Position numbers and translations under genes: made by a program. Positions 1-64,000 of a stretch of DNA of 64,000 nucleotides are shown here, in pieces. The number at the start of each line of letters is the position of its first letter. The first letter of the stretch is position 1. The notes under the pieces were generated by a model that had not been told where the DNA came from, searched no databases, and worked only from the letters and a program-made list of their open reading frames with translations. Source of the DNA: Candidatus Methanomethylicia archaeon. GTDB lineage: Archaea; Thermoproteota; Methanomethylicia; Culexarchaeales; Culexarchaeaceae. Location: NCBI GenBank assembly GCA_038727515.1, contig JAVYVS010000001.1:576001-640000 (forward strand). Reading direction: 5' to 3'.

Positions 1-553
1 ATCTAAATGCTATAAGATTCCTTTCAACCAATAAATTCAATACATCATTAGATGCAATAAATTTACCTTCACTATGAGCCACAGGCATTCTAACAATCAT
101 ATCCTCACTATAATACCTCATAAAAACATTGTTCTTACCAGATGGCTTAAGGAAAATCCATCTACACTCAAATTTACCAGAATCATTGGGGGCTAAAGCT
201 AATTTCGGCGTGAAACCACTATTAAAACCGGGTAAAAGACCAATTTCAACTAAAACTTGAAATCCATTGCATATACCAAGTATAGGCTTTCCAGATTTAC
301 AAAATGAAAGTAAATCATCAATTAATTTTGATCGAATCTTAGAAGCCCATATAGCTCCAGCTCTAACATAATCACCATATGAGAAACCTCCAGGAATTAT
401 TAACCCATGAAATGAAGATAAATCTACACATTTATCAATCAACTTCTTAGTGTGAATTATTGAAGCACTCATACCACATTCTTCTACGGCTCTAGCTGTT
501 TCAACATCACAATTAGTTCCAGCAACTCTAATAATTACTATTCTAGGCTTCAT
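1..553 (-). CDS. purQ: Phosphoribosylformylglycinamidine synthase subunit PurQ (3' end outside window)
   Basis: Not in the ORF track. Manual translation from ATG at 553 gives MKPRIVIIRVAGTNCD...IIPGGFSYGDYVRAG...ILGICNGFQVL...MPVAHSEG, which are class I glutaminase PurQ motifs. ATGA overlap with the purL stop. Confidence 0.95.
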   Translation of the reverse strand, partial: MKPRIVIIRVAGTNCDVETARAVEECGMSASIIHTKKLIDKCVDLSSFHGLIIPGGFSYGDYVRAGAIWASKIRSKLIDDLLSFCKSGKPILGICNGFQVLVEIGLLPGFNSGFTPKLALAPNDSGKFECRWIFLKPSGKNNVFMRYYSEDMIVRMPVAHSEGKFIASNDVLNLLVERNLIAFR

Positions 554-2928
554 AACTTTAAACCACTCCTCCAACAATCCCTCAAAACATTCGTCTTTAA
601 ATCAAAAAGAAGATTACCCTTCAAACCATATACAATAACATTAGATGAACTAGTAACTCTACCAATAATATTCCCATCACAACCCCACTCTCTAAGCAAT
701 TTAATAAAGTCATCTTCAAAGGATTTATCAACTTCTAATATGAATCTACCATTACTCTCAGAAAAAAGCAGTATATCATCACGATAAACATTACTCCTTG
801 GAACATTATTTAAATAAACTTCAACACCATAATCACTTGATAAAGCCATTTCAGCAATAGCTACACCCAATCCACCATCAGATATATCATGACAAGCTTT
901 AACATAACCCATATCTATAGCATTAATTACAAAATCCATAATCCTCTTAGAATATTTCGCATTAACCTTTGGAACCGATGAACCTATGTAACCCATTAAA
1001 CGATAATATTGTGAAGCTCCAAGTTCTGGAAACGTTAAACCAACAATAAAAACTGGATCTCCAATACCCTTAAAATCTAATGTTACAGTTTTCCTAATAT
1101 CTGGAATTATCCCAATAGCAGTTATTAGAAGAGTTTCTAATACAGGTCCCATAGGGGACTCATTATATAAACTATCTTTACCAGATATAAATGGAGTATC
1201 AAATTCTACTGCAAAATCATAACAAGCTTTTGCAGCTCTAACTAAACTTCCAAGTCTATCAGGCTTTTCAGGATTTCCCCAAGTGAAATTATCGAGTATA
1301 GCAATTCTCCTACCACCAACACAAACATTATTTCTTAAAGCTTCCTCTAAACTTGATGCAGCCATCCAATAGGGGTCAATTCTACTATACCAAGGTTTAA
1401 TTCCAACAGAAACAACTATACCCCTATAAGATTCAGATATGGGTTTAAGAACTGCGGCATCACTTGGACCACCATAAAATCCATGTAAAGGTTTAATGAC
1501 AGTTGCTCCTTGAACTTCATGATCGTAAGTTCTAATGACTTCTTCTCTACTACAAATATTTGGTGATGATAAAAGTTTACATAAAACTTCACCATAATTC
1601 TCTGGTTCACTTAAAATAGGTTCTTCAAATTTTGGTGGTATCCATGAAGCTATACGTGTAATTTTTGGTGGATGTAATAGGAAGTTGGTTTCAACATGAC
1701 ATAATAAATAACCTTTATAGTAAACATCGATCCAAGGTTCATCAATTAATTCCCCAATGACTGAAGCTTTCAATTCTTCTTCAGAAGCAATTTCAAGGAC
1801 TTTATCAACAGAATTTTCAGGTACAATTAATAACATCCTTTCTTGAGATTCTGAAATCCAAATCTCCCAGGGTAGTAAATCTTCACGTAAATGTACACTA
1901 TCCAAGAAAACTCTAGCCCCACCATTAATTCTACCAGCCATCTCAGTAACTGCAACAGCTAAACCTCCACCACCAAGATCGGTTATTCCAGAAGCTAGAT
2001 TTTCATCTCTAATCCTAATTATAGCTCTTCTCAACTTTTCTTCTTCCACTGGATCTGGAATTTGTACAGCAGATCTAGCAATACGCTCAGAATCCTCCTT
2101 CAAATCACTACTAGCAAAAGAAGCGCCATGAATACCATCTCTACCAGTGGAATTACCCATTAAAACTATTTTATCTCTAGGTTTAGCTGAAAATCTATAT
2201 GTAGAAGTGGGTAGAATACCAATACAACCAGCATAAACAACAACATTACCAACATATCCCTCATCAAAACAGATAGCTCCAGCAACAGTTGGTATACCCA
2301 TATTATTACCATAAAAACCAATACCCTTAACAACACCTCTAAACAAATATTTAGGATGCTTCAAACCCTTAGGAATAGATTCATATGGATAATTTAAAGG
2401 TCCAAAGCATAGAACATCTATACAAGCTATTGGAGATGCCCATACCCCAAGGATATCTCTAATAACACCTCCAATACCAGTTGCAGCACCACCAAAGGGA
2501 TCTATAGCTGAAGGATGATTATGAGTTTCAACTTTAACAGCTATAGAATATTTATCATCAAATTCAATTATACCAGCATTATCCTTCAAAAAGGATACAA
2601 TCCACGGCTTATTACACTTCTCAGTAGCTTTAGCAATATAACTCTTCAAAATATCATCAACAATAACATTCCCATTATCATCAACAATAATTCCTCTAAA
2701 AACTTTATGTCTACAATGTTCAGACCAAAGTTGAGAAAAAGAGTATAATTCTAAATCAAAAACAGCTCTATTAAGCTTATTAACGAAATAATCTCTTATA
2801 GATTTAAGTTCATTAAAATTCAAATTTAATCTTAAATTATTTGATAGGGAATATAGATCATCATCAGTAAAATTGGATAAATAAAATCTATAGATATCTG
2901 GTGGTATAGTAATAACATCATACTTCAT
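550..2928 (-). CDS. purL: Phosphoribosylformylglycinamidine synthase subunit PurL (small type)
   Basis: WSEHCRHK, KVETHNHPSAIDPFGGAATG, GRDGIHGA, DLGGGG, SESQERM, YDHEV, SGKDSLYN, HDISDGG motifs. Confidence 0.97.
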   Translation of the reverse strand: MKYDVITIPPDIYRFYLSNFTDDDLYSLSNNLRLNLNFNELKSIRDYFVNKLNRAVFDLELYSFSQLWSEHCRHKVFRGIIVDDNGNVIVDDILKSYIAKATEKCNKPWIVSFLKDNAGIIEFDDKYSIAVKVETHNHPSAIDPFGGAATGIGGVIRDILGVWASPIACIDVLCFGPLNYPYESIPKGLKHPKYLFRGVVKGIGFYGNNMGIPTVAGAICFDEGYVGNVVVYAGCIGILPTSTYRFSAKPRDKIVLMGNSTGRDGIHGASFASSDLKEDSERIARSAVQIPDPVEEEKLRRAIIRIRDENLASGITDLGGGGLAVAVTEMAGRINGGARVFLDSVHLREDLLPWEIWISESQERMLLIVPENSVDKVLEIASEEELKASVIGELIDEPWIDVYYKGYLLCHVETNFLLHPPKITRIASWIPPKFEEPILSEPENYGEVLCKLLSSPNICSREEVIRTYDHEVQGATVIKPLHGFYGGPSDAAVLKPISESYRGIVVSVGIKPWYSRIDPYWMAASSLEEALRNNVCVGGRRIAILDNFTWGNPEKPDRLGSLVRAAKACYDFAVEFDTPFISGKDSLYNESPMGPVLETLLITAIGIIPDIRKTVTLDFKGIGDPVFIVGLTFPELGASQYYRLMGYIGSSVPKVNAKYSKRIMDFVINAIDMGYVKACHDISDGGLGVAIAEMALSSDYGVEVYLNNVPRSNVYRDDILLFSESNGRFILEVDKSFEDDFIKLLREWGCDGNIIGRVTSSSNVIVYGLKGNLLFDLKTNVLRDCWRSGLKL

Positions 2929-3175
2929 GATTCAACACACTCACAAAAAACTTATCTTTAACTGGATTAGCTAAAAGTCTTTGACAAATCTCATTAACAA
3001 CACTTTTAGCTTCATCAATAGAATTAGCATAAACAGTAAAAGAATAAACTTTACCAACCCTAACCCCCATAACATTATAACCTAAATCCCTTAAAGCTTC
3101 TTCAACGGTTTTACCTTCAGCATCAACAAGTCCATCCTTCAACCAAACTTCAACTCTAAAATTGAATTTACCCAT
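2918..3175 (-). CDS. purS: Phosphoribosylformylglycinamidine synthase subunit PurS
   Basis: VEVWLKDGLVDAEGKTV...VRVGK...LLANPV signature; lies between purF and purL. ATG at 3175 follows a GGGGTG SD (ORF track start 3184). Confidence 0.93.
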   Translation of the reverse strand: MGKFNFRVEVWLKDGLVDAEGKTVEEALRDLGYNVMGVRVGKVYSFTVYANSIDEAKSVVNEICQRLLANPVKDKFFVSVLNHEV

Positions 3176-3189
3176 ATAAAACACCCCAA

Positions 3190-4671
3190 TTAAACTTCTT
3201 CAGTTATTCTACCTTTAATCTTAACCCCCTTAAGAGCTAATTCTAATGCTAAACGTGAAAGCTCCATAGCATATTTAGTGGGGTAATTCAAAGTTAAACA
3301 CCCTAAACATAAATTACTTGATGAAATAGCGGAAACAAAATCTTCTATAGTTTGATAATTAATTGTATCAGCACCAATAAACTTACATATCTCTTCATCA
3401 CTCCTACCAAAGGCAGCCAATTCTTGAAAGGTAGCCATATCAATACCATAGAAGCATGGACCAATAATCTTTGGAAAAGTTACGAAAATATGAATCTCAG
3501 AAACATCATGTTCACGTAATTCTGAAACCACAGTTTTAAGGGTGTCACCTCTAACAATACTATCATCAATCAATGCAATATTCTTACCCCTTAATTTATC
3601 AAAAAGAATATTATACTTACGATGCAAAATTATTGTTCTATCCTCTGGAGACAATATAAAGGCTCTATGTTTAACATATCTATCCCTAACAATCCATTGC
3701 TGCATTGGTTTCCCAGAAACTTCATGAAAACCATAAGCAGCATCTACAGCTGTTTGAGGAATTGGAACAATAACATCCACCCTTCTAGCAATATCATTAT
3801 ACCTAATTGCAAGTTTCCTACCCAACTCTTGCCTAACTTCACAAACATATTTACCATTAAACTTAGAATCAGGTCTAGCAAAATATGCAAATTCAAAGGA
3901 GCATAAATTTTCACGAGCACCTTCAAAGATCTTTTTAATAGATAATTTATTATTGGATAATGTGTAGAGAAATCCTGGTTCTACAACTTTAAAATCTCTT
4001 ATATTATTGGAGTTTAAAGCAGAACTTTCAGATGCCACCATAAACATATTACCATTTTTACTAAAACCATATACCAATGGTCTAATACCACATGGATCTC
4101 TAAAGAAGAATAATGTTCCATCACTAAGTAAACCAACAACTGAATAAGCTCCATCAACATCATTCATAATTCTTTTAACAGCATCTTCAATCTTATAACC
4201 CTCAATTAAATTATGCAACAAAATTAAAGCTAAAACTTCAGTATCAGAAGTACACTTAAAACTATAACCATAAGATAGTAACTTCTCTCGAAGTAATTTT
4301 ACATTAGTAATATTCCCATTATAAGCAATACATACCTTTAAATCTTCACCAACAATCAATGGCTGAATATCAGTAGACAATTTGAGTTTAGAAAGTTCAC
4401 CACTAGTTGCATATCTAACGTGTCCCAAACCAATATTACCAACGAGTTCTTTAAATAGAGAAGACAATTTATCAAGTGAAATATCAGAAATTAAACCAAG
4501 ATCTTTAAATACATGGAAAGAACCATCATATGTAACCATACCATAAGAGTGATGTCCCCTATGATTTAAAGATACAAGAGACCAATATAAGAAGTCTATA
4601 ACGTCACCGCCATCAAACCTATAAATAGCAGAAACACCGCAATTATGTGTTAAATTCTCCATAATACCCAC
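3190..4671 (-). CDS. purF: Amidophosphoribosyltransferase, propeptide and [4Fe-4S] type
   Basis: Short propeptide then Ntn nucleophile Cys (HN|CGV); HRG, GHVRYAT, NGN, RDPCGIRPL, CSFEFAYFARPDS, DDSIVRG PRPP motif, PCFYGID and CLGC cluster ligands. Confidence 0.96.
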   Translation of the reverse strand: MGIMENLTHNCGVSAIYRFDGGDVIDFLYWSLVSLNHRGHHSYGMVTYDGSFHVFKDLGLISDISLDKLSSLFKELVGNIGLGHVRYATSGELSKLKLSTDIQPLIVGEDLKVCIAYNGNITNVKLLREKLLSYGYSFKCTSDTEVLALILLHNLIEGYKIEDAVKRIMNDVDGAYSVVGLLSDGTLFFFRDPCGIRPLVYGFSKNGNMFMVASESSALNSNNIRDFKVVEPGFLYTLSNNKLSIKKIFEGARENLCSFEFAYFARPDSKFNGKYVCEVRQELGRKLAIRYNDIARRVDVIVPIPQTAVDAAYGFHEVSGKPMQQWIVRDRYVKHRAFILSPEDRTIILHRKYNILFDKLRGKNIALIDDSIVRGDTLKTVVSELREHDVSEIHIFVTFPKIIGPCFYGIDMATFQELAAFGRSDEEICKFIGADTINYQTIEDFVSAISSSNLCLGCLTLNYPTKYAMELSRLALELALKGVKIKGRITEEV

Positions 4672-5610
4672 TCACAAAAATTCATTTAAACTTTTTAATG
4701 GTAAATCATCAACATTACGTTTCAAAGCTAAAACTTCATATGCTCCTCTAACTCTCCATGCAATTTGCTTTATTAAATCCATAGGTAAATCTGGTGGAGT
4801 ACCATCACCCATAAAACCTTTAGCCATTAAATAAGCTCTTAAAAACTCTTTATCTAAACAATGTCCTTCTTGAGCTACACCAACACGATAATATTTCTTA
4901 ATCCAAATTCTAGCTGAATCATGTGTAGGAGCTTCATCAATTTGAATTAATTCACCCTTATATCTACCAAATTCAAATTTAACATCTGCAATTATCAATC
5001 CAACACTTTCAGCAACCTTACTATAATATGAGTAAAGCTTAAAAGATGCTTCTTCAAGTTCATTCCATTCTTCACGTGAAACCAAATCCATATCTATAGC
5101 TTCACGTTTACTAATTTCAATATCATGACCAAAATCAGACTTTGTAGTTGTTGAAAGTATTGGTTGAGGAAGCTTTTCAGCATAACTTAAACCATTAGGT
5201 AGTTCAACACCTGAAATTATACGTTTACCACTGGAATAAGCTCTCCAAGCTGAACCATATAGATAACTTCTAACAATCCATTCAATATTAATTCTCTCAG
5301 CTCTCACAACTTTAATCGACCTATCATCGACAACTTCAACAAGATGATTTGGAAAAATATTCTTAGTATTCTCAAACCAAAAAGAGGTAAGCTTATTCAA
5401 GTAAACACCTTTAAAGGGTATAAGCTCCTTCAAAACCACATCAAATGCAGAAATACGATCACTATGGAATAATATTAGATAATCCCCAAGTTCATATACA
5501 TCTCTAACTTTACCTCTCTTAAACAATGGGAAATTAAGATTTGAATATCTAATAGTTTCAACAAATCCATTTTTAGAAAATGGATCAGGATATCTTTCAA
5601 CAATATACAA
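4672..5610 (-). CDS. purC: SAICAR synthetase
   Basis: RGKVRDVY, SDRISAFD, KG..LN, ADVKFEFG, DE..T.DS.RIW, LDKEFLR motifs. Confidence 0.96.
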   Translation of the reverse strand: MYIVERYPDPFSKNGFVETIRYSNLNFPLFKRGKVRDVYELGDYLILFHSDRISAFDVVLKELIPFKGVYLNKLTSFWFENTKNIFPNHLVEVVDDRSIKVVRAERINIEWIVRSYLYGSAWRAYSSGKRIISGVELPNGLSYAEKLPQPILSTTTKSDFGHDIEISKREAIDMDLVSREEWNELEEASFKLYSYYSKVAESVGLIIADVKFEFGRYKGELIQIDEAPTHDSARIWIKKYYRVGVAQEGHCLDKEFLRAYLMAKGFMGDGTPPDLPMDLIKQIAWRVRGAYEVLALKRNVDDLPLKSLNEFL

Positions 5611-5623
5611 TCACGACACCTCA

Positions 5624-7033
5624 TTAAGTAACCAACATATCTAAAGCCTTCAAATTGATTGCACGCTTAATCTCCAATCCAATACGTTCACCAAGACTTA
5701 TACGCCTGTTATACCTAACATTGGAATACTGTCCACCTAATCCCATATGAACATTAGTTCCACCACCATGCCTTAAAGCAACATCTTGAGTAACAGGTAT
5801 ATGCATTGGAGCATCCCTAGTAATACTATCATATAAACCAAAACCAACACTTGCAACTTCGACATCAGGTTTTAAAGAAGGTTTAAAATCATATTCACTA
5901 GGTTTACCCCAAGTTATAATGGTTTGAAGACACCATGCACCTATAATTCCAGGTGGAACTTCATCCTTTAAACAAAGTAAAAATCTATTTGCACATCTTA
6001 AAACATCCTTTATTAAAGATTCTCTTACACTAACCATGACGTGAAGGGTAACTTCAAAAGATGGAAGAATTTTATTGCTTAACTTTTGCTGAACATCTAT
6101 TGGAAGTCTCTTAAGACCATCTAAAATGGTTTCTCTACGTTCATCAATGGATAAGAATTCATTAGCTAAACAAATTCTAGCTTCATCTAAACTTATATTG
6201 TAAATCTTAGAATAATACTCTTCAACACTCCCCCAACACTTAATAGAATTAATTGGTGAAAAGAAGAAATTGAAATTCGCATGTGGACCCAAAATCAATT
6301 CTTCAACTCTAGCAGCTTTGATAGAATCCTCATTAACATAACCATCTTCAAAAGCTTTTTCAACTTTAAGTTCAAGATCACTTGAATCAGCAGCAAAAAT
6401 AAATACCCTCTCAAAAATTCTATTTGGATGATAAGTTTTGAGAATTAAAGGTTTATCATAAGGCTCCTTAAACCTTATACCCCTACTATAAATTTCATAT
6501 AGAATAGGTTTTGGATGGGGAATACCAGCCTTCTCAAGATACCAATAATAATCTTTATCGATACCTCTATTTTCAATTTTAAGAAGCCTCCTAGAACCAA
6601 GAATAGGTATTGAAAAATCATTTTCAATAACACTACAATAATCATCTCCACCAACATAAACGGAAAAAGCTCTATTTGGAATTTGAATAGCTTCTAATTC
6701 AATTAGATCATCAACATGTTTCACAATATCAGAATACCTGTCTAAAATGAGGATAGCATACCTCCAATCACCCTTTAAATCGTGTAAATCTTCAACAACT
6801 AAAACATCCCTAGAAATAACTTGAGGTAAATCTTCAATAAACTCGTCAACTCTACCTGCAATAGCATTATGCAAATATATAATAGCTCTATCTCTAGTTG
6901 TATATATTATGCTTCTTAAATTATTACTCCTAGCACCACTCCAAGCATCCAAAGCTGAATGTGAACCTATAATCAACATACAAGGATTCTTATATCTTCG
7001 AGCAATTTCACGCATATCATCAATATCAATCAA
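5624..7033 (-). CDS. purP: PurP-family ATP-grasp formate-dependent formyltransferase (DUF1246/DUF1297), long form
   Basis: IGSHSALD, IPNRAF, ILGSRRLLKIENR, NFNFFFSP, SVRESL, PGIIGAWCLQ, RHGGGTN, GERIGLEI motifs; first gene of the pur operon. Probable TTG start at 7033 after a GGTG SD (track start 7084). Confidence 0.85.
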   Translation of the reverse strand: MIDIDDMREIARRYKNPCMLIIGSHSALDAWSGARSNNLRSIIYTTRDRAIIYLHNAIAGRVDEFIEDLPQVISRDVLVVEDLHDLKGDWRYAILILDRYSDIVKHVDDLIELEAIQIPNRAFSVYVGGDDYCSVIENDFSIPILGSRRLLKIENRGIDKDYYWYLEKAGIPHPKPILYEIYSRGIRFKEPYDKPLILKTYHPNRIFERVFIFAADSSDLELKVEKAFEDGYVNEDSIKAARVEELILGPHANFNFFFSPINSIKCWGSVEEYYSKIYNISLDEARICLANEFLSIDERRETILDGLKRLPIDVQQKLSNKILPSFEVTLHVMVSVRESLIKDVLRCANRFLLCLKDEVPPGIIGAWCLQTIITWGKPSEYDFKPSLKPDVEVASVGFGLYDSITRDAPMHIPVTQDVALRHGGGTNVHMGLGGQYSNVRYNRRISLGERIGLEIKRAINLKALDMLVT

Positions 7034-7177
7034 CAAAAACACCTTTATGAAAAAGATATGTAAACATTTATTTATATTTTGCATTTCACAAAAATGTAAA
7101 ATTTAAACAACTGATTAAATGAAACAAAAATAACAACTATTAAAAAATGAATCATGTAAAGTATATCTCAGATATTT

Positions 7178-8554
7178 ATGAAGGTAAAGATAATAGCTAC
7201 ACTTGGACCATCAACAAAAGACATTGAAACCATAAGGGAAATGGTAATTAAAGGAGCTTCAGCCTTTAGAATAAACTTTAGCCATGGAAGCGAAGAAGAA
7301 TGGAGGAAATATGTAAAATATGTAAGAACTATTGAAAGGGAATTAAACGTAATAATAGGGATTGGGGGAGATTTAAAGGGTGGAAGCGTTAGGATAGGGG
7401 AATTACGTGAACCAATAAAGTTGAAAATGAACATGGAATTAATGATATTAAATAAACAAAAAGACTATGAAGGTAATATACCATTACCATACATAGAATT
7501 CTATGATATCATAGAGCCAGGAGATATAATCTTAATGGACGATGGGAAAATAATGTTGAAAGTAGAAGACGTAAAGGAGGATAAAGTAAAAGTAAGATCA
7601 TTAACACCTGGTGAAATAACTTCAAGGAAGGGAATAGTTGTAAGGGGGAAAGAATTTAATATACCAGCAATAACTGAAGAAGATTTAAAGAACATAAAAT
7701 TTGCAGTGGAAAACTCATTGGATTACATAGGCTTAAGTTATGTTAAAAGTGGAGAGGATGTGAAGAAATTAAAGAAGATACTTTATGAAGCTGGATGTGA
7801 AGAAACAGCAGTAATGTCAAAAATTGAATGCGTAAGTGCTGTTAAGAATTTGGAGGAAATAGTGAGAGAATCAGATATGATATTAGTGGCAAGAGGAGAT
7901 TTAGGTATGCAATTTCCATTAGAAAGAATACCAGTATTACAAAGAGAAATAATTGAAAAAACAAGATTAAAGGGTAAACCAGTAATTGTAGCAACACAAG
8001 TGTTAGCATCAATGATTGAAAATCCAACACCAACAAGAGCAGAAGTAACAGATGTAGCACATGCAATAATAGAGGGGGTGGATGCAATAATGTTAACTGG
8101 AGAAACAGCCATTGGAATATATCCAGTGGAAGCAGTAGAATGGCTTAAAAGTATAATAGAAGCAAATGAAGAAAAGATAAACATAGAGTTAAAACCCATA
8201 GATGATGATTTACAAAAAAGATTTGCACATAGTATAGTTGTACTTGCAGAATCTATAAACTCAAAATTAGCAGTATATACACAAAAGGGGAGAATGGCTG
8301 CAAGAATTGCTGCATATAGACCTAGAGTGCCAGTATATGCAGCATCAAATAACATTAGAACACTTAGAAAATTATCTATGATTTGGGGTTTAAAAACCAT
8401 AAAAGTTGATGCAGAAGGGTATATGGAGGGATTAGAGGCCACATATCAAGCATTAATGAGGGAGGGATATGTAAAGGATAATGAGACATTGGTCTTAACA
8501 TATGGGCTAATAGAAGAAGGAGAACATATAATAAAAATAAAGAGGAAGATTTAG
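7178..8554 (+). CDS. pyk: Pyruvate kinase
   Basis: KIIATLGP, RINFSHG, DLKG, MDDG, SKIE, VARGDLG, ATQ...PTRAEVTDV, DAIMLTGETAIG.YP. Confidence 0.97.
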   Translation: MKVKIIATLGPSTKDIETIREMVIKGASAFRINFSHGSEEEWRKYVKYVRTIERELNVIIGIGGDLKGGSVRIGELREPIKLKMNMELMILNKQKDYEGNIPLPYIEFYDIIEPGDIILMDDGKIMLKVEDVKEDKVKVRSLTPGEITSRKGIVVRGKEFNIPAITEEDLKNIKFAVENSLDYIGLSYVKSGEDVKKLKKILYEAGCEETAVMSKIECVSAVKNLEEIVRESDMILVARGDLGMQFPLERIPVLQREIIEKTRLKGKPVIVATQVLASMIENPTPTRAEVTDVAHAIIEGVDAIMLTGETAIGIYPVEAVEWLKSIIEANEEKINIELKPIDDDLQKRFAHSIVVLAESINSKLAVYTQKGRMAARIAAYRPRVPVYAASNNIRTLRKLSMIWGLKTIKVDAEGYMEGLEATYQALMREGYVKDNETLVLTYGLIEEGEHIIKIKRKI

Positions 8555-9759
8555 AAACCCGAGGTTAAGTATCTGTATGCTAATGCTGCATAAGCTGCAG
8601 AACCATATTTCAATGCAGATTCATCTATATCAAATCTAGGATTATGGTGGGGAGCCACTATACCCTTCTCAACATTTCTAGTTCCAAGTTCTAGAAATGC
8701 CCCTGGAATTCTCTCAAGATAATATGAGAAATCTTCACCACCCATACTAGGTTTAACTTCAACAACATTATTTGAACCAACAATTTCACATACAACACTC
8801 TTAGCCATCCTAGTAGCTAAAGGATGATTTATGGTTGGTGGAACACCATCAATTGTAGCAACAATACATTCAGCATTAAAAGCTTTAGCAGTATTCTCAG
8901 CAATCTCCTTAATACGCTTCTTCAATAAATCTCTAACTTCAAATGTTAAAGCCCTATATGTACCAATTATATTCGCTCTTTCAGGTATTATGTTAAATGC
9001 TGTTCCAGCATGTACAGAACATGCACTAACAACCCCAGATTCCAATGGATCGAGATTTCGACTAATAATAGTCTGTAAATTCAATATTATACTTGAAGCA
9101 ACTACAATTGGATCCACAGCTTTATGAGGGGAAGCACCATGACCACCAACACCTTTAACTTCAATTTCAAATCTACCAGTAGAAGCAAGTATAGGTCCCT
9201 CCTTCAATCCAATTTTACCAACATCTAAATCATTCCAAACATGAAAACCAAATATAGCTTCAACATCAGGATCTTTTAAAACACCTTCCTCCACCATCTT
9301 CAAAGCTCCACTCTTACCACCACCCATCTCTTCAGCTGGTTGGAAAATTAATTTCACAGAACCATTAAGTTTATCCTTCATTTCAGATAAAATTCTAGCG
9401 GCTGTAAGAAGCATGGCGACATGAGCATCATGACCACAAGCATGCATAACCCCTGGAATCTTAGACTTATATGGAACATCATTCTCTTCTTGAATTGGGA
9501 GGGCATCCATATCAGCCCTTAAAGCTACAACTCTACCCTCACCACATTTTAAAATACCAACAACACCAGTTTCAGCAACACCGGTTTGAACACTATAACC
9601 CCATTTACTAAGCATATCTGCAACAAGTTTTGCAGTTCTCTTCTCTTGAAAACCAAGTTCAGGATACATATGTATTTCACGTCTAAAACCTATGGTTTCA
9701 TTCTCTAATTCAATAGCTCTACTCAATATCCATCCATACACATTCATATCAAATACCAA
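8551..9759 (-). CDS. M20D family amidohydrolase / carboxypeptidase (aminoacylase-like)
   Basis: HMYPELG, RADMDALP, MHACGHDAH, FQPAEE, GGHG, GGEDF, HHNP motifs. Confidence 0.92.
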   Translation of the reverse strand: MVFDMNVYGWILSRAIELENETIGFRREIHMYPELGFQEKRTAKLVADMLSKWGYSVQTGVAETGVVGILKCGEGRVVALRADMDALPIQEENDVPYKSKIPGVMHACGHDAHVAMLLTAARILSEMKDKLNGSVKLIFQPAEEMGGGKSGALKMVEEGVLKDPDVEAIFGFHVWNDLDVGKIGLKEGPILASTGRFEIEVKGVGGHGASPHKAVDPIVVASSIILNLQTIISRNLDPLESGVVSACSVHAGTAFNIIPERANIIGTYRALTFEVRDLLKKRIKEIAENTAKAFNAECIVATIDGVPPTINHPLATRMAKSVVCEIVGSNNVVEVKPSMGGEDFSYYLERIPGAFLELGTRNVEKGIVAPHHNPRFDIDESALKYGSAAYAALAYRYLTSGF

Positions 9760-9808
9760 AATAAAATGAAGTACCTCAAATAATAAAATTATCGAAAAAT
9801 ATCATAAG

Positions 9809-11035
9809 TTATGTTTTTAATACTATAGCCCACGTTGGAAAATTGTAGTATGCATTAACAGTCCTTCTAACCTCAATATAGTAAACGTAAACTGTGTACC
9901 CTTCTTCGCCGAATATATGTACTGAAGCTCTCACAGCATATCCAGTTTTAATAACTAAAGCGACATCTATGGGGATTTTTAATGGTATTGGAAGATATTG
10001 TTGTGGTATGTTAATTACAAAGCCAAATACAGGTATAGCAAAGCTCATACTAACATCACCTTCAAGATTTACACCAGTTGCAGGAGTATTCCATCCTTTT
10101 CCAGCAGCACTCTTTAGATATATTTCTGTCCCTTCTATATCATCACCTTTCACAGCCATTAAGGTTTCTGGTAAATGGTATCTTATGTATACTCTATGCT
10201 CTCTATAAACTTCTCCACCATTAGCAGGTTCTTCATACTCCCAACACTCATATGTACATGTAACTAAACAAGAAACATAACCAACACTATTTTGACCAAC
10301 ACTAAAAGTAACTTCATTACTCTCAGAATTACTAATAACAGTTATTTCTTTACCTATTTTCCATGGGATTATAATATTATTTGTTGGGTATAGAGTTACG
10401 GAAAATGTACATTTAAAACCCACTATCCCATATTTTGTTACCTCATAATAAGCAGTTGCTCTAGTATGTTGATCAGTAACTACTTTAAATAGAGTTTCTC
10501 GTTTTGACTCTTCTTTACTATATATTAATCTCGCCCATGGAGGAGCTTGTTGCTCAGTAATTATTGTTCCAAGTTTTTCTTCAACTTTTGTAAGTTTATC
10601 AGTTAACTCCACAATTACATTAGCTTTTAATGGACCAATAGCTGTTAATGGCAACTCTGTTGATCCAACTCCAAAATACTTATACCCTTCATATTTACCT
10701 ATTGCTGTAATATAGAGTACTGGGTGTAGTTTTATACTTCTCTTTTCAGCTTCATTCCAATCAATTAATGGTTTAATCACATCTTTTATTGATAATGTAA
10801 TTGTGGCTATTCCATGTTCATTTGTTGACGTAGCTTTTATAAATCTAGTTCCATTGGGTGCAGTTGCAAAGATATATATGTTTGCATTTGGAATAGCTTT
10901 GTAATCTTTGGTTACGATTATAGCCAGATATACCTTATCCATTTCTTGAGCTACAATACAAACTCCTAGTATGAGAGATGATATGAATAATACTAAGATA
11001 AATATTGTTTTTAGATTAAACTTCTTAGAAAACAT
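9809..11035 (-). CDS. Secreted hypothetical beta-rich protein
   Basis: Basic-hydrophobic N-terminal signal peptide (MFSKKFNLKTIFILVLFISSLILGVCIVA); transthyretin/prealbumin-like segment (IPNANIYI...TNEHGIATI); the remainder is beta-rich with no family recognised. Confidence 0.7.
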   Translation of the reverse strand: MFSKKFNLKTIFILVLFISSLILGVCIVAQEMDKVYLAIIVTKDYKAIPNANIYIFATAPNGTRFIKATSTNEHGIATITLSIKDVIKPLIDWNEAEKRSIKLHPVLYITAIGKYEGYKYFGVGSTELPLTAIGPLKANVIVELTDKLTKVEEKLGTIITEQQAPPWARLIYSKEESKRETLFKVVTDQHTRATAYYEVTKYGIVGFKCTFSVTLYPTNNIIIPWKIGKEITVISNSESNEVTFSVGQNSVGYVSCLVTCTYECWEYEEPANGGEVYREHRVYIRYHLPETLMAVKGDDIEGTEIYLKSAAGKGWNTPATGVNLEGDVSMSFAIPVFGFVINIPQQYLPIPLKIPIDVALVIKTGYAVRASVHIFGEEGYTVYVYYIEVRRTVNAYYNFPTWAIVLKT

Positions 11036-11111
11036 ATAACATCAAATAAAATTTTGTAGAAACATATATATATCGTCAACAACTTTAATTTACAATTTAA
11101 GTTTTAGAATG

Positions 11112-12170
11112 TTAAATTATATTTTTAATCCAGCTTCTTCCACCCCAGAATTTTCCACGTATATTTAAATTGTATTCACATTTAGGACATTTAGATTCAT
11201 CTTTAAGGTCATAAATGAAAATTTGAAACCCATATCTTTCAATTAGAAGTTTATTGCAGTTTGGGCAATAGGTATTTTCACCTTTAAGTTCTGGTGCATT
11301 CCCTAAATATACGTGTTTTAAACCAGTTTTACGAGCTATTTCAGCAGCTGTTTTAAGCATATATGATGGTGTTGAAGGACGATCATACATTTTATAGTCT
11401 GGATGAAATCTAAGTATATGGAATGGTATTTCAAAACCTAAATTATTAACGATCCAACTACATAGATTTTCAAGATCTTTCTCCCATCCTTCAAGTCCAG
11501 GTATTAGTAAATTTGTGATTTCAATGAATATATTATTTCTCTTCAATTCCAGTAGACATTCAAATATTGGATTAACATCGAAAACACTGGAAAACTTTCT
11601 ATATGCCTCTGGATTTGCTGAACATTTAAAATCTACAGTTGCTGCATCTAGGTATGGAGCTATAGTTCTAACGGCTTCTGGAGTCATATACCCATTGGTT
11701 ACAAAGGTATTGAATAAACCTTTACTTTTAGCTATTTTTGAAGTTTCATATGCATATTCGAAAAATATTGTTGGCTCAGTATACGTATAGCTTATACCCT
11801 GACAATCATTTTCTAAAGCTAATTCAACTATTCTTTCAGGTGGAATCTCACGACCATAAATTTCCTCTTCTTGACTAATAACCCAATTATCACAGAATAA
11901 ACATCTAAAATTACAGCCAATGGTAGCTATACTTAGAACTGATGCCCCTGGATTAAAGTGAAATAAAGGTTTTTTCTCGATAGGGTCGCAAGCAATAGAA
12001 CATGCTTTAGAGTAAACTAATGAGTAAAGTTTTCCACCAATATTTTTACGAACACGGCAAAAACCTGTTTTACCTTCAGCAATTATACATCTACGAGCAC
12101 ATAAATTGCATTTAACATTACCATTACCAATAGATTCATATAACATTGCTTCCTTCAAAATACATCCCAA
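11112..12170 (-). CDS. amrS: AmmeMemoRadiSam system radical SAM enzyme
   Basis: N-terminal CNLCARRC...GFCRVR, DPIEKKPLFHF, CNFRCLFC radical-SAM motif, YTYTEP, VTNGY, C-terminal CPNC..CPKC zinc ribbon. Confidence 0.9.
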   Translation of the reverse strand: MGCILKEAMLYESIGNGNVKCNLCARRCIIAEGKTGFCRVRKNIGGKLYSLVYSKACSIACDPIEKKPLFHFNPGASVLSIATIGCNFRCLFCDNWVISQEEEIYGREIPPERIVELALENDCQGISYTYTEPTIFFEYAYETSKIAKSKGLFNTFVTNGYMTPEAVRTIAPYLDAATVDFKCSANPEAYRKFSSVFDVNPIFECLLELKRNNIFIEITNLLIPGLEGWEKDLENLCSWIVNNLGFEIPFHILRFHPDYKMYDRPSTPSYMLKTAAEIARKTGLKHVYLGNAPELKGENTYCPNCNKLLIERYGFQIFIYDLKDESKCPKCEYNLNIRGKFWGGRSWIKNII

Positions 12171-12228
12171 ATATTAATTTGATAACAAGTATAATAACTT
12201 ATTTCAAGAAAAATTATAGGGGACTAAT

Positions 12229-13254
12229 GTGTTTAGAACTCTAGGTAGAACGGGATTAAAGGTTTTTCCAATAGGATTCGGTGGGATACCAATACAAGTC
12301 GTTGAAGATAGAGAAGCAATAAAAGTGATCAGGAGAGCATATGAACTTGGAGTAAACTTTTATGATACTGCAAGAGTATATGGATCAAGTGAAAGAAAAA
12401 TTGGGGAAGCATTAAATGATGTTAGAGAAGAAGTGATAATTGCAACTAAAACAACAGCTAAGAGTTATGAGAATGCCATTAAAGATTTGGAAACAAGTTT
12501 ATCTGAATTGAAAACAGATTACATAGACATATGGCAATTACATAATGTAAGTACCCATGAAACTCTAGAGAAAGTATTGTCAAGTAATGGTGCTATAGAA
12601 GCATTAAAGGAAGCAAAAAAGAGGGGTAAGGTTAGATGTATTGGGATAACAAGCCATAATTTAAATGTATTAATTAAAGCTATGGAAACAAATATATTTG
12701 ATACAATACAATTCCCATTCAACTACTTATCAGATGAAGCAAAAATAGATGTTATACCAAAAGCCATTGAAATGAACCTTGGAATTATAGCAATGAAGCC
12801 AATAGCTGGAGGAGAAATAAATTACCCAAAAATAGCTTTGAAATACGTATTAAAACATAATGTAACTGTAGCAATACCGGGAATGAAGAGCATAATTGAA
12901 GTAGAAGAAAATGTTTCAAGCATAAAGGATGGAATTGAAATAACAAAAGAGGAAGAAGAAATAATTGAATATGAGAGGAGGAATATGGAGAAAATATTTT
13001 GTAGAGGATGCATGTACTGTATGCCATGCCCTCAAGGGATACCAATAAGTCAACTACTAAGAATAAAACAATTTGTTAATAGAACTGGAATAAGTAGACA
13101 AGTAATAGAAATTTATGAAGAAGCAAAAAATACTGTTCCAAACTGTAAACTATGTCGACAATGTGAAGAAAAATGTCCATACAATCTACCAATAACAACA
13201 TTGATCCATGAGAAACTGGGATGGATTGAAAATGAATTAAAGAATAGGGGATAA
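12229..13254 (+). CDS. Aldo/keto reductase with C-terminal Fe-S dicluster domain
   Basis: GFGG, YDTARVYG, IATK, DYIDIWQLH, IGITSH, AMKP; C-terminal CRGCMYCMPCP and CKLCRQCEEKCP. Confidence 0.9.
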   Translation: MFRTLGRTGLKVFPIGFGGIPIQVVEDREAIKVIRRAYELGVNFYDTARVYGSSERKIGEALNDVREEVIIATKTTAKSYENAIKDLETSLSELKTDYIDIWQLHNVSTHETLEKVLSSNGAIEALKEAKKRGKVRCIGITSHNLNVLIKAMETNIFDTIQFPFNYLSDEAKIDVIPKAIEMNLGIIAMKPIAGGEINYPKIALKYVLKHNVTVAIPGMKSIIEVEENVSSIKDGIEITKEEEEIIEYERRNMEKIFCRGCMYCMPCPQGIPISQLLRIKQFVNRTGISRQVIEIYEEAKNTVPNCKLCRQCEEKCPYNLPITTLIHEKLGWIENELKNRG

Positions 13255-13271
13255 TTTGATTAGGTGTTCAA

Positions 13272-14126
13272 ATGCTCATAGACTATATAATATTGATGGT
13301 GGCAATATTCAGCGTATCTTGGGCATCAATACTAGTACTATTATCAAATGCTCCAGGAATAGTATGTGCATTCTGGAGGATGACATTATCTTCAATAATA
13401 ACCCTCTTTCTAACATCCATAAAAAATAAGGAGATAAAAGTTGTATTAAACATTCCAATAATATTCTCCGGTATAAGTTTAGCGATACACTTCTCATTTT
13501 GGATGGAATCATTATATAAAATCCCAGTGGCATTAAGTACAACAATAGTAAATTTACATCCAATATTCTCAACCATAATTGGTTCATTAATTAGAGAAAA
13601 AATAAAAAGGATACATTTAATTGGAATAATTACAGCCATAATTGGAGCGGCAATAATGGTTAAAGTATGGGAGATAAGTACAGAAATAGAATATCTTGGA
13701 ATAATATATGCACTTATAGGGGCATTATCATTTTCAACATATCTTTCAATAAATAAAATTTCAAGGAAAAACATGGACACATTAACATTAACAACGGGAG
13801 TTTATGGTATTGGAGGATTAACAACTCTAATCTACATAATGATAAATAAAATAAACTTCATAATATACCCGCAATCAACGTGGATCTACATAATATTGAT
13901 AACAATGATACCAATGTTAATGGGGCATACTCTACTAAACTATCTACTTAGAAATTTGGGATTAGTAATAGTTGCAGTTTCAACTTTGGGAGAACCTATT
14001 GGATCAACAGTTTTAGCATATACAATCTTAAAACAAAAAATTGATTTAACACAAATATTTGGAATGATGACAACCTTAGCTGGAATCTTTATCACAACGC
14101 TAAGTGAAAGAAAAATTAACCAATAA
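13272..14126 (+). CDS. EamA/DMT family transporter
   Basis: About 10 hydrophobic helices in two repeats; AFWRM, LAIHF..W..SL, GHTLLN, LGEPIG motifs. Confidence 0.88.
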   Translation: MLIDYIILMVAIFSVSWASILVLLSNAPGIVCAFWRMTLSSIITLFLTSIKNKEIKVVLNIPIIFSGISLAIHFSFWMESLYKIPVALSTTIVNLHPIFSTIIGSLIREKIKRIHLIGIITAIIGAAIMVKVWEISTEIEYLGIIYALIGALSFSTYLSINKISRKNMDTLTLTTGVYGIGGLTTLIYIMINKINFIIYPQSTWIYIILITMIPMLMGHTLLNYLLRNLGLVIVAVSTLGEPIGSTVLAYTILKQKIDLTQIFGMMTTLAGIFITTLSERKINQ

Positions 14127-15123
14127 AATCCAATAAATAATTTGAAAGTTCAGAAATTTTAAAGGGGTTGAAACCAGTGTCATCTATTGTTTCAATACCC
14201 CTTAAACTCAACCTATATTTAACCCCCCTAGGAACTTTAACTTTAGATACTACAAACATCTTTTTAGGCTTGTATAACGAAAGGTAAACATCAATAACAT
14301 CTAATGCTTTAACATTCTCTAAATTACCATTAGTTAAAGTCATTATCCCCTTAGAAAATCTAAATTTCTTCCACCAACCATCAACCTCCTTACATTCGAT
14401 TATCATAAATGGACGTTTAACCAACATATTTCTTGAATTACTTGAACTTTTACTTGGAAGAATGTTTCTAACCCATCTATGATAAATCATTATATCTGGT
14501 CTTGGAGCTGCATTCAATGATAACTTTGAACTACGCCTAACTTTCTTTATACGTTCAATAGGGCGTGGAGCTTCCACAAAGAAACTAAATCTCTCACCAT
14601 CAATTTCTAAAACATAATTTGGAGATAAGGAATTATTACCTTGAAAACCTTTACGAGACAAAATAATCCACTTATTACGTGGGTATATAATCTTTATTTC
14701 ATGGGAATGTAAATTATAGGGAATAGATAAAACAACGAAATTCTGAAACATAAGTTTCAAATTGGACTCCAAACACTTCTTGATCGTCAAATTAATTATT
14801 GAATTAAAATTCTCTAAATCAAGATCCTTTAATATAAGTTCATATGATTTAGAGACAAATAAATTTATGATATGATTTAGGGGATCTTCTAGAAATGATG
14901 AAAGCTGTTTTGAATGTATTATATATGGGGAATTCAATATTGTTTTAATATCTTCACAAAAATCATTGTACACATAAACATGTTTACGAATAATCTCAAT
15001 TTCATCTCCAAAAACCTCTTTAATATAAGATTTAGCAAATTCCATATATTTATCTTCATCAAAGATTTTAGATGCCCGTAAATCCTCATATATAGATTCC
15101 CACATTAAATTCACCTTATCCAC
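14116..15123 (-). CDS. Hypothetical protein with C-terminal PD-(D/E)xK nuclease-like motif
   Basis: PRPDIMIY...MIIECKE arrangement; otherwise unrecognised. Confidence 0.6.
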   Translation of the reverse strand: MDKVNLMWESIYEDLRASKIFDEDKYMEFAKSYIKEVFGDEIEIIRKHVYVYNDFCEDIKTILNSPYIIHSKQLSSFLEDPLNHIINLFVSKSYELILKDLDLENFNSIINLTIKKCLESNLKLMFQNFVVLSIPYNLHSHEIKIIYPRNKWIILSRKGFQGNNSLSPNYVLEIDGERFSFFVEAPRPIERIKKVRRSSKLSLNAAPRPDIMIYHRWVRNILPSKSSSNSRNMLVKRPFMIIECKEVDGWWKKFRFSKGIMTLTNGNLENVKALDVIDVYLSLYKPKKMFVVSKVKVPRGVKYRLSLRGIETIDDTGFNPFKISELSNYLLDFIG

Positions 15124-15229
15124 ACTAAAACATAATCAATACACACCACTAAACTTAAACGATAAATTACGGAATGAATAAGAAGAATAAAGTAAATAAA
15201 TGTAATTAACCGTAAAATATAAATAATCA

Positions 15230-15910
15230 TTAAGCTTCCAGTAACCTTATATAACCAATACCATATGGAAGCTCATTCAAAAAGGAATTAAACTTAAATA
15301 TTGAAACTACAGGTAAACCATTATAAATCCCAGAACTTTCATCTAAAAGTGTAACTATCACAGGAATGAAATAGATTTTACCATTAAAATCTAAATTAAA
15401 TAAACTTCTAAAAACCTTTGAGAAAAGTAATGTTTTATCATTATGAAGTTTAATTGCTCTTTCAATAATTGATGGACGATTGATAGACCAATGCTTACAA
15501 TCTAAACAAATAACATATGGAATTTTAAAACCAATTAAATCCAATTCAAATCTTTTTGAATCAATTTTAAACCTAACATTTTTATAAACACTATAATCAA
15601 AAGCTTTTAAAACTTCAAAACATAGGTTTTCAAATTCCCTCCAATTCAAAAATTTTGAAACCCTCTTAACATCAATACCTAAACCAATAGCGTAATATGC
15701 AAGTTTCAATCTATCTTTAACCTTAATGGACAATATACCATCAAAATCAATAAAATCAATAAACCCAAGCTCCATTAAACGCTTTAGACAATCCATTACA
15801 TGATCAAATGATAAAAATGTGTATTCAATTATTTCATCAATATTGCAAATAGGTTTATTTTCAGTAAGCATAAGAACAGTTAATATAACTTTATCGAGAA
15901 AAATTTGCAA
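15230..15910 (-). CDS. wHTH plus restriction-endonuclease-like (Mrr/NERD-type PD-(D/E)xK) protein
   Basis: N-terminal wHTH-like (LKRLMELGFI), then WREFE..C, FELDLIG, CLDCKHW. Confidence 0.7.
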   Translation of the reverse strand: MQIFLDKVILTVLMLTENKPICNIDEIIEYTFLSFDHVMDCLKRLMELGFIDFIDFDGILSIKVKDRLKLAYYAIGLGIDVKRVSKFLNWREFENLCFEVLKAFDYSVYKNVRFKIDSKRFELDLIGFKIPYVICLDCKHWSINRPSIIERAIKLHNDKTLLFSKVFRSLFNLDFNGKIYFIPVIVTLLDESSGIYNGLPVVSIFKFNSFLNELPYGIGYIRLLEA

Positions 15911-16143
15911 AATACTCCCTAAATAAATTCTAGACCTCGAAAATATAATCTTTAAAGTTTACATATATGAAGATATATGCATCAAGACTAAGTAAATACA
16001 AGTTGTATTAATCAATTAAATGCAAAAGAAAATACATTTAAAGCATGGAGAAAAGAGAGCATAAACAATCAATTGTAGATTTCAATGTATGTATAAACTA
16101 CAGCTTATAAAAGAGTTGAAACATAAAGTATTGTGAAACAACG

Positions 16144-16398
16144 ATGTCTAGGGGAAAAGTAAGTGTGAAAGAGAGATGTCACATTTGTGGAAGAAAACTT
16201 TCAAGGAATAGCTTAACCATTAGCAGAGGTAATCTAAAACCAATGTATGAATATATCCTTAAAAACGGTGAAAAGAAATTTTTGTGCTCCACATGCTTTA
16301 ATAAAATCGTGGGATTAGAATTACTAGAGTTCCTTGAGAAAATAAATGAGGAAAGCAGTAGTAAAAAGGTTAAAGTATATAGTGCAACCAATTACTAG
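16144..16398 (+). CDS. Small C4 zinc-finger protein
   Basis: CHICG...LCSTCF; upstream TTATAAAA TATA-like box; stop codon abuts the nnr ATG. Confidence 0.65.
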   Translation: MSRGKVSVKERCHICGRKLSRNSLTISRGNLKPMYEYILKNGEKKFLCSTCFNKIVGLELLEFLEKINEESSSKKVKVYSATNY

Positions 16399-17958
16399 AT
16401 GATGCAAAAAATAGAAAAGGGATTAAGTGTAGAGGAAATTCAAGCAATAGACGTAAATTGTGAATATCTAGGTATAAAAAGATTAATGTTAATGGAAAAT
16501 GCGGGTGCAGAAGTTTCAAGGATAATTCTTGAAATGATAAAACCGAAAAAATGTATAACTATAGTGGCTGGAAGTGGAAATAAGGGTGGAGATGGATTTG
16601 TTGCAGCAAGACATTTGTCTAGATTGGGGATAGAGATTATAGTTATACTTATTGGGAGACCAGAAAGCATAAGAAGTGAAGAAGCAAAAATAAACTGGAA
16701 GATAATAAATGAATTAAAATCATCAATAAAAACAATAGTAATTGAAGATACAAGTCAAATAGATTCAATAAAGGAGTTATTGACTAAATCAGAGGTTATA
16801 GTTGATGCACTACTTGGAACTGGTATAAGAGGTTTAGTAAAACCACCAGCATCAGAAATAATAAAGATTATTAATCACGCAAGAGAATGTGGAGCAAAGA
16901 TAGTATCAATAGATGTACCATCAGGTATAGATCCAAATAACGGAACCCCATTGGGAGTAGCTGTAAAAGCTGATTTAACCATTACACATCACAAACCAAA
17001 AATTGGGTTAATGACAAAGGATGGAACTGGATATGCTGGTGAAATAATAGTATCAAACATTGGAATCCCACCAGAAGTAGAATTATTCGCAGGACCTGGA
17101 GACGTCATAATAAACATTAAAAGGAGAAGGGAAACTTCACATAAAGGTGATTTCGGTAGAATAATCGTTATTGGTGGTAGCATAGAATACACAGGTGCGC
17201 CAGCTCTAACAGCTTTAGCCGCTTTAAGAACTGGAGCCGATATATCTATAATCATAACTCCAAGTAAAATTGCAAATGCCATAAGAAGTTTCTCACCAAA
17301 TTTAATAGTTAAAGAATATGAAGGAGAATACTTAAATACAAAGGGATTAAAGATTATTGAAAAAGAAATTGAAAAAGCAGATGTTGTAGCTATTGGACCT
17401 GGATTATCTTCTACACAAGAAGTTTTAGACAATGCAATGGAAGTATTTAAGATGGCAGCTGAAAAAGGTAAAAACCTAGTTATAGATGCAGATGCACTAA
17501 AAGCTTATGCTAAAAACCCATCAATAGTTAAAGGAACAAGAACAATAGTAACACCACACACAGGAGAATTCAAAATAGTAACGGGAATAACTCTGCCAAA
17601 TGAAGAAGGAGAAGGATGGAAAGATAGGATACCAATAGTCATGAATGAAGCAAGAAAACTCGAAGTAACAATACTATTGAAATCACATTATGATATAATT
17701 TCAGATGGCATAAAGGTTAAGGTTAATAGAACTGGAAATCCAGGTATGACTGTGGGTGGAACTGGAGATGTACTTACAGGGGTAACATCAACATTCCTAG
17801 CTTGGACTAATAATACATTTAGATCTGCAGTAGCAGCAGCATTTATAAATGGTTTAGCAGGAGATATAGCTGTTTCTGAAAAAGGGTATCATATAACTGC
17901 AACTGATGTGGTGGAGAAAATTCCCGAAGCATTTAAAATCGTGGAGAAATACGTTTAA
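16399..17958 (+). CDS. nnr: Bifunctional NAD(P)H-hydrate epimerase/dehydratase
   Basis: LMENAG, GSGNKGGDG, DALLGTG, DVPSG (YjeF_N); HKGDFG, YTGAP, GPG, DADAL, TPHTGEF, GGTGDVLTG (YjeF_C). Confidence 0.96.
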   Translation: MMQKIEKGLSVEEIQAIDVNCEYLGIKRLMLMENAGAEVSRIILEMIKPKKCITIVAGSGNKGGDGFVAARHLSRLGIEIIVILIGRPESIRSEEAKINWKIINELKSSIKTIVIEDTSQIDSIKELLTKSEVIVDALLGTGIRGLVKPPASEIIKIINHARECGAKIVSIDVPSGIDPNNGTPLGVAVKADLTITHHKPKIGLMTKDGTGYAGEIIVSNIGIPPEVELFAGPGDVIINIKRRRETSHKGDFGRIIVIGGSIEYTGAPALTALAALRTGADISIIITPSKIANAIRSFSPNLIVKEYEGEYLNTKGLKIIEKEIEKADVVAIGPGLSSTQEVLDNAMEVFKMAAEKGKNLVIDADALKAYAKNPSIVKGTRTIVTPHTGEFKIVTGITLPNEEGEGWKDRIPIVMNEARKLEVTILLKSHYDIISDGIKVKVNRTGNPGMTVGGTGDVLTGVTSTFLAWTNNTFRSAVAAAFINGLAGDIAVSEKGYHITATDVVEKIPEAFKIVEKYV

Positions 17959-18601
17959 CAAAAAATTTCAATAGATGGGGTGAATCAAGTATCTTCCTTA
18001 AATAATAAGATTTACGTATAATTGGAATAGCTTTACCTTTAACAATACATTCTATAATGTCATCAATATTAGATTTAGCTTCATGGATAAAGGTACATGC
18101 AAATCCAATAGTCCAAGGTGTATGAGCATCAGAACCTGCAATCAATGGTATTTTCAATGGGAAAATATCTAAAGATGTTTTAAATGGATATATTTCTAAA
18201 GCATCAAAATAATTTTTAAGATTATATATTCTCTCACCAATACCAGAAGAACGAAATATATGTGCAGCAATAATAATACCACCAAGATCTTTAACGAAAT
18301 CGTAAAATTGATGGAAATCTAATATGCACCTATCTGGAAAATCACATTTAAAACTTGGGAAAATTACAGTTACATGACCAAAATCAAAGGAAAATTCAGC
18401 TCCAGGTAAAACTATTAAATCATTAACTTTAGCATCTAAATAAACTTTAAACCGTTTATTAAGTAAACTTAATGAATCAACATTATAGATGTGATCAACA
18501 AAAGCTAATCCATCAACTCTCCCAACACTATATTTAACAATTTTACTTGGATTATAAAGTCCATCTGATAATGAAGAATGTACATGAACATCAATATACA
18601 T
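17933..18601 (-). CDS. PHP-domain metal-dependent phosphoesterase
   Basis: DVHVHS..SDG, VDH, GAE, GH, AAH, GSDAH. Likely ATG start at 18601 (track start 18622). Confidence 0.85.
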   Translation of the reverse strand: MYIDVHVHSSLSDGLYNPSKIVKYSVGRVDGLAFVDHIYNVDSLSLLNKRFKVYLDAKVNDLIVLPGAEFSFDFGHVTVIFPSFKCDFPDRCILDFHQFYDFVKDLGGIIIAAHIFRSSGIGERIYNLKNYFDALEIYPFKTSLDIFPLKIPLIAGSDAHTPWTIGFACTFIHEAKSNIDDIIECIVKGKAIPIIRKSYYLRKILDSPHLLKFFVKRISPRF

Positions 18602-18745
18602 AACTAAAATAAATAGTAACAAGTCAATATAAATAACTATTATGTAAAACTAGTAACTATCTACATGATAAATTCACTCTAGTGAAAACATATCCACTAG
18701 AAACAACTTTATTAAAATAAAGATACATATAAGAATTGAATAAGA

Positions 18746-21313
18746 GTGTTAAGTAATAGAGGGTTAAATTATCCATTTACAGCAATAGTAGGTCAAGAGA
18801 AAGTGAAGAAGGCATTACTCACAATACTAGTGGACCCAACAATAAGTGGAGTACTAATAATAGGACCAAAAGGTTCTGGAAAAACTATTATCGCACGCTC
18901 CATAGTAGACTTATTACCAGAAATAGAAATTGTTGAAGGATGTACTTTCCATTGCAACCCATATAAAGTGGAAGAAATGTGTAATCAATGTAAAGAGAAG
19001 ATTACCAATGGAGAAAAGATTGAAATTGCAAAAATGAAAATGCCATTTGTAGAATTACCAATAAGTGCTACAGAAGATAGAGTAGTAGGATCAATAGATT
19101 GGGAAAAAGCTATAAGAGAAGGTGTGAAAGCTTTTCAACTAGGATTATTAGCGCAAGCAAATAGAGGAATACTATATATTGATCAAGTAAATATACTCCC
19201 AGATTCTTTAATAGATGTAATACTTGATGCTTCAGCATCTGGATGGAATGTAGTGGAGAGAGAAGGAATAAAATTGGTGCATCCAGCTAGATTTACATTG
19301 ATTGGTACAATAAACCCTGAAGAAGGAACTTTAAGACCACAAATACTGGATAGATTTGCATTATGTGTAAAAATGGAAGATATAACAGATGTAGAACGTA
19401 GAAATACCATAGCCATTAGAAACATGTTATTTGAAGAGGATCCATTAAAATTCATTGAAGAATGGAAAGAAAAACAGATTGAAGTAAAAAAGAAAATAGA
19501 AGAAGCAAGGAAAATTCTCCCAATGGTAAAAGTTCCGAGGGAAGTTGAAGAAAAAACAGTGGAATTATGTATAAAGATGAATGTAGATGGTCATAGGCCA
19601 GACATTATTATAACTAAAGTATCAAGAGTATTAGCAGCTTTAGATGGAAGATTAGAAGTATGTATTGATGACATACTTAGTGCAGCTGAATTAGCATTAC
19701 CACATAGAATTAAAGGTGAAGAATTTAAGCAGATAACTAGTGAAGAATTGAAGCAGACACTAGCATTAGCAACCACAGTTTCAAAAGCAGAAGATAAAGC
19801 TGAAGAAACTGAAGAAGAAATAAAACAAGTGAAAGTTGAAATTGGAGAAGGAATGGCTTTACCACAAATATCAAAACCTCCTGAAATTAAGAAGAAGACA
19901 TGGAATATACCTATGCCAATAGCATTAGTGATAATGATGGTTATGTATTATTTTGTCTTCTATTTTGCATTTGCAGCAGTAACATTAATGTTTGCTGGAA
20001 CTATGGGTAAGGGATGGGAAGAGGTTAGTGAATTAATGAGTGGAGAATTATATAAATGGGCTGCAATAGCACTTGGAGGATACATGCTTCTTCAAACAAT
20101 TCTTAATGCATTATCGAGGAGGAGAAAGATAGCTTATGTTAAAGCCGTTAGAGTACAGGAGGAGGAGGCAAAGAGGATAATTACACATAGAATTTTAGTA
20201 AAAGAACAGATAGTGGAGGCTCCTCCACCAATACAGAAATTTGGTGCAAGAGCATTTCAATACATATCATTATTAGGTACAAAGATTCTTTCAAGTTATA
20301 GGGCAGCTATAGATAAGGGTAGAAAGATCTTTCAAAGTATTTATGATGTAATGGCAACTCCACCACCAATGTTCAAAATAACATTATCCTCAGAATATAT
20401 GAAGGGGAGGAAGAAGGGAAGAGCAGAAGTTTCCAGAGGAGTATGGATTAGGAGGGGGAAATATGTTAAACATGCATTACCAAAGGAAAAACCATATGAT
20501 ATCGCCATAGCGCCAACAATAAGAAGTGCAGCTCCAAAACAAAAGATTAGAAGTAAAAGACAAGGTGTAGCAATAAACATAGATTATGATGATATAAGGG
20601 TTAAAGTCAAAGAAACAAGAATGCCACTAATAACCATGATAGTTTTAGATATAAGTGAATCTATGGTTTCCTCAATAGAAAGCGTAAAAGCTGCAATAAG
20701 AGGCTTACAAAAGGGAGCTCATGCTAAGAGGGATAAAATTGGATTAATAGTATTTAAAGGTAAACATGCAGAAGTACTGCAATATCCAACAACAAACGTA
20801 AATGCGGTAGTGGAGAAATTAATTAATGTTGGTGTAAGTGATTTCACACCTCTAGCTGCAGGTTTAAAGAAGGCTAGGGAAATACTTATGATGGAGAAAT
20901 CAAAAATGAAGGAATCTATACCAGTAATGGTTATAATATCAGATGGAATAGCAAACGTACCATTAGAAAATCCATTATCACCAGAGAATAGAAGTAGATT
21001 TCTAAATCCAGCTCAAGCAGATGCACTGGATATAGCGAGATTAATAGCTAAAGATGGAATAAAAACAATAGTGATAAATACAGATCATAGATCAGATGAA
21101 ATATACAAGAGGATATATTATAGAAGGGATATGCAAGTAGTATTTTATACACCAACTGCATTAATGATGGAATTAGCAAAAATAACTAGAGGAAAATACT
21201 ATGGATTAAGAGCAGATAAACCAATAGCAGAAATAGTTATAGAAGATGTTGTAAGTCAAATGCTAATAATACCGGAGAAAGCTATGGAACCAATAGGATT
21301 CTATATGGAGTAG
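18746..21313 (+). CDS. ChlI/ChlD-like AAA+ ATPase - transmembrane hairpin - vWA fusion protein
   Basis: YPFTAIVGQE, Walker A GPKGSGKT, ATEDRVVG, LLAQANRGILYIDQVN, NPEEG.LRPQILDRF, ALPHR; two hydrophobic helices mid-protein; vWA MIDAS DISES / TPL / ISDG. Confidence 0.88.
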   Translation: MLSNRGLNYPFTAIVGQEKVKKALLTILVDPTISGVLIIGPKGSGKTIIARSIVDLLPEIEIVEGCTFHCNPYKVEEMCNQCKEKITNGEKIEIAKMKMPFVELPISATEDRVVGSIDWEKAIREGVKAFQLGLLAQANRGILYIDQVNILPDSLIDVILDASASGWNVVEREGIKLVHPARFTLIGTINPEEGTLRPQILDRFALCVKMEDITDVERRNTIAIRNMLFEEDPLKFIEEWKEKQIEVKKKIEEARKILPMVKVPREVEEKTVELCIKMNVDGHRPDIIITKVSRVLAALDGRLEVCIDDILSAAELALPHRIKGEEFKQITSEELKQTLALATTVSKAEDKAEETEEEIKQVKVEIGEGMALPQISKPPEIKKKTWNIPMPIALVIMMVMYYFVFYFAFAAVTLMFAGTMGKGWEEVSELMSGELYKWAAIALGGYMLLQTILNALSRRRKIAYVKAVRVQEEEAKRIITHRILVKEQIVEAPPPIQKFGARAFQYISLLGTKILSSYRAAIDKGRKIFQSIYDVMATPPPMFKITLSSEYMKGRKKGRAEVSRGVWIRRGKYVKHALPKEKPYDIAIAPTIRSAAPKQKIRSKRQGVAINIDYDDIRVKVKETRMPLITMIVLDISESMVSSIESVKAAIRGLQKGAHAKRDKIGLIVFKGKHAEVLQYPTTNVNAVVEKLINVGVSDFTPLAAGLKKAREILMMEKSKMKESIPVMVIISDGIANVPLENPLSPENRSRFLNPAQADALDIARLIAKDGIKTIVINTDHRSDEIYKRIYYRRDMQVVFYTPTALMMELAKITRGKYYGLRADKPIAEIVIEDVVSQMLIIPEKAMEPIGFYME

Positions 21314-21322
21314 GTATAGGGT

Positions 21323-23311
21323 TTACAATCCAATTAAAGTTAATGATAAATTTGTTAACCAACCCAAAAATATTGAAAGGATTACTGTAAAAAGCGATAT
21401 TAATGTAGCTCTCTTCCAACCTTCTTCCCTAACACAAGCGGCTATTGTAGCTACACATGGAATGAAGAACATTACAATAATTGTGAATACAAGCATTTGT
21501 TTAAACGTCATAAACATTCGAAGATCACTTGAACCAAAAAGTTCTTCGAGCATAATTAACGCAAGTTCTTTCCTAAGTATACCAAAAATCAATGGGAACC
21601 CAGCTATAATAGGCAATCCCAATAAACCGGAAATCAATGGTGACATAATGTATGAAATAGGTTCAACCAAATTTAATTGATAAAATAAACTTAAAATTAC
21701 ACTTCCAACAACTATTAAAGGCGAAGCCTCATAAAGGAAGCTCTCAACTCTACGCCAAGTCTTAATTAAAATAGCTCTTAAAAATGGTTTTCGGTAATCA
21801 GGCATCTCCATTATCAAACCCACAGGACATCCAGGTAGAACCTTATTTAAAAGAAGACCAATTAATATCACCACAAATATATTAACCACATAGAGAAGTA
21901 ATCCATAAATTAAACCAATATATTTGCCTACAATCCCTAATATCACCACAGTCCTAGCACTACATGGTATTAAAACAACTAGAAAACTCAAAAGAAACTT
22001 TTCACGATCACTTTCCATAATTCTACATCCTAAACATGCGGGAACATTACAACCATAACCCAACATTAGAGGTAGAAAAGCTTTCCCATGTAAACCGATT
22101 CTATGCATAAAAGCATCCATTAAATACGCAGCTCGAGGCATATACCCAGTATCTTCCAAAATTGAGAGAATAAAATAGAATGGTAAAATGTAAGGTAACG
22201 ATATTGTTAAAACAGCAATAAAACCATTGATTAAACCACCAACAATAATACCATATAAAGGTTCAGGAAGATGATATAACAATAAACTAGAAATTTGAGG
22301 CATAAACACATCATCAAATATATAATCCAATAAGCTTTCAAGAAAACTTCCACCAATAAAGATGAAATAGAAAATCCCAAAAAACACCAACACCAATATC
22401 AGATATCCAATTATGGGATGAGTAGTCCAATAGTTCAATCTATCTGAAAGAGAAAGGCGTATAGCTTCTTTTTCAATAAATTGAACATTTGCAAGGATAT
22501 CCCTATTTATTATACCATACCGTTCAGAAGATATTATTGATGTTATGGATTCACCATGAATCTTCTCCAATTCTTCAATAAATTCTTGAACTAACAATAA
22601 TACAACTTTACCTTCATCTAACTCACTAACCATTCTTAAAACATGATCATCCCTCTCAAGTAGTTTTATGGAAATCCACCTTGAAGGATATTTTGAACAT
22701 AAATTAGGAAGATATCTCTCCACGATTTTAGCTATAATTGAAACCTTCTCTTCAACTTCTCTACCATACCTAACTTTAAATGGTGATAAACGTATTCTAC
22801 CCTCAAAAACATCAACAATAGTTTTAACAAGTTTATCAATACCACTACCAGTTACAGCAATCATAGGTATAACAGGAACTCCAAGAATTCTACTCAATTT
22901 TTCAACATCTATACGTAAACCTTTACTTTGAGCTACATCCATTAAATTTAATGCAATAATTAATGGAGCGTTTAATTCAAACAATTGTAGTGTTAAATAC
23001 AAATTTCTTTCCAGTACAGAAGCATCAACAACATTAACTACAATATCGGGCTTAGCTGAAACAATATATTCCCTAGCAATAATTTCCTCTTCAGAATAAG
23101 TGGAAAGAGAATATATACCAGGTAAATCTATAACATTTATTTCATAATCACCATAAATCAATTTACCTTCAGCTTTCTCTACAGTTTTACCAGGCCAATT
23201 ACCAACTATCTGACTGCCACCAACAAGATTATTAAAAATAACACTTTTACCCACATTAGGCTGACCAGCCAATGCAACATTAATCCTCTTTCTAACCATA
23301 TAAACCATCAC
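21323..23311 (-). CDS. feoB: Ferrous iron transporter FeoB
   Basis: G1 GQPNVGKS, GNWPGKTVE, DLPG, NLMD; LEDTGYMPR, GYGCNVP, IPCSAR, MEMPDY, PCVAT membrane motifs. Confidence 0.96.
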   Translation of the reverse strand: MMVYMVRKRINVALAGQPNVGKSVIFNNLVGGSQIVGNWPGKTVEKAEGKLIYGDYEINVIDLPGIYSLSTYSEEEIIAREYIVSAKPDIVVNVVDASVLERNLYLTLQLFELNAPLIIALNLMDVAQSKGLRIDVEKLSRILGVPVIPMIAVTGSGIDKLVKTIVDVFEGRIRLSPFKVRYGREVEEKVSIIAKIVERYLPNLCSKYPSRWISIKLLERDDHVLRMVSELDEGKVVLLLVQEFIEELEKIHGESITSIISSERYGIINRDILANVQFIEKEAIRLSLSDRLNYWTTHPIIGYLILVLVFFGIFYFIFIGGSFLESLLDYIFDDVFMPQISSLLLYHLPEPLYGIIVGGLINGFIAVLTISLPYILPFYFILSILEDTGYMPRAAYLMDAFMHRIGLHGKAFLPLMLGYGCNVPACLGCRIMESDREKFLLSFLVVLIPCSARTVVILGIVGKYIGLIYGLLLYVVNIFVVILIGLLLNKVLPGCPVGLIMEMPDYRKPFLRAILIKTWRRVESFLYEASPLIVVGSVILSLFYQLNLVEPISYIMSPLISGLLGLPIIAGFPLIFGILRKELALIMLEELFGSSDLRMFMTFKQMLVFTIIVMFFIPCVATIAACVREEGWKRATLISLFTVILSIFLGWLTNLSLTLIGL

Positions 23312-23931
23312 TTTAAACGTTTAACGTAAATTCTAGATGCAATACCCCTACCAATAACTATCTCATAACCTCTAACCCTTAGGATAAATGGGCCTCCAAA
23401 TGGACCTGCAGATAAAACTTCTAACTCTATTCCAGGTGTCAACCCCATATCTGAAAGCCTCCTAAGAATACCGTAACCACCCATAGCATACATAAATACC
23501 CCCCTCTCTCCCGGGCGAAGATTCGTTAGTGGTTCAGCTTCTTCAACATTGCCATCAAATTTTGAGAGAAAATCTTTAAGGGAATTGATCTCGTCGTCAT
23601 CTAAACCATGGCTATACTTTAAATGTTCATGAACAACACCAGAACTTATATTTTCTAAATCACATTTACCATGAATTAATTTGTCATGTATAAAGGTTTG
23701 TCTATAATTTAATACGAAGTCTCGTCCTGCTTCTGTTAAACTTAGATTATCACCCGAGATTAAACCTTTATTTAGAGCTAATTTTAAGACTTCATTAACA
23801 AATAAGGGAGGAATACTAAGTTTCTTTGATATTAAATCTATAGTGGGTTGAATACCTGAAAGAGTCATAGAATATATTGTTTCTAGAACTTTTGGCATTA
23901 ATCTTTCCACTAAATCCATATCATAACCCAT
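23308..23931 (-). CDS. feoA: FeoA-domain protein with N-terminal degenerate DtxR-like/wHTH region
   Basis: C-terminal PLTNLRPGERG...RRLSDMGLTPG...PFGGP...VRG..IVIGRGIA (FeoA SH3); N-terminal helical/wHTH region rich in His. ATG at 23931 follows GGAGG (track start 23964). Confidence 0.8.
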   Translation of the reverse strand: MGYDMDLVERLMPKVLETIYSMTLSGIQPTIDLISKKLSIPPLFVNEVLKLALNKGLISGDNLSLTEAGRDFVLNYRQTFIHDKLIHGKCDLENISSGVVHEHLKYSHGLDDDEINSLKDFLSKFDGNVEEAEPLTNLRPGERGVFMYAMGGYGILRRLSDMGLTPGIELEVLSAGPFGGPFILRVRGYEIVIGRGIASRIYVKRLK

Positions 23932-23935
23932 AATT

Positions 23936-24397
23936 CTAAACCTCCAAGGGGCATTTACCACCATTCAAACAAATGTTATTACATGGAAGAGGATTACCAT
24001 GTGGACATTGAGAAGGTATATTTAGAACTTTGCAAATTCTAAAAACACTTTTATCATCAATATAATGTTCAATTGAGCAAATCTCAGATATGACTTTTTC
24101 ATCGATATTAAACTTTAACAGATAATTATACAAACACTCTAGAATTTCTCTTTTAAGAATGTATTTGAAAGCAAGGTTTTCCCCTTCAATAGTTAATTTC
24201 ACACCCCTATAAGGAACATAATTGCAAAGTCCAATATTATTAAGCCTTTGAACAGCTTCAGTAGTGGTAGATTTAGAAACCCCTAAAAATTCAGCTAAAC
24301 TAGAATTATTAACCCAACCATCACTACTAATTTTCATCAAACTATAAATTGCAATGAGATAATCTTCAATTCTCTTATGTTTAAAGATTTCAGACAC
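23936..24397 (-). CDS. DtxR/MntR family metal-dependent transcriptional regulator
   Basis: EDYLIAIY, LAEFLGVSKSTTTEAVQRL HTH, YVPYRGVKLT, CSIEH, CPHGNP; first gene of the feo operon. Confidence 0.9.
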   Translation of the reverse strand: MSEIFKHKRIEDYLIAIYSLMKISSDGWVNNSSLAEFLGVSKSTTTEAVQRLNNIGLCNYVPYRGVKLTIEGENLAFKYILKREILECLYNYLLKFNIDEKVISEICSIEHYIDDKSVFRICKVLNIPSQCPHGNPLPCNNICLNGGKCPLEV

Positions 24398-24406
24398 AGA
24401 AAAATG

Positions 24407-24444
24407 TTATTAAACAGTTTAATAAAAATTTCGGTTATACGAAA
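24407..24444 (-). promoter_or_regulatory. Promoter/operator of dtxR-feoA-feoB with two palindromes
   Basis: Minus-strand TTTATTAA TATA about 22-30 nt upstream of the GTG, with BRE-like CCGAAA. Perfect inverted repeat TTATTAAAC-A-GTTTAATAA (24407-24425) and TTTCG-GTTATA-CGAAA (24429-24444), the latter resembling a DtxR-type box. Confidence 0.6.
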
Positions 24445-24488
24445 AGTGTATACAAAAATCAATATAAAAATATATATTGTTGAAATAA

Positions 24489-26054
24489 TTATATATTGAT
24501 GAAATAATGTTTAAGTTTACCATTCTCAAGGTTAAAAACTATCCTCTTCAACCATTCATTGGATTCATTTGGATAATCAACTCTGTAATGAGCCCCTCTA
24601 CTTTCTTCACGAATTAAACTTGAACATGCTACAACTTCTGATACTAAAAGCATATTTTCAAATTCTAGAAACTTTAAAACATCAAGTCTTGAGGATATGG
24701 ATACATCAGAAACTTTAACCTTTAAATCATTAATAAGTTTTAAAAGCTCCATTAAACTATTACCGCTACGAATAACACCACAATTCCTCCACATACCCCT
24801 CTTTAATTCCAATCTTAAATCATCAATTATATAAGAGCCAGAACGGGGAAAATTGATTTTATTGGAAAATGATTTCATAATCTCACTAGAATCAATCTTT
24901 TTTAAATCTTTTTGAAGAGCATATTTTGAAGCTTGATATCCAGCTATAGCACCAAAAACAATAGTCTCAGTAAGCGCATTACCTCCAAGTCTATTTGCAC
25001 CATGAACTCCACCACAAACTTCACCACAAGCATAAAGCCCTCGAATATTAGTACTGCAATTATCATCTATTAATATTCCACCCATAGTAAAATGAGCTGT
25101 GGGAGCAACCTTAAACTTACTACCACTCAAACCAAAAATCTTAATAAGATGTACTGATGATTCAGGCATAACTTCCATTGGATCCATATTTCCAATATCC
25201 ATTATTAAAGCATCATCAATACCAAATCCATTTAATATTTCGGTAAAGAGAGCTCTTGAAAATAAATCTCTATTTTCAATTATGATTCTACCTAAAGGTT
25301 TATTGAAACCATATTTTAAAATGACATCTTCACCAACATTATTAATGATCTTTGCATTATAAGCTGGGAAAAGCCATGATGGTTTCCCCTTCTCAGCTAA
25401 ACCTAGAGGGAAAAATTGAGTAAACTCCATATCCACGAGTTTGGCTCCAGCTCTTAACGCCATAGCACATCCATCACCAGAAACTCTAATAGGATTATCA
25501 TTTCTCATGAAAACCTGGCTAAACCCTCCCGTTGAAATAATTACCGATTTTGAATATACTGGTATAAGTTTATTTGATGGTAAATGTAATATTAATGCGC
25601 CGTAAACTTCATGTTCATCAACTATTAAATCTAAAACCATAGAATTCTCTAGAAATGTTACATTGATCCTCTTGGCATAATCCCTTAAAGGCTTAATTAA
25701 ACCTAAACCAGCAGTTAAAGGACCATCACCAACACTAGCCCCTCCATCCCTAAACTTTATATCAACATTGAAATTTCTTAATTCCATTAATCTATTTGAA
25801 GCTTCATTTACAAGAACTTTAACAAGTTTACGATCATTAATAAATCTACCACCAATAATAGTATCCTCAAAATGTCTTTCTACACTATATGAGCCAAAGG
25901 CAGCTCTAAAACCTCCACCAACATATAAACTACATGAAGCAAAACCAATAGGAGCTTTAGAAACTAATATAACATTAACACCCATTCTCTTAGCTTCAAT
26001 AGAAGCTCTAAGACCAGCAGCTCCACCACCAATCACTAAGACATCAGTTTCCAA
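24489..26054 (-). CDS. FAD-dependent oxidoreductase of the FrdA/SdhA/NadB/TfrA flavoprotein family
   Basis: DVLVIGGGAAG, STGG, SGDG..MA, DMEF.QF, RD..SR, AHFTMGG, GEVCGGVHGANRLGGNAL, REESRGAHYR.D.P. Confidence 0.9.
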   Translation of the reverse strand: METDVLVIGGGAAGLRASIEAKRMGVNVILVSKAPIGFASCSLYVGGGFRAAFGSYSVERHFEDTIIGGRFINDRKLVKVLVNEASNRLMELRNFNVDIKFRDGGASVGDGPLTAGLGLIKPLRDYAKRINVTFLENSMVLDLIVDEHEVYGALILHLPSNKLIPVYSKSVIISTGGFSQVFMRNDNPIRVSGDGCAMALRAGAKLVDMEFTQFFPLGLAEKGKPSWLFPAYNAKIINNVGEDVILKYGFNKPLGRIIIENRDLFSRALFTEILNGFGIDDALIMDIGNMDPMEVMPESSVHLIKIFGLSGSKFKVAPTAHFTMGGILIDDNCSTNIRGLYACGEVCGGVHGANRLGGNALTETIVFGAIAGYQASKYALQKDLKKIDSSEIMKSFSNKINFPRSGSYIIDDLRLELKRGMWRNCGVIRSGNSLMELLKLINDLKVKVSDVSISSRLDVLKFLEFENMLLVSEVVACSSLIREESRGAHYRVDYPNESNEWLKRIVFNLENGKLKHYFINI

Positions 26055-26101
26055 AAGATCACCAAAAATAATATGAAATTACAAGATATAAACTAAATCA
26101 T

Positions 26102-26920
26102 TTAAAACATAACTTTAGATAGTATAAAATTGTATAAATCGACTCTTCTATCATTTAAAACATTATTCAATGGTGTTATCCATTTATCTCTAGCTATAAG
26201 TGGATCTACATCAACTATCCCTACAACTTCTTCAGATTCTCCAGCTGAAAGTAGAACTTCCATATTTGGATTAACAATTTGACTTAAACCAGTATACCTT
26301 AATTTTAATCCACCCCTCTCTTCAACACCAACTCTATTAGCAGTAACCGTGTAAACTCTGTTTTCAATAGCCCTAACCCTCATAGCCATTTGAGCATATT
26401 GTAAAACCAAATTCGCTGGATGACAAATTATATCAGCACCTTTTAAAGCTAAGATCCTCGCAACCTCAGGAAAACACCAATCAAAACATATCATAATTCC
26501 AATTCTAGCTAAACCAATATCATAAACATTAAAATCAGAATTTCCAGCATCAAAAAATAGCTTTTCCCTATTAAATAAATGAGCTTTACGATAAACACCA
26601 ATAAGACCATTAGGCCCAATCAAAACAGCTGAATTATACAGTTTATCAACATACTTTTCAGCTAAACCAGCAACTATAAATACATGCTTCTTATATGCGA
26701 AGTCAATAAGCTTTCTACAAGTATATCCATTAGGTATTTCTTCAGCTAAATCTAAAACTTCACTTCTACTAGTAAATAAATAACCAGTATTAAATAATTC
26801 TGGTAAAACTATAAGGTCAAAGGATGATTCTGAAAGCATCATTAATGCCTTTTCAACATTATCTTCAATTTCACCAAATTTTGGATTAAACTGTAGGAAT
26901 CCTATCTTCAAAACTATCAT
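26102..26920 (-). CDS. Carbon-nitrogen hydrolase (nitrilase superfamily)
   Basis: Glu-Lys-Cys triad: LPELFNTGY, YRKAHLF, ICFDWCFPE; RAIEN, NRVG. Confidence 0.92.
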   Translation of the reverse strand: MIVLKIGFLQFNPKFGEIEDNVEKALMMLSESSFDLIVLPELFNTGYLFTSRSEVLDLAEEIPNGYTCRKLIDFAYKKHVFIVAGLAEKYVDKLYNSAVLIGPNGLIGVYRKAHLFNREKLFFDAGNSDFNVYDIGLARIGIMICFDWCFPEVARILALKGADIICHPANLVLQYAQMAMRVRAIENRVYTVTANRVGVEERGGLKLRYTGLSQIVNPNMEVLLSAGESEEVVGIVDVDPLIARDKWITPLNNVLNDRRVDLYNFILSKVMF

Positions 26921-26956
26921 TAAAAAATAGTAAAGTTGAGTTATTAAAGATTTATT

Positions 26957-28153
26957 TTAGCATGGTATTGTTAAGCTATCTATATCCCTTGGATAAAATG
27001 TTACAATTTCAACTCCATCATCAGTTATTATTACGGTATCTGAATGTCTAAAACCGGCAAATCCAGGTATATATATTCCAGGTTCACATGAGAAAACCAT
27101 ACCTGGCTTTAAAATTGTTTGATCACCATCTTCAATCCATGGAGGTTCATGTCCTTGGAGCCCAATACCATGACCAACCCTATGCAAAATGTATTCTGAT
27201 GGTACACCTTCTTCTTTGAATACTTTAAAAGCAGCCTTATTTACATCACTACATTTAACTCCTGGTTTAAAAGCATCTAGAGAAGCTTGCTGAGCTTTCA
27301 ACATTATATTAAAGTATTTGATTTGTTTATCATTTGGTTTTCCAACGATCATAGTTCTTTCAAGTTCAGAATTATACCCCCCAATTCTAGCACCAGCTCC
27401 AGTAACAAGGACATCACCTTCACGTATAACAATATTTGAAGCTAACATATGTGGATATGCAGAATAAACCCCTATTTGACCTCTAAAACCAGCTGAAGCT
27501 GGAAGCATAGTTCCAGGTTCAAATTCAGGTCCAAGAGCTTTAATCATAGCAAGTGAAGCTTCAAAACTAGCTCTAGCAGCAACTTCAATCTCTAAAGCTC
27601 CGGGATAAACATATTCCTGGAGAAGTTTATGAGCTAAATTACCCCACTTAGCACTTTCCCTTATAAGTGAAAGTTCTTCTTCATCCTTAATAATACGCAT
27701 ATCACTTATAATTTTCCCAAGATTTTCAATTTTAACAGTAGGTAATACTTCACCTAATGATGGCCCGACATAACCCATAATACCAGGATATCCAGGGGCA
27801 TCTACAGCAATCTTTTTATCACCAAGTTTTAATTCTTCTAATCCCCTCGCTAAAACTTTCATTGGATGTTCAACACCAGGATATTCAAAATAGACAATCC
27901 TCTTTTTAATATGTGGGACTCTAAATTTTGAATGATCTTCTTCAAGTCTTGGTATAAATAGTATAGGTTCATCATCCACTGGAAGTATTAGTGCAGTAGG
28001 CCTCTCAGTTGAAATTATCGTATATCCAACAAGATAGAAAACATTTAAAGGTGTGAATAAGATCATCGCTTTACACTCACGTTTTTCAAGTTCTTTACGA
28101 ATATAATTCATCCTTTTCTCATGCGTCTTCCAACTAATAGCATATCTACCCAT
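26957..28153 (-). CDS. M24 (pita-bread fold) hydrolase, Xaa-Pro peptidase/creatinase-like with altered metal ligands
   Basis: Creatinase_N domain, R.IKD.EE, YPH, ELERT, HRVGHGIG..GHEPP, EPGIY, RHSDTV. Confidence 0.85.
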   Translation of the reverse strand: MGRYAISWKTHEKRMNYIRKELEKRECKAMILFTPLNVFYLVGYTIISTERPTALILPVDDEPILFIPRLEEDHSKFRVPHIKKRIVYFEYPGVEHPMKVLARGLEELKLGDKKIAVDAPGYPGIMGYVGPSLGEVLPTVKIENLGKIISDMRIIKDEEELSLIRESAKWGNLAHKLLQEYVYPGALEIEVAARASFEASLAMIKALGPEFEPGTMLPASAGFRGQIGVYSAYPHMLASNIVIREGDVLVTGAGARIGGYNSELERTMIVGKPNDKQIKYFNIMLKAQQASLDAFKPGVKCSDVNKAAFKVFKEEGVPSEYILHRVGHGIGLQGHEPPWIEDGDQTILKPGMVFSCEPGIYIPGFAGFRHSDTVIITDDGVEIVTFYPRDIDSLTIPC

Positions 28154-28222
28154 AAAAACACCAAATAAAACTAGATAAATAGAGTATAAAGCTTTAACTA
28201 AATAATAAATAAAACTATAAGA

Positions 28223-28801
28223 TTAATCAAGTTCTTCAGGTGAATAAGACATTTTACGAAGCTTATCTATACTATCTTTAAAACCGCTTACAAGTAAAAG
28301 AATTCCTCCAGTAAGAGTAAAATCTTCCGGAGGATCTTTAATCCATCTCTCCCCTGGAGATCTAACAGCCAATACATTAATCCCCATTTCATCAAGTTCA
28401 AGCTCAGATAGAGATTTACCATCAATTTCACTTCCTTTACCAACTCTAATTAGAGAAACACCTTCTTCAGTTTCACTGAAAACCATACTTAATATTGGAT
28501 GAGATTTAAATCCCCTCATAACAACGTCAGCTATTGAGGCAGCAGCATCAGAAATAGATTCCATACATAAACTAAGCCTAATAACACCTAAAATGTTATG
28601 AATATCTCCGTCAATATCCTTAGCCTTTAAACATTCCAATTCTAAATCTGTATGTAATCTATCCACTTCTTCCTCCATAGCTAAAACTTCATGGGCAATA
28701 CTCTGATCATTGTATAAAAGGGAGTAATAAGCTAAATCAATCATAGACCTAGACATATCCATTATCTTAATAAGCTTCTCCTCAATAACATTAAAATTCA
28801 T
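28223..28801 (-). CDS. PhoU + TrkA-C domain protein
   Basis: M.DMS..MIDLAY.SL, EEEVD, ESISDAA..IA (PhoU), then C-terminal TrkA-C (GSEIDGKSL..L...GINVLAVR). Confidence 0.85.
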   Translation of the reverse strand: MNFNVIEEKLIKIMDMSRSMIDLAYYSLLYNDQSIAHEVLAMEEEVDRLHTDLELECLKAKDIDGDIHNILGVIRLSLCMESISDAAASIADVVMRGFKSHPILSMVFSETEEGVSLIRVGKGSEIDGKSLSELELDEMGINVLAVRSPGERWIKDPPEDFTLTGGILLLVSGFKDSIDKLRKMSYSPEELD

Positions 28802-29427
28802 TTTTCAAACACCTCCCTCAAATCTTTAATTTCACCAGAAACAACCTTACTAAAATTATTTAATCCATCCATAGAACCCTTAACTATGAGAACATCATTT
28901 TCAAGAATAACCTCGGAATCTTCAGGATCAATGATTATTTTAGATCCTCTTCTAATAGCTAAAATATATATTCCAAAATAAACATCTAGATTTAAATCAG
29001 CTAATCTTTTCCCAATAAGTATAGAATCTTTATTTGGAATAAATCGTCTATATTGAGGTTCAACTTTACTTAAAGCATTCTTTAAACATGAAGGTATACC
29101 AAGCTTAAGTCTAATAACTTGAACTATATCAGCAGCAGCATTAGAAATATTATCAATAGCTATTGCAAGTTTCATAACTCCTGCAAGAGTTTCAGCATCT
29201 TCTAAATCTCTAACGGCAATAGATGCACTAGCCCAAAGTTCATACAATAAAGAATCTATATCCCTTTCAAATTCTAAAACTTCTTCAGCTAGATCAGCAT
29301 CATCAAAAAACACTGAAGCATAAGCTAAATCCACTATTAAACCACATAGATTCTTCATATCAACTAAAACTTCCTTAACAGGACGAGGCCTATGTCTCCA
29401 AATATTAGAATGAGTATGCTCACCCAT
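28798..29427 (-). CDS. PhoU + TrkA-C domain protein (paralogue)
   Basis: MKNL..LIVDLAYASV, ISNAA.DI, then SILIGKRLADL...ILAIRRG...P.....DVLIVKG; ATGA overlap with the downstream paralogue. Confidence 0.85.
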   Translation of the reverse strand: MGEHTHSNIWRHRPRPVKEVLVDMKNLCGLIVDLAYASVFFDDADLAEEVLEFERDIDSLLYELWASASIAVRDLEDAETLAGVMKLAIAIDNISNAAADIVQVIRLKLGIPSCLKNALSKVEPQYRRFIPNKDSILIGKRLADLNLDVYFGIYILAIRRGSKIIIDPEDSEVILENDVLIVKGSMDGLNNFSKVVSGEIKDLREVFEK

Positions 29428-29511
29428 TTAATCAATAAAACCTCCAAGACAACTATATAAATTATAATAGTCATATAAATTAAAATTTTATGGAGATTAT
29501 GAATGAAGTAT

Positions 29512-30720
29512 TCACGGGTAAATAATTAAGCTTAAAATTATAACTAAAATAGCACCATAAAGATCTGAAATAGATGTTTCAAGAGGTATTACAAAGTTAT
29601 CAGGATCCCAACCTCTACCATAAGAATAACAACCAACAATATATGAAACAAACATTATCACGGTAGAACCAAAAAACATAACTAAAAAGCATAATAAGAG
29701 CATATTAGATAATGTAGGAATTAAACCAGTTAATGAAGCTAAACCATAACCAAGTAAACCATAAACAAACCCCATAAAAGAAGCTGAAAGAAGCATACCA
29801 ATAAATTCATTAAACATAGTTGAAATAGAAGAAATCTTTGAATCTAAATATCCTAAGGCAAGCCTAGTAGTGGTAACACTACCAAAAGATGAACCTACAC
29901 CACCAATAGCATTTAATAATACTGGATAAACCATTAGAATCTCAGGATAATGAACAATATCTTCGATAAAGCTAGCTAGTAAGAGACCATTAATAACACC
30001 ATCAAAACTACAAACAAACCCTACTGGAACCGCCTCTCTAATAATAGTCCTATACATATCAATCCTCCTATCAAACTTATAAAAATACCAAATCAATATA
30101 AGTATTGGAAGAAATAAAATTGGATATATAAGTGTCACCATTAAATTTCCACTTAAAATTAATATTACAGAAATGCTATAACAGAGGGAAACAATAAAAT
30201 CATTAAGAATCCCAACAATGGGATATGCAACAACATCAGGATCCAATCCCTTCCTAAAACTAATAAAGGCAGCAAAAATATTTAAGGGAAGAGCAACGAA
30301 AGTTGCGACAACACATGTAAATAGACTTGCAATAATAAAATTGGTGAATTCACCAATGGAAACTTGTTTAAAAATTAAGTTTATGAAAAATGCTAGTAAC
30401 CCAACTAATATGGAATCTATATATGCCAATAGTATGGAAACCCTAATTAAAGAATAAAAATCTATAGTATTATTTCTCCAAGAAGCTTTAATTCGACCTA
30501 TATTAAGCATGGTGGTTAAATTCCCAGTAAAAACACCAGCAACATCACCTCTAATAGTTAAAACCACTGGAAATAATGCTACAACCCAGTGATATAAAAT
30601 CATGAGAGGACTTAAATTAGAAACAACTCTACCAGATAAAAGTCCACCACTACTAAAAGATAAAGCAAATGCACACTGTAGAAAGTTCTTCCAAATAATT
30701 CTGCGAGATAATCTAATCAA
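29512..30720 (-). CDS. MgtE-like divalent cation transporter (two MgtE membrane repeats)
   Basis: About 10-11 TM helices; repeated motifs P.....RG...G / GLDPD....P....ND and P.....GG..G / GWDPDN..IP..T...D. Start uncertain (TTG 30720 vs track 30807). Confidence 0.82.
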   Translation of the reverse strand: MIRLSRRIIWKNFLQCAFALSFSSGGLLSGRVVSNLSPLMILYHWVVALFPVVLTIRGDVAGVFTGNLTTMLNIGRIKASWRNNTIDFYSLIRVSILLAYIDSILVGLLAFFINLIFKQVSIGEFTNFIIASLFTCVVATFVALPLNIFAAFISFRKGLDPDVVAYPIVGILNDFIVSLCYSISVILILSGNLMVTLIYPILFLPILILIWYFYKFDRRIDMYRTIIREAVPVGFVCSFDGVINGLLLASFIEDIVHYPEILMVYPVLLNAIGGVGSSFGSVTTTRLALGYLDSKISSISTMFNEFIGMLLSASFMGFVYGLLGYGLASLTGLIPTLSNMLLLCFLVMFFGSTVIMFVSYIVGCYSYGRGWDPDNFVIPLETSISDLYGAILVIILSLIIYP

Positions 30721-30855
30721 TGTTGCCCCATGATCAGCATAGCCTCCTAAGACATAGTTTAAATCAAAAATAGTGTTATAATTCATTTTAAATATTTTAC
30801 TATACAATGAAAAGCTTCAATAACAATAAATACAAAATATAAGTATGGTGGAAAA

Positions 30856-31875
30856 TTGATCGAAATAAAAAGGGAATTACTAGAAGAAGCAAAAAGCATA
30901 CACGCAGAATCCATAATAATAGATGGACATTGCGATACAATATTACATATGTTTCCAAGACCAAACATACCGGGGAGTAAACCTAGAAGTATATTGGCTA
31001 AAAATGATACTGGACATGTAGATTTACCAAGATTAATGGAGGCAAACGTAACATGTCAATTCTTCGCTATATACACTGAGCCAATATATAAACCTTTGAA
31101 GGCAACAGCAAGAGCTTTAGAGTTGATGGCAAAATTTTATGAGGAAGTAGATAAATCTGAGGGGAAAATAATAGTGGTAAATAATTCAAGAGATATATTA
31201 AATGCAAAAGTTGAAGGAAAATTAGCAGCATTGATATCCATGGAAGGTGCGGAACCAATACAACATAATCCAATAATACTTAGAATGTTCCATAAACTTG
31301 GGTTAAGAGCAATCTCATTAACATGGAATGAAAGAAACATGCTTGCAGATGGTGTTGGAGAATCAAGAACTCAAAGTAAATTAACAGAATTAGGATTAAA
31401 CGCTGTGGAAGAGATAAGGAAATTGAAAATGTTATTGGATGTATCACATCTAAGTGATTCATGCTTCTGGGATTTAATTGAAAATTTCAAATTCCCCATA
31501 ATAGCTTCACATTCAAATGCAAGAGCAATATGTAATCATAGGAGAAATCTAACTGATGAACAATTAAAAGTCTTAGCAGAGAGGGGAGGAGTTACTGGAA
31601 TAAACTTTTCACCTTCATTCATAGTTAGCGAGGGAAAAGCAACCATAGATGATGTAATAAAACATATAGATCACATAGTGAATGTAGCTGGAATAAATTA
31701 TGTGGGATTAGGATCTGATTATGATGGAATATCATCAACACCAATAGGATTAGAGGATGTTAGTAAATTACCAAATTTAACAGCAAAATTACTAGAACAT
31801 GGGTATAGTAAGAACGATGTGAAAAAGATTCTAGGAGAAAACTTTCTAAGAGTGATAAAAGAGGTTATTGGATAA
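30856..31875 (+). CDS. M19 membrane (renal-type) dipeptidase, cytoplasmic form
   Basis: DGHCD, GHVDLPR, SMEG, LTWN, DVSH, ASHSN, RNLTD, GSDYDG, GENF.RV. Confidence 0.93.
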   Translation: MIEIKRELLEEAKSIHAESIIIDGHCDTILHMFPRPNIPGSKPRSILAKNDTGHVDLPRLMEANVTCQFFAIYTEPIYKPLKATARALELMAKFYEEVDKSEGKIIVVNNSRDILNAKVEGKLAALISMEGAEPIQHNPIILRMFHKLGLRAISLTWNERNMLADGVGESRTQSKLTELGLNAVEEIRKLKMLLDVSHLSDSCFWDLIENFKFPIIASHSNARAICNHRRNLTDEQLKVLAERGGVTGINFSPSFIVSEGKATIDDVIKHIDHIVNVAGINYVGLGSDYDGISSTPIGLEDVSKLPNLTAKLLEHGYSKNDVKKILGENFLRVIKEVIG

Positions 31876-33482
31876 TGGAAGTAGACATATTGATATTAAA
31901 TGGGAGAATTATTGATGGTACAGGAGGACCATGGTATAAAGCAGATATAGCAATTAAAGATGGTAAAATAATAGCCATAGGGAAAATAAGTGGTGTAGAT
32001 GCAAAGAAAACAATAGATGCAAAAAATCTATTTGTAGCTCCAGGATTCATAGATATGCATAGTCATTCAGATTACACGCTACTTGTAGATGGTAGAGCTA
32101 TGAGTAAAATAATGCAGGGGGTAACAACAGAGGTTATAGGGAACTGTGGGAGTTCAGCGGCACCGGTAATAGGTGAAATGAGAGAAAATATTGAGAGAAG
32201 TAAGGAAATGTATGGTTTAAAAGTGGATTGGACAACTATGGGGGAATATATGAATAAATTGGAGGAAGGAGGAGTATCTTTAAATGTCGTTCCATTAGTG
32301 GGATATTCAAACATTAGAATTGCAGTGTTAGGATATGATGCAAAAGAACCTACAGAAAGTGAAATGGATGAAATGAAGGAAATACTCATTAAAAGTTTAG
32401 ATGATGGTGCATTCGGAATGTCAACTGGATTGAGATATGATCCACAATCATTTGCGAAAACAGAGGAGATCATAGAATTAGCAAAGATAGTTTCAAAATA
32501 CAATGGAGTATATGCAACACATATTAGAGATGAGGGAGATAGAGGATCAATAATAGAAGCTGTGGAAGAAGCTATTAGAATAGGTAGAGAAGCCGAAGTC
32601 CTAGTTGAAATCTCACATTTAAAAATACTTGCAAAACCATTATGGAATAAATGCGATGAAATCCTAAATATGATTGAAACTGCCAGAGAAAAGGGGATTG
32701 AAGTAACTGCTGATCAATATCCATATGAAGCTAGTGGTACAAGTTTAATGGCTTGGATACCAAAATGGGCTAATGAGGGTGGAAGAGAAAAGTTATTGGA
32801 GAGATTGAGAAATCTCGAATTAAGAGAAAAAATAAAGTTGGAATTGTATAAGGCTATGGAATATCGTGGAGGATCTGAAAATGCAATAATAAGTAGATAT
32901 GAATTAGATCGATCACTGGAAGGATTATCAATTAAACAAGTTGCAGAAAAATGGAATTTAAAAGACGATGAAACGGCAATAAAACTTGTAGAAAAAGCTT
33001 TAGAGGGAAAAACGGGTATTGGAATAATAAACTTTAATCAAAAGAGAGAGAACTTAATAAAGATATTTGTAAAACCGTGGGTTATGGTTGGATCAGATGG
33101 ATATGCACTTTCACCAGCAGGAGTATTATCTAATGGTATACCGCACCCAAGAAGTTATGGTACTTTTCCAAGAGCTATAGTAAAGTATGTTAAAGAAGAG
33201 AAGGTTTTAACATTAGAAGAGTGTATAAGGAAGATGACTTCATTACCAGCTAACGTATTGGGGTTATGGAATAAAGGACTTATAAAAATAGGTTTAGATG
33301 CAGACATAGTAATATTCGATTTCGAAAAATTAAAGGATCAAGCAACATACAATGAACCAGCAAAATACCCAATTGGAATAGAATATGTAATAGTGAATGG
33401 CGTAGTAACCGTAGAAAAAGGGATTCACACAGGAGAAAAAGCTGGAAGAGTTTTAAGGAGAAAAAGGGAATATAAATTATAA
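31875..33482 (+). CDS. N-acyl-D-amino-acid deacylase (D-aminoacylase)
   Basis: PGFIDMHSHSD, GVTTEVIGNCG, HIRDE, SHLK, DQYPY, GSDG, HPRSYGTF, ADIVIFD; TAATG overlap with the dipeptidase gene. Confidence 0.92.
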   Translation: MEVDILILNGRIIDGTGGPWYKADIAIKDGKIIAIGKISGVDAKKTIDAKNLFVAPGFIDMHSHSDYTLLVDGRAMSKIMQGVTTEVIGNCGSSAAPVIGEMRENIERSKEMYGLKVDWTTMGEYMNKLEEGGVSLNVVPLVGYSNIRIAVLGYDAKEPTESEMDEMKEILIKSLDDGAFGMSTGLRYDPQSFAKTEEIIELAKIVSKYNGVYATHIRDEGDRGSIIEAVEEAIRIGREAEVLVEISHLKILAKPLWNKCDEILNMIETAREKGIEVTADQYPYEASGTSLMAWIPKWANEGGREKLLERLRNLELREKIKLELYKAMEYRGGSENAIISRYELDRSLEGLSIKQVAEKWNLKDDETAIKLVEKALEGKTGIGIINFNQKRENLIKIFVKPWVMVGSDGYALSPAGVLSNGIPHPRSYGTFPRAIVKYVKEEKVLTLEECIRKMTSLPANVLGLWNKGLIKIGLDADIVIFDFEKLKDQATYNEPAKYPIGIEYVIVNGVVTVEKGIHTGEKAGRVLRRKREYKL

Positions 33483-33486
33483 TTTT

Positions 33487-35445
33487 TTATTGCTTGAGAT
33501 ACCTGTCAAACCATTCTACAATTATCTTTAATCTTTCAACCCTATGTTTAGGTTTTCCAGTCCTTGATAGATCATGATTTTCACCAGGTACTAAAACCAT
33601 TTCTACATTTTTCTCAAAATGTTTTAAAGCAATAAAGAATTGTAAAGCTTCAACATAATGACATCGATAGTCTTCAAGGCTGTGTAATATTAGTATAGGA
33701 GTATTAACGTTTTCAGCGTATATTAATGGAGATTTTTCCAAGAACATTTTTACACTTTCAGGGGCCATAGGTTTAGCCGTTAAATCCCCAAGTATATGAT
33801 CCAATGCAAATCTATAACCTATATCACTAGTTCCATAGAAGCTAATCCAATTTGATATACCACGCATACTTACAGCAGCTTTAAATCTATTTGTATGTGT
33901 AACTATCCAATTAGTCATAAACCCACCATAAGATCCACCTGCAACTCCAATTCTAGATGAATCAATAAATGAATAATTGGCTAAAACATAATCTAAAGCT
34001 TCCATAATATCCATATAATCTCTTTCACCATAATGTCCACGTATATCAGAGAATTCTTCACTATAACCATCACTACCACGTGGATTTGTATATATCACAA
34101 CATAACCCTTTGCAGCATAGACTTGAAACTCATGTATAAAGGATGCACCATAAGCAGTTTTCGGTCCACCATGAATATACAATATAGCTGGATATTTCTT
34201 ATTTGGATCGAAATCTACTGGTTTCATTATCCAACCATCTATCTTTACACCATCACTAGCATTAAACTGGAAATATTCAGGTTTAGATATAGTGTAATTC
34301 CTTAAAAACTCAGAATTAAAGTTTGTAATTTTAATTTCTGAATTATTATGGAATAAATATAGTTCTTTAGGTTCAGTATCAGTCATGGATATGAAAACAA
34401 TTAGATTTTCAGATCCTCTCCTAGCAACATCAAAACTTTCAATACTCCTATAACCATTAATTACAGGCTTAATAGACTTATCTTCAACATTCACTGAATA
34501 TATACCTGTGGAACCACCATTATGAGCAATAAAGTAGATAGCGTCATCAACCCATTTTGGACCTACATTGACTTCTCCACCTCTAACATCTGAATTCAAT
34601 GAATTACTAATATTCAAAGTGAATTTCTCAGTTAATTTTTCAATGTTGAGTGTATTTAAATCAATAATATACAATTTATTATGTGATACTGACCCCCTAG
34701 GTAGATTGTGGCCTCTAAAAACTATTTTTGAATCATCTGGACTCCAACTTAAATAGTTTATGCTCATATTAGATAAAGTTAAACGTTTACTTTCACCAGT
34801 TTTAAGGTCATATATGAAGATATCATTAATGTAGGGTTTTAAATCATTTAAGGTTGCTATATAAGCTATTTTATCTCTTGAATGATTTAAAGCCATAAAG
34901 TTTATATCAAAGTCTCCAGAAGTCAACTGTTTAACATCTTCACTAAGTATATCAACAATGAATATATGGTTTCTAAGTGTATGTATAAAGCCTCTACCAT
35001 TAAACCAAAAGTTTATTCTATCAATAATCTTTATATCCTCCTGAATAGTTCCAAATGATCCTAGGAAGATTAATTTATTATCATTAATCCAATCAACCTT
35101 AAATATTGGCAATTTACGTTTTAAAACCATTCTAAATTCTCCACCATCCAATCTACCAATCCAAATTTCGCTTCCAGGCTCTTCCTTCTTCAAGGTTCTT
35201 CTAGAGGTAAAAGCAATATATTTACCAGATGGGCTCCATGCAGGTCTACCATCCTTAGGTCCATTGGTAAATGAGTAAACTTCATTGCTCTTTAAATCCG
35301 CTATCCACAATCTGGATATATAATCATTTTCATCTAAACTTGGTTTAGACAATGTGAAAACCACTTTAGAAGCATCTGGTGATAGTATTGGTTCTGATGG
35401 CATTAAAATCTTTGAAAAATCTTCGAAATCCACCTTTTTCTGCAT
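33487..35445 (-). CDS. S9 family acylaminoacyl/prolyl oligopeptidase
   Basis: WSP-type beta-propeller repeats; IHGGP, NPRGS.GY, GGSYGG (Ser), DYRC (Asp), ENHDLSR (His). Confidence 0.94.
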   Translation of the reverse strand: MQKKVDFEDFSKILMPSEPILSPDASKVVFTLSKPSLDENDYISRLWIADLKSNEVYSFTNGPKDGRPAWSPSGKYIAFTSRRTLKKEEPGSEIWIGRLDGGEFRMVLKRKLPIFKVDWINDNKLIFLGSFGTIQEDIKIIDRINFWFNGRGFIHTLRNHIFIVDILSEDVKQLTSGDFDINFMALNHSRDKIAYIATLNDLKPYINDIFIYDLKTGESKRLTLSNMSINYLSWSPDDSKIVFRGHNLPRGSVSHNKLYIIDLNTLNIEKLTEKFTLNISNSLNSDVRGGEVNVGPKWVDDAIYFIAHNGGSTGIYSVNVEDKSIKPVINGYRSIESFDVARRGSENLIVFISMTDTEPKELYLFHNNSEIKITNFNSEFLRNYTISKPEYFQFNASDGVKIDGWIMKPVDFDPNKKYPAILYIHGGPKTAYGASFIHEFQVYAAKGYVVIYTNPRGSDGYSEEFSDIRGHYGERDYMDIMEALDYVLANYSFIDSSRIGVAGGSYGGFMTNWIVTHTNRFKAAVSMRGISNWISFYGTSDIGYRFALDHILGDLTAKPMAPESVKMFLEKSPLIYAENVNTPILILHSLEDYRCHYVEALQFFIALKHFEKNVEMVLVPGENHDLSRTGKPKHRVERLKIIVEWFDRYLKQ

Positions 35446-35498
35446 AATTTATCAAAATAATTATATATTATCCCGATTTATACCTTACACTCCCAAAT

Positions 35499-38480
35499 TT
35501 ATTTATAGGAGGAGGACCATTCCATAGCGATATGTCTAATGAATTTTGCAACCATCATAGAAAGTTTTTCAGAAGAACTTCCAATACTCTTAACATACAA
35601 TAGTATTTTACATTCACCATTATCATCAACATAAATTTCAAGAATATTCCTACTAGTATTCTTTGAAGCTGTACCTGAACCAATATCATATGTAAAAGTT
35701 AATTTATGTATATCTCTACCGGAAACCTTATCAACCCTTTTATCAACAATTCTAATACTTTCTTCTATTGAAGTTGGATAACTTTTAATCTTATTAAAAA
35801 CATAACTTAAAAACTCACCGATATATTTAGGATCCAATTTTAATGGAACTTCATATATATCAATTCTACCTTCAGGTGTATATTGAATATTACGCTTTAT
35901 ATTCCAAAGTTTAGAGGGTACAACTATCAATGCAGATCTAAAGACAATTGAAGATCCAATCACTAAAGCGATTAATGAGAGAATTATGGAAAAGAATACC
36001 CATAGAAATGAAATCTTTGGGAAAACTGCAATTCTACTGAAAATAGACATAACTTTATATAAGAAGATTCCAAAGGCATATCCAATGGATCCAGCTGAGA
36101 AACCCATAATTATAGATTCATTAATGAAAATTCTAAATAATTGTGAGGGGGAAGCTCCAAGAGAAGTGATAACAATAGATTCATACTCTCTTTCACGAAG
36201 TGATGCGATGGCAGATATTGTAGCGTTTAGTATTATTAAGATCATTGGTATAAATGCTTCAAACCCACTTGAAGAAAGATACTCAGCTAAAATCATATTT
36301 ATACATTCATCACCAATTAAAACAGTTGAAAGTATATTTCCACCTCTGAGAGCAATAGTTTTACCAATTGAATAAATATCAGTATTAAGTTTATAATATA
36401 CGTAAACTCTACTCACACTCAACTCAAAACTACTAATGTCAGACCAATGTATGAAAACAGTTTCACTTGGCTCACAAATTCTAGATTCATAAACATTTGG
36501 AACACCATCTTCACCCTTCATACTTAAAATCATCTTATATGGTAAAACATGTCTACCACTCAATTCACGCAAATTGTAAATAGCATTATCATCAAATAAA
36601 CCACAAATCTTGAAAAATCTAAATGGATTTCCAACGGGAATGGGAATTAAATCTCCAACTTTAAAACCAAGTTTTGAAGCTAGGGATATACTTATTGCAA
36701 TTTCACCACTTTTACTTGGTAAACCTCCAGTAATAAATGTCGATGAGACAAGTTTCGCTACTGGATCTGAAGAATCGGAGAAACTTACAATGCCCATTAT
36801 AGGTGTATTTTCACTAAATCTTGTATATGGAGTAACTCTAGCTTTAGATTCAGCTCTAAAAGTTTTATATTCAACTTGACCCAATAATTCAATCATATCA
36901 AGAACTGAAGAAGGGAGATTTTGTGCATATGGATTATTCTCAGCTTCACGAGGACTAAAACCAGATACAACATAATGATCTGGAACTCTAATTTCAATAC
37001 TTAAACCATCAACACCATAATCATTTCTCCTATAATAGGTTAATAGATCTACTTCAAGAGAAAATGATGTTAAGGCTAGAGAACCAGCTGTAAAAACAAT
37101 TAGAGAAATTAAAATTAAAATTGTACGAAGCTTTCTCCTCTTCAAATTCCTCTTAGAAACAGAAAACAATTCGGCTGAATCAACAATAAATCTAAAACCA
37201 ATAAATCCACGACTTAAAATCTCTAGTCCAGCTATAAGAATTAAAGGTGAAAATATTTTGGGGAGAAGGTTAATATCAAATTTTGGGAAGAGAGGATAAC
37301 TAATAGACAAAATATATAATAAAGATGCATATGAAACTATAGAAATAATAATTTTAAATATCAATCGCTCACTAATGAAATACCCGATAGAAACAGAACC
37401 AAAAATGAAAAATATCAATAGCAAGTTGATGGATAAAGAAGCTTCCATATACATCCCATCGATGGTAGAAGATAAACTTTTAAGCAAAACGCAGCAAGAC
37501 CTTAATGTTGCAAATGAAGCTGAAGGATTATCCCTCTCCAAGTAATCTTCAGCTTCATTTATCATTCTATTAATTCTATCAAGTTGAGAGAAAAGACTAG
37601 TAGTATAAAAACCATTCATCCTAGCGATATCCAATTTATTTAAAACACTATTATACATAGATTTTACAATTCTAAGGGAATCGCTAAGAGAAACATCATA
37701 AATAGTAAAATACATAATATCATTTGAAGATAATACTTCAAAATCATCAAATAATTTAACACTCAAATAAGATTCTCGAATACTTGGAGTTGTGGTATAA
37801 GTAGTTCTACCAAAAATTATAGTTGAAGGAATAGACATAGTCTCTTGAAAAACACCAGTAATGATTACATTTATTTTATAACCAGCTGGAACAGGAATAA
37901 CATTACCTTTTAAACCCAACATAGAATATACATTTGATAAATCTTTAAAATCATATTTCAAAAGACAATTCAAATCTTGAGGCAAATCTTTAACTTCCAC
38001 TTGATACATAACTCTACTTGCTGGATCACTATAATTAACATGCATAAATCCACCAGAAAAAACTAATACTGCAGCTGGAAGCATTGAAAAATTCAAATTT
38101 AAACTTTCAATTGTTGAAAGTGGATTTATAGGTATAGATGTACATACTGGAACTCTATCTGGAAATCCACTATTGTAATCAATATGAAAAACGAATATCT
38201 TAATGAAGCCACCAGAAAGGTACTTATTGATGTTTAATTGGTAGAAGCCATTCTCATTTGTTTTCACAGACCCCAAAAAATCACTCCAAGAATAATATTC
38301 ATGATAAACTATTACAATAGCATCGGAAAGCGCATGCGAATCCTCAAATTTAAAAACATAACCACTAATGGTGAAATTGGGATTTGACGAAAGTGAACAA
38401 TCTATTTGCGAAAATAGAAATGAAAAAGTTAAAATCACAAATAAAGCTCCTTTAATTATGCATTGAATTTTAAAATTCAT
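35499..38480 (-). CDS. Large membrane protein with extracellular domains and a MacB/FtsX-like permease domain
   Basis: Signal peptide, beta-sandwich (ISGYV...KTNENGFY), helical bundle, TM block, RNLKRRKLRT..I MacB-type motif, extracellular loop, ER..E.....SLGASP...IF..ES FtsX motif, 3 further TMs. Confidence 0.78.
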   Translation of the reverse strand: MNFKIQCIIKGALFVILTFSFLFSQIDCSLSSNPNFTISGYVFKFEDSHALSDAIVIVYHEYYSWSDFLGSVKTNENGFYQLNINKYLSGGFIKIFVFHIDYNSGFPDRVPVCTSIPINPLSTIESLNLNFSMLPAAVLVFSGGFMHVNYSDPASRVMYQVEVKDLPQDLNCLLKYDFKDLSNVYSMLGLKGNVIPVPAGYKINVIITGVFQETMSIPSTIIFGRTTYTTTPSIRESYLSVKLFDDFEVLSSNDIMYFTIYDVSLSDSLRIVKSMYNSVLNKLDIARMNGFYTTSLFSQLDRINRMINEAEDYLERDNPSASFATLRSCCVLLKSLSSTIDGMYMEASLSINLLLIFFIFGSVSIGYFISERLIFKIIISIVSYASLLYILSISYPLFPKFDINLLPKIFSPLILIAGLEILSRGFIGFRFIVDSAELFSVSKRNLKRRKLRTILILISLIVFTAGSLALTSFSLEVDLLTYYRRNDYGVDGLSIEIRVPDHYVVSGFSPREAENNPYAQNLPSSVLDMIELLGQVEYKTFRAESKARVTPYTRFSENTPIMGIVSFSDSSDPVAKLVSSTFITGGLPSKSGEIAISISLASKLGFKVGDLIPIPVGNPFRFFKICGLFDDNAIYNLRELSGRHVLPYKMILSMKGEDGVPNVYESRICEPSETVFIHWSDISSFELSVSRVYVYYKLNTDIYSIGKTIALRGGNILSTVLIGDECINMILAEYLSSSGFEAFIPMILIILNATISAIASLREREYESIVITSLGASPSQLFRIFINESIIMGFSAGSIGYAFGIFLYKVMSIFSRIAVFPKISFLWVFFSIILSLIALVIGSSIVFRSALIVVPSKLWNIKRNIQYTPEGRIDIYEVPLKLDPKYIGEFLSYVFNKIKSYPTSIEESIRIVDKRVDKVSGRDIHKLTFTYDIGSGTASKNTSRNILEIYVDDNGECKILLYVKSIGSSSEKLSMMVAKFIRHIAMEWSSSYK

Positions 38481-38571
38481 ATTAAATTCAATAAACTTAT
38501 ATTTAAATACAGTATTGATAAAGATTACCTTTTCAACTTATTGAAAAAAGCATTTCAATTTAATGCTGCAT

Positions 38572-39198
38572 TTAAGAGACATGATTTTTGAATTTTTCAA
38601 ATATTGTTGGAGCAACTTTTAAAACTTCCCTCAACATTAATTTAGCCATCTCTCTAATTTCCCATTGTGAATCTACATTCAATCTCAAATTGAAGAAGTG
38701 AAGGAGTTCTCTAGCATTCATAGTAACAACAATAGATGTACCAACAGCTTGAGGAACTATATACCTCGCATCCTCCCTAGGTATACCAAGTTTCAATAGT
38801 TCTTCATAACAATTCATACAACTTTTCAAGGTTTCAGTAAAGATCTTCTTAGCTTCCTCATTACCTTCAATCGACGGTGGAATAATAAAGTTATTTGGAT
38901 CTATTTTAACAACTCTATGACTTTGTTGACTATATGATGCAATTCTATGTCTAACAAGTTGATGCGATGTCACTCTAGATATACCTTCTATCAAGAATGT
39001 AAATGATGCATGTTCAATTGGGCTTAAATGACCCATTTCGATACACTGTCTTATAAGCCTCTTAACATCATCATCACTTAACTCCATAATTAACTTATCA
39101 GCACCCACAATGCTTCTACACTGTCTAATAGCAGCTGCAACAACCCTTTCAGGATTTGGAGTATAAGAGAGCAATACAACCCTCATAACAAGCACCAA
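38572..39198 (-). CDS. thyX: Flavin-dependent thymidylate synthase
   Basis: GHLSPIEH, ISRVTSHQLVRHRIASYSQQS.R (RHRx7S), EDARY, NAREL.HF..LR, QWEIR. Confidence 0.96.
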   Translation of the reverse strand: MVLVMRVVLLSYTPNPERVVAAAIRQCRSIVGADKLIMELSDDDVKRLIRQCIEMGHLSPIEHASFTFLIEGISRVTSHQLVRHRIASYSQQSHRVVKIDPNNFIIPPSIEGNEEAKKIFTETLKSCMNCYEELLKLGIPREDARYIVPQAVGTSIVVTMNARELLHFFNLRLNVDSQWEIREMAKLMLREVLKVAPTIFEKFKNHVS

Positions 39199-39267
39199 AA
39201 CACAAACTTATTATATAGTATTTGGAATCAAAATATAAAAGCAATATCTATTGGAAGAGTGGTTTAA

Positions 39268-40548
39268 ATGAGTTTAATGAAAAGGGCAAAAATAGGGTTA
39301 AAAGATGAAATAATTAAAGAAGTAGCTAGAAGAGAATTTATAAGTGAAGAAAAGTTGATTAAATATATTTCTGAGGGAAAGGTAATAATACCAAAAAATG
39401 AAGTTAGAAGAGATATTAGAATTGTTGGAATAGGGGAAAACTTAACAACTAAAGTTAATGTAAACATCGGTACATCAAATCTACATGTAGATCCAGAAAT
39501 GGAGATTAGAAAAGCAAGGATAGCTGTAAAATTTGGTACAGATACAATAATGGATCTAAGTACTGGAGGAGATTTAGATGATATTAGAAGGAGACTTATA
39601 AAGGAAGCACCTATACCATTTGGAACAGTACCAATATATCAAGCTTTCATAGAAGCAACTATTAAGAAGGGTGCAGGAATACATATGACCGAAGATGACA
39701 TATTCAATGTAATAGAAAGACAATTGAAGGATGGAGTAGACTTCATGACTATACATGCCGGTATAACTATGGAGATAGTAGATAAAGCTATGAGAACAAA
39801 TAGGATAGCTGGAATTGTAAGTAGAGGTGGAGCGATGCTTGCAGCATGGATTATAGAAAATAAAGCTGAAAATCCATTATATAAAAACTTTGAATACCTA
39901 CTTGAACTATTCTCAAAATATGATGCAGTAATAAGCTTGGGAGATGCATTAAGACCTGGATCAATAATAGATGCACATGACTATCTACAAATGGCAGAAA
40001 TGCTAACAGTATCGAAACTTGTTGAAGAATCATGGAGGAAAAACGTACAAGTAATGGTTGAGGGACCTGGACACCTACCATTAAATCAAATTGAAGCAAA
40101 TATACGATTAGAAAAACAATTGTGTAAAGGCGCACCATACTATGTACTTGGACCTTTAACAACGGATATTGGAGCTGGATATGACCATATAGTTTCAGCT
40201 ATAGGTGCAGCTATAGCAGCTGCGAGTGGAGCAGATATAATATGTTATTTAACACCATCAGAACATCTTGGATTACCAAATGAAGAAGATGTAAAAGAGG
40301 GGTTGATAGCTGCAAAACTTGCAGCACATTCTGGAGACATAGTTAAACTTGGAGAAAGAGCTTTAAAAATAGATTTAGAAATGTCTATAGCAAGAGCAAA
40401 TTTAGATTGGGAGAAAATGTATAAATTATCTCTAGATCCAGAAAGAGCAAGGGGGATTCATGAAAGATATGGATTAAAGAGCAAGGTATGCACTATGTGT
40501 GGAGAATATTGTGTATATAAAATATTGAAAACAAAAAAGTTAGGTTAA
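39268..40548 (+). CDS. thiC: Phosphomethylpyrimidine synthase
   Basis: [67 protein letters not shown]. Confidence 0.96.
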
Positions 40549-40550
40549 AT

Positions 40551-41228
40551 CTAATCCAAATAAACTTCAACTTCTACTTCGCTTCCATCCATAAGATTTA
40601 AAGCATTTCTAATCTTTATTGGAGCTAGAATTTCAATTACATCATCACCATAATGAGTTCTTTCAACCAAAATTAATGCACAATCAATACTATTAATTTT
40701 AGCCTTAAAACATTTAGCACCACCATAACTCCTATAACCATTGGAAAAACCAGTAATAACTATACCACATAAAGTTTTTAAAATCCTTTTAACTTCAATA
40801 TCGGAGGGGCCCTTCAATCTTAAATTTAAAGTTCCAGGATATGGATCAAAACCAAGTTTCTCAATGAATTGCTTCCTATAATAGGGTATGCTTGTGTAAA
40901 ATGCACCTTCACCTAAACCACTAAAAACAACACCCTTAATTTTAAATTTCCTCGGAAATTCTCCAAATATCTTACCTAAATTAACATATAATTCCCTTAA
41001 AACTGAAAGCCCTTTGTCTGTAACTTTAACTTTTTGACCTTTACCATGAACGATCCGATGAATAAATCCAAGTTTTTCAAGTTCAATAAGCCATCTTGAA
41101 ACACTTTGCTGAGATACCCCTAAATAATCTTTAATAACTACAGTTTTAACATCTATAAAATCATTTACAGAACCCATAATTGCTAGTTGATAAAGTAGTA
41201 TTAGTAATCTACCCTTCATAAACACCAA
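40551..41228 (-). CDS. ribK: wHTH-fused CTP-dependent riboflavin kinase (RbkR type)
   Basis: N-terminal SQQSVSRWL..LE..GFI HTH; G.V.SGLGEG.FY, PYPGTLN, RTHY, EI.AP. Confidence 0.93.
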   Translation of the reverse strand: MVFMKGRLLILLYQLAIMGSVNDFIDVKTVVIKDYLGVSQQSVSRWLIELEKLGFIHRIVHGKGQKVKVTDKGLSVLRELYVNLGKIFGEFPRKFKIKGVVFSGLGEGAFYTSIPYYRKQFIEKLGFDPYPGTLNLRLKGPSDIEVKRILKTLCGIVITGFSNGYRSYGGAKCFKAKINSIDCALILVERTHYGDDVIEILAPIKIRNALNLMDGSEVEVEVYLD

Positions 41229-41273
41229 ATAAAATATGAAAAAGAGAAAATAAAAGTATAGGTTTCTTATCGA

Positions 41274-43745
41274 TCAATGTAGAATGGCATTGAATAGAAA
41301 TTTAAATGTTGCTGGAGTTTGACATCTACTATAAACTGGAAATCCAAATAAAACGATCTTTCCATAACCCTTAGGAATACAAGCTACGGCAGCAGCATCA
41401 TAAAGATATTTTTCACCTAAAATCCAACCACTTAAAAGTGGATTCGTACTCGGATATTTAGCTACCACATACTCTTCTGGACATTTAAAAGCTGGACTAT
41501 TTATAAACATGATTGCCGAATCAATATCCATACCAAAACCTATTGGATGCTTATTATTCACTATGACCCTCAAAATGGACCCTGGAATATAAAATTCCGT
41601 TGGTTTTAGATTCTCAAGTACATTTACAACTGGAATCCACATACGTTTAATGGGAAGCTCACAGCTCTCATCAATTGTTATAAGTTTACCACCATTCAAA
41701 ACAAATTCATTTAAATTTTCAACACCCACATCACCAATACCACCAGCATATTCTGGAGGAACCTCTTCAACACTCCTACCATTAACAATATTATTGAGAT
41801 TTTGACCAGCAATTATTATAACATCAAATCTAGAATTTAAATTGCCATTTCTAATTTCATTATTCCCAATACTCATATATGGTATATTAAACATTTCGAA
41901 TAGAAACCTAGCCCAACCTTCATCAGCATTTGGAATCCAATTCCTATATAAACCGATTCTAGGAATTTTGAGACTTATCATATTTACATTTGTTAAATTA
42001 TCACAAGCATATAGTACCACTGGAAGACCTTTTAGGAAGCTGGGAAGTTTCTCCTTCAATTTATCATCATTTTCAAATACAAAAGCTCCTGGTGGAAGTT
42101 TAACATTAGAAATACTAATTTCATTGGGAATTCTATAAACTTTAAAATTGTTTAATAGAAGATTAATGGCAAGTTTATATGAAGCATTAGACTCTGGTGA
42201 AGCCAGTAGATATTTTGCATTTCTATCGCCAATTATAATTCCATCTGGATATTTAATCTCCTTTAACTCAACGCTTTTAACATTAAATTTACCATTAACT
42301 GTATAAACTTTAACATTCATCATTAATGGAAGTGTCCAAGCAGTTAAATCATATGGTCTTTTAGGCGGTTGTTCTGGGGATTCTCTTAAATCTGGGTATA
42401 CTTGTACTTCCAGTAATGTTTTTGCATATCTACCATAAGGTTGAGCAAAATATATTATGAAGGATCCCTTTGGAAATTCTATTCCATCAGCAATGAAAGA
42501 TTCTTCAGCCACGTTGATTTTAACCAATCCACGATGTAAAATATCTAAAAGCCAGTACAAATTATATAAATCCTTTTGATTTGGAGGGATTATAAAGGCG
42601 AATGGCCCCCCTTCAGGTTTTAAAGCACGTTTAAATATTTCTATGGTATTTGCAATCCAAAATCTCCTATACTTAGCAGCATTTCTAAGACATGCAATAA
42701 CAGCGGCAAGTTCATAATCAATAATGTCTCTTAACCTCCAAATACCACCACGCCATGGATATGGATTATTCCATCTTTGTTTAGATGGATCTAAACCAAT
42801 AACAGGTCTTAAATCTTGAGGCTTTATTTCAATGGGAGTAGCAATTTTAACGCTTGCAGCTTCAGAAAGTATTCTTATACCACCATGATAATGCTGATAA
42901 GCTCTAGCAGGCGTCCAAGCATCGTATATAGCATAGCAAGCTACACCCTTAAATCCTCTACCAATAAGTTCATTAGCCATTGAAGAACCCATAAATACTA
43001 TTTCTTGTTGAAGTATGGGATCTACATTAGGATCTATTGGGTCAAGATATGGTGGAAGCCAAAGTCTAGGTCCATATGGACCCATCTGATGTAAATCATA
43101 TACTATTTGTGGATGCCAACGATTATGAACTTTTTCAACGACAAGTCTAGTTTCAATTAGATTCAACATAAACCAATCTCTATTATTATCATGACCAGCA
43201 TATTTATGGTAAAGCCATGGTGGAGCTGAACCTTCATATTTAGTACCTAAAGTCTTATTATACCAATTTACAACCATTACATGACCATCTGGATTAAGTG
43301 ATGGAATTAAGAGTAATATTACATTATCGAGGATTTCTTTAAATTCATCAGAATCTTCTGTTGCAAGTTTATAGAGAAGTTCTATACTCATCTGTGATGC
43401 AGCAATCTCGGTGGAATGAATACTACAAGTAACAAGTACAATTGTTTTACCTTCATCTATAAGTTTTGAAATTTCATTTTCACTAAGACCTTCAGGATTA
43501 TGAAGCTTTTCCTGTATACTCCTATAATAATCCAATTTCTTCAAATTTTCAGATGAAGAAATTATAGCTAGAATCATATCATTGCCTTCAGTGGTTTTAC
43601 CCAAGAATTCCACTATAACTCTATCTGAGCGTTCTCCAACAATTTTAAAATACTCTAAAATTTGATTCCAGTTGGCAAGTTTCCTATCTTCTCCAACTTT
43701 AAAACCAAGAAATTCTTCAGGGGATGGAATACCCTTTAAACCCAT
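41274..43745 (-). CDS. M14 zinc carboxypeptidase-like protein with C-terminal GATase1-like domain
   Basis: PSPEEFLG, IHSTE (HxxE), NPDG, DNNRDW, DLHQMG, PYDLTAWTLP, DEGWARF. Real start is ATG 43745; the upstream ORF extension is tRNA sequence. Confidence 0.88.
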   Translation of the reverse strand: MGLKGIPSPEEFLGFKVGEDRKLANWNQILEYFKIVGERSDRVIVEFLGKTTEGNDMILAIISSSENLKKLDYYRSIQEKLHNPEGLSENEISKLIDEGKTIVLVTCSIHSTEIAASQMSIELLYKLATEDSDEFKEILDNVILLLIPSLNPDGHVMVVNWYNKTLGTKYEGSAPPWLYHKYAGHDNNRDWFMLNLIETRLVVEKVHNRWHPQIVYDLHQMGPYGPRLWLPPYLDPIDPNVDPILQQEIVFMGSSMANELIGRGFKGVACYAIYDAWTPARAYQHYHGGIRILSEAASVKIATPIEIKPQDLRPVIGLDPSKQRWNNPYPWRGGIWRLRDIIDYELAAVIACLRNAAKYRRFWIANTIEIFKRALKPEGGPFAFIIPPNQKDLYNLYWLLDILHRGLVKINVAEESFIADGIEFPKGSFIIYFAQPYGRYAKTLLEVQVYPDLRESPEQPPKRPYDLTAWTLPLMMNVKVYTVNGKFNVKSVELKEIKYPDGIIIGDRNAKYLLASPESNASYKLAINLLLNNFKVYRIPNEISISNVKLPPGAFVFENDDKLKEKLPSFLKGLPVVLYACDNLTNVNMISLKIPRIGLYRNWIPNADEGWARFLFEMFNIPYMSIGNNEIRNGNLNSRFDVIIIAGQNLNNIVNGRSVEEVPPEYAGGIGDVGVENLNEFVLNGGKLITIDESCELPIKRMWIPVVNVLENLKPTEFYIPGSILRVIVNNKHPIGFGMDIDSAIMFINSPAFKCPEEYVVAKYPSTNPLLSGWILGEKYLYDAAAVACIPKGYGKIVLFGFPVYSRCQTPATFKFLFNAILH

Positions 43746-43781
43746 GAAATTAACTATGTATAGAACATTGTTTAAATTTAT

Positions 43782-43857
43782 TGGTAGCCGGGGGGAGATT
43801 CGAACTCCCGTCGACGGGGCCAAAGCCCGCCATGCTTGGCCGCTACACCACCCGGCT
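43782..43857 (-). tRNA. tRNA-Gln(UUG), intron-less, CCA encoded
   Basis: Reverse complement AGCCGGG-TG-GTGTAGCGGCCAAGCAT-G-GCGGG-CT-TTG-GC-CCCGT-CGAC-GGGAG-TTCGAAT-CTCCC-CCCGGCT-A-CCA. Complete cloverleaf with the A1-U72 pair typical of archaeal tRNA-Gln. Confidence 0.97.
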
Positions 43858-43982
43858 TTTCATAGACTAAATATTTTTAATATAAACCCAATAATAAATT
43901 TTCACTTTCATCCATTAATATTTAATGGGGGTAATCAACATATATAAATAATTAAGGATTCAATTGAATGTTTTAATATAAA

Positions 43983-44018
43983 GCGAAATGTTTATATATG
44001 AGATTTAAAAACTCATAT
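43983..44018 (+). promoter_or_regulatory. BRE/TATA promoter of tfb with downstream inverted repeat
   Basis: GCGAAAT (BRE-like), TTTATATA (43991-43998), and ATATGAG-N9-CTCATAT (43996-44018). Confidence 0.6.
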
Positions 44019-44075
44019 TTCTGACTCATGGATTGTGATTACATGTGTAATTTAATTTTAAATGGTGATGATAAG

Positions 44076-45029
<954 letters not shown>

Positions 45030-46221
45030 CTTTCTTCATCTTACTAACAGCAATTCTAGTTGTAACCTTCAAATCTTTAACATCCATCTTCCTAACTTCT
45101 AAGAGACCTTTATTTATACATTCTTCAAAAAGCTTCTCACCAAAATCGCTTCTAATTATAACAGTAGTCCAACCCTTAGGGGAATCTAAACCACCTAAAG
45201 ATATATCTGCTAATCTAGCTGTGAAATCGCTACAATAATCACAAGATTTACGTCCATAATCTTCTATCTCTTTTAAACTAATGGATAATAGGATTTCATC
45301 TCCAGATTTAACTGTAAGATTCCCCTCAGAAATATCAGTTTTAGTTATCTTATCTAAATTAATCCCCTTACTAACAAGGAAGTTTTTAAATAATGATGAG
45401 TAATAGAATGTTTTTGAACAGAATAATCCTAACGCAAATTTAACTGGTAAACCATATTTTAAAGCTCCATATTCATGGTATTGCATCTTCCTTAAACCAG
45501 TAATTTGACATCCTACACCGACAAATCCTACACTTTTAGTTTCAAATTCATCTATAGCGGCAGTTAAAGCTTTCAGATTTGGGCTTGCAGTATACTTAGA
45601 TCCAGCGCATTCCAATACATCCCTCCTATTAAATGCGACTTTCGGTTTAGGTTTAAATGGTTCTAAAGAATCTAAACCAGATAAAATAGCGCAATCAATA
45701 ATTCCAGACTCCAATGCATATATAATTATGGTGGATGCTACACCACCATCTTGAGCATACTTCAAAATCTCATTGTCAGTAGATCTAGCTGCATAAACAC
45801 TCTTCAAATAACCTAGAGATTCATGTTTAAAACTAGATGTAAAAATCTTTGAAGAAACACTTTGAACATCAAATGTTGTGTGTGGACATTGAGCATAACA
45901 AAAACCACAACCAATACATCTACCAACAATACTAGGTTTTTCATCTTTTTCATCAATAGCTTTAACGGGACATACACCAATACATGCACCACAAAAAGAA
46001 CATCTATCAGCTCTAATAACTTCACTAAATAAATGACCCCATATCTTAACTTTAAGTCCCAGAGACCCATCAGGCTTTATCCTAACGCCCAAAATCATCC
46101 ACCACAAAAATAAGATATCATAAAAACAATTAATAAGGGTTATCATAGATTCAATGGAAAAATAAATATATTAGATTTGAGAGACTTTCACGTTATCTAG
46201 ATAGTTAAAAGTGGATGTAAA

Positions 46222-48000
46222 ATGATAGAAGACTTCCAAGTGAAAGTTGCAAAATACGTAATGGAATGGGGAGAATGGATAGAGAAATGTGAATTGCTAT
46301 TACTACTTGATACTGAAAAAGATAAAATTAAGATTTATATGGATAAATTGTTAAGCCTTCAAAATGATGATGGAGGATTTCCACGTAATTGGATTAAAGG
46401 ATACTCCTCAGGAATAATCGAAACTGCAAAAGTTATAGAATTGGCTTCTAAAATAGGTTTAAAAAATGATGAAAGAATAGAAAGAGCAATAAAATTCTTA
46501 ATTAAAAATCAGCTTGAGAATGGAGCGTGGATGGAAGAATCATTAGAATATGAAGATAATTCAAATGATGTAATAGTTTCAGCATATGCATTAAAAGCTA
46601 TAGCGACAGCTGGTATTAAGGGGGAAGTTGTAGATAAATGTGTAAGATACTTATTGGAAAGTCAAAGAGATGATGGATTATGGCCAAAAACAAAGGCAGG
46701 AATAAATCCAGATTTGGAAGCTTCTGGAAGAGTTTTAATAGCATTGCATGAAACAAAAAATAAGATTGCTACAAAAGCCATTAAAAATGGATTTGAAAGT
46801 TTAATGGAAGTATTTATTGAAAAATCAACGAAAGAATGGGATACACTCTCAGAAGATATACTACCAATAATTGAAGCAATATCAATTATACAACCAAAGA
46901 AAAATACAGCTGCCAGGAAAATAATAGATAGCTATATAAAAGGTGAAAAATGGGAATTTCAAGATAGAAGAAGTGAAAATACAAACAACCTATTAAACTT
47001 AATTAGGGTAATGGCTTTAACAAACATCATAAATAAAGATAAAGTTAAAGAGGAAATAAACAAATTATTGGAATTAAAATTAAATCTCAAGAGGATTATA
47101 GAGAAATTTGAAAATGAAGCCAAAGAGATATTACTATCAAAATTTGAAAATATAGGGATTAAGAGGAATGATCCTCAGAAGAAGATATTGCTTGGATTAT
47201 TCATATACTCACTATTAGAACAATTTTTCTGGGCTGCAGAATATGAACCGCAAACAGAATTTATTGGTGTAATAGATAGAGTTGGAACACTAGATAAAAT
47301 TGAGAACTACACAGACTATGAAAAGATTAGAAAAGCATTATTTAGGAGTAAAGCTCTTACTGGAGTTGCAAAAAAGAAGAAGGAGGATGCTGCAAAAAGT
47401 ATAACGTTATTTGCTAGATTCCTAATACAAAATAATGAAATAAATGTATTTGAAGAATTCGTCAAAAAACTAATTGAATTTACATTATTTGAAATAGCGC
47501 CAACACTTTCAGGGGCAACAACAGCAAGAAAGCTTGGTCTACTACTAAGAAACTACACTAAAAATGAAATTGAAATGTACAAATTATTTGAATCATTAAA
47601 ATTATCACTGGAATGCTTCCCATCAATAGGATCTAAGATATCAACATTATATCCATACTACACTATATGGATATATAACATATGGAATGAAGTGAGAAAA
47701 TACATAGAAACTCCAATAGACTGGAATACAGTAAAAACATATATAAGTATAGGCTTAAGCAATTTAACATTAAAAGATCTTAGGAAGGATCCGAGAAGAG
47801 CATCTAAAGCAATAAATAAGCTATCTGAAGAACTATTTCCAGAGGATAAAGCAAAAATATCATTACTGTGGATAGCTGGAAGAGAATGGTGTACAAAACC
47901 ATATAAATGCTATGGGCATATGGGCAGAAAATGCTGGTTCTATGATATTTGTATGAGGAGGATGAAAGATGAAGAAAGAAGAAAAAAGAATATGGGATAA
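46222..48000 (+). CDS. Prenyltransferase/squalene-cyclase QW-repeat barrel fused to an HhH-GPD/EndoIII-like Fe-S domain
   Basis: LLSLQNDDGGF, LIKNQLENGAW, LLESQRDDGLW repeats; C-terminal LECFPSIGSKIS (HhH), PIDWN, LW..GREWC-x5-C-x7-C-x5-C. Confidence 0.72.
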   Translation: MIEDFQVKVAKYVMEWGEWIEKCELLLLLDTEKDKIKIYMDKLLSLQNDDGGFPRNWIKGYSSGIIETAKVIELASKIGLKNDERIERAIKFLIKNQLENGAWMEESLEYEDNSNDVIVSAYALKAIATAGIKGEVVDKCVRYLLESQRDDGLWPKTKAGINPDLEASGRVLIALHETKNKIATKAIKNGFESLMEVFIEKSTKEWDTLSEDILPIIEAISIIQPKKNTAARKIIDSYIKGEKWEFQDRRSENTNNLLNLIRVMALTNIINKDKVKEEINKLLELKLNLKRIIEKFENEAKEILLSKFENIGIKRNDPQKKILLGLFIYSLLEQFFWAAEYEPQTEFIGVIDRVGTLDKIENYTDYEKIRKALFRSKALTGVAKKKKEDAAKSITLFARFLIQNNEINVFEEFVKKLIEFTLFEIAPTLSGATTARKLGLLLRNYTKNEIEMYKLFESLKLSLECFPSIGSKISTLYPYYTIWIYNIWNEVRKYIETPIDWNTVKTYISIGLSNLTLKDLRKDPRRASKAINKLSEELFPEDKAKISLLWIAGREWCTKPYKCYGHMGRKCWFYDICMRRMKDEERRKKNMG

Positions 48001-48919
48001 GTATCTAACAAAATTTTCTGCAAAAATCGAGGGGGGACTCTTAAAAGATCTAAGAAATGAAATGGATAAGAGAAGTGAAATTGTAAAAACACATTACAAA
48101 AGATTGCTAGATAATTTGAACATTACAACAGAAGATACTAGGAATATGCTTATGGATATATTCGTTTACTCAGTATTTGATAAATATAATTGGAAACTAA
48201 GAAGTAAAGGTGAAACTCCATCAAAAGAATATAAGAGATTCAAAAGTGTAGTAACGAAATTTGATTATTATCTTGATGAAGATCTATTATACTATGCCAT
48301 AAAAGATGAATGCAATGAACTTAGCAATATAAATAAAACTGATGTAGAAAGAATAATAAAATCAATGTCATACCTAGCTCAAGGATTAGCTAACATAGAA
48401 AACTTCGAATTTATAAATTTTGCAGAATCTCTAAGGAGACATATAATGTTCAATGTTTCAAAGGATCTACCAGAAAAAATATACAAAATAAAATCTTACT
48501 ATTATGGTTTGCTTACCATGACTAAGATCAAAGACAATTTAACAGCTATAGATTCATTGAAAACATCAATATTATGTCTCCCCATAGGAGAGCAACAAAT
48601 AACAAACATGTACCTATACCTACTATTAATAGTTTTGAATGTATGGAATGTAAGTGGAAAAACATATGTATACTCACCATTAGACAATGGAGTCTCAGAA
48701 GTCCTATTAAGCCTTGGATTAACAGATAAAAGAATAGAAGACATGGAATATGAAAATACGGGATACAAAGCATACAAAATAATAAGTGAAATGTTATTTC
48801 CAGAGGAACCATCAAAAATGATGGTTACTAGGGCCGTAGCAGAAAGATGGTGTTACCAAAAGAAGATTAAAATATGTGATGAATGTTGGTTTAACAATGT
48901 ATGCCCAAAGGAATATTAA
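47969..48919 (+). CDS. Divergent HhH-GPD/EndoIII-like Fe-S protein, paralogue of the upstream gene's C-terminal half
   Basis: ILCLPIGEQQIT, SPLDN, LFPEEP, RWC-x7-C-x2-C-x5-CP FCL-like cluster motif; collinear similarity to the upstream protein. Confidence 0.68.
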   Translation: MKKEEKRIWDKYLTKFSAKIEGGLLKDLRNEMDKRSEIVKTHYKRLLDNLNITTEDTRNMLMDIFVYSVFDKYNWKLRSKGETPSKEYKRFKSVVTKFDYYLDEDLLYYAIKDECNELSNINKTDVERIIKSMSYLAQGLANIENFEFINFAESLRRHIMFNVSKDLPEKIYKIKSYYYGLLTMTKIKDNLTAIDSLKTSILCLPIGEQQITNMYLYLLLIVLNVWNVSGKTYVYSPLDNGVSEVLLSLGLTDKRIEDMEYENTGYKAYKIISEMLFPEEPSKMMVTRAVAERWCYQKKIKICDECWFNNVCPKEY

Positions 48920-50176
48920 TTACTCACCAAACTTCTTAGCTTTAGATGAGTAACTTAAAAGTATTGGAAGTAAATCTAAACCTCTAATACGTCCAAGTCC
49001 ACCCTTTAAACAATCTCTTTCACTAAACTTATTAACATCATCATTAACAATATATGGGCCATAAATAAGTACTGGAACTGGATCTCCGGAATGATCCCTA
49101 ATAATTATTGGAGAACAGTGATCAGCTGTAATTGATAAATAGACTTCATACTTGTTTAACCCTTCAATAATCCTTCCAACCATTTCATCCACAGCTTCAA
49201 TAAATCTAATTTTCTCTTTAATCAATCCATCATGACTAGCAGTATCAGCACCTTTAACATGCAAAAATATGAAATCATATTTCTCGGCAGCTTTAACAGC
49301 TGCTTCAGCCTTCGCCATCAAATTACTATTTAAACCGCCAGTAGCACCTTCAACATTTAGAACATCTAAACCAACAGCTTTTGCAACACCTTTAATCAAT
49401 GGAACTCCTGCAATACATACACCCTTAATACCATAACGTTCTTCAAATTTCTTAATATTTGGAAGAGTACCAGCACCTCTACAAAGAATTATATTTGCAG
49501 GTTTATGACCTCTGGAAATCCTAGATAAATTAGCTGGGTGAGAAGATAGTACTTTAAAACTTTTAATGGTAAATTCATTTAGTATATTGGCTGTCCTTAT
49601 AGCTTCAGGTGTATTAGATAAAGGTTTTGAAGTAAGGATTTTAACATTCTCCTTTTCAGGATCAGTATCACTAACATCTTTTGAAAGCCCAGATCCCCTT
49701 AAAACTAAAACACCCCTATGCTCTATACCGTGTTTAAATATTATTGAAACATTTGGAGAAGATTCAATTTTAATATCATTAATAGCTTCAGCAAGTAAAT
49801 CTCCTTCAACAAGATATCTACCAGCCCTTCTATCTAAAACTATTAAATCATCATTTACTGTAGCAAAATTAGCTCTAAAAGCTATATCTCCAGGAAATAA
49901 ATCTAAACCTAAACCAAGAGCTTCAAAAGCCCCTCTACCAGTATAACATTCATATGGGTCATAACCAAGCAAAGCAAGATTTGCAGGCGCACTACCGGGA
50001 GGGATACCTACTCCAATAACATCTATAATACCAGTCAGTCCATTTCTAGTCAATTCATCAATTGTGGGTTTATTTGCAACTTCAAGAGGAGTCTTATAGT
50101 TAAGTTCTGGTATTGCTCTATCACCCATACCATCAACAACAATTAATATTATGCGTTTTTCAACCATAGAGATCAT
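48920..50176 (-). CDS. apgM: 2,3-bisphosphoglycerate-independent phosphoglycerate mutase (archaeal type)
   Basis: DGMGD, KTPLE.A, PGS, YTGRG..EA, RANFAT, DRRAGR, HVKG.D..SHDG, TADH, HSGDPVP. Confidence 0.93.
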   Translation of the reverse strand: MISMVEKRIILIVVDGMGDRAIPELNYKTPLEVANKPTIDELTRNGLTGIIDVIGVGIPPGSAPANLALLGYDPYECYTGRGAFEALGLGLDLFPGDIAFRANFATVNDDLIVLDRRAGRYLVEGDLLAEAINDIKIESSPNVSIIFKHGIEHRGVLVLRGSGLSKDVSDTDPEKENVKILTSKPLSNTPEAIRTANILNEFTIKSFKVLSSHPANLSRISRGHKPANIILCRGAGTLPNIKKFEERYGIKGVCIAGVPLIKGVAKAVGLDVLNVEGATGGLNSNLMAKAEAAVKAAEKYDFIFLHVKGADTASHDGLIKEKIRFIEAVDEMVGRIIEGLNKYEVYLSITADHCSPIIIRDHSGDPVPVLIYGPYIVNDDVNKFSERDCLKGGLGRIRGLDLLPILLSYSSKAKKFGE

Positions 50177-50202
50177 TTAAATATCTATTGAATAAATTGA
50201 AT

Positions 50203-51522
50203 TTAATATTTATGTTTGTAAATAAAGTTTGAAATACACTCCTTGAGATCAGGCTTTCCAATTTCAGCGAGTTCAAAACTTACCATTGTTGATGGTTTAG
50301 CTATTTTGATAAATCTTCTTAAATCAGTGGGTGTAGCTATAACAATGCTATCACAATCAGCATTATTTATTGTAGCTTCAAGTTCTAAAAGTTGATCTCT
50401 ATTATAACCTAGTGCTGGAATTGAGAGGAGATCGTTTTCCTCAACAACTTTCTTAATTGAACCAATAGCACATGTTTTTGGTGAAATAATTTCAGAAGCC
50501 CCAAACTTTTTAGCAGCAATATATCCAGCACCAAATCTTAAATCTCCATGGAGTAATGTAGGTCCATCCTCAATAGTTAATACACGTTTACCCTTAATTA
50601 CATTGGGATCATCAACATAAACTTCTGAAGCAGCTTTAACTATGATTGAATTTGGATTTATAGACTTAATATTCTTTTCAACGATTTTAACACTTTCATC
50701 ATCAACAACATTAACTTTATTGATAACAACAATGTCAGCCATTCTAACATTAACTTCACCTGGGAAATATTTAACTTCATGTCCAATTCTCAAAGGATCT
50801 ACAACTACGATTAATAGATGTGGTTTAAAGAAGGGGAAATCATTGTTTCCACCATCCCAAACTATTATTTCAGCTTCAGCTTCAGCATGTTTCAATATTA
50901 ATTCATAATCAACACCAGCATAAACAATATAACCTCTACGTATATGAGGTTCATATTCTTCCTTCTCTTCGATTGTACAATTATATCGTTCTAAATCTTC
51001 TATTTTCTCAAATCTCTGTATTCTTTGAGCTTTTAAATCACCATAGGGCATTGGATGTCTTACAACAACAAATTTAACATTAAATTCCTTTAGAATATTA
51101 CAAACACGTCTTGTAACAGTACTTTTACCAGCACCAGTTCTAGCAGCACATATAGCAATAACAGGTTTACTGGATTCAAGCATAGTATCCCTTGGACCTA
51201 GAAGTCTAAAAGATGCACCACAACTCATAGCTATAGATGCCATATGCATTACATGTTCATGAGAAACATCGCTATAAGAGAAAACAACTTCATCTACATT
51301 AAACTTCTTAATTAAATTTGGAAGTTCAGATTCATGATATATTGGTATACCATTTGGATAGAGTGGCCCAGACAATTCTGGTGGATATAATCTACCTGCG
51401 ATACCCGGTATTTGAGTAGCTGTAAAAGCTACAACTCTATAATTTGGATTATTCCTAAAGAATACATTGAAATTGTGGAAATCCCTTCCAGCAGCACCCA
51501 TAATAATAACATTTCTAACCAT
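50203..51522 (-). CDS. cDPG-synthetase-like P-loop NTPase (COG2403 type); probably the arginine synthetase ArcE subfamily
   Basis: IMGAAGRDFHNFN, AFTATQIP.I.GR.YP, RTGAGKS P-loop, RHPMPYG, TIEE.EEYE, AGVDY, WDGGNND, EDGPT..HG. Confidence 0.8.
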   Translation of the reverse strand: MVRNVIIMGAAGRDFHNFNVFFRNNPNYRVVAFTATQIPGIAGRLYPPELSGPLYPNGIPIYHESELPNLIKKFNVDEVVFSYSDVSHEHVMHMASIAMSCGASFRLLGPRDTMLESSKPVIAICAARTGAGKSTVTRRVCNILKEFNVKFVVVRHPMPYGDLKAQRIQRFEKIEDLERYNCTIEEKEEYEPHIRRGYIVYAGVDYELILKHAEAEAEIIVWDGGNNDFPFFKPHLLIVVVDPLRIGHEVKYFPGEVNVRMADIVVINKVNVVDDESVKIVEKNIKSINPNSIIVKAASEVYVDDPNVIKGKRVLTIEDGPTLLHGDLRFGAGYIAAKKFGASEIISPKTCAIGSIKKVVEENDLLSIPALGYNRDQLLELEATINNADCDSIVIATPTDLRRFIKIAKPSTMVSFELAEIGKPDLKECISNFIYKHKY

Positions 51523-51626
51523 AGAAACACCAAGAAAACGAGGGAAAACAAAAATATAAATTTAAATATTAGGTTAAATTGGAAAACGTTATAACATTAT
51601 AGAAACTTAATAGAAATATAGGTATT

Positions 51627-51986
51627 ATGAGTGGGAAAAAGGAGAAAATACCCTTTAGGGTTAAAATGGCTGATGGAAGTATAGAAACAGTATATGCATA
51701 TTCAGAGAAGCAAGCATTATTCCTAGCATCAAAAAGTGGGAAGAAGGCGTTGGAAGTTGTAGGAATACTTATGAAGACTGAAGAAAAACCTATTGAAAAA
51801 GAAAGAGTTAATGAAAAAAAGATTGAATTATTTGAAAAACTTGAAGAAGCTTTAAAGAATAAAAGATACATAGAGGCTATAGAATATAAAATACAAATTC
51901 AAAAAATGATATCTAATGGAGAAATAAATTGGAATAATGAATTAGAGAAGAAGTATGGATTATTTGGATTATGGTGTAATAAATGA
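51627..51986 (+). CDS. Small hypothetical protein
   Basis: 119-aa ORF with plus-strand codon style; ATGA overlap with the downstream peptidase. Confidence 0.65.
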   Translation: MSGKKEKIPFRVKMADGSIETVYAYSEKQALFLASKSGKKALEVVGILMKTEEKPIEKERVNEKKIELFEKLEEALKNKRYIEAIEYKIQIQKMISNGEINWNNELEKKYGLFGLWCNK

Positions 51987-53545
51987 TTAAAAGGATTTAC
52001 CCATACTTCATCACAATAGTGATCTTAACTCAATTTATCCAATTAACCCCAATCCTTTCACATACTACCATTGAAAAATTAGAATCTATGGATGTTAGAA
52101 GTGGAATATACACGTTGTATGAGCTAAGTGATGGAAGAATCTTAAATGTAACATATAATTCATTGAATAAGTACACTAAAACACCATTAATAAATGTAAC
52201 AATAGATATTTGTGGAAGAACATTATGGGCTATATATAATCTAACCAATAGAATGCGAATTTATGGAGAATTATGGAATTGGGAGGTATACCCTCTATGG
52301 ATACCAAAAATCATTAAAGAAAACGATAAAATACAGTTGTATGATCACAGGGTATTCAATGTTATAGGAACAAATGAAACTAGTATAATATTATCAAATA
52401 ATGAAACGAAACTTATCTATGATGGTTTTAGTGGAGTTTTATTGGAGGGAGAGATAGAGATATTCAATGAAACATTAAATGCTAAAATGATAAAAACAAA
52501 TATGAAGTTTAGAAGAGAATACTTTAACAACGTATATTTCGATTGGAAAACTTTAACAATAAAACTTATGAAATTAGAAAGCAAGTATAAAGATATTCTA
52601 AAGATTTATAGTATTGGTAAAAGCCTACTTGGTAGAGAAATATGGGCTTGTGAAATTACTGGAATTGGAAAAGAGGAAGGAGTTATATTAATTGATGGAG
52701 GAATGCATGGAAGTGAAGTTATAGGAGTTAGAGTAGCATATAAACTTTTAGAAACAATTTTAGAAGAATACAATGAATTAGTTGGTAAAGGTTTACTTAG
52801 AAATCTCAGCATAATAATAATACCAATGTTAAATCCAGATGGTGTAGAAATGTCAAAATATTCACCACCAATACCAATTATACACATAAAGGATGGTAGA
52901 TGTAATGCTAATGGTGTAGATTTAAATAGGAATTTTGGGTACTCATGGACTCTTGGAGGTTCACCATACTATAATTCAACAACATATAGAGGTGAAGAAC
53001 CTGAAAGTGAACCAGAGGTAAAAGCTTTAAAAAACATATTATTAAAGCGTAACATATTGTTTTATTTGAATTTACACTCAGGGGTAAAGCAAATACTAAT
53101 ACCAGCATATCAAGAAAATCCATATCTAAATGTGTATATGGAAATAGCCTCAACACTTTCAAATATATATGGGTATGAAATAGCTAGAGGAGGAATATAT
53201 GGAGGATCTGCAAACTGGTGTCTGATGGGTAGAGATAAACCAGCATTATCAATAATAATAGAACTTTACGGTGGAGGAACAAGAACTCTAGAAGTAGATT
53301 GGTTTCTATTTTACAATCCAGTAGACATAAGTGAAATAAGTAAAATTGAAATATTAAGTTATCAAGCTTTCATACAGATACTATTAAACGTGAATAAATG
53401 GAGTAGAGGAATCATAAGAGGAGAAATAGAATCATCAAGTCAACAAATACTAATAATAGTAATAATATCAATAGCGATCATACTAACTATAATATCATCA
53501 TATATAATGTCAAGAAGTAAAATTAAGAAGAAAATTAGAAACTAA
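51983..53545 (+). CDS. Surface-anchored M14 zinc carboxypeptidase
   Basis: Signal peptide; IGKS..GR.I, GMHGSE (HxxE), NPDG, R.NANGVDLNRNF, SEPE, LHSG, IEL; C-terminal TM plus basic tail. Confidence 0.9.
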   Translation: MIKRIYPYFITIVILTQFIQLTPILSHTTIEKLESMDVRSGIYTLYELSDGRILNVTYNSLNKYTKTPLINVTIDICGRTLWAIYNLTNRMRIYGELWNWEVYPLWIPKIIKENDKIQLYDHRVFNVIGTNETSIILSNNETKLIYDGFSGVLLEGEIEIFNETLNAKMIKTNMKFRREYFNNVYFDWKTLTIKLMKLESKYKDILKIYSIGKSLLGREIWACEITGIGKEEGVILIDGGMHGSEVIGVRVAYKLLETILEEYNELVGKGLLRNLSIIIIPMLNPDGVEMSKYSPPIPIIHIKDGRCNANGVDLNRNFGYSWTLGGSPYYNSTTYRGEEPESEPEVKALKNILLKRNILFYLNLHSGVKQILIPAYQENPYLNVYMEIASTLSNIYGYEIARGGIYGGSANWCLMGRDKPALSIIIELYGGGTRTLEVDWFLFYNPVDISEISKIEILSYQAFIQILLNVNKWSRGIIRGEIESSSQQILIIVIISIAIILTIISSYIMSRSKIKKKIRN

Positions 53546-54350
53546 TAAACACTAATGAAATAATTAATCCAGTTAATCCACCAATTAGTGTAGAAGTAAA
53601 ATTGACAATATGGTTATTTATAAAGCTAAATCCTTTAACAAGTCTAGCTCTACATCCACAAAGTATATGTATAGGATCCTCTGAGAACATATTACATTTA
53701 TCACACCAATATCCAGCTTGAAAAATTGCACCGATAAAACTATCAATAGTAGACCCAATAAAACCAGATACAACAGAAATACAGAGGATTTGAACTAATG
53801 AAAATTCAGGTGCAACATTAAACATAAAAGCAGCAAACCCCATTAATAAAGATGAGAAGAATATTGCGAATTCACCATATGGAGATATAGCTCCAGAAAC
53901 ACCAGGTTCAACCTTCCTTAAATTTGTTATTAACCTAGGCTTACCAGGATATAGTAAACCAATTTCAGTAGCTAGAGTATCTGAGAAAGCAGTAGAAATA
54001 GCGCCTAGGAAAGCTGCAAAAAAGATGCCGCCACCAAAAGTTCCTTCACCCAATGCAAATAATGCTGCTACACCACCATTACCAACAACATTCCTCCAAG
54101 ATCTAGATCCCCCTCTAGCTTCAGCAAAACCCAAACTCCTTTTAAAATCATATTTATACTTAGTGAATAAACTGGATGCCACATAAAACAGTAGTAATAA
54201 TGCAAACCACTTAAACCCACCAAAAAGAATAACAATAAAACCAATAATAAAAGCAGAAAAAGTTCCAGATAAATCTAGAAATCGAAATTTTATTGAGATT
54301 ATCGATAAAAAGAGTAGAATGCATAATCCAAGTAGTAATTCCATACTCAA
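53535..54350 (-). CDS. DUF92/TMEM19 family membrane protein
   Basis: LD.SG...A, R.WRNV.GNG, DTLATEIG, P.LIT, V.PG.SG.IS..G, GS.IDS.IGA..Q, CDKC..H..C insert, N..VN. Confidence 0.9.
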   Translation of the reverse strand: MSMELLLGLCILLFLSIISIKFRFLDLSGTFSAFIIGFIVILFGGFKWFALLLLFYVASSLFTKYKYDFKRSLGFAEARGGSRSWRNVVGNGGVAALFALGEGTFGGGIFFAAFLGAISTAFSDTLATEIGLLYPGKPRLITNLRKVEPGVSGAISPYGEFAIFFSSLLMGFAAFMFNVAPEFSLVQILCISVVSGFIGSTIDSFIGAIFQAGYWCDKCNMFSEDPIHILCGCRARLVKGFSFINNHIVNFTSTLIGGLTGLIISLVFISF

Positions 54351-54437
54351 TCTAAATATGATTGGTAAAACAAATTAAAAACGATTTCTACATAAACAAT
54401 TTAAACAAAATATTAAACCTATAATTTGGTGTAGAAT

Positions 54438-55787
54438 TTGAAAATTTATAAAGCTTTAACAATAGCTGGATCAGATTCCAGTGGAGGTGCTGGAATACAA
54501 GCAGATCTAAAGACTTTCTCAGCATTCCAAGTTTATGGTATGACAGTAATAACAGCTTTAACAGCTCAAAATACCATGACCGTTAAAGGAATACATCCAA
54601 TACCACCAGAATTCATAAAATTACAATTTGAAGCAGTAGTTGAAGATATAGGTGTAGATGCAGCTAAAACTGGAATGTTATATAGTGAAGAAATAATAGA
54701 TATCGTAGCTGAAGAAATAAGCATTAGAAAGATCCCTTTAATTGTAGATCCAGTTATGATTGCAAAATCAAAAGCAAAACTATTGAAGGATGAAGCTATA
54801 AAAGCATTAAAGGAGAAATTAATACCCATAGCAAAAATAGTAACCCCCAATATACCTGAAGCAGAAGAAATGGTAAAACACAAAATAAAGGGTTTAGAAG
54901 ATATGAAAAGGGCAGCCATAGATATAAAGTCTATGGGAGTTGAAGCAGTAATAATTAAAGGTGGACATCTAGAAGGAGGGAAGGTAATAGACCTACTATA
55001 TTATGACGATTTATTCTATGAAAATGAGAAAAGGAGGATTGAAACTAAAAATACCCATGGAACTGGATGCGTATTTTCAGCAGCATTAACAGCATTAATA
55101 GCTAGAAAAGTAAGTATACCTGAAGCCTTTAGAATTGCAAGTGAATTTATGGATAAATCAATAATTGAAGGCTTAAATATTGGTAGAGGTTATGGTCCAG
55201 TAAATCCAATGGCTAAATTATATGAAGAAGCAAATAGGTATAACGCATGGATAAATGTTTTAAAAGCATTAGAGAAAATTGAAGAAACAAAAGAATTAGC
55301 AGAATTAATACCTGAAGTTAGAATGAATATCGGTGAAGCAATACCAAACGCAAAAAGCATTAAAGATGTATGTGCAATAGATGGTAGAATAACAGTGGTC
55401 AATGGTTTTCCAAGAGCAAATGGACAAGTGAAATTCGGAGCATCAAAACATATAGCAAATGTAATACTATCAGCAATGGAGATTGATCCAAACATGAGAG
55501 CAGCTATGAACATAAAGTATAGTGAAGAGATATTGGAAGCTTGTAGAAGAGCAGGATTCAAAATAGCTGAATTCAAAAGAAAGGAAGAACCATTGGAAAT
55601 AAAGTTAATTGAAGGAGGAACATTGAAATGGGGTGTGAAAAAGGCAATAGAGGATTTAGGAGAAACACCAGATGTAATATATGATTTAGGAGAAATTGGG
55701 AAAGAAGCTATGATAAGGATAATTGGCATAAATGCAGAAGATGTTGTAAATAAAGCCACAAAAATAATAAAAAAATTGAGAATTTAA
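54438..55787 (+). CDS. thiD: Bifunctional HMP/HMP-P kinase - thiamine-phosphate synthase (ThiD-ThiN fusion)
   Basis: IAGSDSSGGAGIQADLK, TAQNT, KTGML, DPVM, TPN..EA, KGGH, THGTGC; ThiN IPEV.MN, GRI, FGAS.H, D.G..GKE.MI. Confidence 0.95.
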   Translation: MKIYKALTIAGSDSSGGAGIQADLKTFSAFQVYGMTVITALTAQNTMTVKGIHPIPPEFIKLQFEAVVEDIGVDAAKTGMLYSEEIIDIVAEEISIRKIPLIVDPVMIAKSKAKLLKDEAIKALKEKLIPIAKIVTPNIPEAEEMVKHKIKGLEDMKRAAIDIKSMGVEAVIIKGGHLEGGKVIDLLYYDDLFYENEKRRIETKNTHGTGCVFSAALTALIARKVSIPEAFRIASEFMDKSIIEGLNIGRGYGPVNPMAKLYEEANRYNAWINVLKALEKIEETKELAELIPEVRMNIGEAIPNAKSIKDVCAIDGRITVVNGFPRANGQVKFGASKHIANVILSAMEIDPNMRAAMNIKYSEEILEACRRAGFKIAEFKRKEEPLEIKLIEGGTLKWGVKKAIEDLGETPDVIYDLGEIGKEAMIRIIGINAEDVVNKATKIIKKLRI

Positions 55788-55789
55788 GT

Positions 55790-56437
55790 TTATGTTGGTA
55801 TCCTAAGCCATTCAAATAGTAGGAATTGCAATCGCCCAACGAATAAATCAATTCTACTCAGAACGGTATTGGCAAAGGCATATCCGAATGCTAACATCAT
55901 TAAAGTTTTACCAAGCCTTGGAATAAAGGCTAAAGACCCTGTATGCAATCTTGGAAATGTGAATATGAAGTAGTAAAGTGCTGTTATCAATGAGACCCAT
56001 AAGAGGACTTTTCCAATAATATCAAAAATAGTTCCAGTACGGAAATCAAGTGAAGCTGTAGCAACAATTTGTGCAATAAAATCAGCTTCAATAGATCTAA
56101 CAAATGCCGCTGTAACACTTGTACCCACAACTATGGCAATACCATACCTAAAGATCCAATATAATGTACGATGATATCTAAAGTACATCGTTACACCAAT
56201 AATCAATGGTACGATATACCATGGATCTTTAAGTGTTGGATATAGGTAATCTATACCGTAAGTCTTGATATTTCTAAGCGCTGCAACAAAAGTATAACCT
56301 ATAGCAGCACCAACATAAGTGTGTTCAGCAAATTTGAAAACCGGATTATCCCTATATGCAATTGAAATACATGCAATTGTAAGAAATGCAGCAACCCATA
56401 AGCCAATTTCAGTTATAATATCCACCATAACATTCAC
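55790..56437 (-). CDS. Uncharacterised multi-pass membrane protein (DUF6754-associated cluster, gene 4)
   Basis: About 6 TMs; S..YRDNP.FKFAEH.YVG...GY, YFIFT, GK..MM.AFG..FANT...R; overlaps the upstream gene by 4 nt. Confidence 0.8.
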   Translation of the reverse strand: MNVMVDIITEIGLWVAAFLTIACISIAYRDNPVFKFAEHTYVGAAIGYTFVAALRNIKTYGIDYLYPTLKDPWYIVPLIIGVTMYFRYHRTLYWIFRYGIAIVVGTSVTAAFVRSIEADFIAQIVATASLDFRTGTIFDIIGKVLLWVSLITALYYFIFTFPRLHTGSLAFIPRLGKTLMMLAFGYAFANTVLSRIDLFVGRLQFLLFEWLRIPT

Positions 56438-57270
56438 CCTCCTTTACGCATACGTTTAGCTAAATGTGCAATATTACCGAGGATTATAAACACTAATATC
56501 ACCAAATGAGCTCCACTAAATGCATCGGCCTTCTTAATGCCACTACTAGGTTTACCTATTAGAAATTCATATTCACCACCAGGTGCAGAACCCACTAAAG
56601 CTGTTATCTGTTTAGCCTCGTAATATGGCCTCATGGTGGGTAACATCATATCTAAAACGCAACACAAGTACTTAACTTCAGGGCGCATGGTAACCCATTG
56701 CCTAATCCAACCAATGGATGTCTCACCAGCAGATGTAAAACATATAACCATATAAAAGTCTCTTATGTTGTTTATATTTGCAGCCATTGGAATTTGAGAT
56801 AATGGTGTACCTTTATAATCAGATGGAACAGCAGCTTTAAAATCATCAGCTAAAGCTTTCATAGCAGTTTCACCACCAGCAATATACCCTATATGGAAGT
56901 AATCAACACCATACGTCTTACCGTAAATTTTAGGATCAACTTTAGACATAAGCATATCATAAACTATAAGTCCAGTAGCATCAATGGAGAAGAATACTAA
57001 TTTAACTGGCTTACTAAACAGATGATGTAAAGTGGCTACTTGCATAGATTCAAAAGCTGGAAATGAACCAAGACTACAATGTGAAACTAGGATATAACTA
57101 CCTGGAGGTATTGCTTCAATAGCATTATACCACTCCATAACTGGAGCTGAAACTGGTACTGGTAAACCCAATGGACGTAACAATGGAATAATCATAGCTA
57201 TTAAGACAATAGTATATAAAACTTCTCTAGGAACTTCTTCAAGAATATCTATAAAAGATTTACCAGCCAT
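56434..57270 (-). CDS. Uncharacterised TM-alpha/beta-TM protein (DUF6754-associated cluster, gene 3)
   Basis: N-terminal TM (P.L.PLGLP), soluble domain with YGVDYFHIGY.AGGE, D..GTPL..IPM, PYY...Q, EYE.L, and C-terminal TM ending GNI. Confidence 0.8.
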   Translation of the reverse strand: MAGKSFIDILEEVPREVLYTIVLIAMIIPLLRPLGLPVPVSAPVMEWYNAIEAIPPGSYILVSHCSLGSFPAFESMQVATLHHLFSKPVKLVFFSIDATGLIVYDMLMSKVDPKIYGKTYGVDYFHIGYIAGGETAMKALADDFKAAVPSDYKGTPLSQIPMAANINNIRDFYMVICFTSAGETSIGWIRQWVTMRPEVKYLCCVLDMMLPTMRPYYEAKQITALVGSAPGGEYEFLIGKPSSGIKKADAFSGAHLVILVFIILGNIAHLAKRMRKGG

Positions 57271-57272
57271 AT

Positions 57273-57953
57273 TTAATCCCTCCTACCCATATATCCAGTT
57301 TCAGTACCAATCAAAGTTCTTATACCAAGAAGAATAGCTCCTAATGCAGCACTCATTTGAATAGCTCTATAAGCACCTATACTTGGATAGTTTGCAAACC
57401 ATGAAATGAAATCACGAGACCATGGAGCATAAACTTGAAATATTGGTGCAGCAGCCATCAATGATAGGAAGCCTACAATCAACAATAGGGTTGTCTCAAG
57501 GTTTCTAGCTCTAAAAACTCTATAGCATCCAGATGCCATATAGAATATTAATGATGCATACATGGTTGCATCCAATGGATTTAAAACATATAATGTAAGC
57601 CACTCCCAATTTTTCGCTAAGGGAGTATACCATAAACCTGAGTGGCCAAAGGATCCTACAATTAAGAAAACAACCATAACAAAGAGTAGCCATGCACTGC
57701 AAAATCTATCAAAAGCACTTTTAGCCCTCATAATCCTCCTACTGTGAATAATTGTTACGTTTACTAAACCAAAGCCTACTATGAAATTCGCAAGTAAATT
57801 AGCCCAATTTGTCAATGTAACACCATAATATTGTATAGCATATTCATGGGGTTGAGTAATCTTCGCTGGAACTAAGAAATATTGTAAAATCATTACTAAA
57901 CCACATATGAATGTTATTGCTAGAGGTATATGCCTCCTATAAAATATAGACAT
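57273..57953 (-). CDS. Uncharacterised multi-pass membrane protein (DUF6754-associated cluster, gene 2)
   Basis: About 6 TMs; PL.ATM.A...FY.AS..YR.FRARN.E, RAI...A.LG....G.R...G.E. Confidence 0.8.
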   Translation of the reverse strand: MSIFYRRHIPLAITFICGLVMILQYFLVPAKITQPHEYAIQYYGVTLTNWANLLANFIVGFGLVNVTIIHSRRIMRAKSAFDRFCSAWLLFVMVVFLIVGSFGHSGLWYTPLAKNWEWLTLYVLNPLDATMYASLIFYMASGCYRVFRARNLETTLLLIVGFLSLMAAAPIFQVYAPWSRDFISWFANYPSIGAYRAIQMSAALGAILLGIRTLIGTETGYMGRRD

Positions 57954-57962
57954 ACAATCACC

Positions 57963-58778
57963 TCACAATTTAAGAAAATCAATAATACCCTTATAACCAG
58001 TAAATGTTAGGGTTAATGCACCAACTATACTCAATGCTAAGGCAAATAGTTTTGCTAGATCTTGTATAAAAATACTTGACATAGCAGATGGCTCCTTACT
58101 TAGATATGCACCTGCAGCAAACATTTCATCACCAATAATAACATAATCACAAACCACAGCAAAGAAGGGTATCTGATATACCCTAGCGGTACCAGCAACT
58201 TGTATTGAGCCAACCCTATAGAATGTTTCAGCAAACATCATTGATTCAGCCCAGAATGGTCCAACCATAACATTAGCTGCAGGTCTTTCTCTTTCAGCAA
58301 TGCCTTGAACAGCTGCTGCAAATGCAAATTAACTACCAGATAAATATCTTATATCATGCTCAGGTTTTGCACGATCCAATTTACCCTCACTTGTATAAGC
58401 CTGTTTATATAGTTCTGTAGCAACACCAAGAACAGTGGGGTCGCCAACGCTGCATATAATCTCTACATCGTATTTAGCGCATAATCTTGCAAGTTCAGCG
58501 AAAACAGCTAAACCTGCAACCACCTGTGGAGAAGTAGCTCCCGTTAAACCAGCATATCCGGGAGTAAAATGCACTGGTTTACCCATTTCAGCAGCTCTAC
58601 CCACAGCTTCCTCTAAAGCTTCTAATCCAGCAATCTTCCTCCATTTTAAAGTCCATCCACGCTTTAAAGCATTCATAACAAGAATTGCTCCAACCCACAT
58701 GAGTATAAGCAATGCTAAATCTAGATATCTACCAGCAACTATCTGTTCAACATTTAGAATTGCACCAGCAGAATTCAA
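57963..58778 (-). pseudogene. DUF6754-like membrane protein interrupted by one in-frame TAA (58329-58331)
   Basis: The two track ORFs are in the same frame, and the 60 nt between them read FAFAAAVQGIAERERPAANV. Joined protein is about 271 aa with IAGL.A.EEAVGRA.EMGKPV, G.FWAES, G.IQ.AGT, QIPFF...CDY..IGDE.FAAGAYLS. GGAGG SD before the TTG. Confidence 0.8.
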
Positions 58779-58918
58779 AATTTTCCCTCCAAAATTGAGT
58801 ATTGTAAAATTTTTGGTAACTCAAATAAAATTTTGAAGTTTGTGGTATATAAGGTTATTGGAGTTAAATGGTATGCAATGATAAAATTTATTTTGTCATT
58901 CGTTAAAAAGTAGTGTTG

Positions 58919-58982
58919 ATGGGATGATTGAGCTCGAAAGGTATGACCTTAATGGAATGATTAACCCATGCTAAATGACCGT
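58919..58982 (+). ncRNA. Putative box C/D guide sRNA with degenerate boxes
   Basis: C ATGATTG (58924-30), 12-nt guide, D' ATGA (58943-46), CC-TTAAT-GG spacer, C' ATGATTA (58957-63), 11-nt guide, D ATGA (58975-78); short terminal stem; GC-richer island in an AT-rich intergenic region. Confidence 0.55.
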
Positions 58983-59037
58983 AAAAATTATTTTAATGCA
59001 TAGAATATAGGTTAAAGGTTGTTTATGGTGATATCTT

Positions 59038-59307
59038 ATGTCCAAGAAGGCTGGTAAGAAGGCTGTAAAAACTGAGGTTAAGAAGATAGTTAGAGAAATG
59101 GTTATTGAATCAGAGCTTGTGGAGAAGGTTAAGAAGGATTTGAAAAGCTTTCAATATTTAACCCCACTGGTATTGACTAACAAGTATAATGTTAGTTTAG
59201 GAGTTTCTAAAAGGGTTTTAAGAAGTCTTGCAGAAGCAAAATTGATAGAGTTAGTATCCAACAATCCTAGGACACCAGTATACATTGTTAGAGGAGGGAA
59301 AAAGTAA
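59038..59307 (+). CDS. rps25e: 30S ribosomal protein S25e
   Basis: Lys-rich N-terminus plus wHTH (YLTP..L..KY.V....SKRVLR.L.....I..V.....T.VY); GGTGA SD. Confidence 0.88.
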   Translation: MSKKAGKKAVKTEVKKIVREMVIESELVEKVKKDLKSFQYLTPLVLTNKYNVSLGVSKRVLRSLAEAKLIELVSNNPRTPVYIVRGGKK

Positions 59308-59349
59308 TTAGTGTGTAATGAATAAAGGGTTTGGTGGTGACCTTCAATT

Positions 59350-60759
59350 GTGTTCAAAATATATAATACCTTAACATCAAGTAAGGAAGTTTTCAGACCA
59401 ATTAATAGAAGTATTGTTAGAATGTATGTTTGTGGCCCAACAGTTTATGATAAAACCCATATTGGACATGCAAAAGCATATATATCCTTTGACGTTTTAA
59501 GAAGGTATTTAGAGTTTAAAGGATATAATGTTTTAAAAGTTGTTAATATAACTGATATAGATGATAAGATAATTAGAAAAGCTATTGAAATGAATGTTGA
59601 TTATAGAGATGTTGCAAAAGAGAATTATGAGGATTTTATTAGGGTATGTGAAAAATTGAATATTAGGAAAGCTCATGTATACCCAAAAGCAACAGAACAT
59701 ATTGAAGAAATGATAAAGATCGTAGAGAAACTGATTGAGAAGGGATATGCATATGAAGTTGATGGTAATGTTTACTTTAATGTTAGAAAGTTTAGAGATT
59801 ATGGTAAATTATCAAAGATAAATATAGAGCAAATGAAAACTCAAGAAGAAGCTCCTGGAAAGATAAATCCACAAGATTTCGCACTTTGGAAGAAAGCTAA
59901 AATCATGGAACCATATTGGAATAGTCCATGGGGACCTGGAAGACCTGGATGGCATATAGAATGCTCAGCAATGTCTTCAAAATATCTTGGGAAACAATTT
60001 GATATACATGGTGGTGGAGAAGACCTGATTTTCCCACATCATGAAAATGAAATAGCTCAAAGTGAAGCATGTTTTGAAAAGAAGCCATGGGTGAAATATT
60101 GGGTTCATGTGGGATTATTAATGATGGGTAAAGATAAAATGTCTAAATCCCTTGGAAACATAATAACTGTTGAAGAAATAACAAAGAAATATTCACCAAT
60201 GGAGTTTAGATTCTACATAATAAGTGGACATTATAGGAGTCAAACAATATTCCAAGAAGAAAGCCTTGAAGCAATGAGAAATGCATATAAGAGAATTATA
60301 AATACCATATCCATATTGAAAAACACAGCTATATTTGGAAAGGAGAAAACAAATGATGATACATTAAAAAATATAATTATTGTTAGTAGAATTAGAAGAA
60401 GGATTATTGAAGCAATGGATGATGATTTAAATACACCAAAAGCATTAGCAGAATTACATAAATTAACAAGTTTTGTAAATGATAAAGTAATACCAAGTGA
60501 AAATGCTATAACAGCAAGATTAGCTTTGAAAATATATAGTGAAATGAATGAAATTTTAGGGGTTTTTAAAGAGGTATTTGAAGAAAGAATTGAAGAAGAT
60601 AAGAGACTAAATGAATTGATAAACTTACTTATATCAATTAGACAGATACATAGAGCAAGGAAAGAATGGGAAATTGCAGATTTAATAGCTAAGAATTTAA
60701 GAGATATGGGAATAGAGATTTCGGATCAAAAGGATAAAACTATATGGTGGTTTAAGTAG
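59350..60759 (+). CDS. cysS: Cysteine--tRNA ligase
   Basis: YVCGPTVYD, HIGH, NITDIDDKII, DFALWK, GRPGWHIECS, HGGG.DL.FPHHENE, KMSKS, DDLNTP. Confidence 0.98.
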   Translation: MFKIYNTLTSSKEVFRPINRSIVRMYVCGPTVYDKTHIGHAKAYISFDVLRRYLEFKGYNVLKVVNITDIDDKIIRKAIEMNVDYRDVAKENYEDFIRVCEKLNIRKAHVYPKATEHIEEMIKIVEKLIEKGYAYEVDGNVYFNVRKFRDYGKLSKINIEQMKTQEEAPGKINPQDFALWKKAKIMEPYWNSPWGPGRPGWHIECSAMSSKYLGKQFDIHGGGEDLIFPHHENEIAQSEACFEKKPWVKYWVHVGLLMMGKDKMSKSLGNIITVEEITKKYSPMEFRFYIISGHYRSQTIFQEESLEAMRNAYKRIINTISILKNTAIFGKEKTNDDTLKNIIIVSRIRRRIIEAMDDDLNTPKALAELHKLTSFVNDKVIPSENAITARLALKIYSEMNEILGVFKEVFEERIEEDKRLNELINLLISIRQIHRARKEWEIADLIAKNLRDMGIEISDQKDKTIWWFK

Positions 60760-61717
60760 TTTCAATCATACCTAAAGCTTCATATACTGCAGCTAAAAGT
60801 ATTGGTAATATTATTGTGGCATCACCATAAACAGTAACCTTTTTAGCTTTAGGTTTAACCTTACCCCAGCTCACAGCTTCTCTAATATGAGCACCACTTA
60901 AACTACCATCATATTCAAATGCAGTAGTAACATATACAACATAATCCAAACCACCTTTAAATTGATTCCACCATATCGTATGATGTTTTGAAATCCCACC
61001 ACCAATAATTAATGCACCAGTAATTTCACTATCAAATATTATATCTGAAAGCTCTTTTTGATCCTTTAATAAATCAATATTAAATTTGTGGGATTGTGAA
61101 TACATGAATAAACTTGTTCCAAAGGATGAATCCACAATTCCAGGAACATATACTGGTATATTCATTAAATATGCTTGTCTTAAAAATGAATTTTGATCTT
61201 CCAATACAGCGCCAACTTCACTTAAAATTTCCCTAACCCCCCAAACACATTTAATCTTTGTAAGTTTATCAAGTAAATTCCAAGTAAATTTCTCAATGAT
61301 CAAACCATAAGAAGACTCTGGAATTAAGATGTTTCCAAGTCTGAAGATTCCATGTTCCTTCAACATAGAATCATCAAGTTGGAAATCTCCATGATAATAT
61401 TTACCACCCATAGATCTAGCTATATCGTGGTCAATAGATCCACCCGTAGTTATAATGACATCAATTAAACCCTTACCAATAAGTTCAGATATAACCCCCC
61501 TTAAACCAGTTGCCAATAAATTTGCTGTAAAGGATAAGAAAACTTTACATGAATTATCATTAAACATATCAATTAAAATTCTGTATGCATCATATACAAA
61601 TTTAGAGGAAAAACCACCCATTAGACCATATCGTTCAACTAAATCCTTTAAACTCAATTTTTCACAAACTTTAATATCAACAACCATATCATGCAAGAAC
61701 TGTGACAATATAAGCAC
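60752..61717 (-). CDS. dys: Deoxyhypusine synthase
   Basis: LSFTANL..TGLR, TTGG..DHD, R.GN, D.S.G, GGG.SKHH, DGSLSGA...EAVSWGK (catalytic Lys), DAT..LP. Confidence 0.96.
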   Translation of the reverse strand: MLILSQFLHDMVVDIKVCEKLSLKDLVERYGLMGGFSSKFVYDAYRILIDMFNDNSCKVFLSFTANLLATGLRGVISELIGKGLIDVIITTGGSIDHDIARSMGGKYYHGDFQLDDSMLKEHGIFRLGNILIPESSYGLIIEKFTWNLLDKLTKIKCVWGVREILSEVGAVLEDQNSFLRQAYLMNIPVYVPGIVDSSFGTSLFMYSQSHKFNIDLLKDQKELSDIIFDSEITGALIIGGGISKHHTIWWNQFKGGLDYVVYVTTAFEYDGSLSGAHIREAVSWGKVKPKAKKVTVYGDATIILPILLAAVYEALGMIETT

Positions 61718-61718
61718 C

Positions 61719-61970
61719 TCAAGTTAATGGGAGCCCTTTACAGTGAACCTTACCAGAAACTCTCCTAATAAAATTTTTACATGTAAAACATATTAGAAAT
61801 GGAACTTCACCACCACATATAGGACATGAAATCACTTCTTTACGCATATTTGTAAGCATTTTACCTCCAACAACACCCTTAATCTCATCTAAAATTTCTT
61901 TGGGGACCTTTTGAACTTTATCCACCTTCTTAATTTCAACTACATACTTAACTTCACTCAAATAATACAC
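61719..61970 (-). CDS. Small Cys-rich (zinc-binding) hypothetical protein
   Basis: CPIC...CFTC..F.RRV.GKVHC.G; directly upstream of dys with a 1-nt gap. Confidence 0.7.
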   Translation of the reverse strand: MYYLSEVKYVVEIKKVDKVQKVPKEILDEIKGVVGGKMLTNMRKEVISCPICGGEVPFLICFTCKNFIRRVSGKVHCKGLPLT

Positions 61971-62059
61971 CTGAAAGACACTTTAACCATGCATAAGATA
62001 AATCTTACGATAAATCAAATTTTAATACCTAAACATAATAAATATGGTAGGAGAGAATT

Positions 62060-62416
62060 GTGAGTAGTAGAAGTACACCAATAGATTTAGCATCAAAAGA
62101 TTATCAAGCAGCAAAGAAATATGCAATACAAGTATATTTAGAAGGGGTAGATGTAGCTATAAAAGTTGCACAACAATCAAAGGAGAAATATGGACTTAGT
62201 GAAAAGGAATACATAACCATATTGGATAGCATACTAGACAAAACCATAAGCCCACTAAAATATCTAATACAAGAATATGAACATTTACCAGAAGACATAA
62301 AAGACTTATTCAGAACAGAAGAAGAAAGAGATATTGAAAGGAGAATTTCAGAATTAGTTTCAAAAAGATTATCAAAGATAATTGAAGAAGCAGAAAAATT
62401 TGGAAGACAAAAATGA
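62060..62416 (+). CDS. Small helical hypothetical protein
   Basis: 118-aa ORF, AGGAG SD, plus-strand codon style, no TM segment. Confidence 0.65.
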   Translation: MSSRSTPIDLASKDYQAAKKYAIQVYLEGVDVAIKVAQQSKEKYGLSEKEYITILDSILDKTISPLKYLIQEYEHLPEDIKDLFRTEEERDIERRISELVSKRLSKIIEEAEKFGRQK

Positions 62417-62522
62417 TTATGTAAATTGTTTGAGCTAAGTGAAGAACATTTCAAGTAGGAAATTAATAGTATGTAAATGGAAGAAGATTAGGGGGAGAAT
62501 AAAAGGTAAAAATGATTGGACA

Positions 62523-64000
62523 ATGGAAATAGCTCCAATATTAGCCATAATAACAATACTACTTCTAAAGAAGAGTTACTTCATTGATATAATCATGAAG
62601 AACATTGAAATAATCATACTAGTAGCAATGACCATAACAATTTCAACGATTATCACTGTTAAATTGAAAAACAAAAATAAAGTATTTATTGGGTTAAATG
62701 GATTAAGACCAGTCTACCTAGATCTATCTGGAAATAAACATATAGTGATATTTGGAATGACTGGAAGTGGAAAAACAGAAACTGCAAAAAGAATCCTAAA
62801 AAGTGTAAATAAAAAGAAGTTAATAATAGATTGGTCTGGTGAATATACCGATTATAAGTCTATTGAACCATCAGAATTAAAAATAGATTTGAAGAAAGAA
62901 GATATAATAGATGCCATTATAAGTACATTCCAACTAACAATACCACAACAAACATTACTAATAGAAGCAAGTAAAAGAGGGGGAGGATTAAAGGAAATAA
63001 TAGAAGAAATAAAAAAGATAAACTATCAAAGCGATTCAGGAAGAGAGGTAAAAGATGCATTAATCAGAAAACTATCCATACTAGAAAAATTAAACTTATT
63101 TAATGGAAATAAAAATTTAGCAGAAGTAGAAGCGATAAATTTATCGAAAATAACATTTGAAGCAAAAAAGCTTGTTACAAACATAATATTGAAATCATTT
63201 TATAATAATCCAGAACCAAGAATCCTAGTAATAGAAGAAGCACAAAACATCATGCCAAGACAAAATCAAGAAACAATAAATGTAACAGAACTGATAATAA
63301 ATGAAATTAGGAAATATGGTGTAAACGTAATATTAATAGCTCAAACTCCAAGCCAAATATCAAACGTATATAGAAATGCGGAATATGTTATAATCCATAG
63401 ATTAAGATTAACACATCATGAAATCCAAGAACTAGGACTAAAAATGGAGGAAGCAGAAAAAATATCAAAATTAAATTTAGGAGAATGTATAATTATAAGT
63501 GGAGGGGAGAAGAGAGAAGTCAGGTTAATAGGGGTAAAGGGGATTATTAAAAATATAAGCAAAATTAAATATGAAAATACAGTGAAAGATGAAATAGAGC
63601 GCATTAATATAAGAAATTTAGAGGAAGATTATGAGATAATCAAAAGAAAAGTAATAGAACTTGAAGAAAATTATAAACAATTAATTGAAAAATATAGAAG
63701 AATAGAGAAGGTAAAAATAGCTGAAAACCCAATAAGCCTCGGGGAATTTATAGATAGAACTGAAGATAAATTGGTAAAGATATCAACATCAATAAGTATT
63801 TTAAAAGATAAAATGGAATCAATAGAAGAAAAGACCTCTAAAAACAATTTGGACAAACAAAATTTTGAAAGTATAATTGGAAAAATAGAAAAACAAACCA
63901 TTACAAATTCAAATAGAATAATAGAATTGGAGCGAAGGGTAGATGACATCTTGGATAAAATGAAGAGATTTGAATATTGGGTTAAGGAGGTAATATCACA
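62523..64000 (+). CDS. Membrane-anchored HerA/VirB4-like (DUF87) ATPase with C-terminal coiled coil, 3' end outside window
   Basis: Not in the ORF track. The frame is open from GTG 62439 / ATG 62523 to the window end: two hydrophobic N-terminal segments, HIVIFGMTGSGKT (Walker A), IIDWSGEY, ILVIEEAQN (Walker B), EIRKYGV..ILIAQTP, then a heptad-rich tail. Confidence 0.88.
   Translation, partial: MEIAPILAIITILLLKKSYFIDIIMKNIEIIILVAMTITISTIITVKLKNKNKVFIGLNGLRPVYLDLSGNKHIVIFGMTGSGKTETAKRILKSVNKKKLIIDWSGEYTDYKSIEPSELKIDLKKEDIIDAIISTFQLTIPQQTLLIEASKRGGGLKEIIEEIKKINYQSDSGREVKDALIRKLSILEKLNLFNGNKNLAEVEAINLSKITFEAKKLVTNIILKSFYNNPEPRILVIEEAQNIMPRQNQETINVTELIINEIRKYGVNVILIAQTPSQISNVYRNAEYVIIHRLRLTHHEIQELGLKMEEAEKISKLNLGECIIISGGEKREVRLIGVKGIIKNISKIKYENTVKDEIERINIRNLEEDYEIIKRKVIELEENYKQLIEKYRRIEKVKIAENPISLGEFIDRTEDKLVKISTSISILKDKMESIEEKTSKNNLDKQNFESIIGKIEKQTITNSNRIIELERRVDDILDKMKRFEYWVKEVIS

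Follow-up and report, generated by a model that had tools for sequence, protein, structure and literature searches.

To our knowledge, the known HhH-GPD glycosylases, including EndoIII (Nth), MutY, and MIG, act as single chains (monomers), and neither Qng1 (DUF2419) nor AGOG has an Fe-S loop. The void-filling and catalytic residues of EndoIII (PMC5924532) are the counterparts of Gln334 (a probable match), Lys472, and Asp500 in protein A described below, and MIG, a monofunctional HhH glycosylase, has Tyr126 where bifunctional enzymes have Lys (PMC9945173). DUF2400, another relative considered here, is itself an uncharacterized family. No published description of the gene pair analyzed below was found in the literature searched.

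The window, a stretch of 64,000 nucleotides from a “Candidatus Methanomethylicia” archaeon of the order Culexarchaeales, contains two genes, A and B, whose open reading frames lie on the same strand and overlap by 32 nt (Table 1). The initial annotation described them as co-oriented paralogs on the basis of a series of shared motifs, all of which are present. BLASTP aligns the two products at 25% identity over 274 amino acids (E = 6e-22), and their local alignment score is 237, whereas 1,000 shuffles gave no more than 77. Thus, A and B are paralogs, with a similarity far above chance. A GGAAA-A/T-rich box similar to the one upstream of A is found, as judged by eye, at an equal distance before A in loci L001 to L005, and the Shine-Dalgarno-like motif inside the end of A suggests translational coupling of B to A. 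A sigma-70 promoter scan stayed at chance level, the sigma-70 model not being applicable to archaea.

Table 1. Features of the A/B locus (positions within the window)
Feature	Position	Strand	Remarks
BRE/TATA-like archaeal promoter motif	46156..46171	+	About 50-65 nt upstream of A; by eye
Gene A	46222..48000	+	592 aa; (α/α)6 toroid plus divergent HhH-GPD/four-Cys domain
QW toroid of A	46222..47040	+	Residues 1-273; complete, 12 helices; Pfam, phmmer, fold match
Long helix at toroid-HhH joint	47035..47151	+	Residues 272-310; DSSP on model
A Gln334	47221..47223	+	Probable equivalent of EndoIII void-filling Gln41; profile alignment to Nth, moderate confidence
A predicted dimer interface	47485..47562	+	Residues 422-447, centered on Gly439; complex model
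A Lys472	47635..47637	+	HhH hairpin, EndoIII Lys120 position; profile alignments
A Asp500	47719..47721	+	EndoIII Asp138 position; profile alignments
A four-Cys motif	47890..47952	+	C557-x5-C-x7-C-x5-C577; preceded by EndoIII-like G-R-x-x-C
Shine-Dalgarno-like GAGGAGG	47955..47961	+	Before B, within 3' end of A; read from sequence
Gene B	47969..48919	+	316 aa; HhH-GPD fold, stand-alone paralog of the A C-terminal domain
B predicted dimer interface	48446..48526	+	Residues 160-186, centered on Gly180; complex model
B Gln210	48596..48598	+	At HhH Lys position; profile alignment
B Asp239	48683..48685	+	EndoIII Asp138 position; profile alignment
B four-Cys motif	48851..48904	+	C295-x7-C-x2-C-x5-C312; four Cys invariant in 25 B-types

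Neither protein matches Pfam HhH-GPD or NCBIfam Nth at the curated cut-offs. Single-sequence searches of Pfam, NCBIfam, and PDB with A and B and a shallow profile search yielded no HhH match, and Foldseek alone gave no match for B at E ≤ 0.001. The best family member reaches E = 0.12 against these profiles, whereas the real Nth of the same genome scores 1e-24. Because A and B from the window each miss Pfam HhH-GPD, the assignment needs the family profile together with the fold. The family profile matches EndoIII (1orn) at E = 8.6e-5, the Lys and the Asp both falling in register, and hhalign to archaeal Nth gives 97.6% for A and 98.8% for B. The top 20 fold matches of the B model (pLDDT 94.6, pTM 0.93) are all N-glycosylases of the HhH superfamily (Z 14.0-8.9, rmsd 3.3-4.5, 177-238 residues aligned), among them 8a5g (Z 14.0, rmsd 3.8, 225 aligned); EndoIII, MutY, and MIG score Z 12.4-14.0 and unrelated folds no higher than 5.4. 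For the C-terminal domain of A (whole-protein model pLDDT 89.4, pTM 0.85), the fold follows from the paralogy to B, the hhalign result, and the Atlas comparison of B with the A-like cluster (TM 0.81). We regard homology of A and B to the HhH-GPD superfamily, claimed at the outset, as nearly certain; within it, they form their own clade apart from Nth (support 100/100). A likeness of the B model to phage amino-acid:DNA transferase (PUGT) was dismissed at Z 6.1. The EndoIII spacing C-x6-C-x2-C-x5-C is matched by neither window protein and is present in many distant B-types. Judged from these motifs, B likely carries an Fe-S cluster and A probably does; zinc may be the alternative metal at these loops, which are placed as in EndoIII.

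The pair was found in 10 of 10 Culexarchaeales genomes searched and in 12 deep-branching Thermoproteia genomes, so that the pairing extends well beyond the source genome, and the two genes co-occur even where they are unlinked. A occurs alone in none of the genomes searched; one lineage has only B (6 B-only proteins), A having been lost altogether. The branching of the A subtree is mirrored in that of B. The carrier genomes number 25, and their sisters f52 and G298 are non-carriers. The pair is carried by uncultured hot-spring and vent archaea; Culexarchaeales are predicted to be anaerobes living at ~85 °C (10.1101/2022.04.06.487207), and both proteins should be thermostable. In Culexarchaeales, the locus is single copy, order-wide, and fixed between tfb/frhB-like and apgM. 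Some loci adjoin PyrE-like, SurE, or HAD genes, mevalonate genes occur in the vicinity of two distant loci, and no DNA-repair genes were seen among the neighbors at the loci examined. A RimK/MptN-like ligase stands head-to-head with A at seven Thermoproteia loci. A link to methanopterin was rejected: several carriers with near-complete genomes (G316, G346, and G080) lack mch, many genomes without the pair have it, and the only RimK/MptN-like match of the source genome lies elsewhere, beside mch, which points to lineage synteny.

The heterodimer proposed in the initial annotation is borne out in the model. Complex prediction for A and B scored 0.83 (best control, 0.01), reaching a mark that 58 of 80 solved complexes but only 2 of 110 mismatched pairs attain, with the caveat that paralogous pairs may score well through likeness alone. 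The prediction runs had at least 88% of contacts in common, with partner pLDDT of at least 88. In the model, the packing of the HhH domains against each other is pseudo-symmetric, with their helices crossing at Gly439/Gly180. The former site is Gly in 22 of 26 A-types and Ala in the other 4; the latter is Gly in all 24 B-types outside the B-only clade and in none of the 6 inside it. Thus, the interface Gly of B tracks the presence of A, its loss together with A being a single event (clade support 100/99). The model makes it likely that A and B form a heterodimer, as opposed to the monomeric Qng1 (PMC9881137). As to the register of the interface helices, comparison of A with Nth favors an insertion, whereas comparison with AGOG and the EndoIII match favor αE/αF; if they are the EndoIII αE/αF pair, dimerization could bury the DNA wedge region.

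The claims that A keeps Lys and Asp and that B has lost the Lys and kept the Asp agree with the profile alignments; B lacks the hairpin Gly as well. Gln334, the P-x-x-G-x-Lys472 hairpin, and Asp500 are invariant in A of 10/10 Culexarchaeales, in a domain of 48-74% identity, and in the A clade to which L079, L084, L080, and L082 belong (support 97/91), Gln is present in 12/12, Asp in 12/12, and Lys in 11/12. Family-wide, the Lys472 site holds Lys in 14 of 26 A-types and the Asp500 site Asp in 22 of 26. At the Asp239 site, B-types have Asp (20/24) or Glu (2/24), and the B-only proteins have no Asp (0/6); the Lys site of B is variable, with Gln, His, or Tyr in Culexarchaeales and often Arg elsewhere. 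In the Thermoproteia lineage, losses of Lys or Asp fall mostly on A; B keeps Asp, carries Arg in place of the Lys, and often spaces its Cys residues canonically. The proposal of an active A and a regulatory B therefore does not hold family-wide, since A degenerates in this second lineage, where B has the more canonical appearance. Equating the lost Lys with a regulatory role is also an overstatement, because monofunctional HhH glycosylases such as MIG, with its Tyr126, lack it too (PMC9945173).

The best reading of the pair, which we put forward tentatively, is a housekeeping heterodimeric N-glycosylase/AP-lyase with a noncatalytic toroid. A and B would each contribute one subunit to a heterodimer of divergent HhH-GPD Fe-S domains that is ancient and has been inherited vertically, with a [4Fe-4S] cluster held by each four-Cys loop. 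In Culexarchaeales, A would be the catalytic subunit: its P-x-x-G-x-K hairpin may anchor the DNA, Gln334 fill the void left in it, Asp500 break the N-glycosidic bond, and Lys472 form a Schiff base through which the abasic site is nicked. B would stabilize A or provide a second, lyase-less site, and the toroid would bind a ligand or act as a scaffold; the conserved role appears to have shifted toward B in the Thermoproteia lineage. We lean toward A cleaving some N-glycoside. The substrate is probably not a standard oxidized pyrimidine, since an ordinary Nth is already encoded in the genome. Separate Nth-like genes and other HhH glycosylases are found there as well. Points that sit uneasily with this reading are the retention of Lys472 in only 14/26 A-types, the L092 pair lacking Asp, the losses of ~40 residues, and the lack of repair-gene neighbors.

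Several of these observations would be accommodated by a noncatalytic Fe-S heterodimer, a pseudo-glycosylase that senses or binds nucleic acid or redox state, with the toroid docking a protein or ligand and the Asp acting mainly as a helix cap. Near-invariance across the family is limited to the hairpin Pro and the Cys residues; Asp gives way to Ser or Thr, residues that typically cap helices, in several A-types as well as all B-only proteins; the catalytic pair is absent from the B-only clade and from L092, where neither subunit has the Asp; several second-group A-types that miss ~40 residues of the helical domain are still retained; and the genome has other HhH glycosylases. However, Gln334, Lys472, and Asp500 are jointly invariant order-wide, with near-invariance in three further lineages, which is more than a pure scaffold would require. 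We consider this alternative unlikely, if a serious one.

The HhH Lys/Asp pair need not act on DNA: in Qng1 it can act on a nucleotide (PMC9881137), and A and B might form an N-glycosylase of the Qng1/DUF2419 kind for a modified nucleotide, RNA base, or cofactor, with the cleft closed by insertions and the partner. Against the B model, Qng1 ties EndoIII in Z (12.1-12.2) with the most residues aligned (233-238), the Atlas match that ranks next to the family's own is a PfkB-Q_salvage cluster (TM 0.65, 265 aligned), and the PyrE-like, SurE, or HAD neighbors would fit. On the other hand, A retains the hairpin Gly used in DNA binding and a cluster loop of the EndoIII type, its C-terminal domain is basic (+15 in the window protein), and nucleotide-metabolism neighbors are inconsistent between lineages; a non-DNA substrate seems to us a rather poor bet. 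A still more speculative scheme, with little probability assigned to it, is an obligate heterodimeric two-cluster HhH-GPD enzyme excising a modification or adduct beyond the reach of known glycosylases, in which the QW toroid would recognize or hold the bulky part and the catalytic role would have switched subunits between lineages.

The three QW repeats of A reported initially are present (residues 47-53, 97-103, and 148-154, starting at positions 46360, 46510, and 46663), the region being in fact a complete toroid; the linker, proposed as a coiled coil, is modeled as one long helix, with no coiled coil seen. The repeats exceed the cut-offs of Pfam SQHop_cyclase_C and _N (PF13243/PF13249), phmmer matches the toroid to an SHC sequence, and its fold aligns with squalene-hopene cyclase 1gsz (Z 19.9, rmsd 3.8, 254 aligned). 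Type II terpene cyclases are thus its closest folds and, with a moderately conserved Lys at position 22 and D-x-E at 164-166, at inner-helix starts, and the two mevalonate neighborhoods, they would suit a toroid that binds or transfers an isoprenoid in step with base excision or base modification. However, as noted at the outset for DxDD, none of the 25 A-type toroids inspected has DxDD or DDxxD, G64-I-I-E67 stands opposite the cyclase acid site in the alignment, no prenyltransferase metal motif was found in the A toroid, and A misses the TIGR01787 cut-off (42 bits vs 322.7). Matches to glycoside hydrolases, epimerases, and complement TED domains lie no more than about 2 Z from the best fold, the toroid is the most divergent and fastest-diverging part of A (34-64% identity among Culexarchaeales, vs 48-74% for the HhH domain), and A is wholly absent from one lineage. 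Isoprenoid transfer, one of the initial suggestions, is accordingly improbable. The name given automatically to A-type proteins in the database, “terpene cyclase/mutase family protein,” is a fold label only, which the present analysis corrects.

Conflict systems can make use of divergent HhH domains, and nuclease-like tails are fused to archaeal relatives of DUF2400, but the suggested antiviral glycosylase for modified viral DNA is disfavored, and very improbable, given the single-copy, order-wide locus with fixed synteny, the mirrored subtrees, and the lack of any PADLOC family match for A or B or of homologs in the phage records, IMG/VR, and BFVD searched. Returning to the housekeeping heterodimer, retention of the pair beside an ordinary Nth in every Culexarchaeales genome searched may mark an unrecognized lesion, modification, or salvage step.

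Compared with known systems, the pair differs from anti-phage systems in its order-wide housekeeping synteny, which is neither patchy nor island-linked, and in the absence of a PADLOC match. The toroid shares the (α/α)6 fold and QW motifs with the squalene-hopene cyclase β-domain and MstE-type single-domain type II cyclases (Z 19-20) but lacks the DxDD general acid and is fused to an HhH domain. Qng1/DUF2419 and AGOG resemble the pair in an HhH fold with insertions (Z 12.1-12.6) and the Lys/Asp pair (PMC9881137), whereas sequence similarity is weak or none, no Q_salvage Pfam match occurs among 46 family members, and the β-hairpin insertions of Qng1 are not shared, the B model having no β-strands. 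DUF2400/TIGR02757 (PF09674) shares W...P-x-D and F-P-x-D-P-x-K segments (hhalign 96.4%; Atlas TM 0.61) and is the Pfam family most often matched by the 46 members (8/46), if at best with E = 3.9e-4, short of the cut-off; however, the match is limited to 77 columns, the family lacks the R-W-x-x-R of the archaeal DUF2400 set, and PF09674 has no match in the source genome at a 25-bit cut-off. With EndoIII (Nth), MutY, and MIG, the pair has in common a two-lobed fold, the hairpin Lys, the Asp, and the C-terminal four-Cys loop, all in register, the EndoIII-type AP-lyase Lys being present in A (Lys472) and not in B (Gln210). It departs from them in domains of ~300 rather than 210 amino acids with two extra helices, in the altered Cys spacing of A, in the toroid fusion, and in the predicted heterodimer, whose Gly-Gly interface and fused toroid, if true, would be a new quaternary design for the HhH-GPD superfamily.

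Genes A and B, which overlap by 32 nt, encode paralogs: B aligns with the C-terminal half of A over 274 aa at 25% identity (E 6e-22), with a local score of 237 against a maximum of 77 in 1,000 shuffles. Each has a single copy in the genome, and close homologs are labeled Verstraetearchaeota/Methanomethylicia or Culexarchaeum/Culexmicrobium, which makes a member of Culexarchaeales the most likely host. The pair is real and conserved, its architecture is new within a known superfamily, and its function is predicted. A search of mainly open-access literature yielded no paper that describes the pair, a fusion of HhH-GPD with a toroid, or the function of DUF2400.

Features of the window, the same genome (G000), and relatives' genomes (C, contigs; L, gene loci)
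Feature	Position	Strand	Observation
Gene A, 592 aa	window 46222-48000	+	ORF
Gene B, 316 aa	window 47969-48919	+	ORF
GAGGAGG box	ahead of B	+	sequence
Stop codons of B and convergent apgM	window 48917-48922		abut, gap 0; likewise in L001-L004
ABC-permease-like membrane protein, 993 aa	window 35499-38480		distant homologs near A-B pair in L036, L037, L039
119-aa protein	window 51627-51986		conserved in L002 and L003; no Pfam match
Nth	G000:C3:104174
Nth-like gene	G000:C1:566901
HhH-like four-Cys gene (L106)	G000:C1:80785-81642		no Pfam match
HhH-like four-Cys gene (L109)	G000:C4:51564-52211		no Pfam match
HhH/four-Cys protein, 312 aa, B-only genome	L104:910-1845		no Pfam match; Qng1-like motifs by eye
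Archaeal DUF2400 (HhH-like), 411-450 aa	L110:1069-2304; L111:186-1481; L113:1009-2361; L114:1006-2256		C-terminal tails look like PD-(D/E)xK nucleases by eye and have no Pfam match
mch, seemingly split over several frames	G374:C1:411359-412156

The initial annotation asked whether the pairing is conserved in other genomes, and it is: A and B are adjacent in all 10 Culexarchaeales genomes searched and co-occur in 12 genomes of a second class, the Thermoproteia lineage (NCBI name "Thermoprotei archaeon"), at times on separate contigs. Culexarchaeales are anaerobes from sediments of 53-83 °C (10.1101/2022.04.06.487207); their locus is flanked by tfb and an frhB-like gene on one side and apgM on the other, and their B proteins invariably end in P-K-E-Y. 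Neither gene was found in the other families of the same class that were searched. In the second class, B occurs without A in 3 genomes, all of one family, A never occurs without B, and three large families lack both. Adjacent pairs are also present in further lineages. The A and B subtrees contain matching groups, consistent with a single ancient duplication and joint inheritance since then, though support for A as a single group is weak (72/78).

The neighboring genes give no hint of the substrate. In one class, a RimK/MptN-like ATP-grasp ligase lies head-to-head with A at 7 of 7 loci (L036, L037, L039, L041, L074, L083, and L092) and stays beside A even where B has moved; a link to methanopterin was rejected because this gene does not track methanopterin metabolism, and some of these genomes lack mch. 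The B-only genes L038, L042, and L090 adjoin a Vps4/CdvC and ESCRT-III-like cell-division cluster, in variable orientation.

Single A or B sequences matched no HhH family in Pfam, NCBIfam, or PDB. A 46-row profile of the family, made after 33 matches had been gathered from 1.8 billion representatives, retrieved EndoIII (1orn; E 8.6e-5) and ordinary Nth genes across the phylum. When profiles were compared with each other, A matched archaeal Nth at 97.6% and B at 98.8%. The model of B (pLDDT 94.6) matched EndoIII-3, MutY, MUTYH, EndoIII, AGOG, MIG, NTHL1, and Qng1 with Z scores of 14.0-12.1, versus at most 5.4 for unrelated folds. These results bear out the HhH-GPD/EndoIII-type fold initially assigned to both proteins. 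The same genome additionally encodes a normal Nth and an Nth-like protein. The DUF2400 proteins listed in the table are possibly modification-dependent nucleases.

EndoIII uses Gln41 to fill the void and Lys120 and Asp138 for catalysis (PMC5924532). Gln334, P-x-x-G-x-Lys472, and Asp500 are retained in each of the 10 Culexarchaeales A proteins; in their B partners, the Lys site is occupied by Gln, His, or Tyr, and the hairpin Gly is missing. Throughout the wider A clade (support 97/91), Gln and Asp are kept in 12/12 and Lys in 11/12. In a second A group, Lys is found in only 3 of 14 members, four have lost Asp, and several lack ~40 residues; most of their B partners carry Arg-x-x-Asn, H-x-P-x-D, and an Arg pair after the Asp, often with canonical Cys spacing. 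Loss of Lys alone does not imply inactivity: MIG has Tyr at that site and works as a monofunctional glycosylase (PMC9945173). The suggested division into an active A and a regulatory B thus fits Culexarchaeales but does not extend to the whole family.

We tentatively favor, as the most likely reading, a housekeeping Fe-S heterodimer: in Culexarchaeales, A would be an N-glycosylase/AP-lyase acting on a non-standard lesion or modification in DNA, B would be a partner that is structural or has no lyase function, and the toroid would be a scaffold or bind a ligand. A non-catalytic nucleic-acid-binding or sensing complex is less probable. Somewhat less probable still is a Qng1-like N-glycosylase acting on a nucleotide or RNA (PMC9881137); Qng1 had the most residues aligned in the structure comparison.

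The predicted A-B complex scored 0.83 (best control, 0.01), a mark that 58 of 80 solved complexes attained, against 2 of 110 mismatched pairs, a calibration that is rough for alignments built here; contacts agreed between runs by at least 88%, and partner pLDDT was at least 88. This prediction, called for initially, supports but does not demonstrate binding; paralogs can pass by likeness. In the model, residues 422-447 of A and 160-186 of B form a pseudo-symmetric interface that centers on Gly439/Gly180 and leaves out the toroid. Independently of the model, this position is Gly in 22 and Ala in 4 of 26 A-types, and Gly in 24/24 B-types outside the B-only clade, versus 0/6 within it, where 2/6 lack the helix itself. 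The B-only proteins form a single clade (100/99), so loss of the Gly together with A counts as one event; absence of A was checked in 3 genomes, 86-97% complete. Judging from sequence, the interface helices would be either insertion or DNA-wedge helices, a choice that decides much among the readings.

The N-terminal part of A matches SQHop_cyclase_C and SQHop_cyclase_N in Pfam and squalene-hopene cyclase (SHC) in PDB. In the model (pLDDT 89.4), residues 1-266 form 12 helices and 272-310 a single long helix; residues 1-273 superimpose on SHC as a full (α/α)6 barrel (Z 19.9, rmsd 3.8, 254 aligned) and on MstE (Z 19.0). Slightly lower scores went to GH76 hydrolases, epimerases, and complement TED domains. 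As initially noted for this QW-type barrel, DxDD is absent: its position reads G64-I-I-E67, and none of the 25 A-type toroids has DxDD or DDxxD. The most conserved columns are structural QW-type Gly/Trp/Thr, and no other part of the system diverges as fast as the toroid (34-64% identity, versus 48-74% for the A C-domain). We infer that the toroid is a non-catalytic module; coupling of prenyl chemistry to A/B is improbable. Moderately conserved Lys22 and D-x-E at 164-166 could line a ligand site.

The distribution of A and B is a housekeeping rather than a defense pattern, and searches of viral collections gave no homolog, which makes the antiviral role once suggested very improbable. Among known systems, the family resembles EndoIII, with the hairpin Lys and Asp in register in the profile match to 1orn, but differs from Nth: it reaches none of the Nth, DUF2400, and Q_salvage cut-offs and forms a clade of its own (support 100/100).
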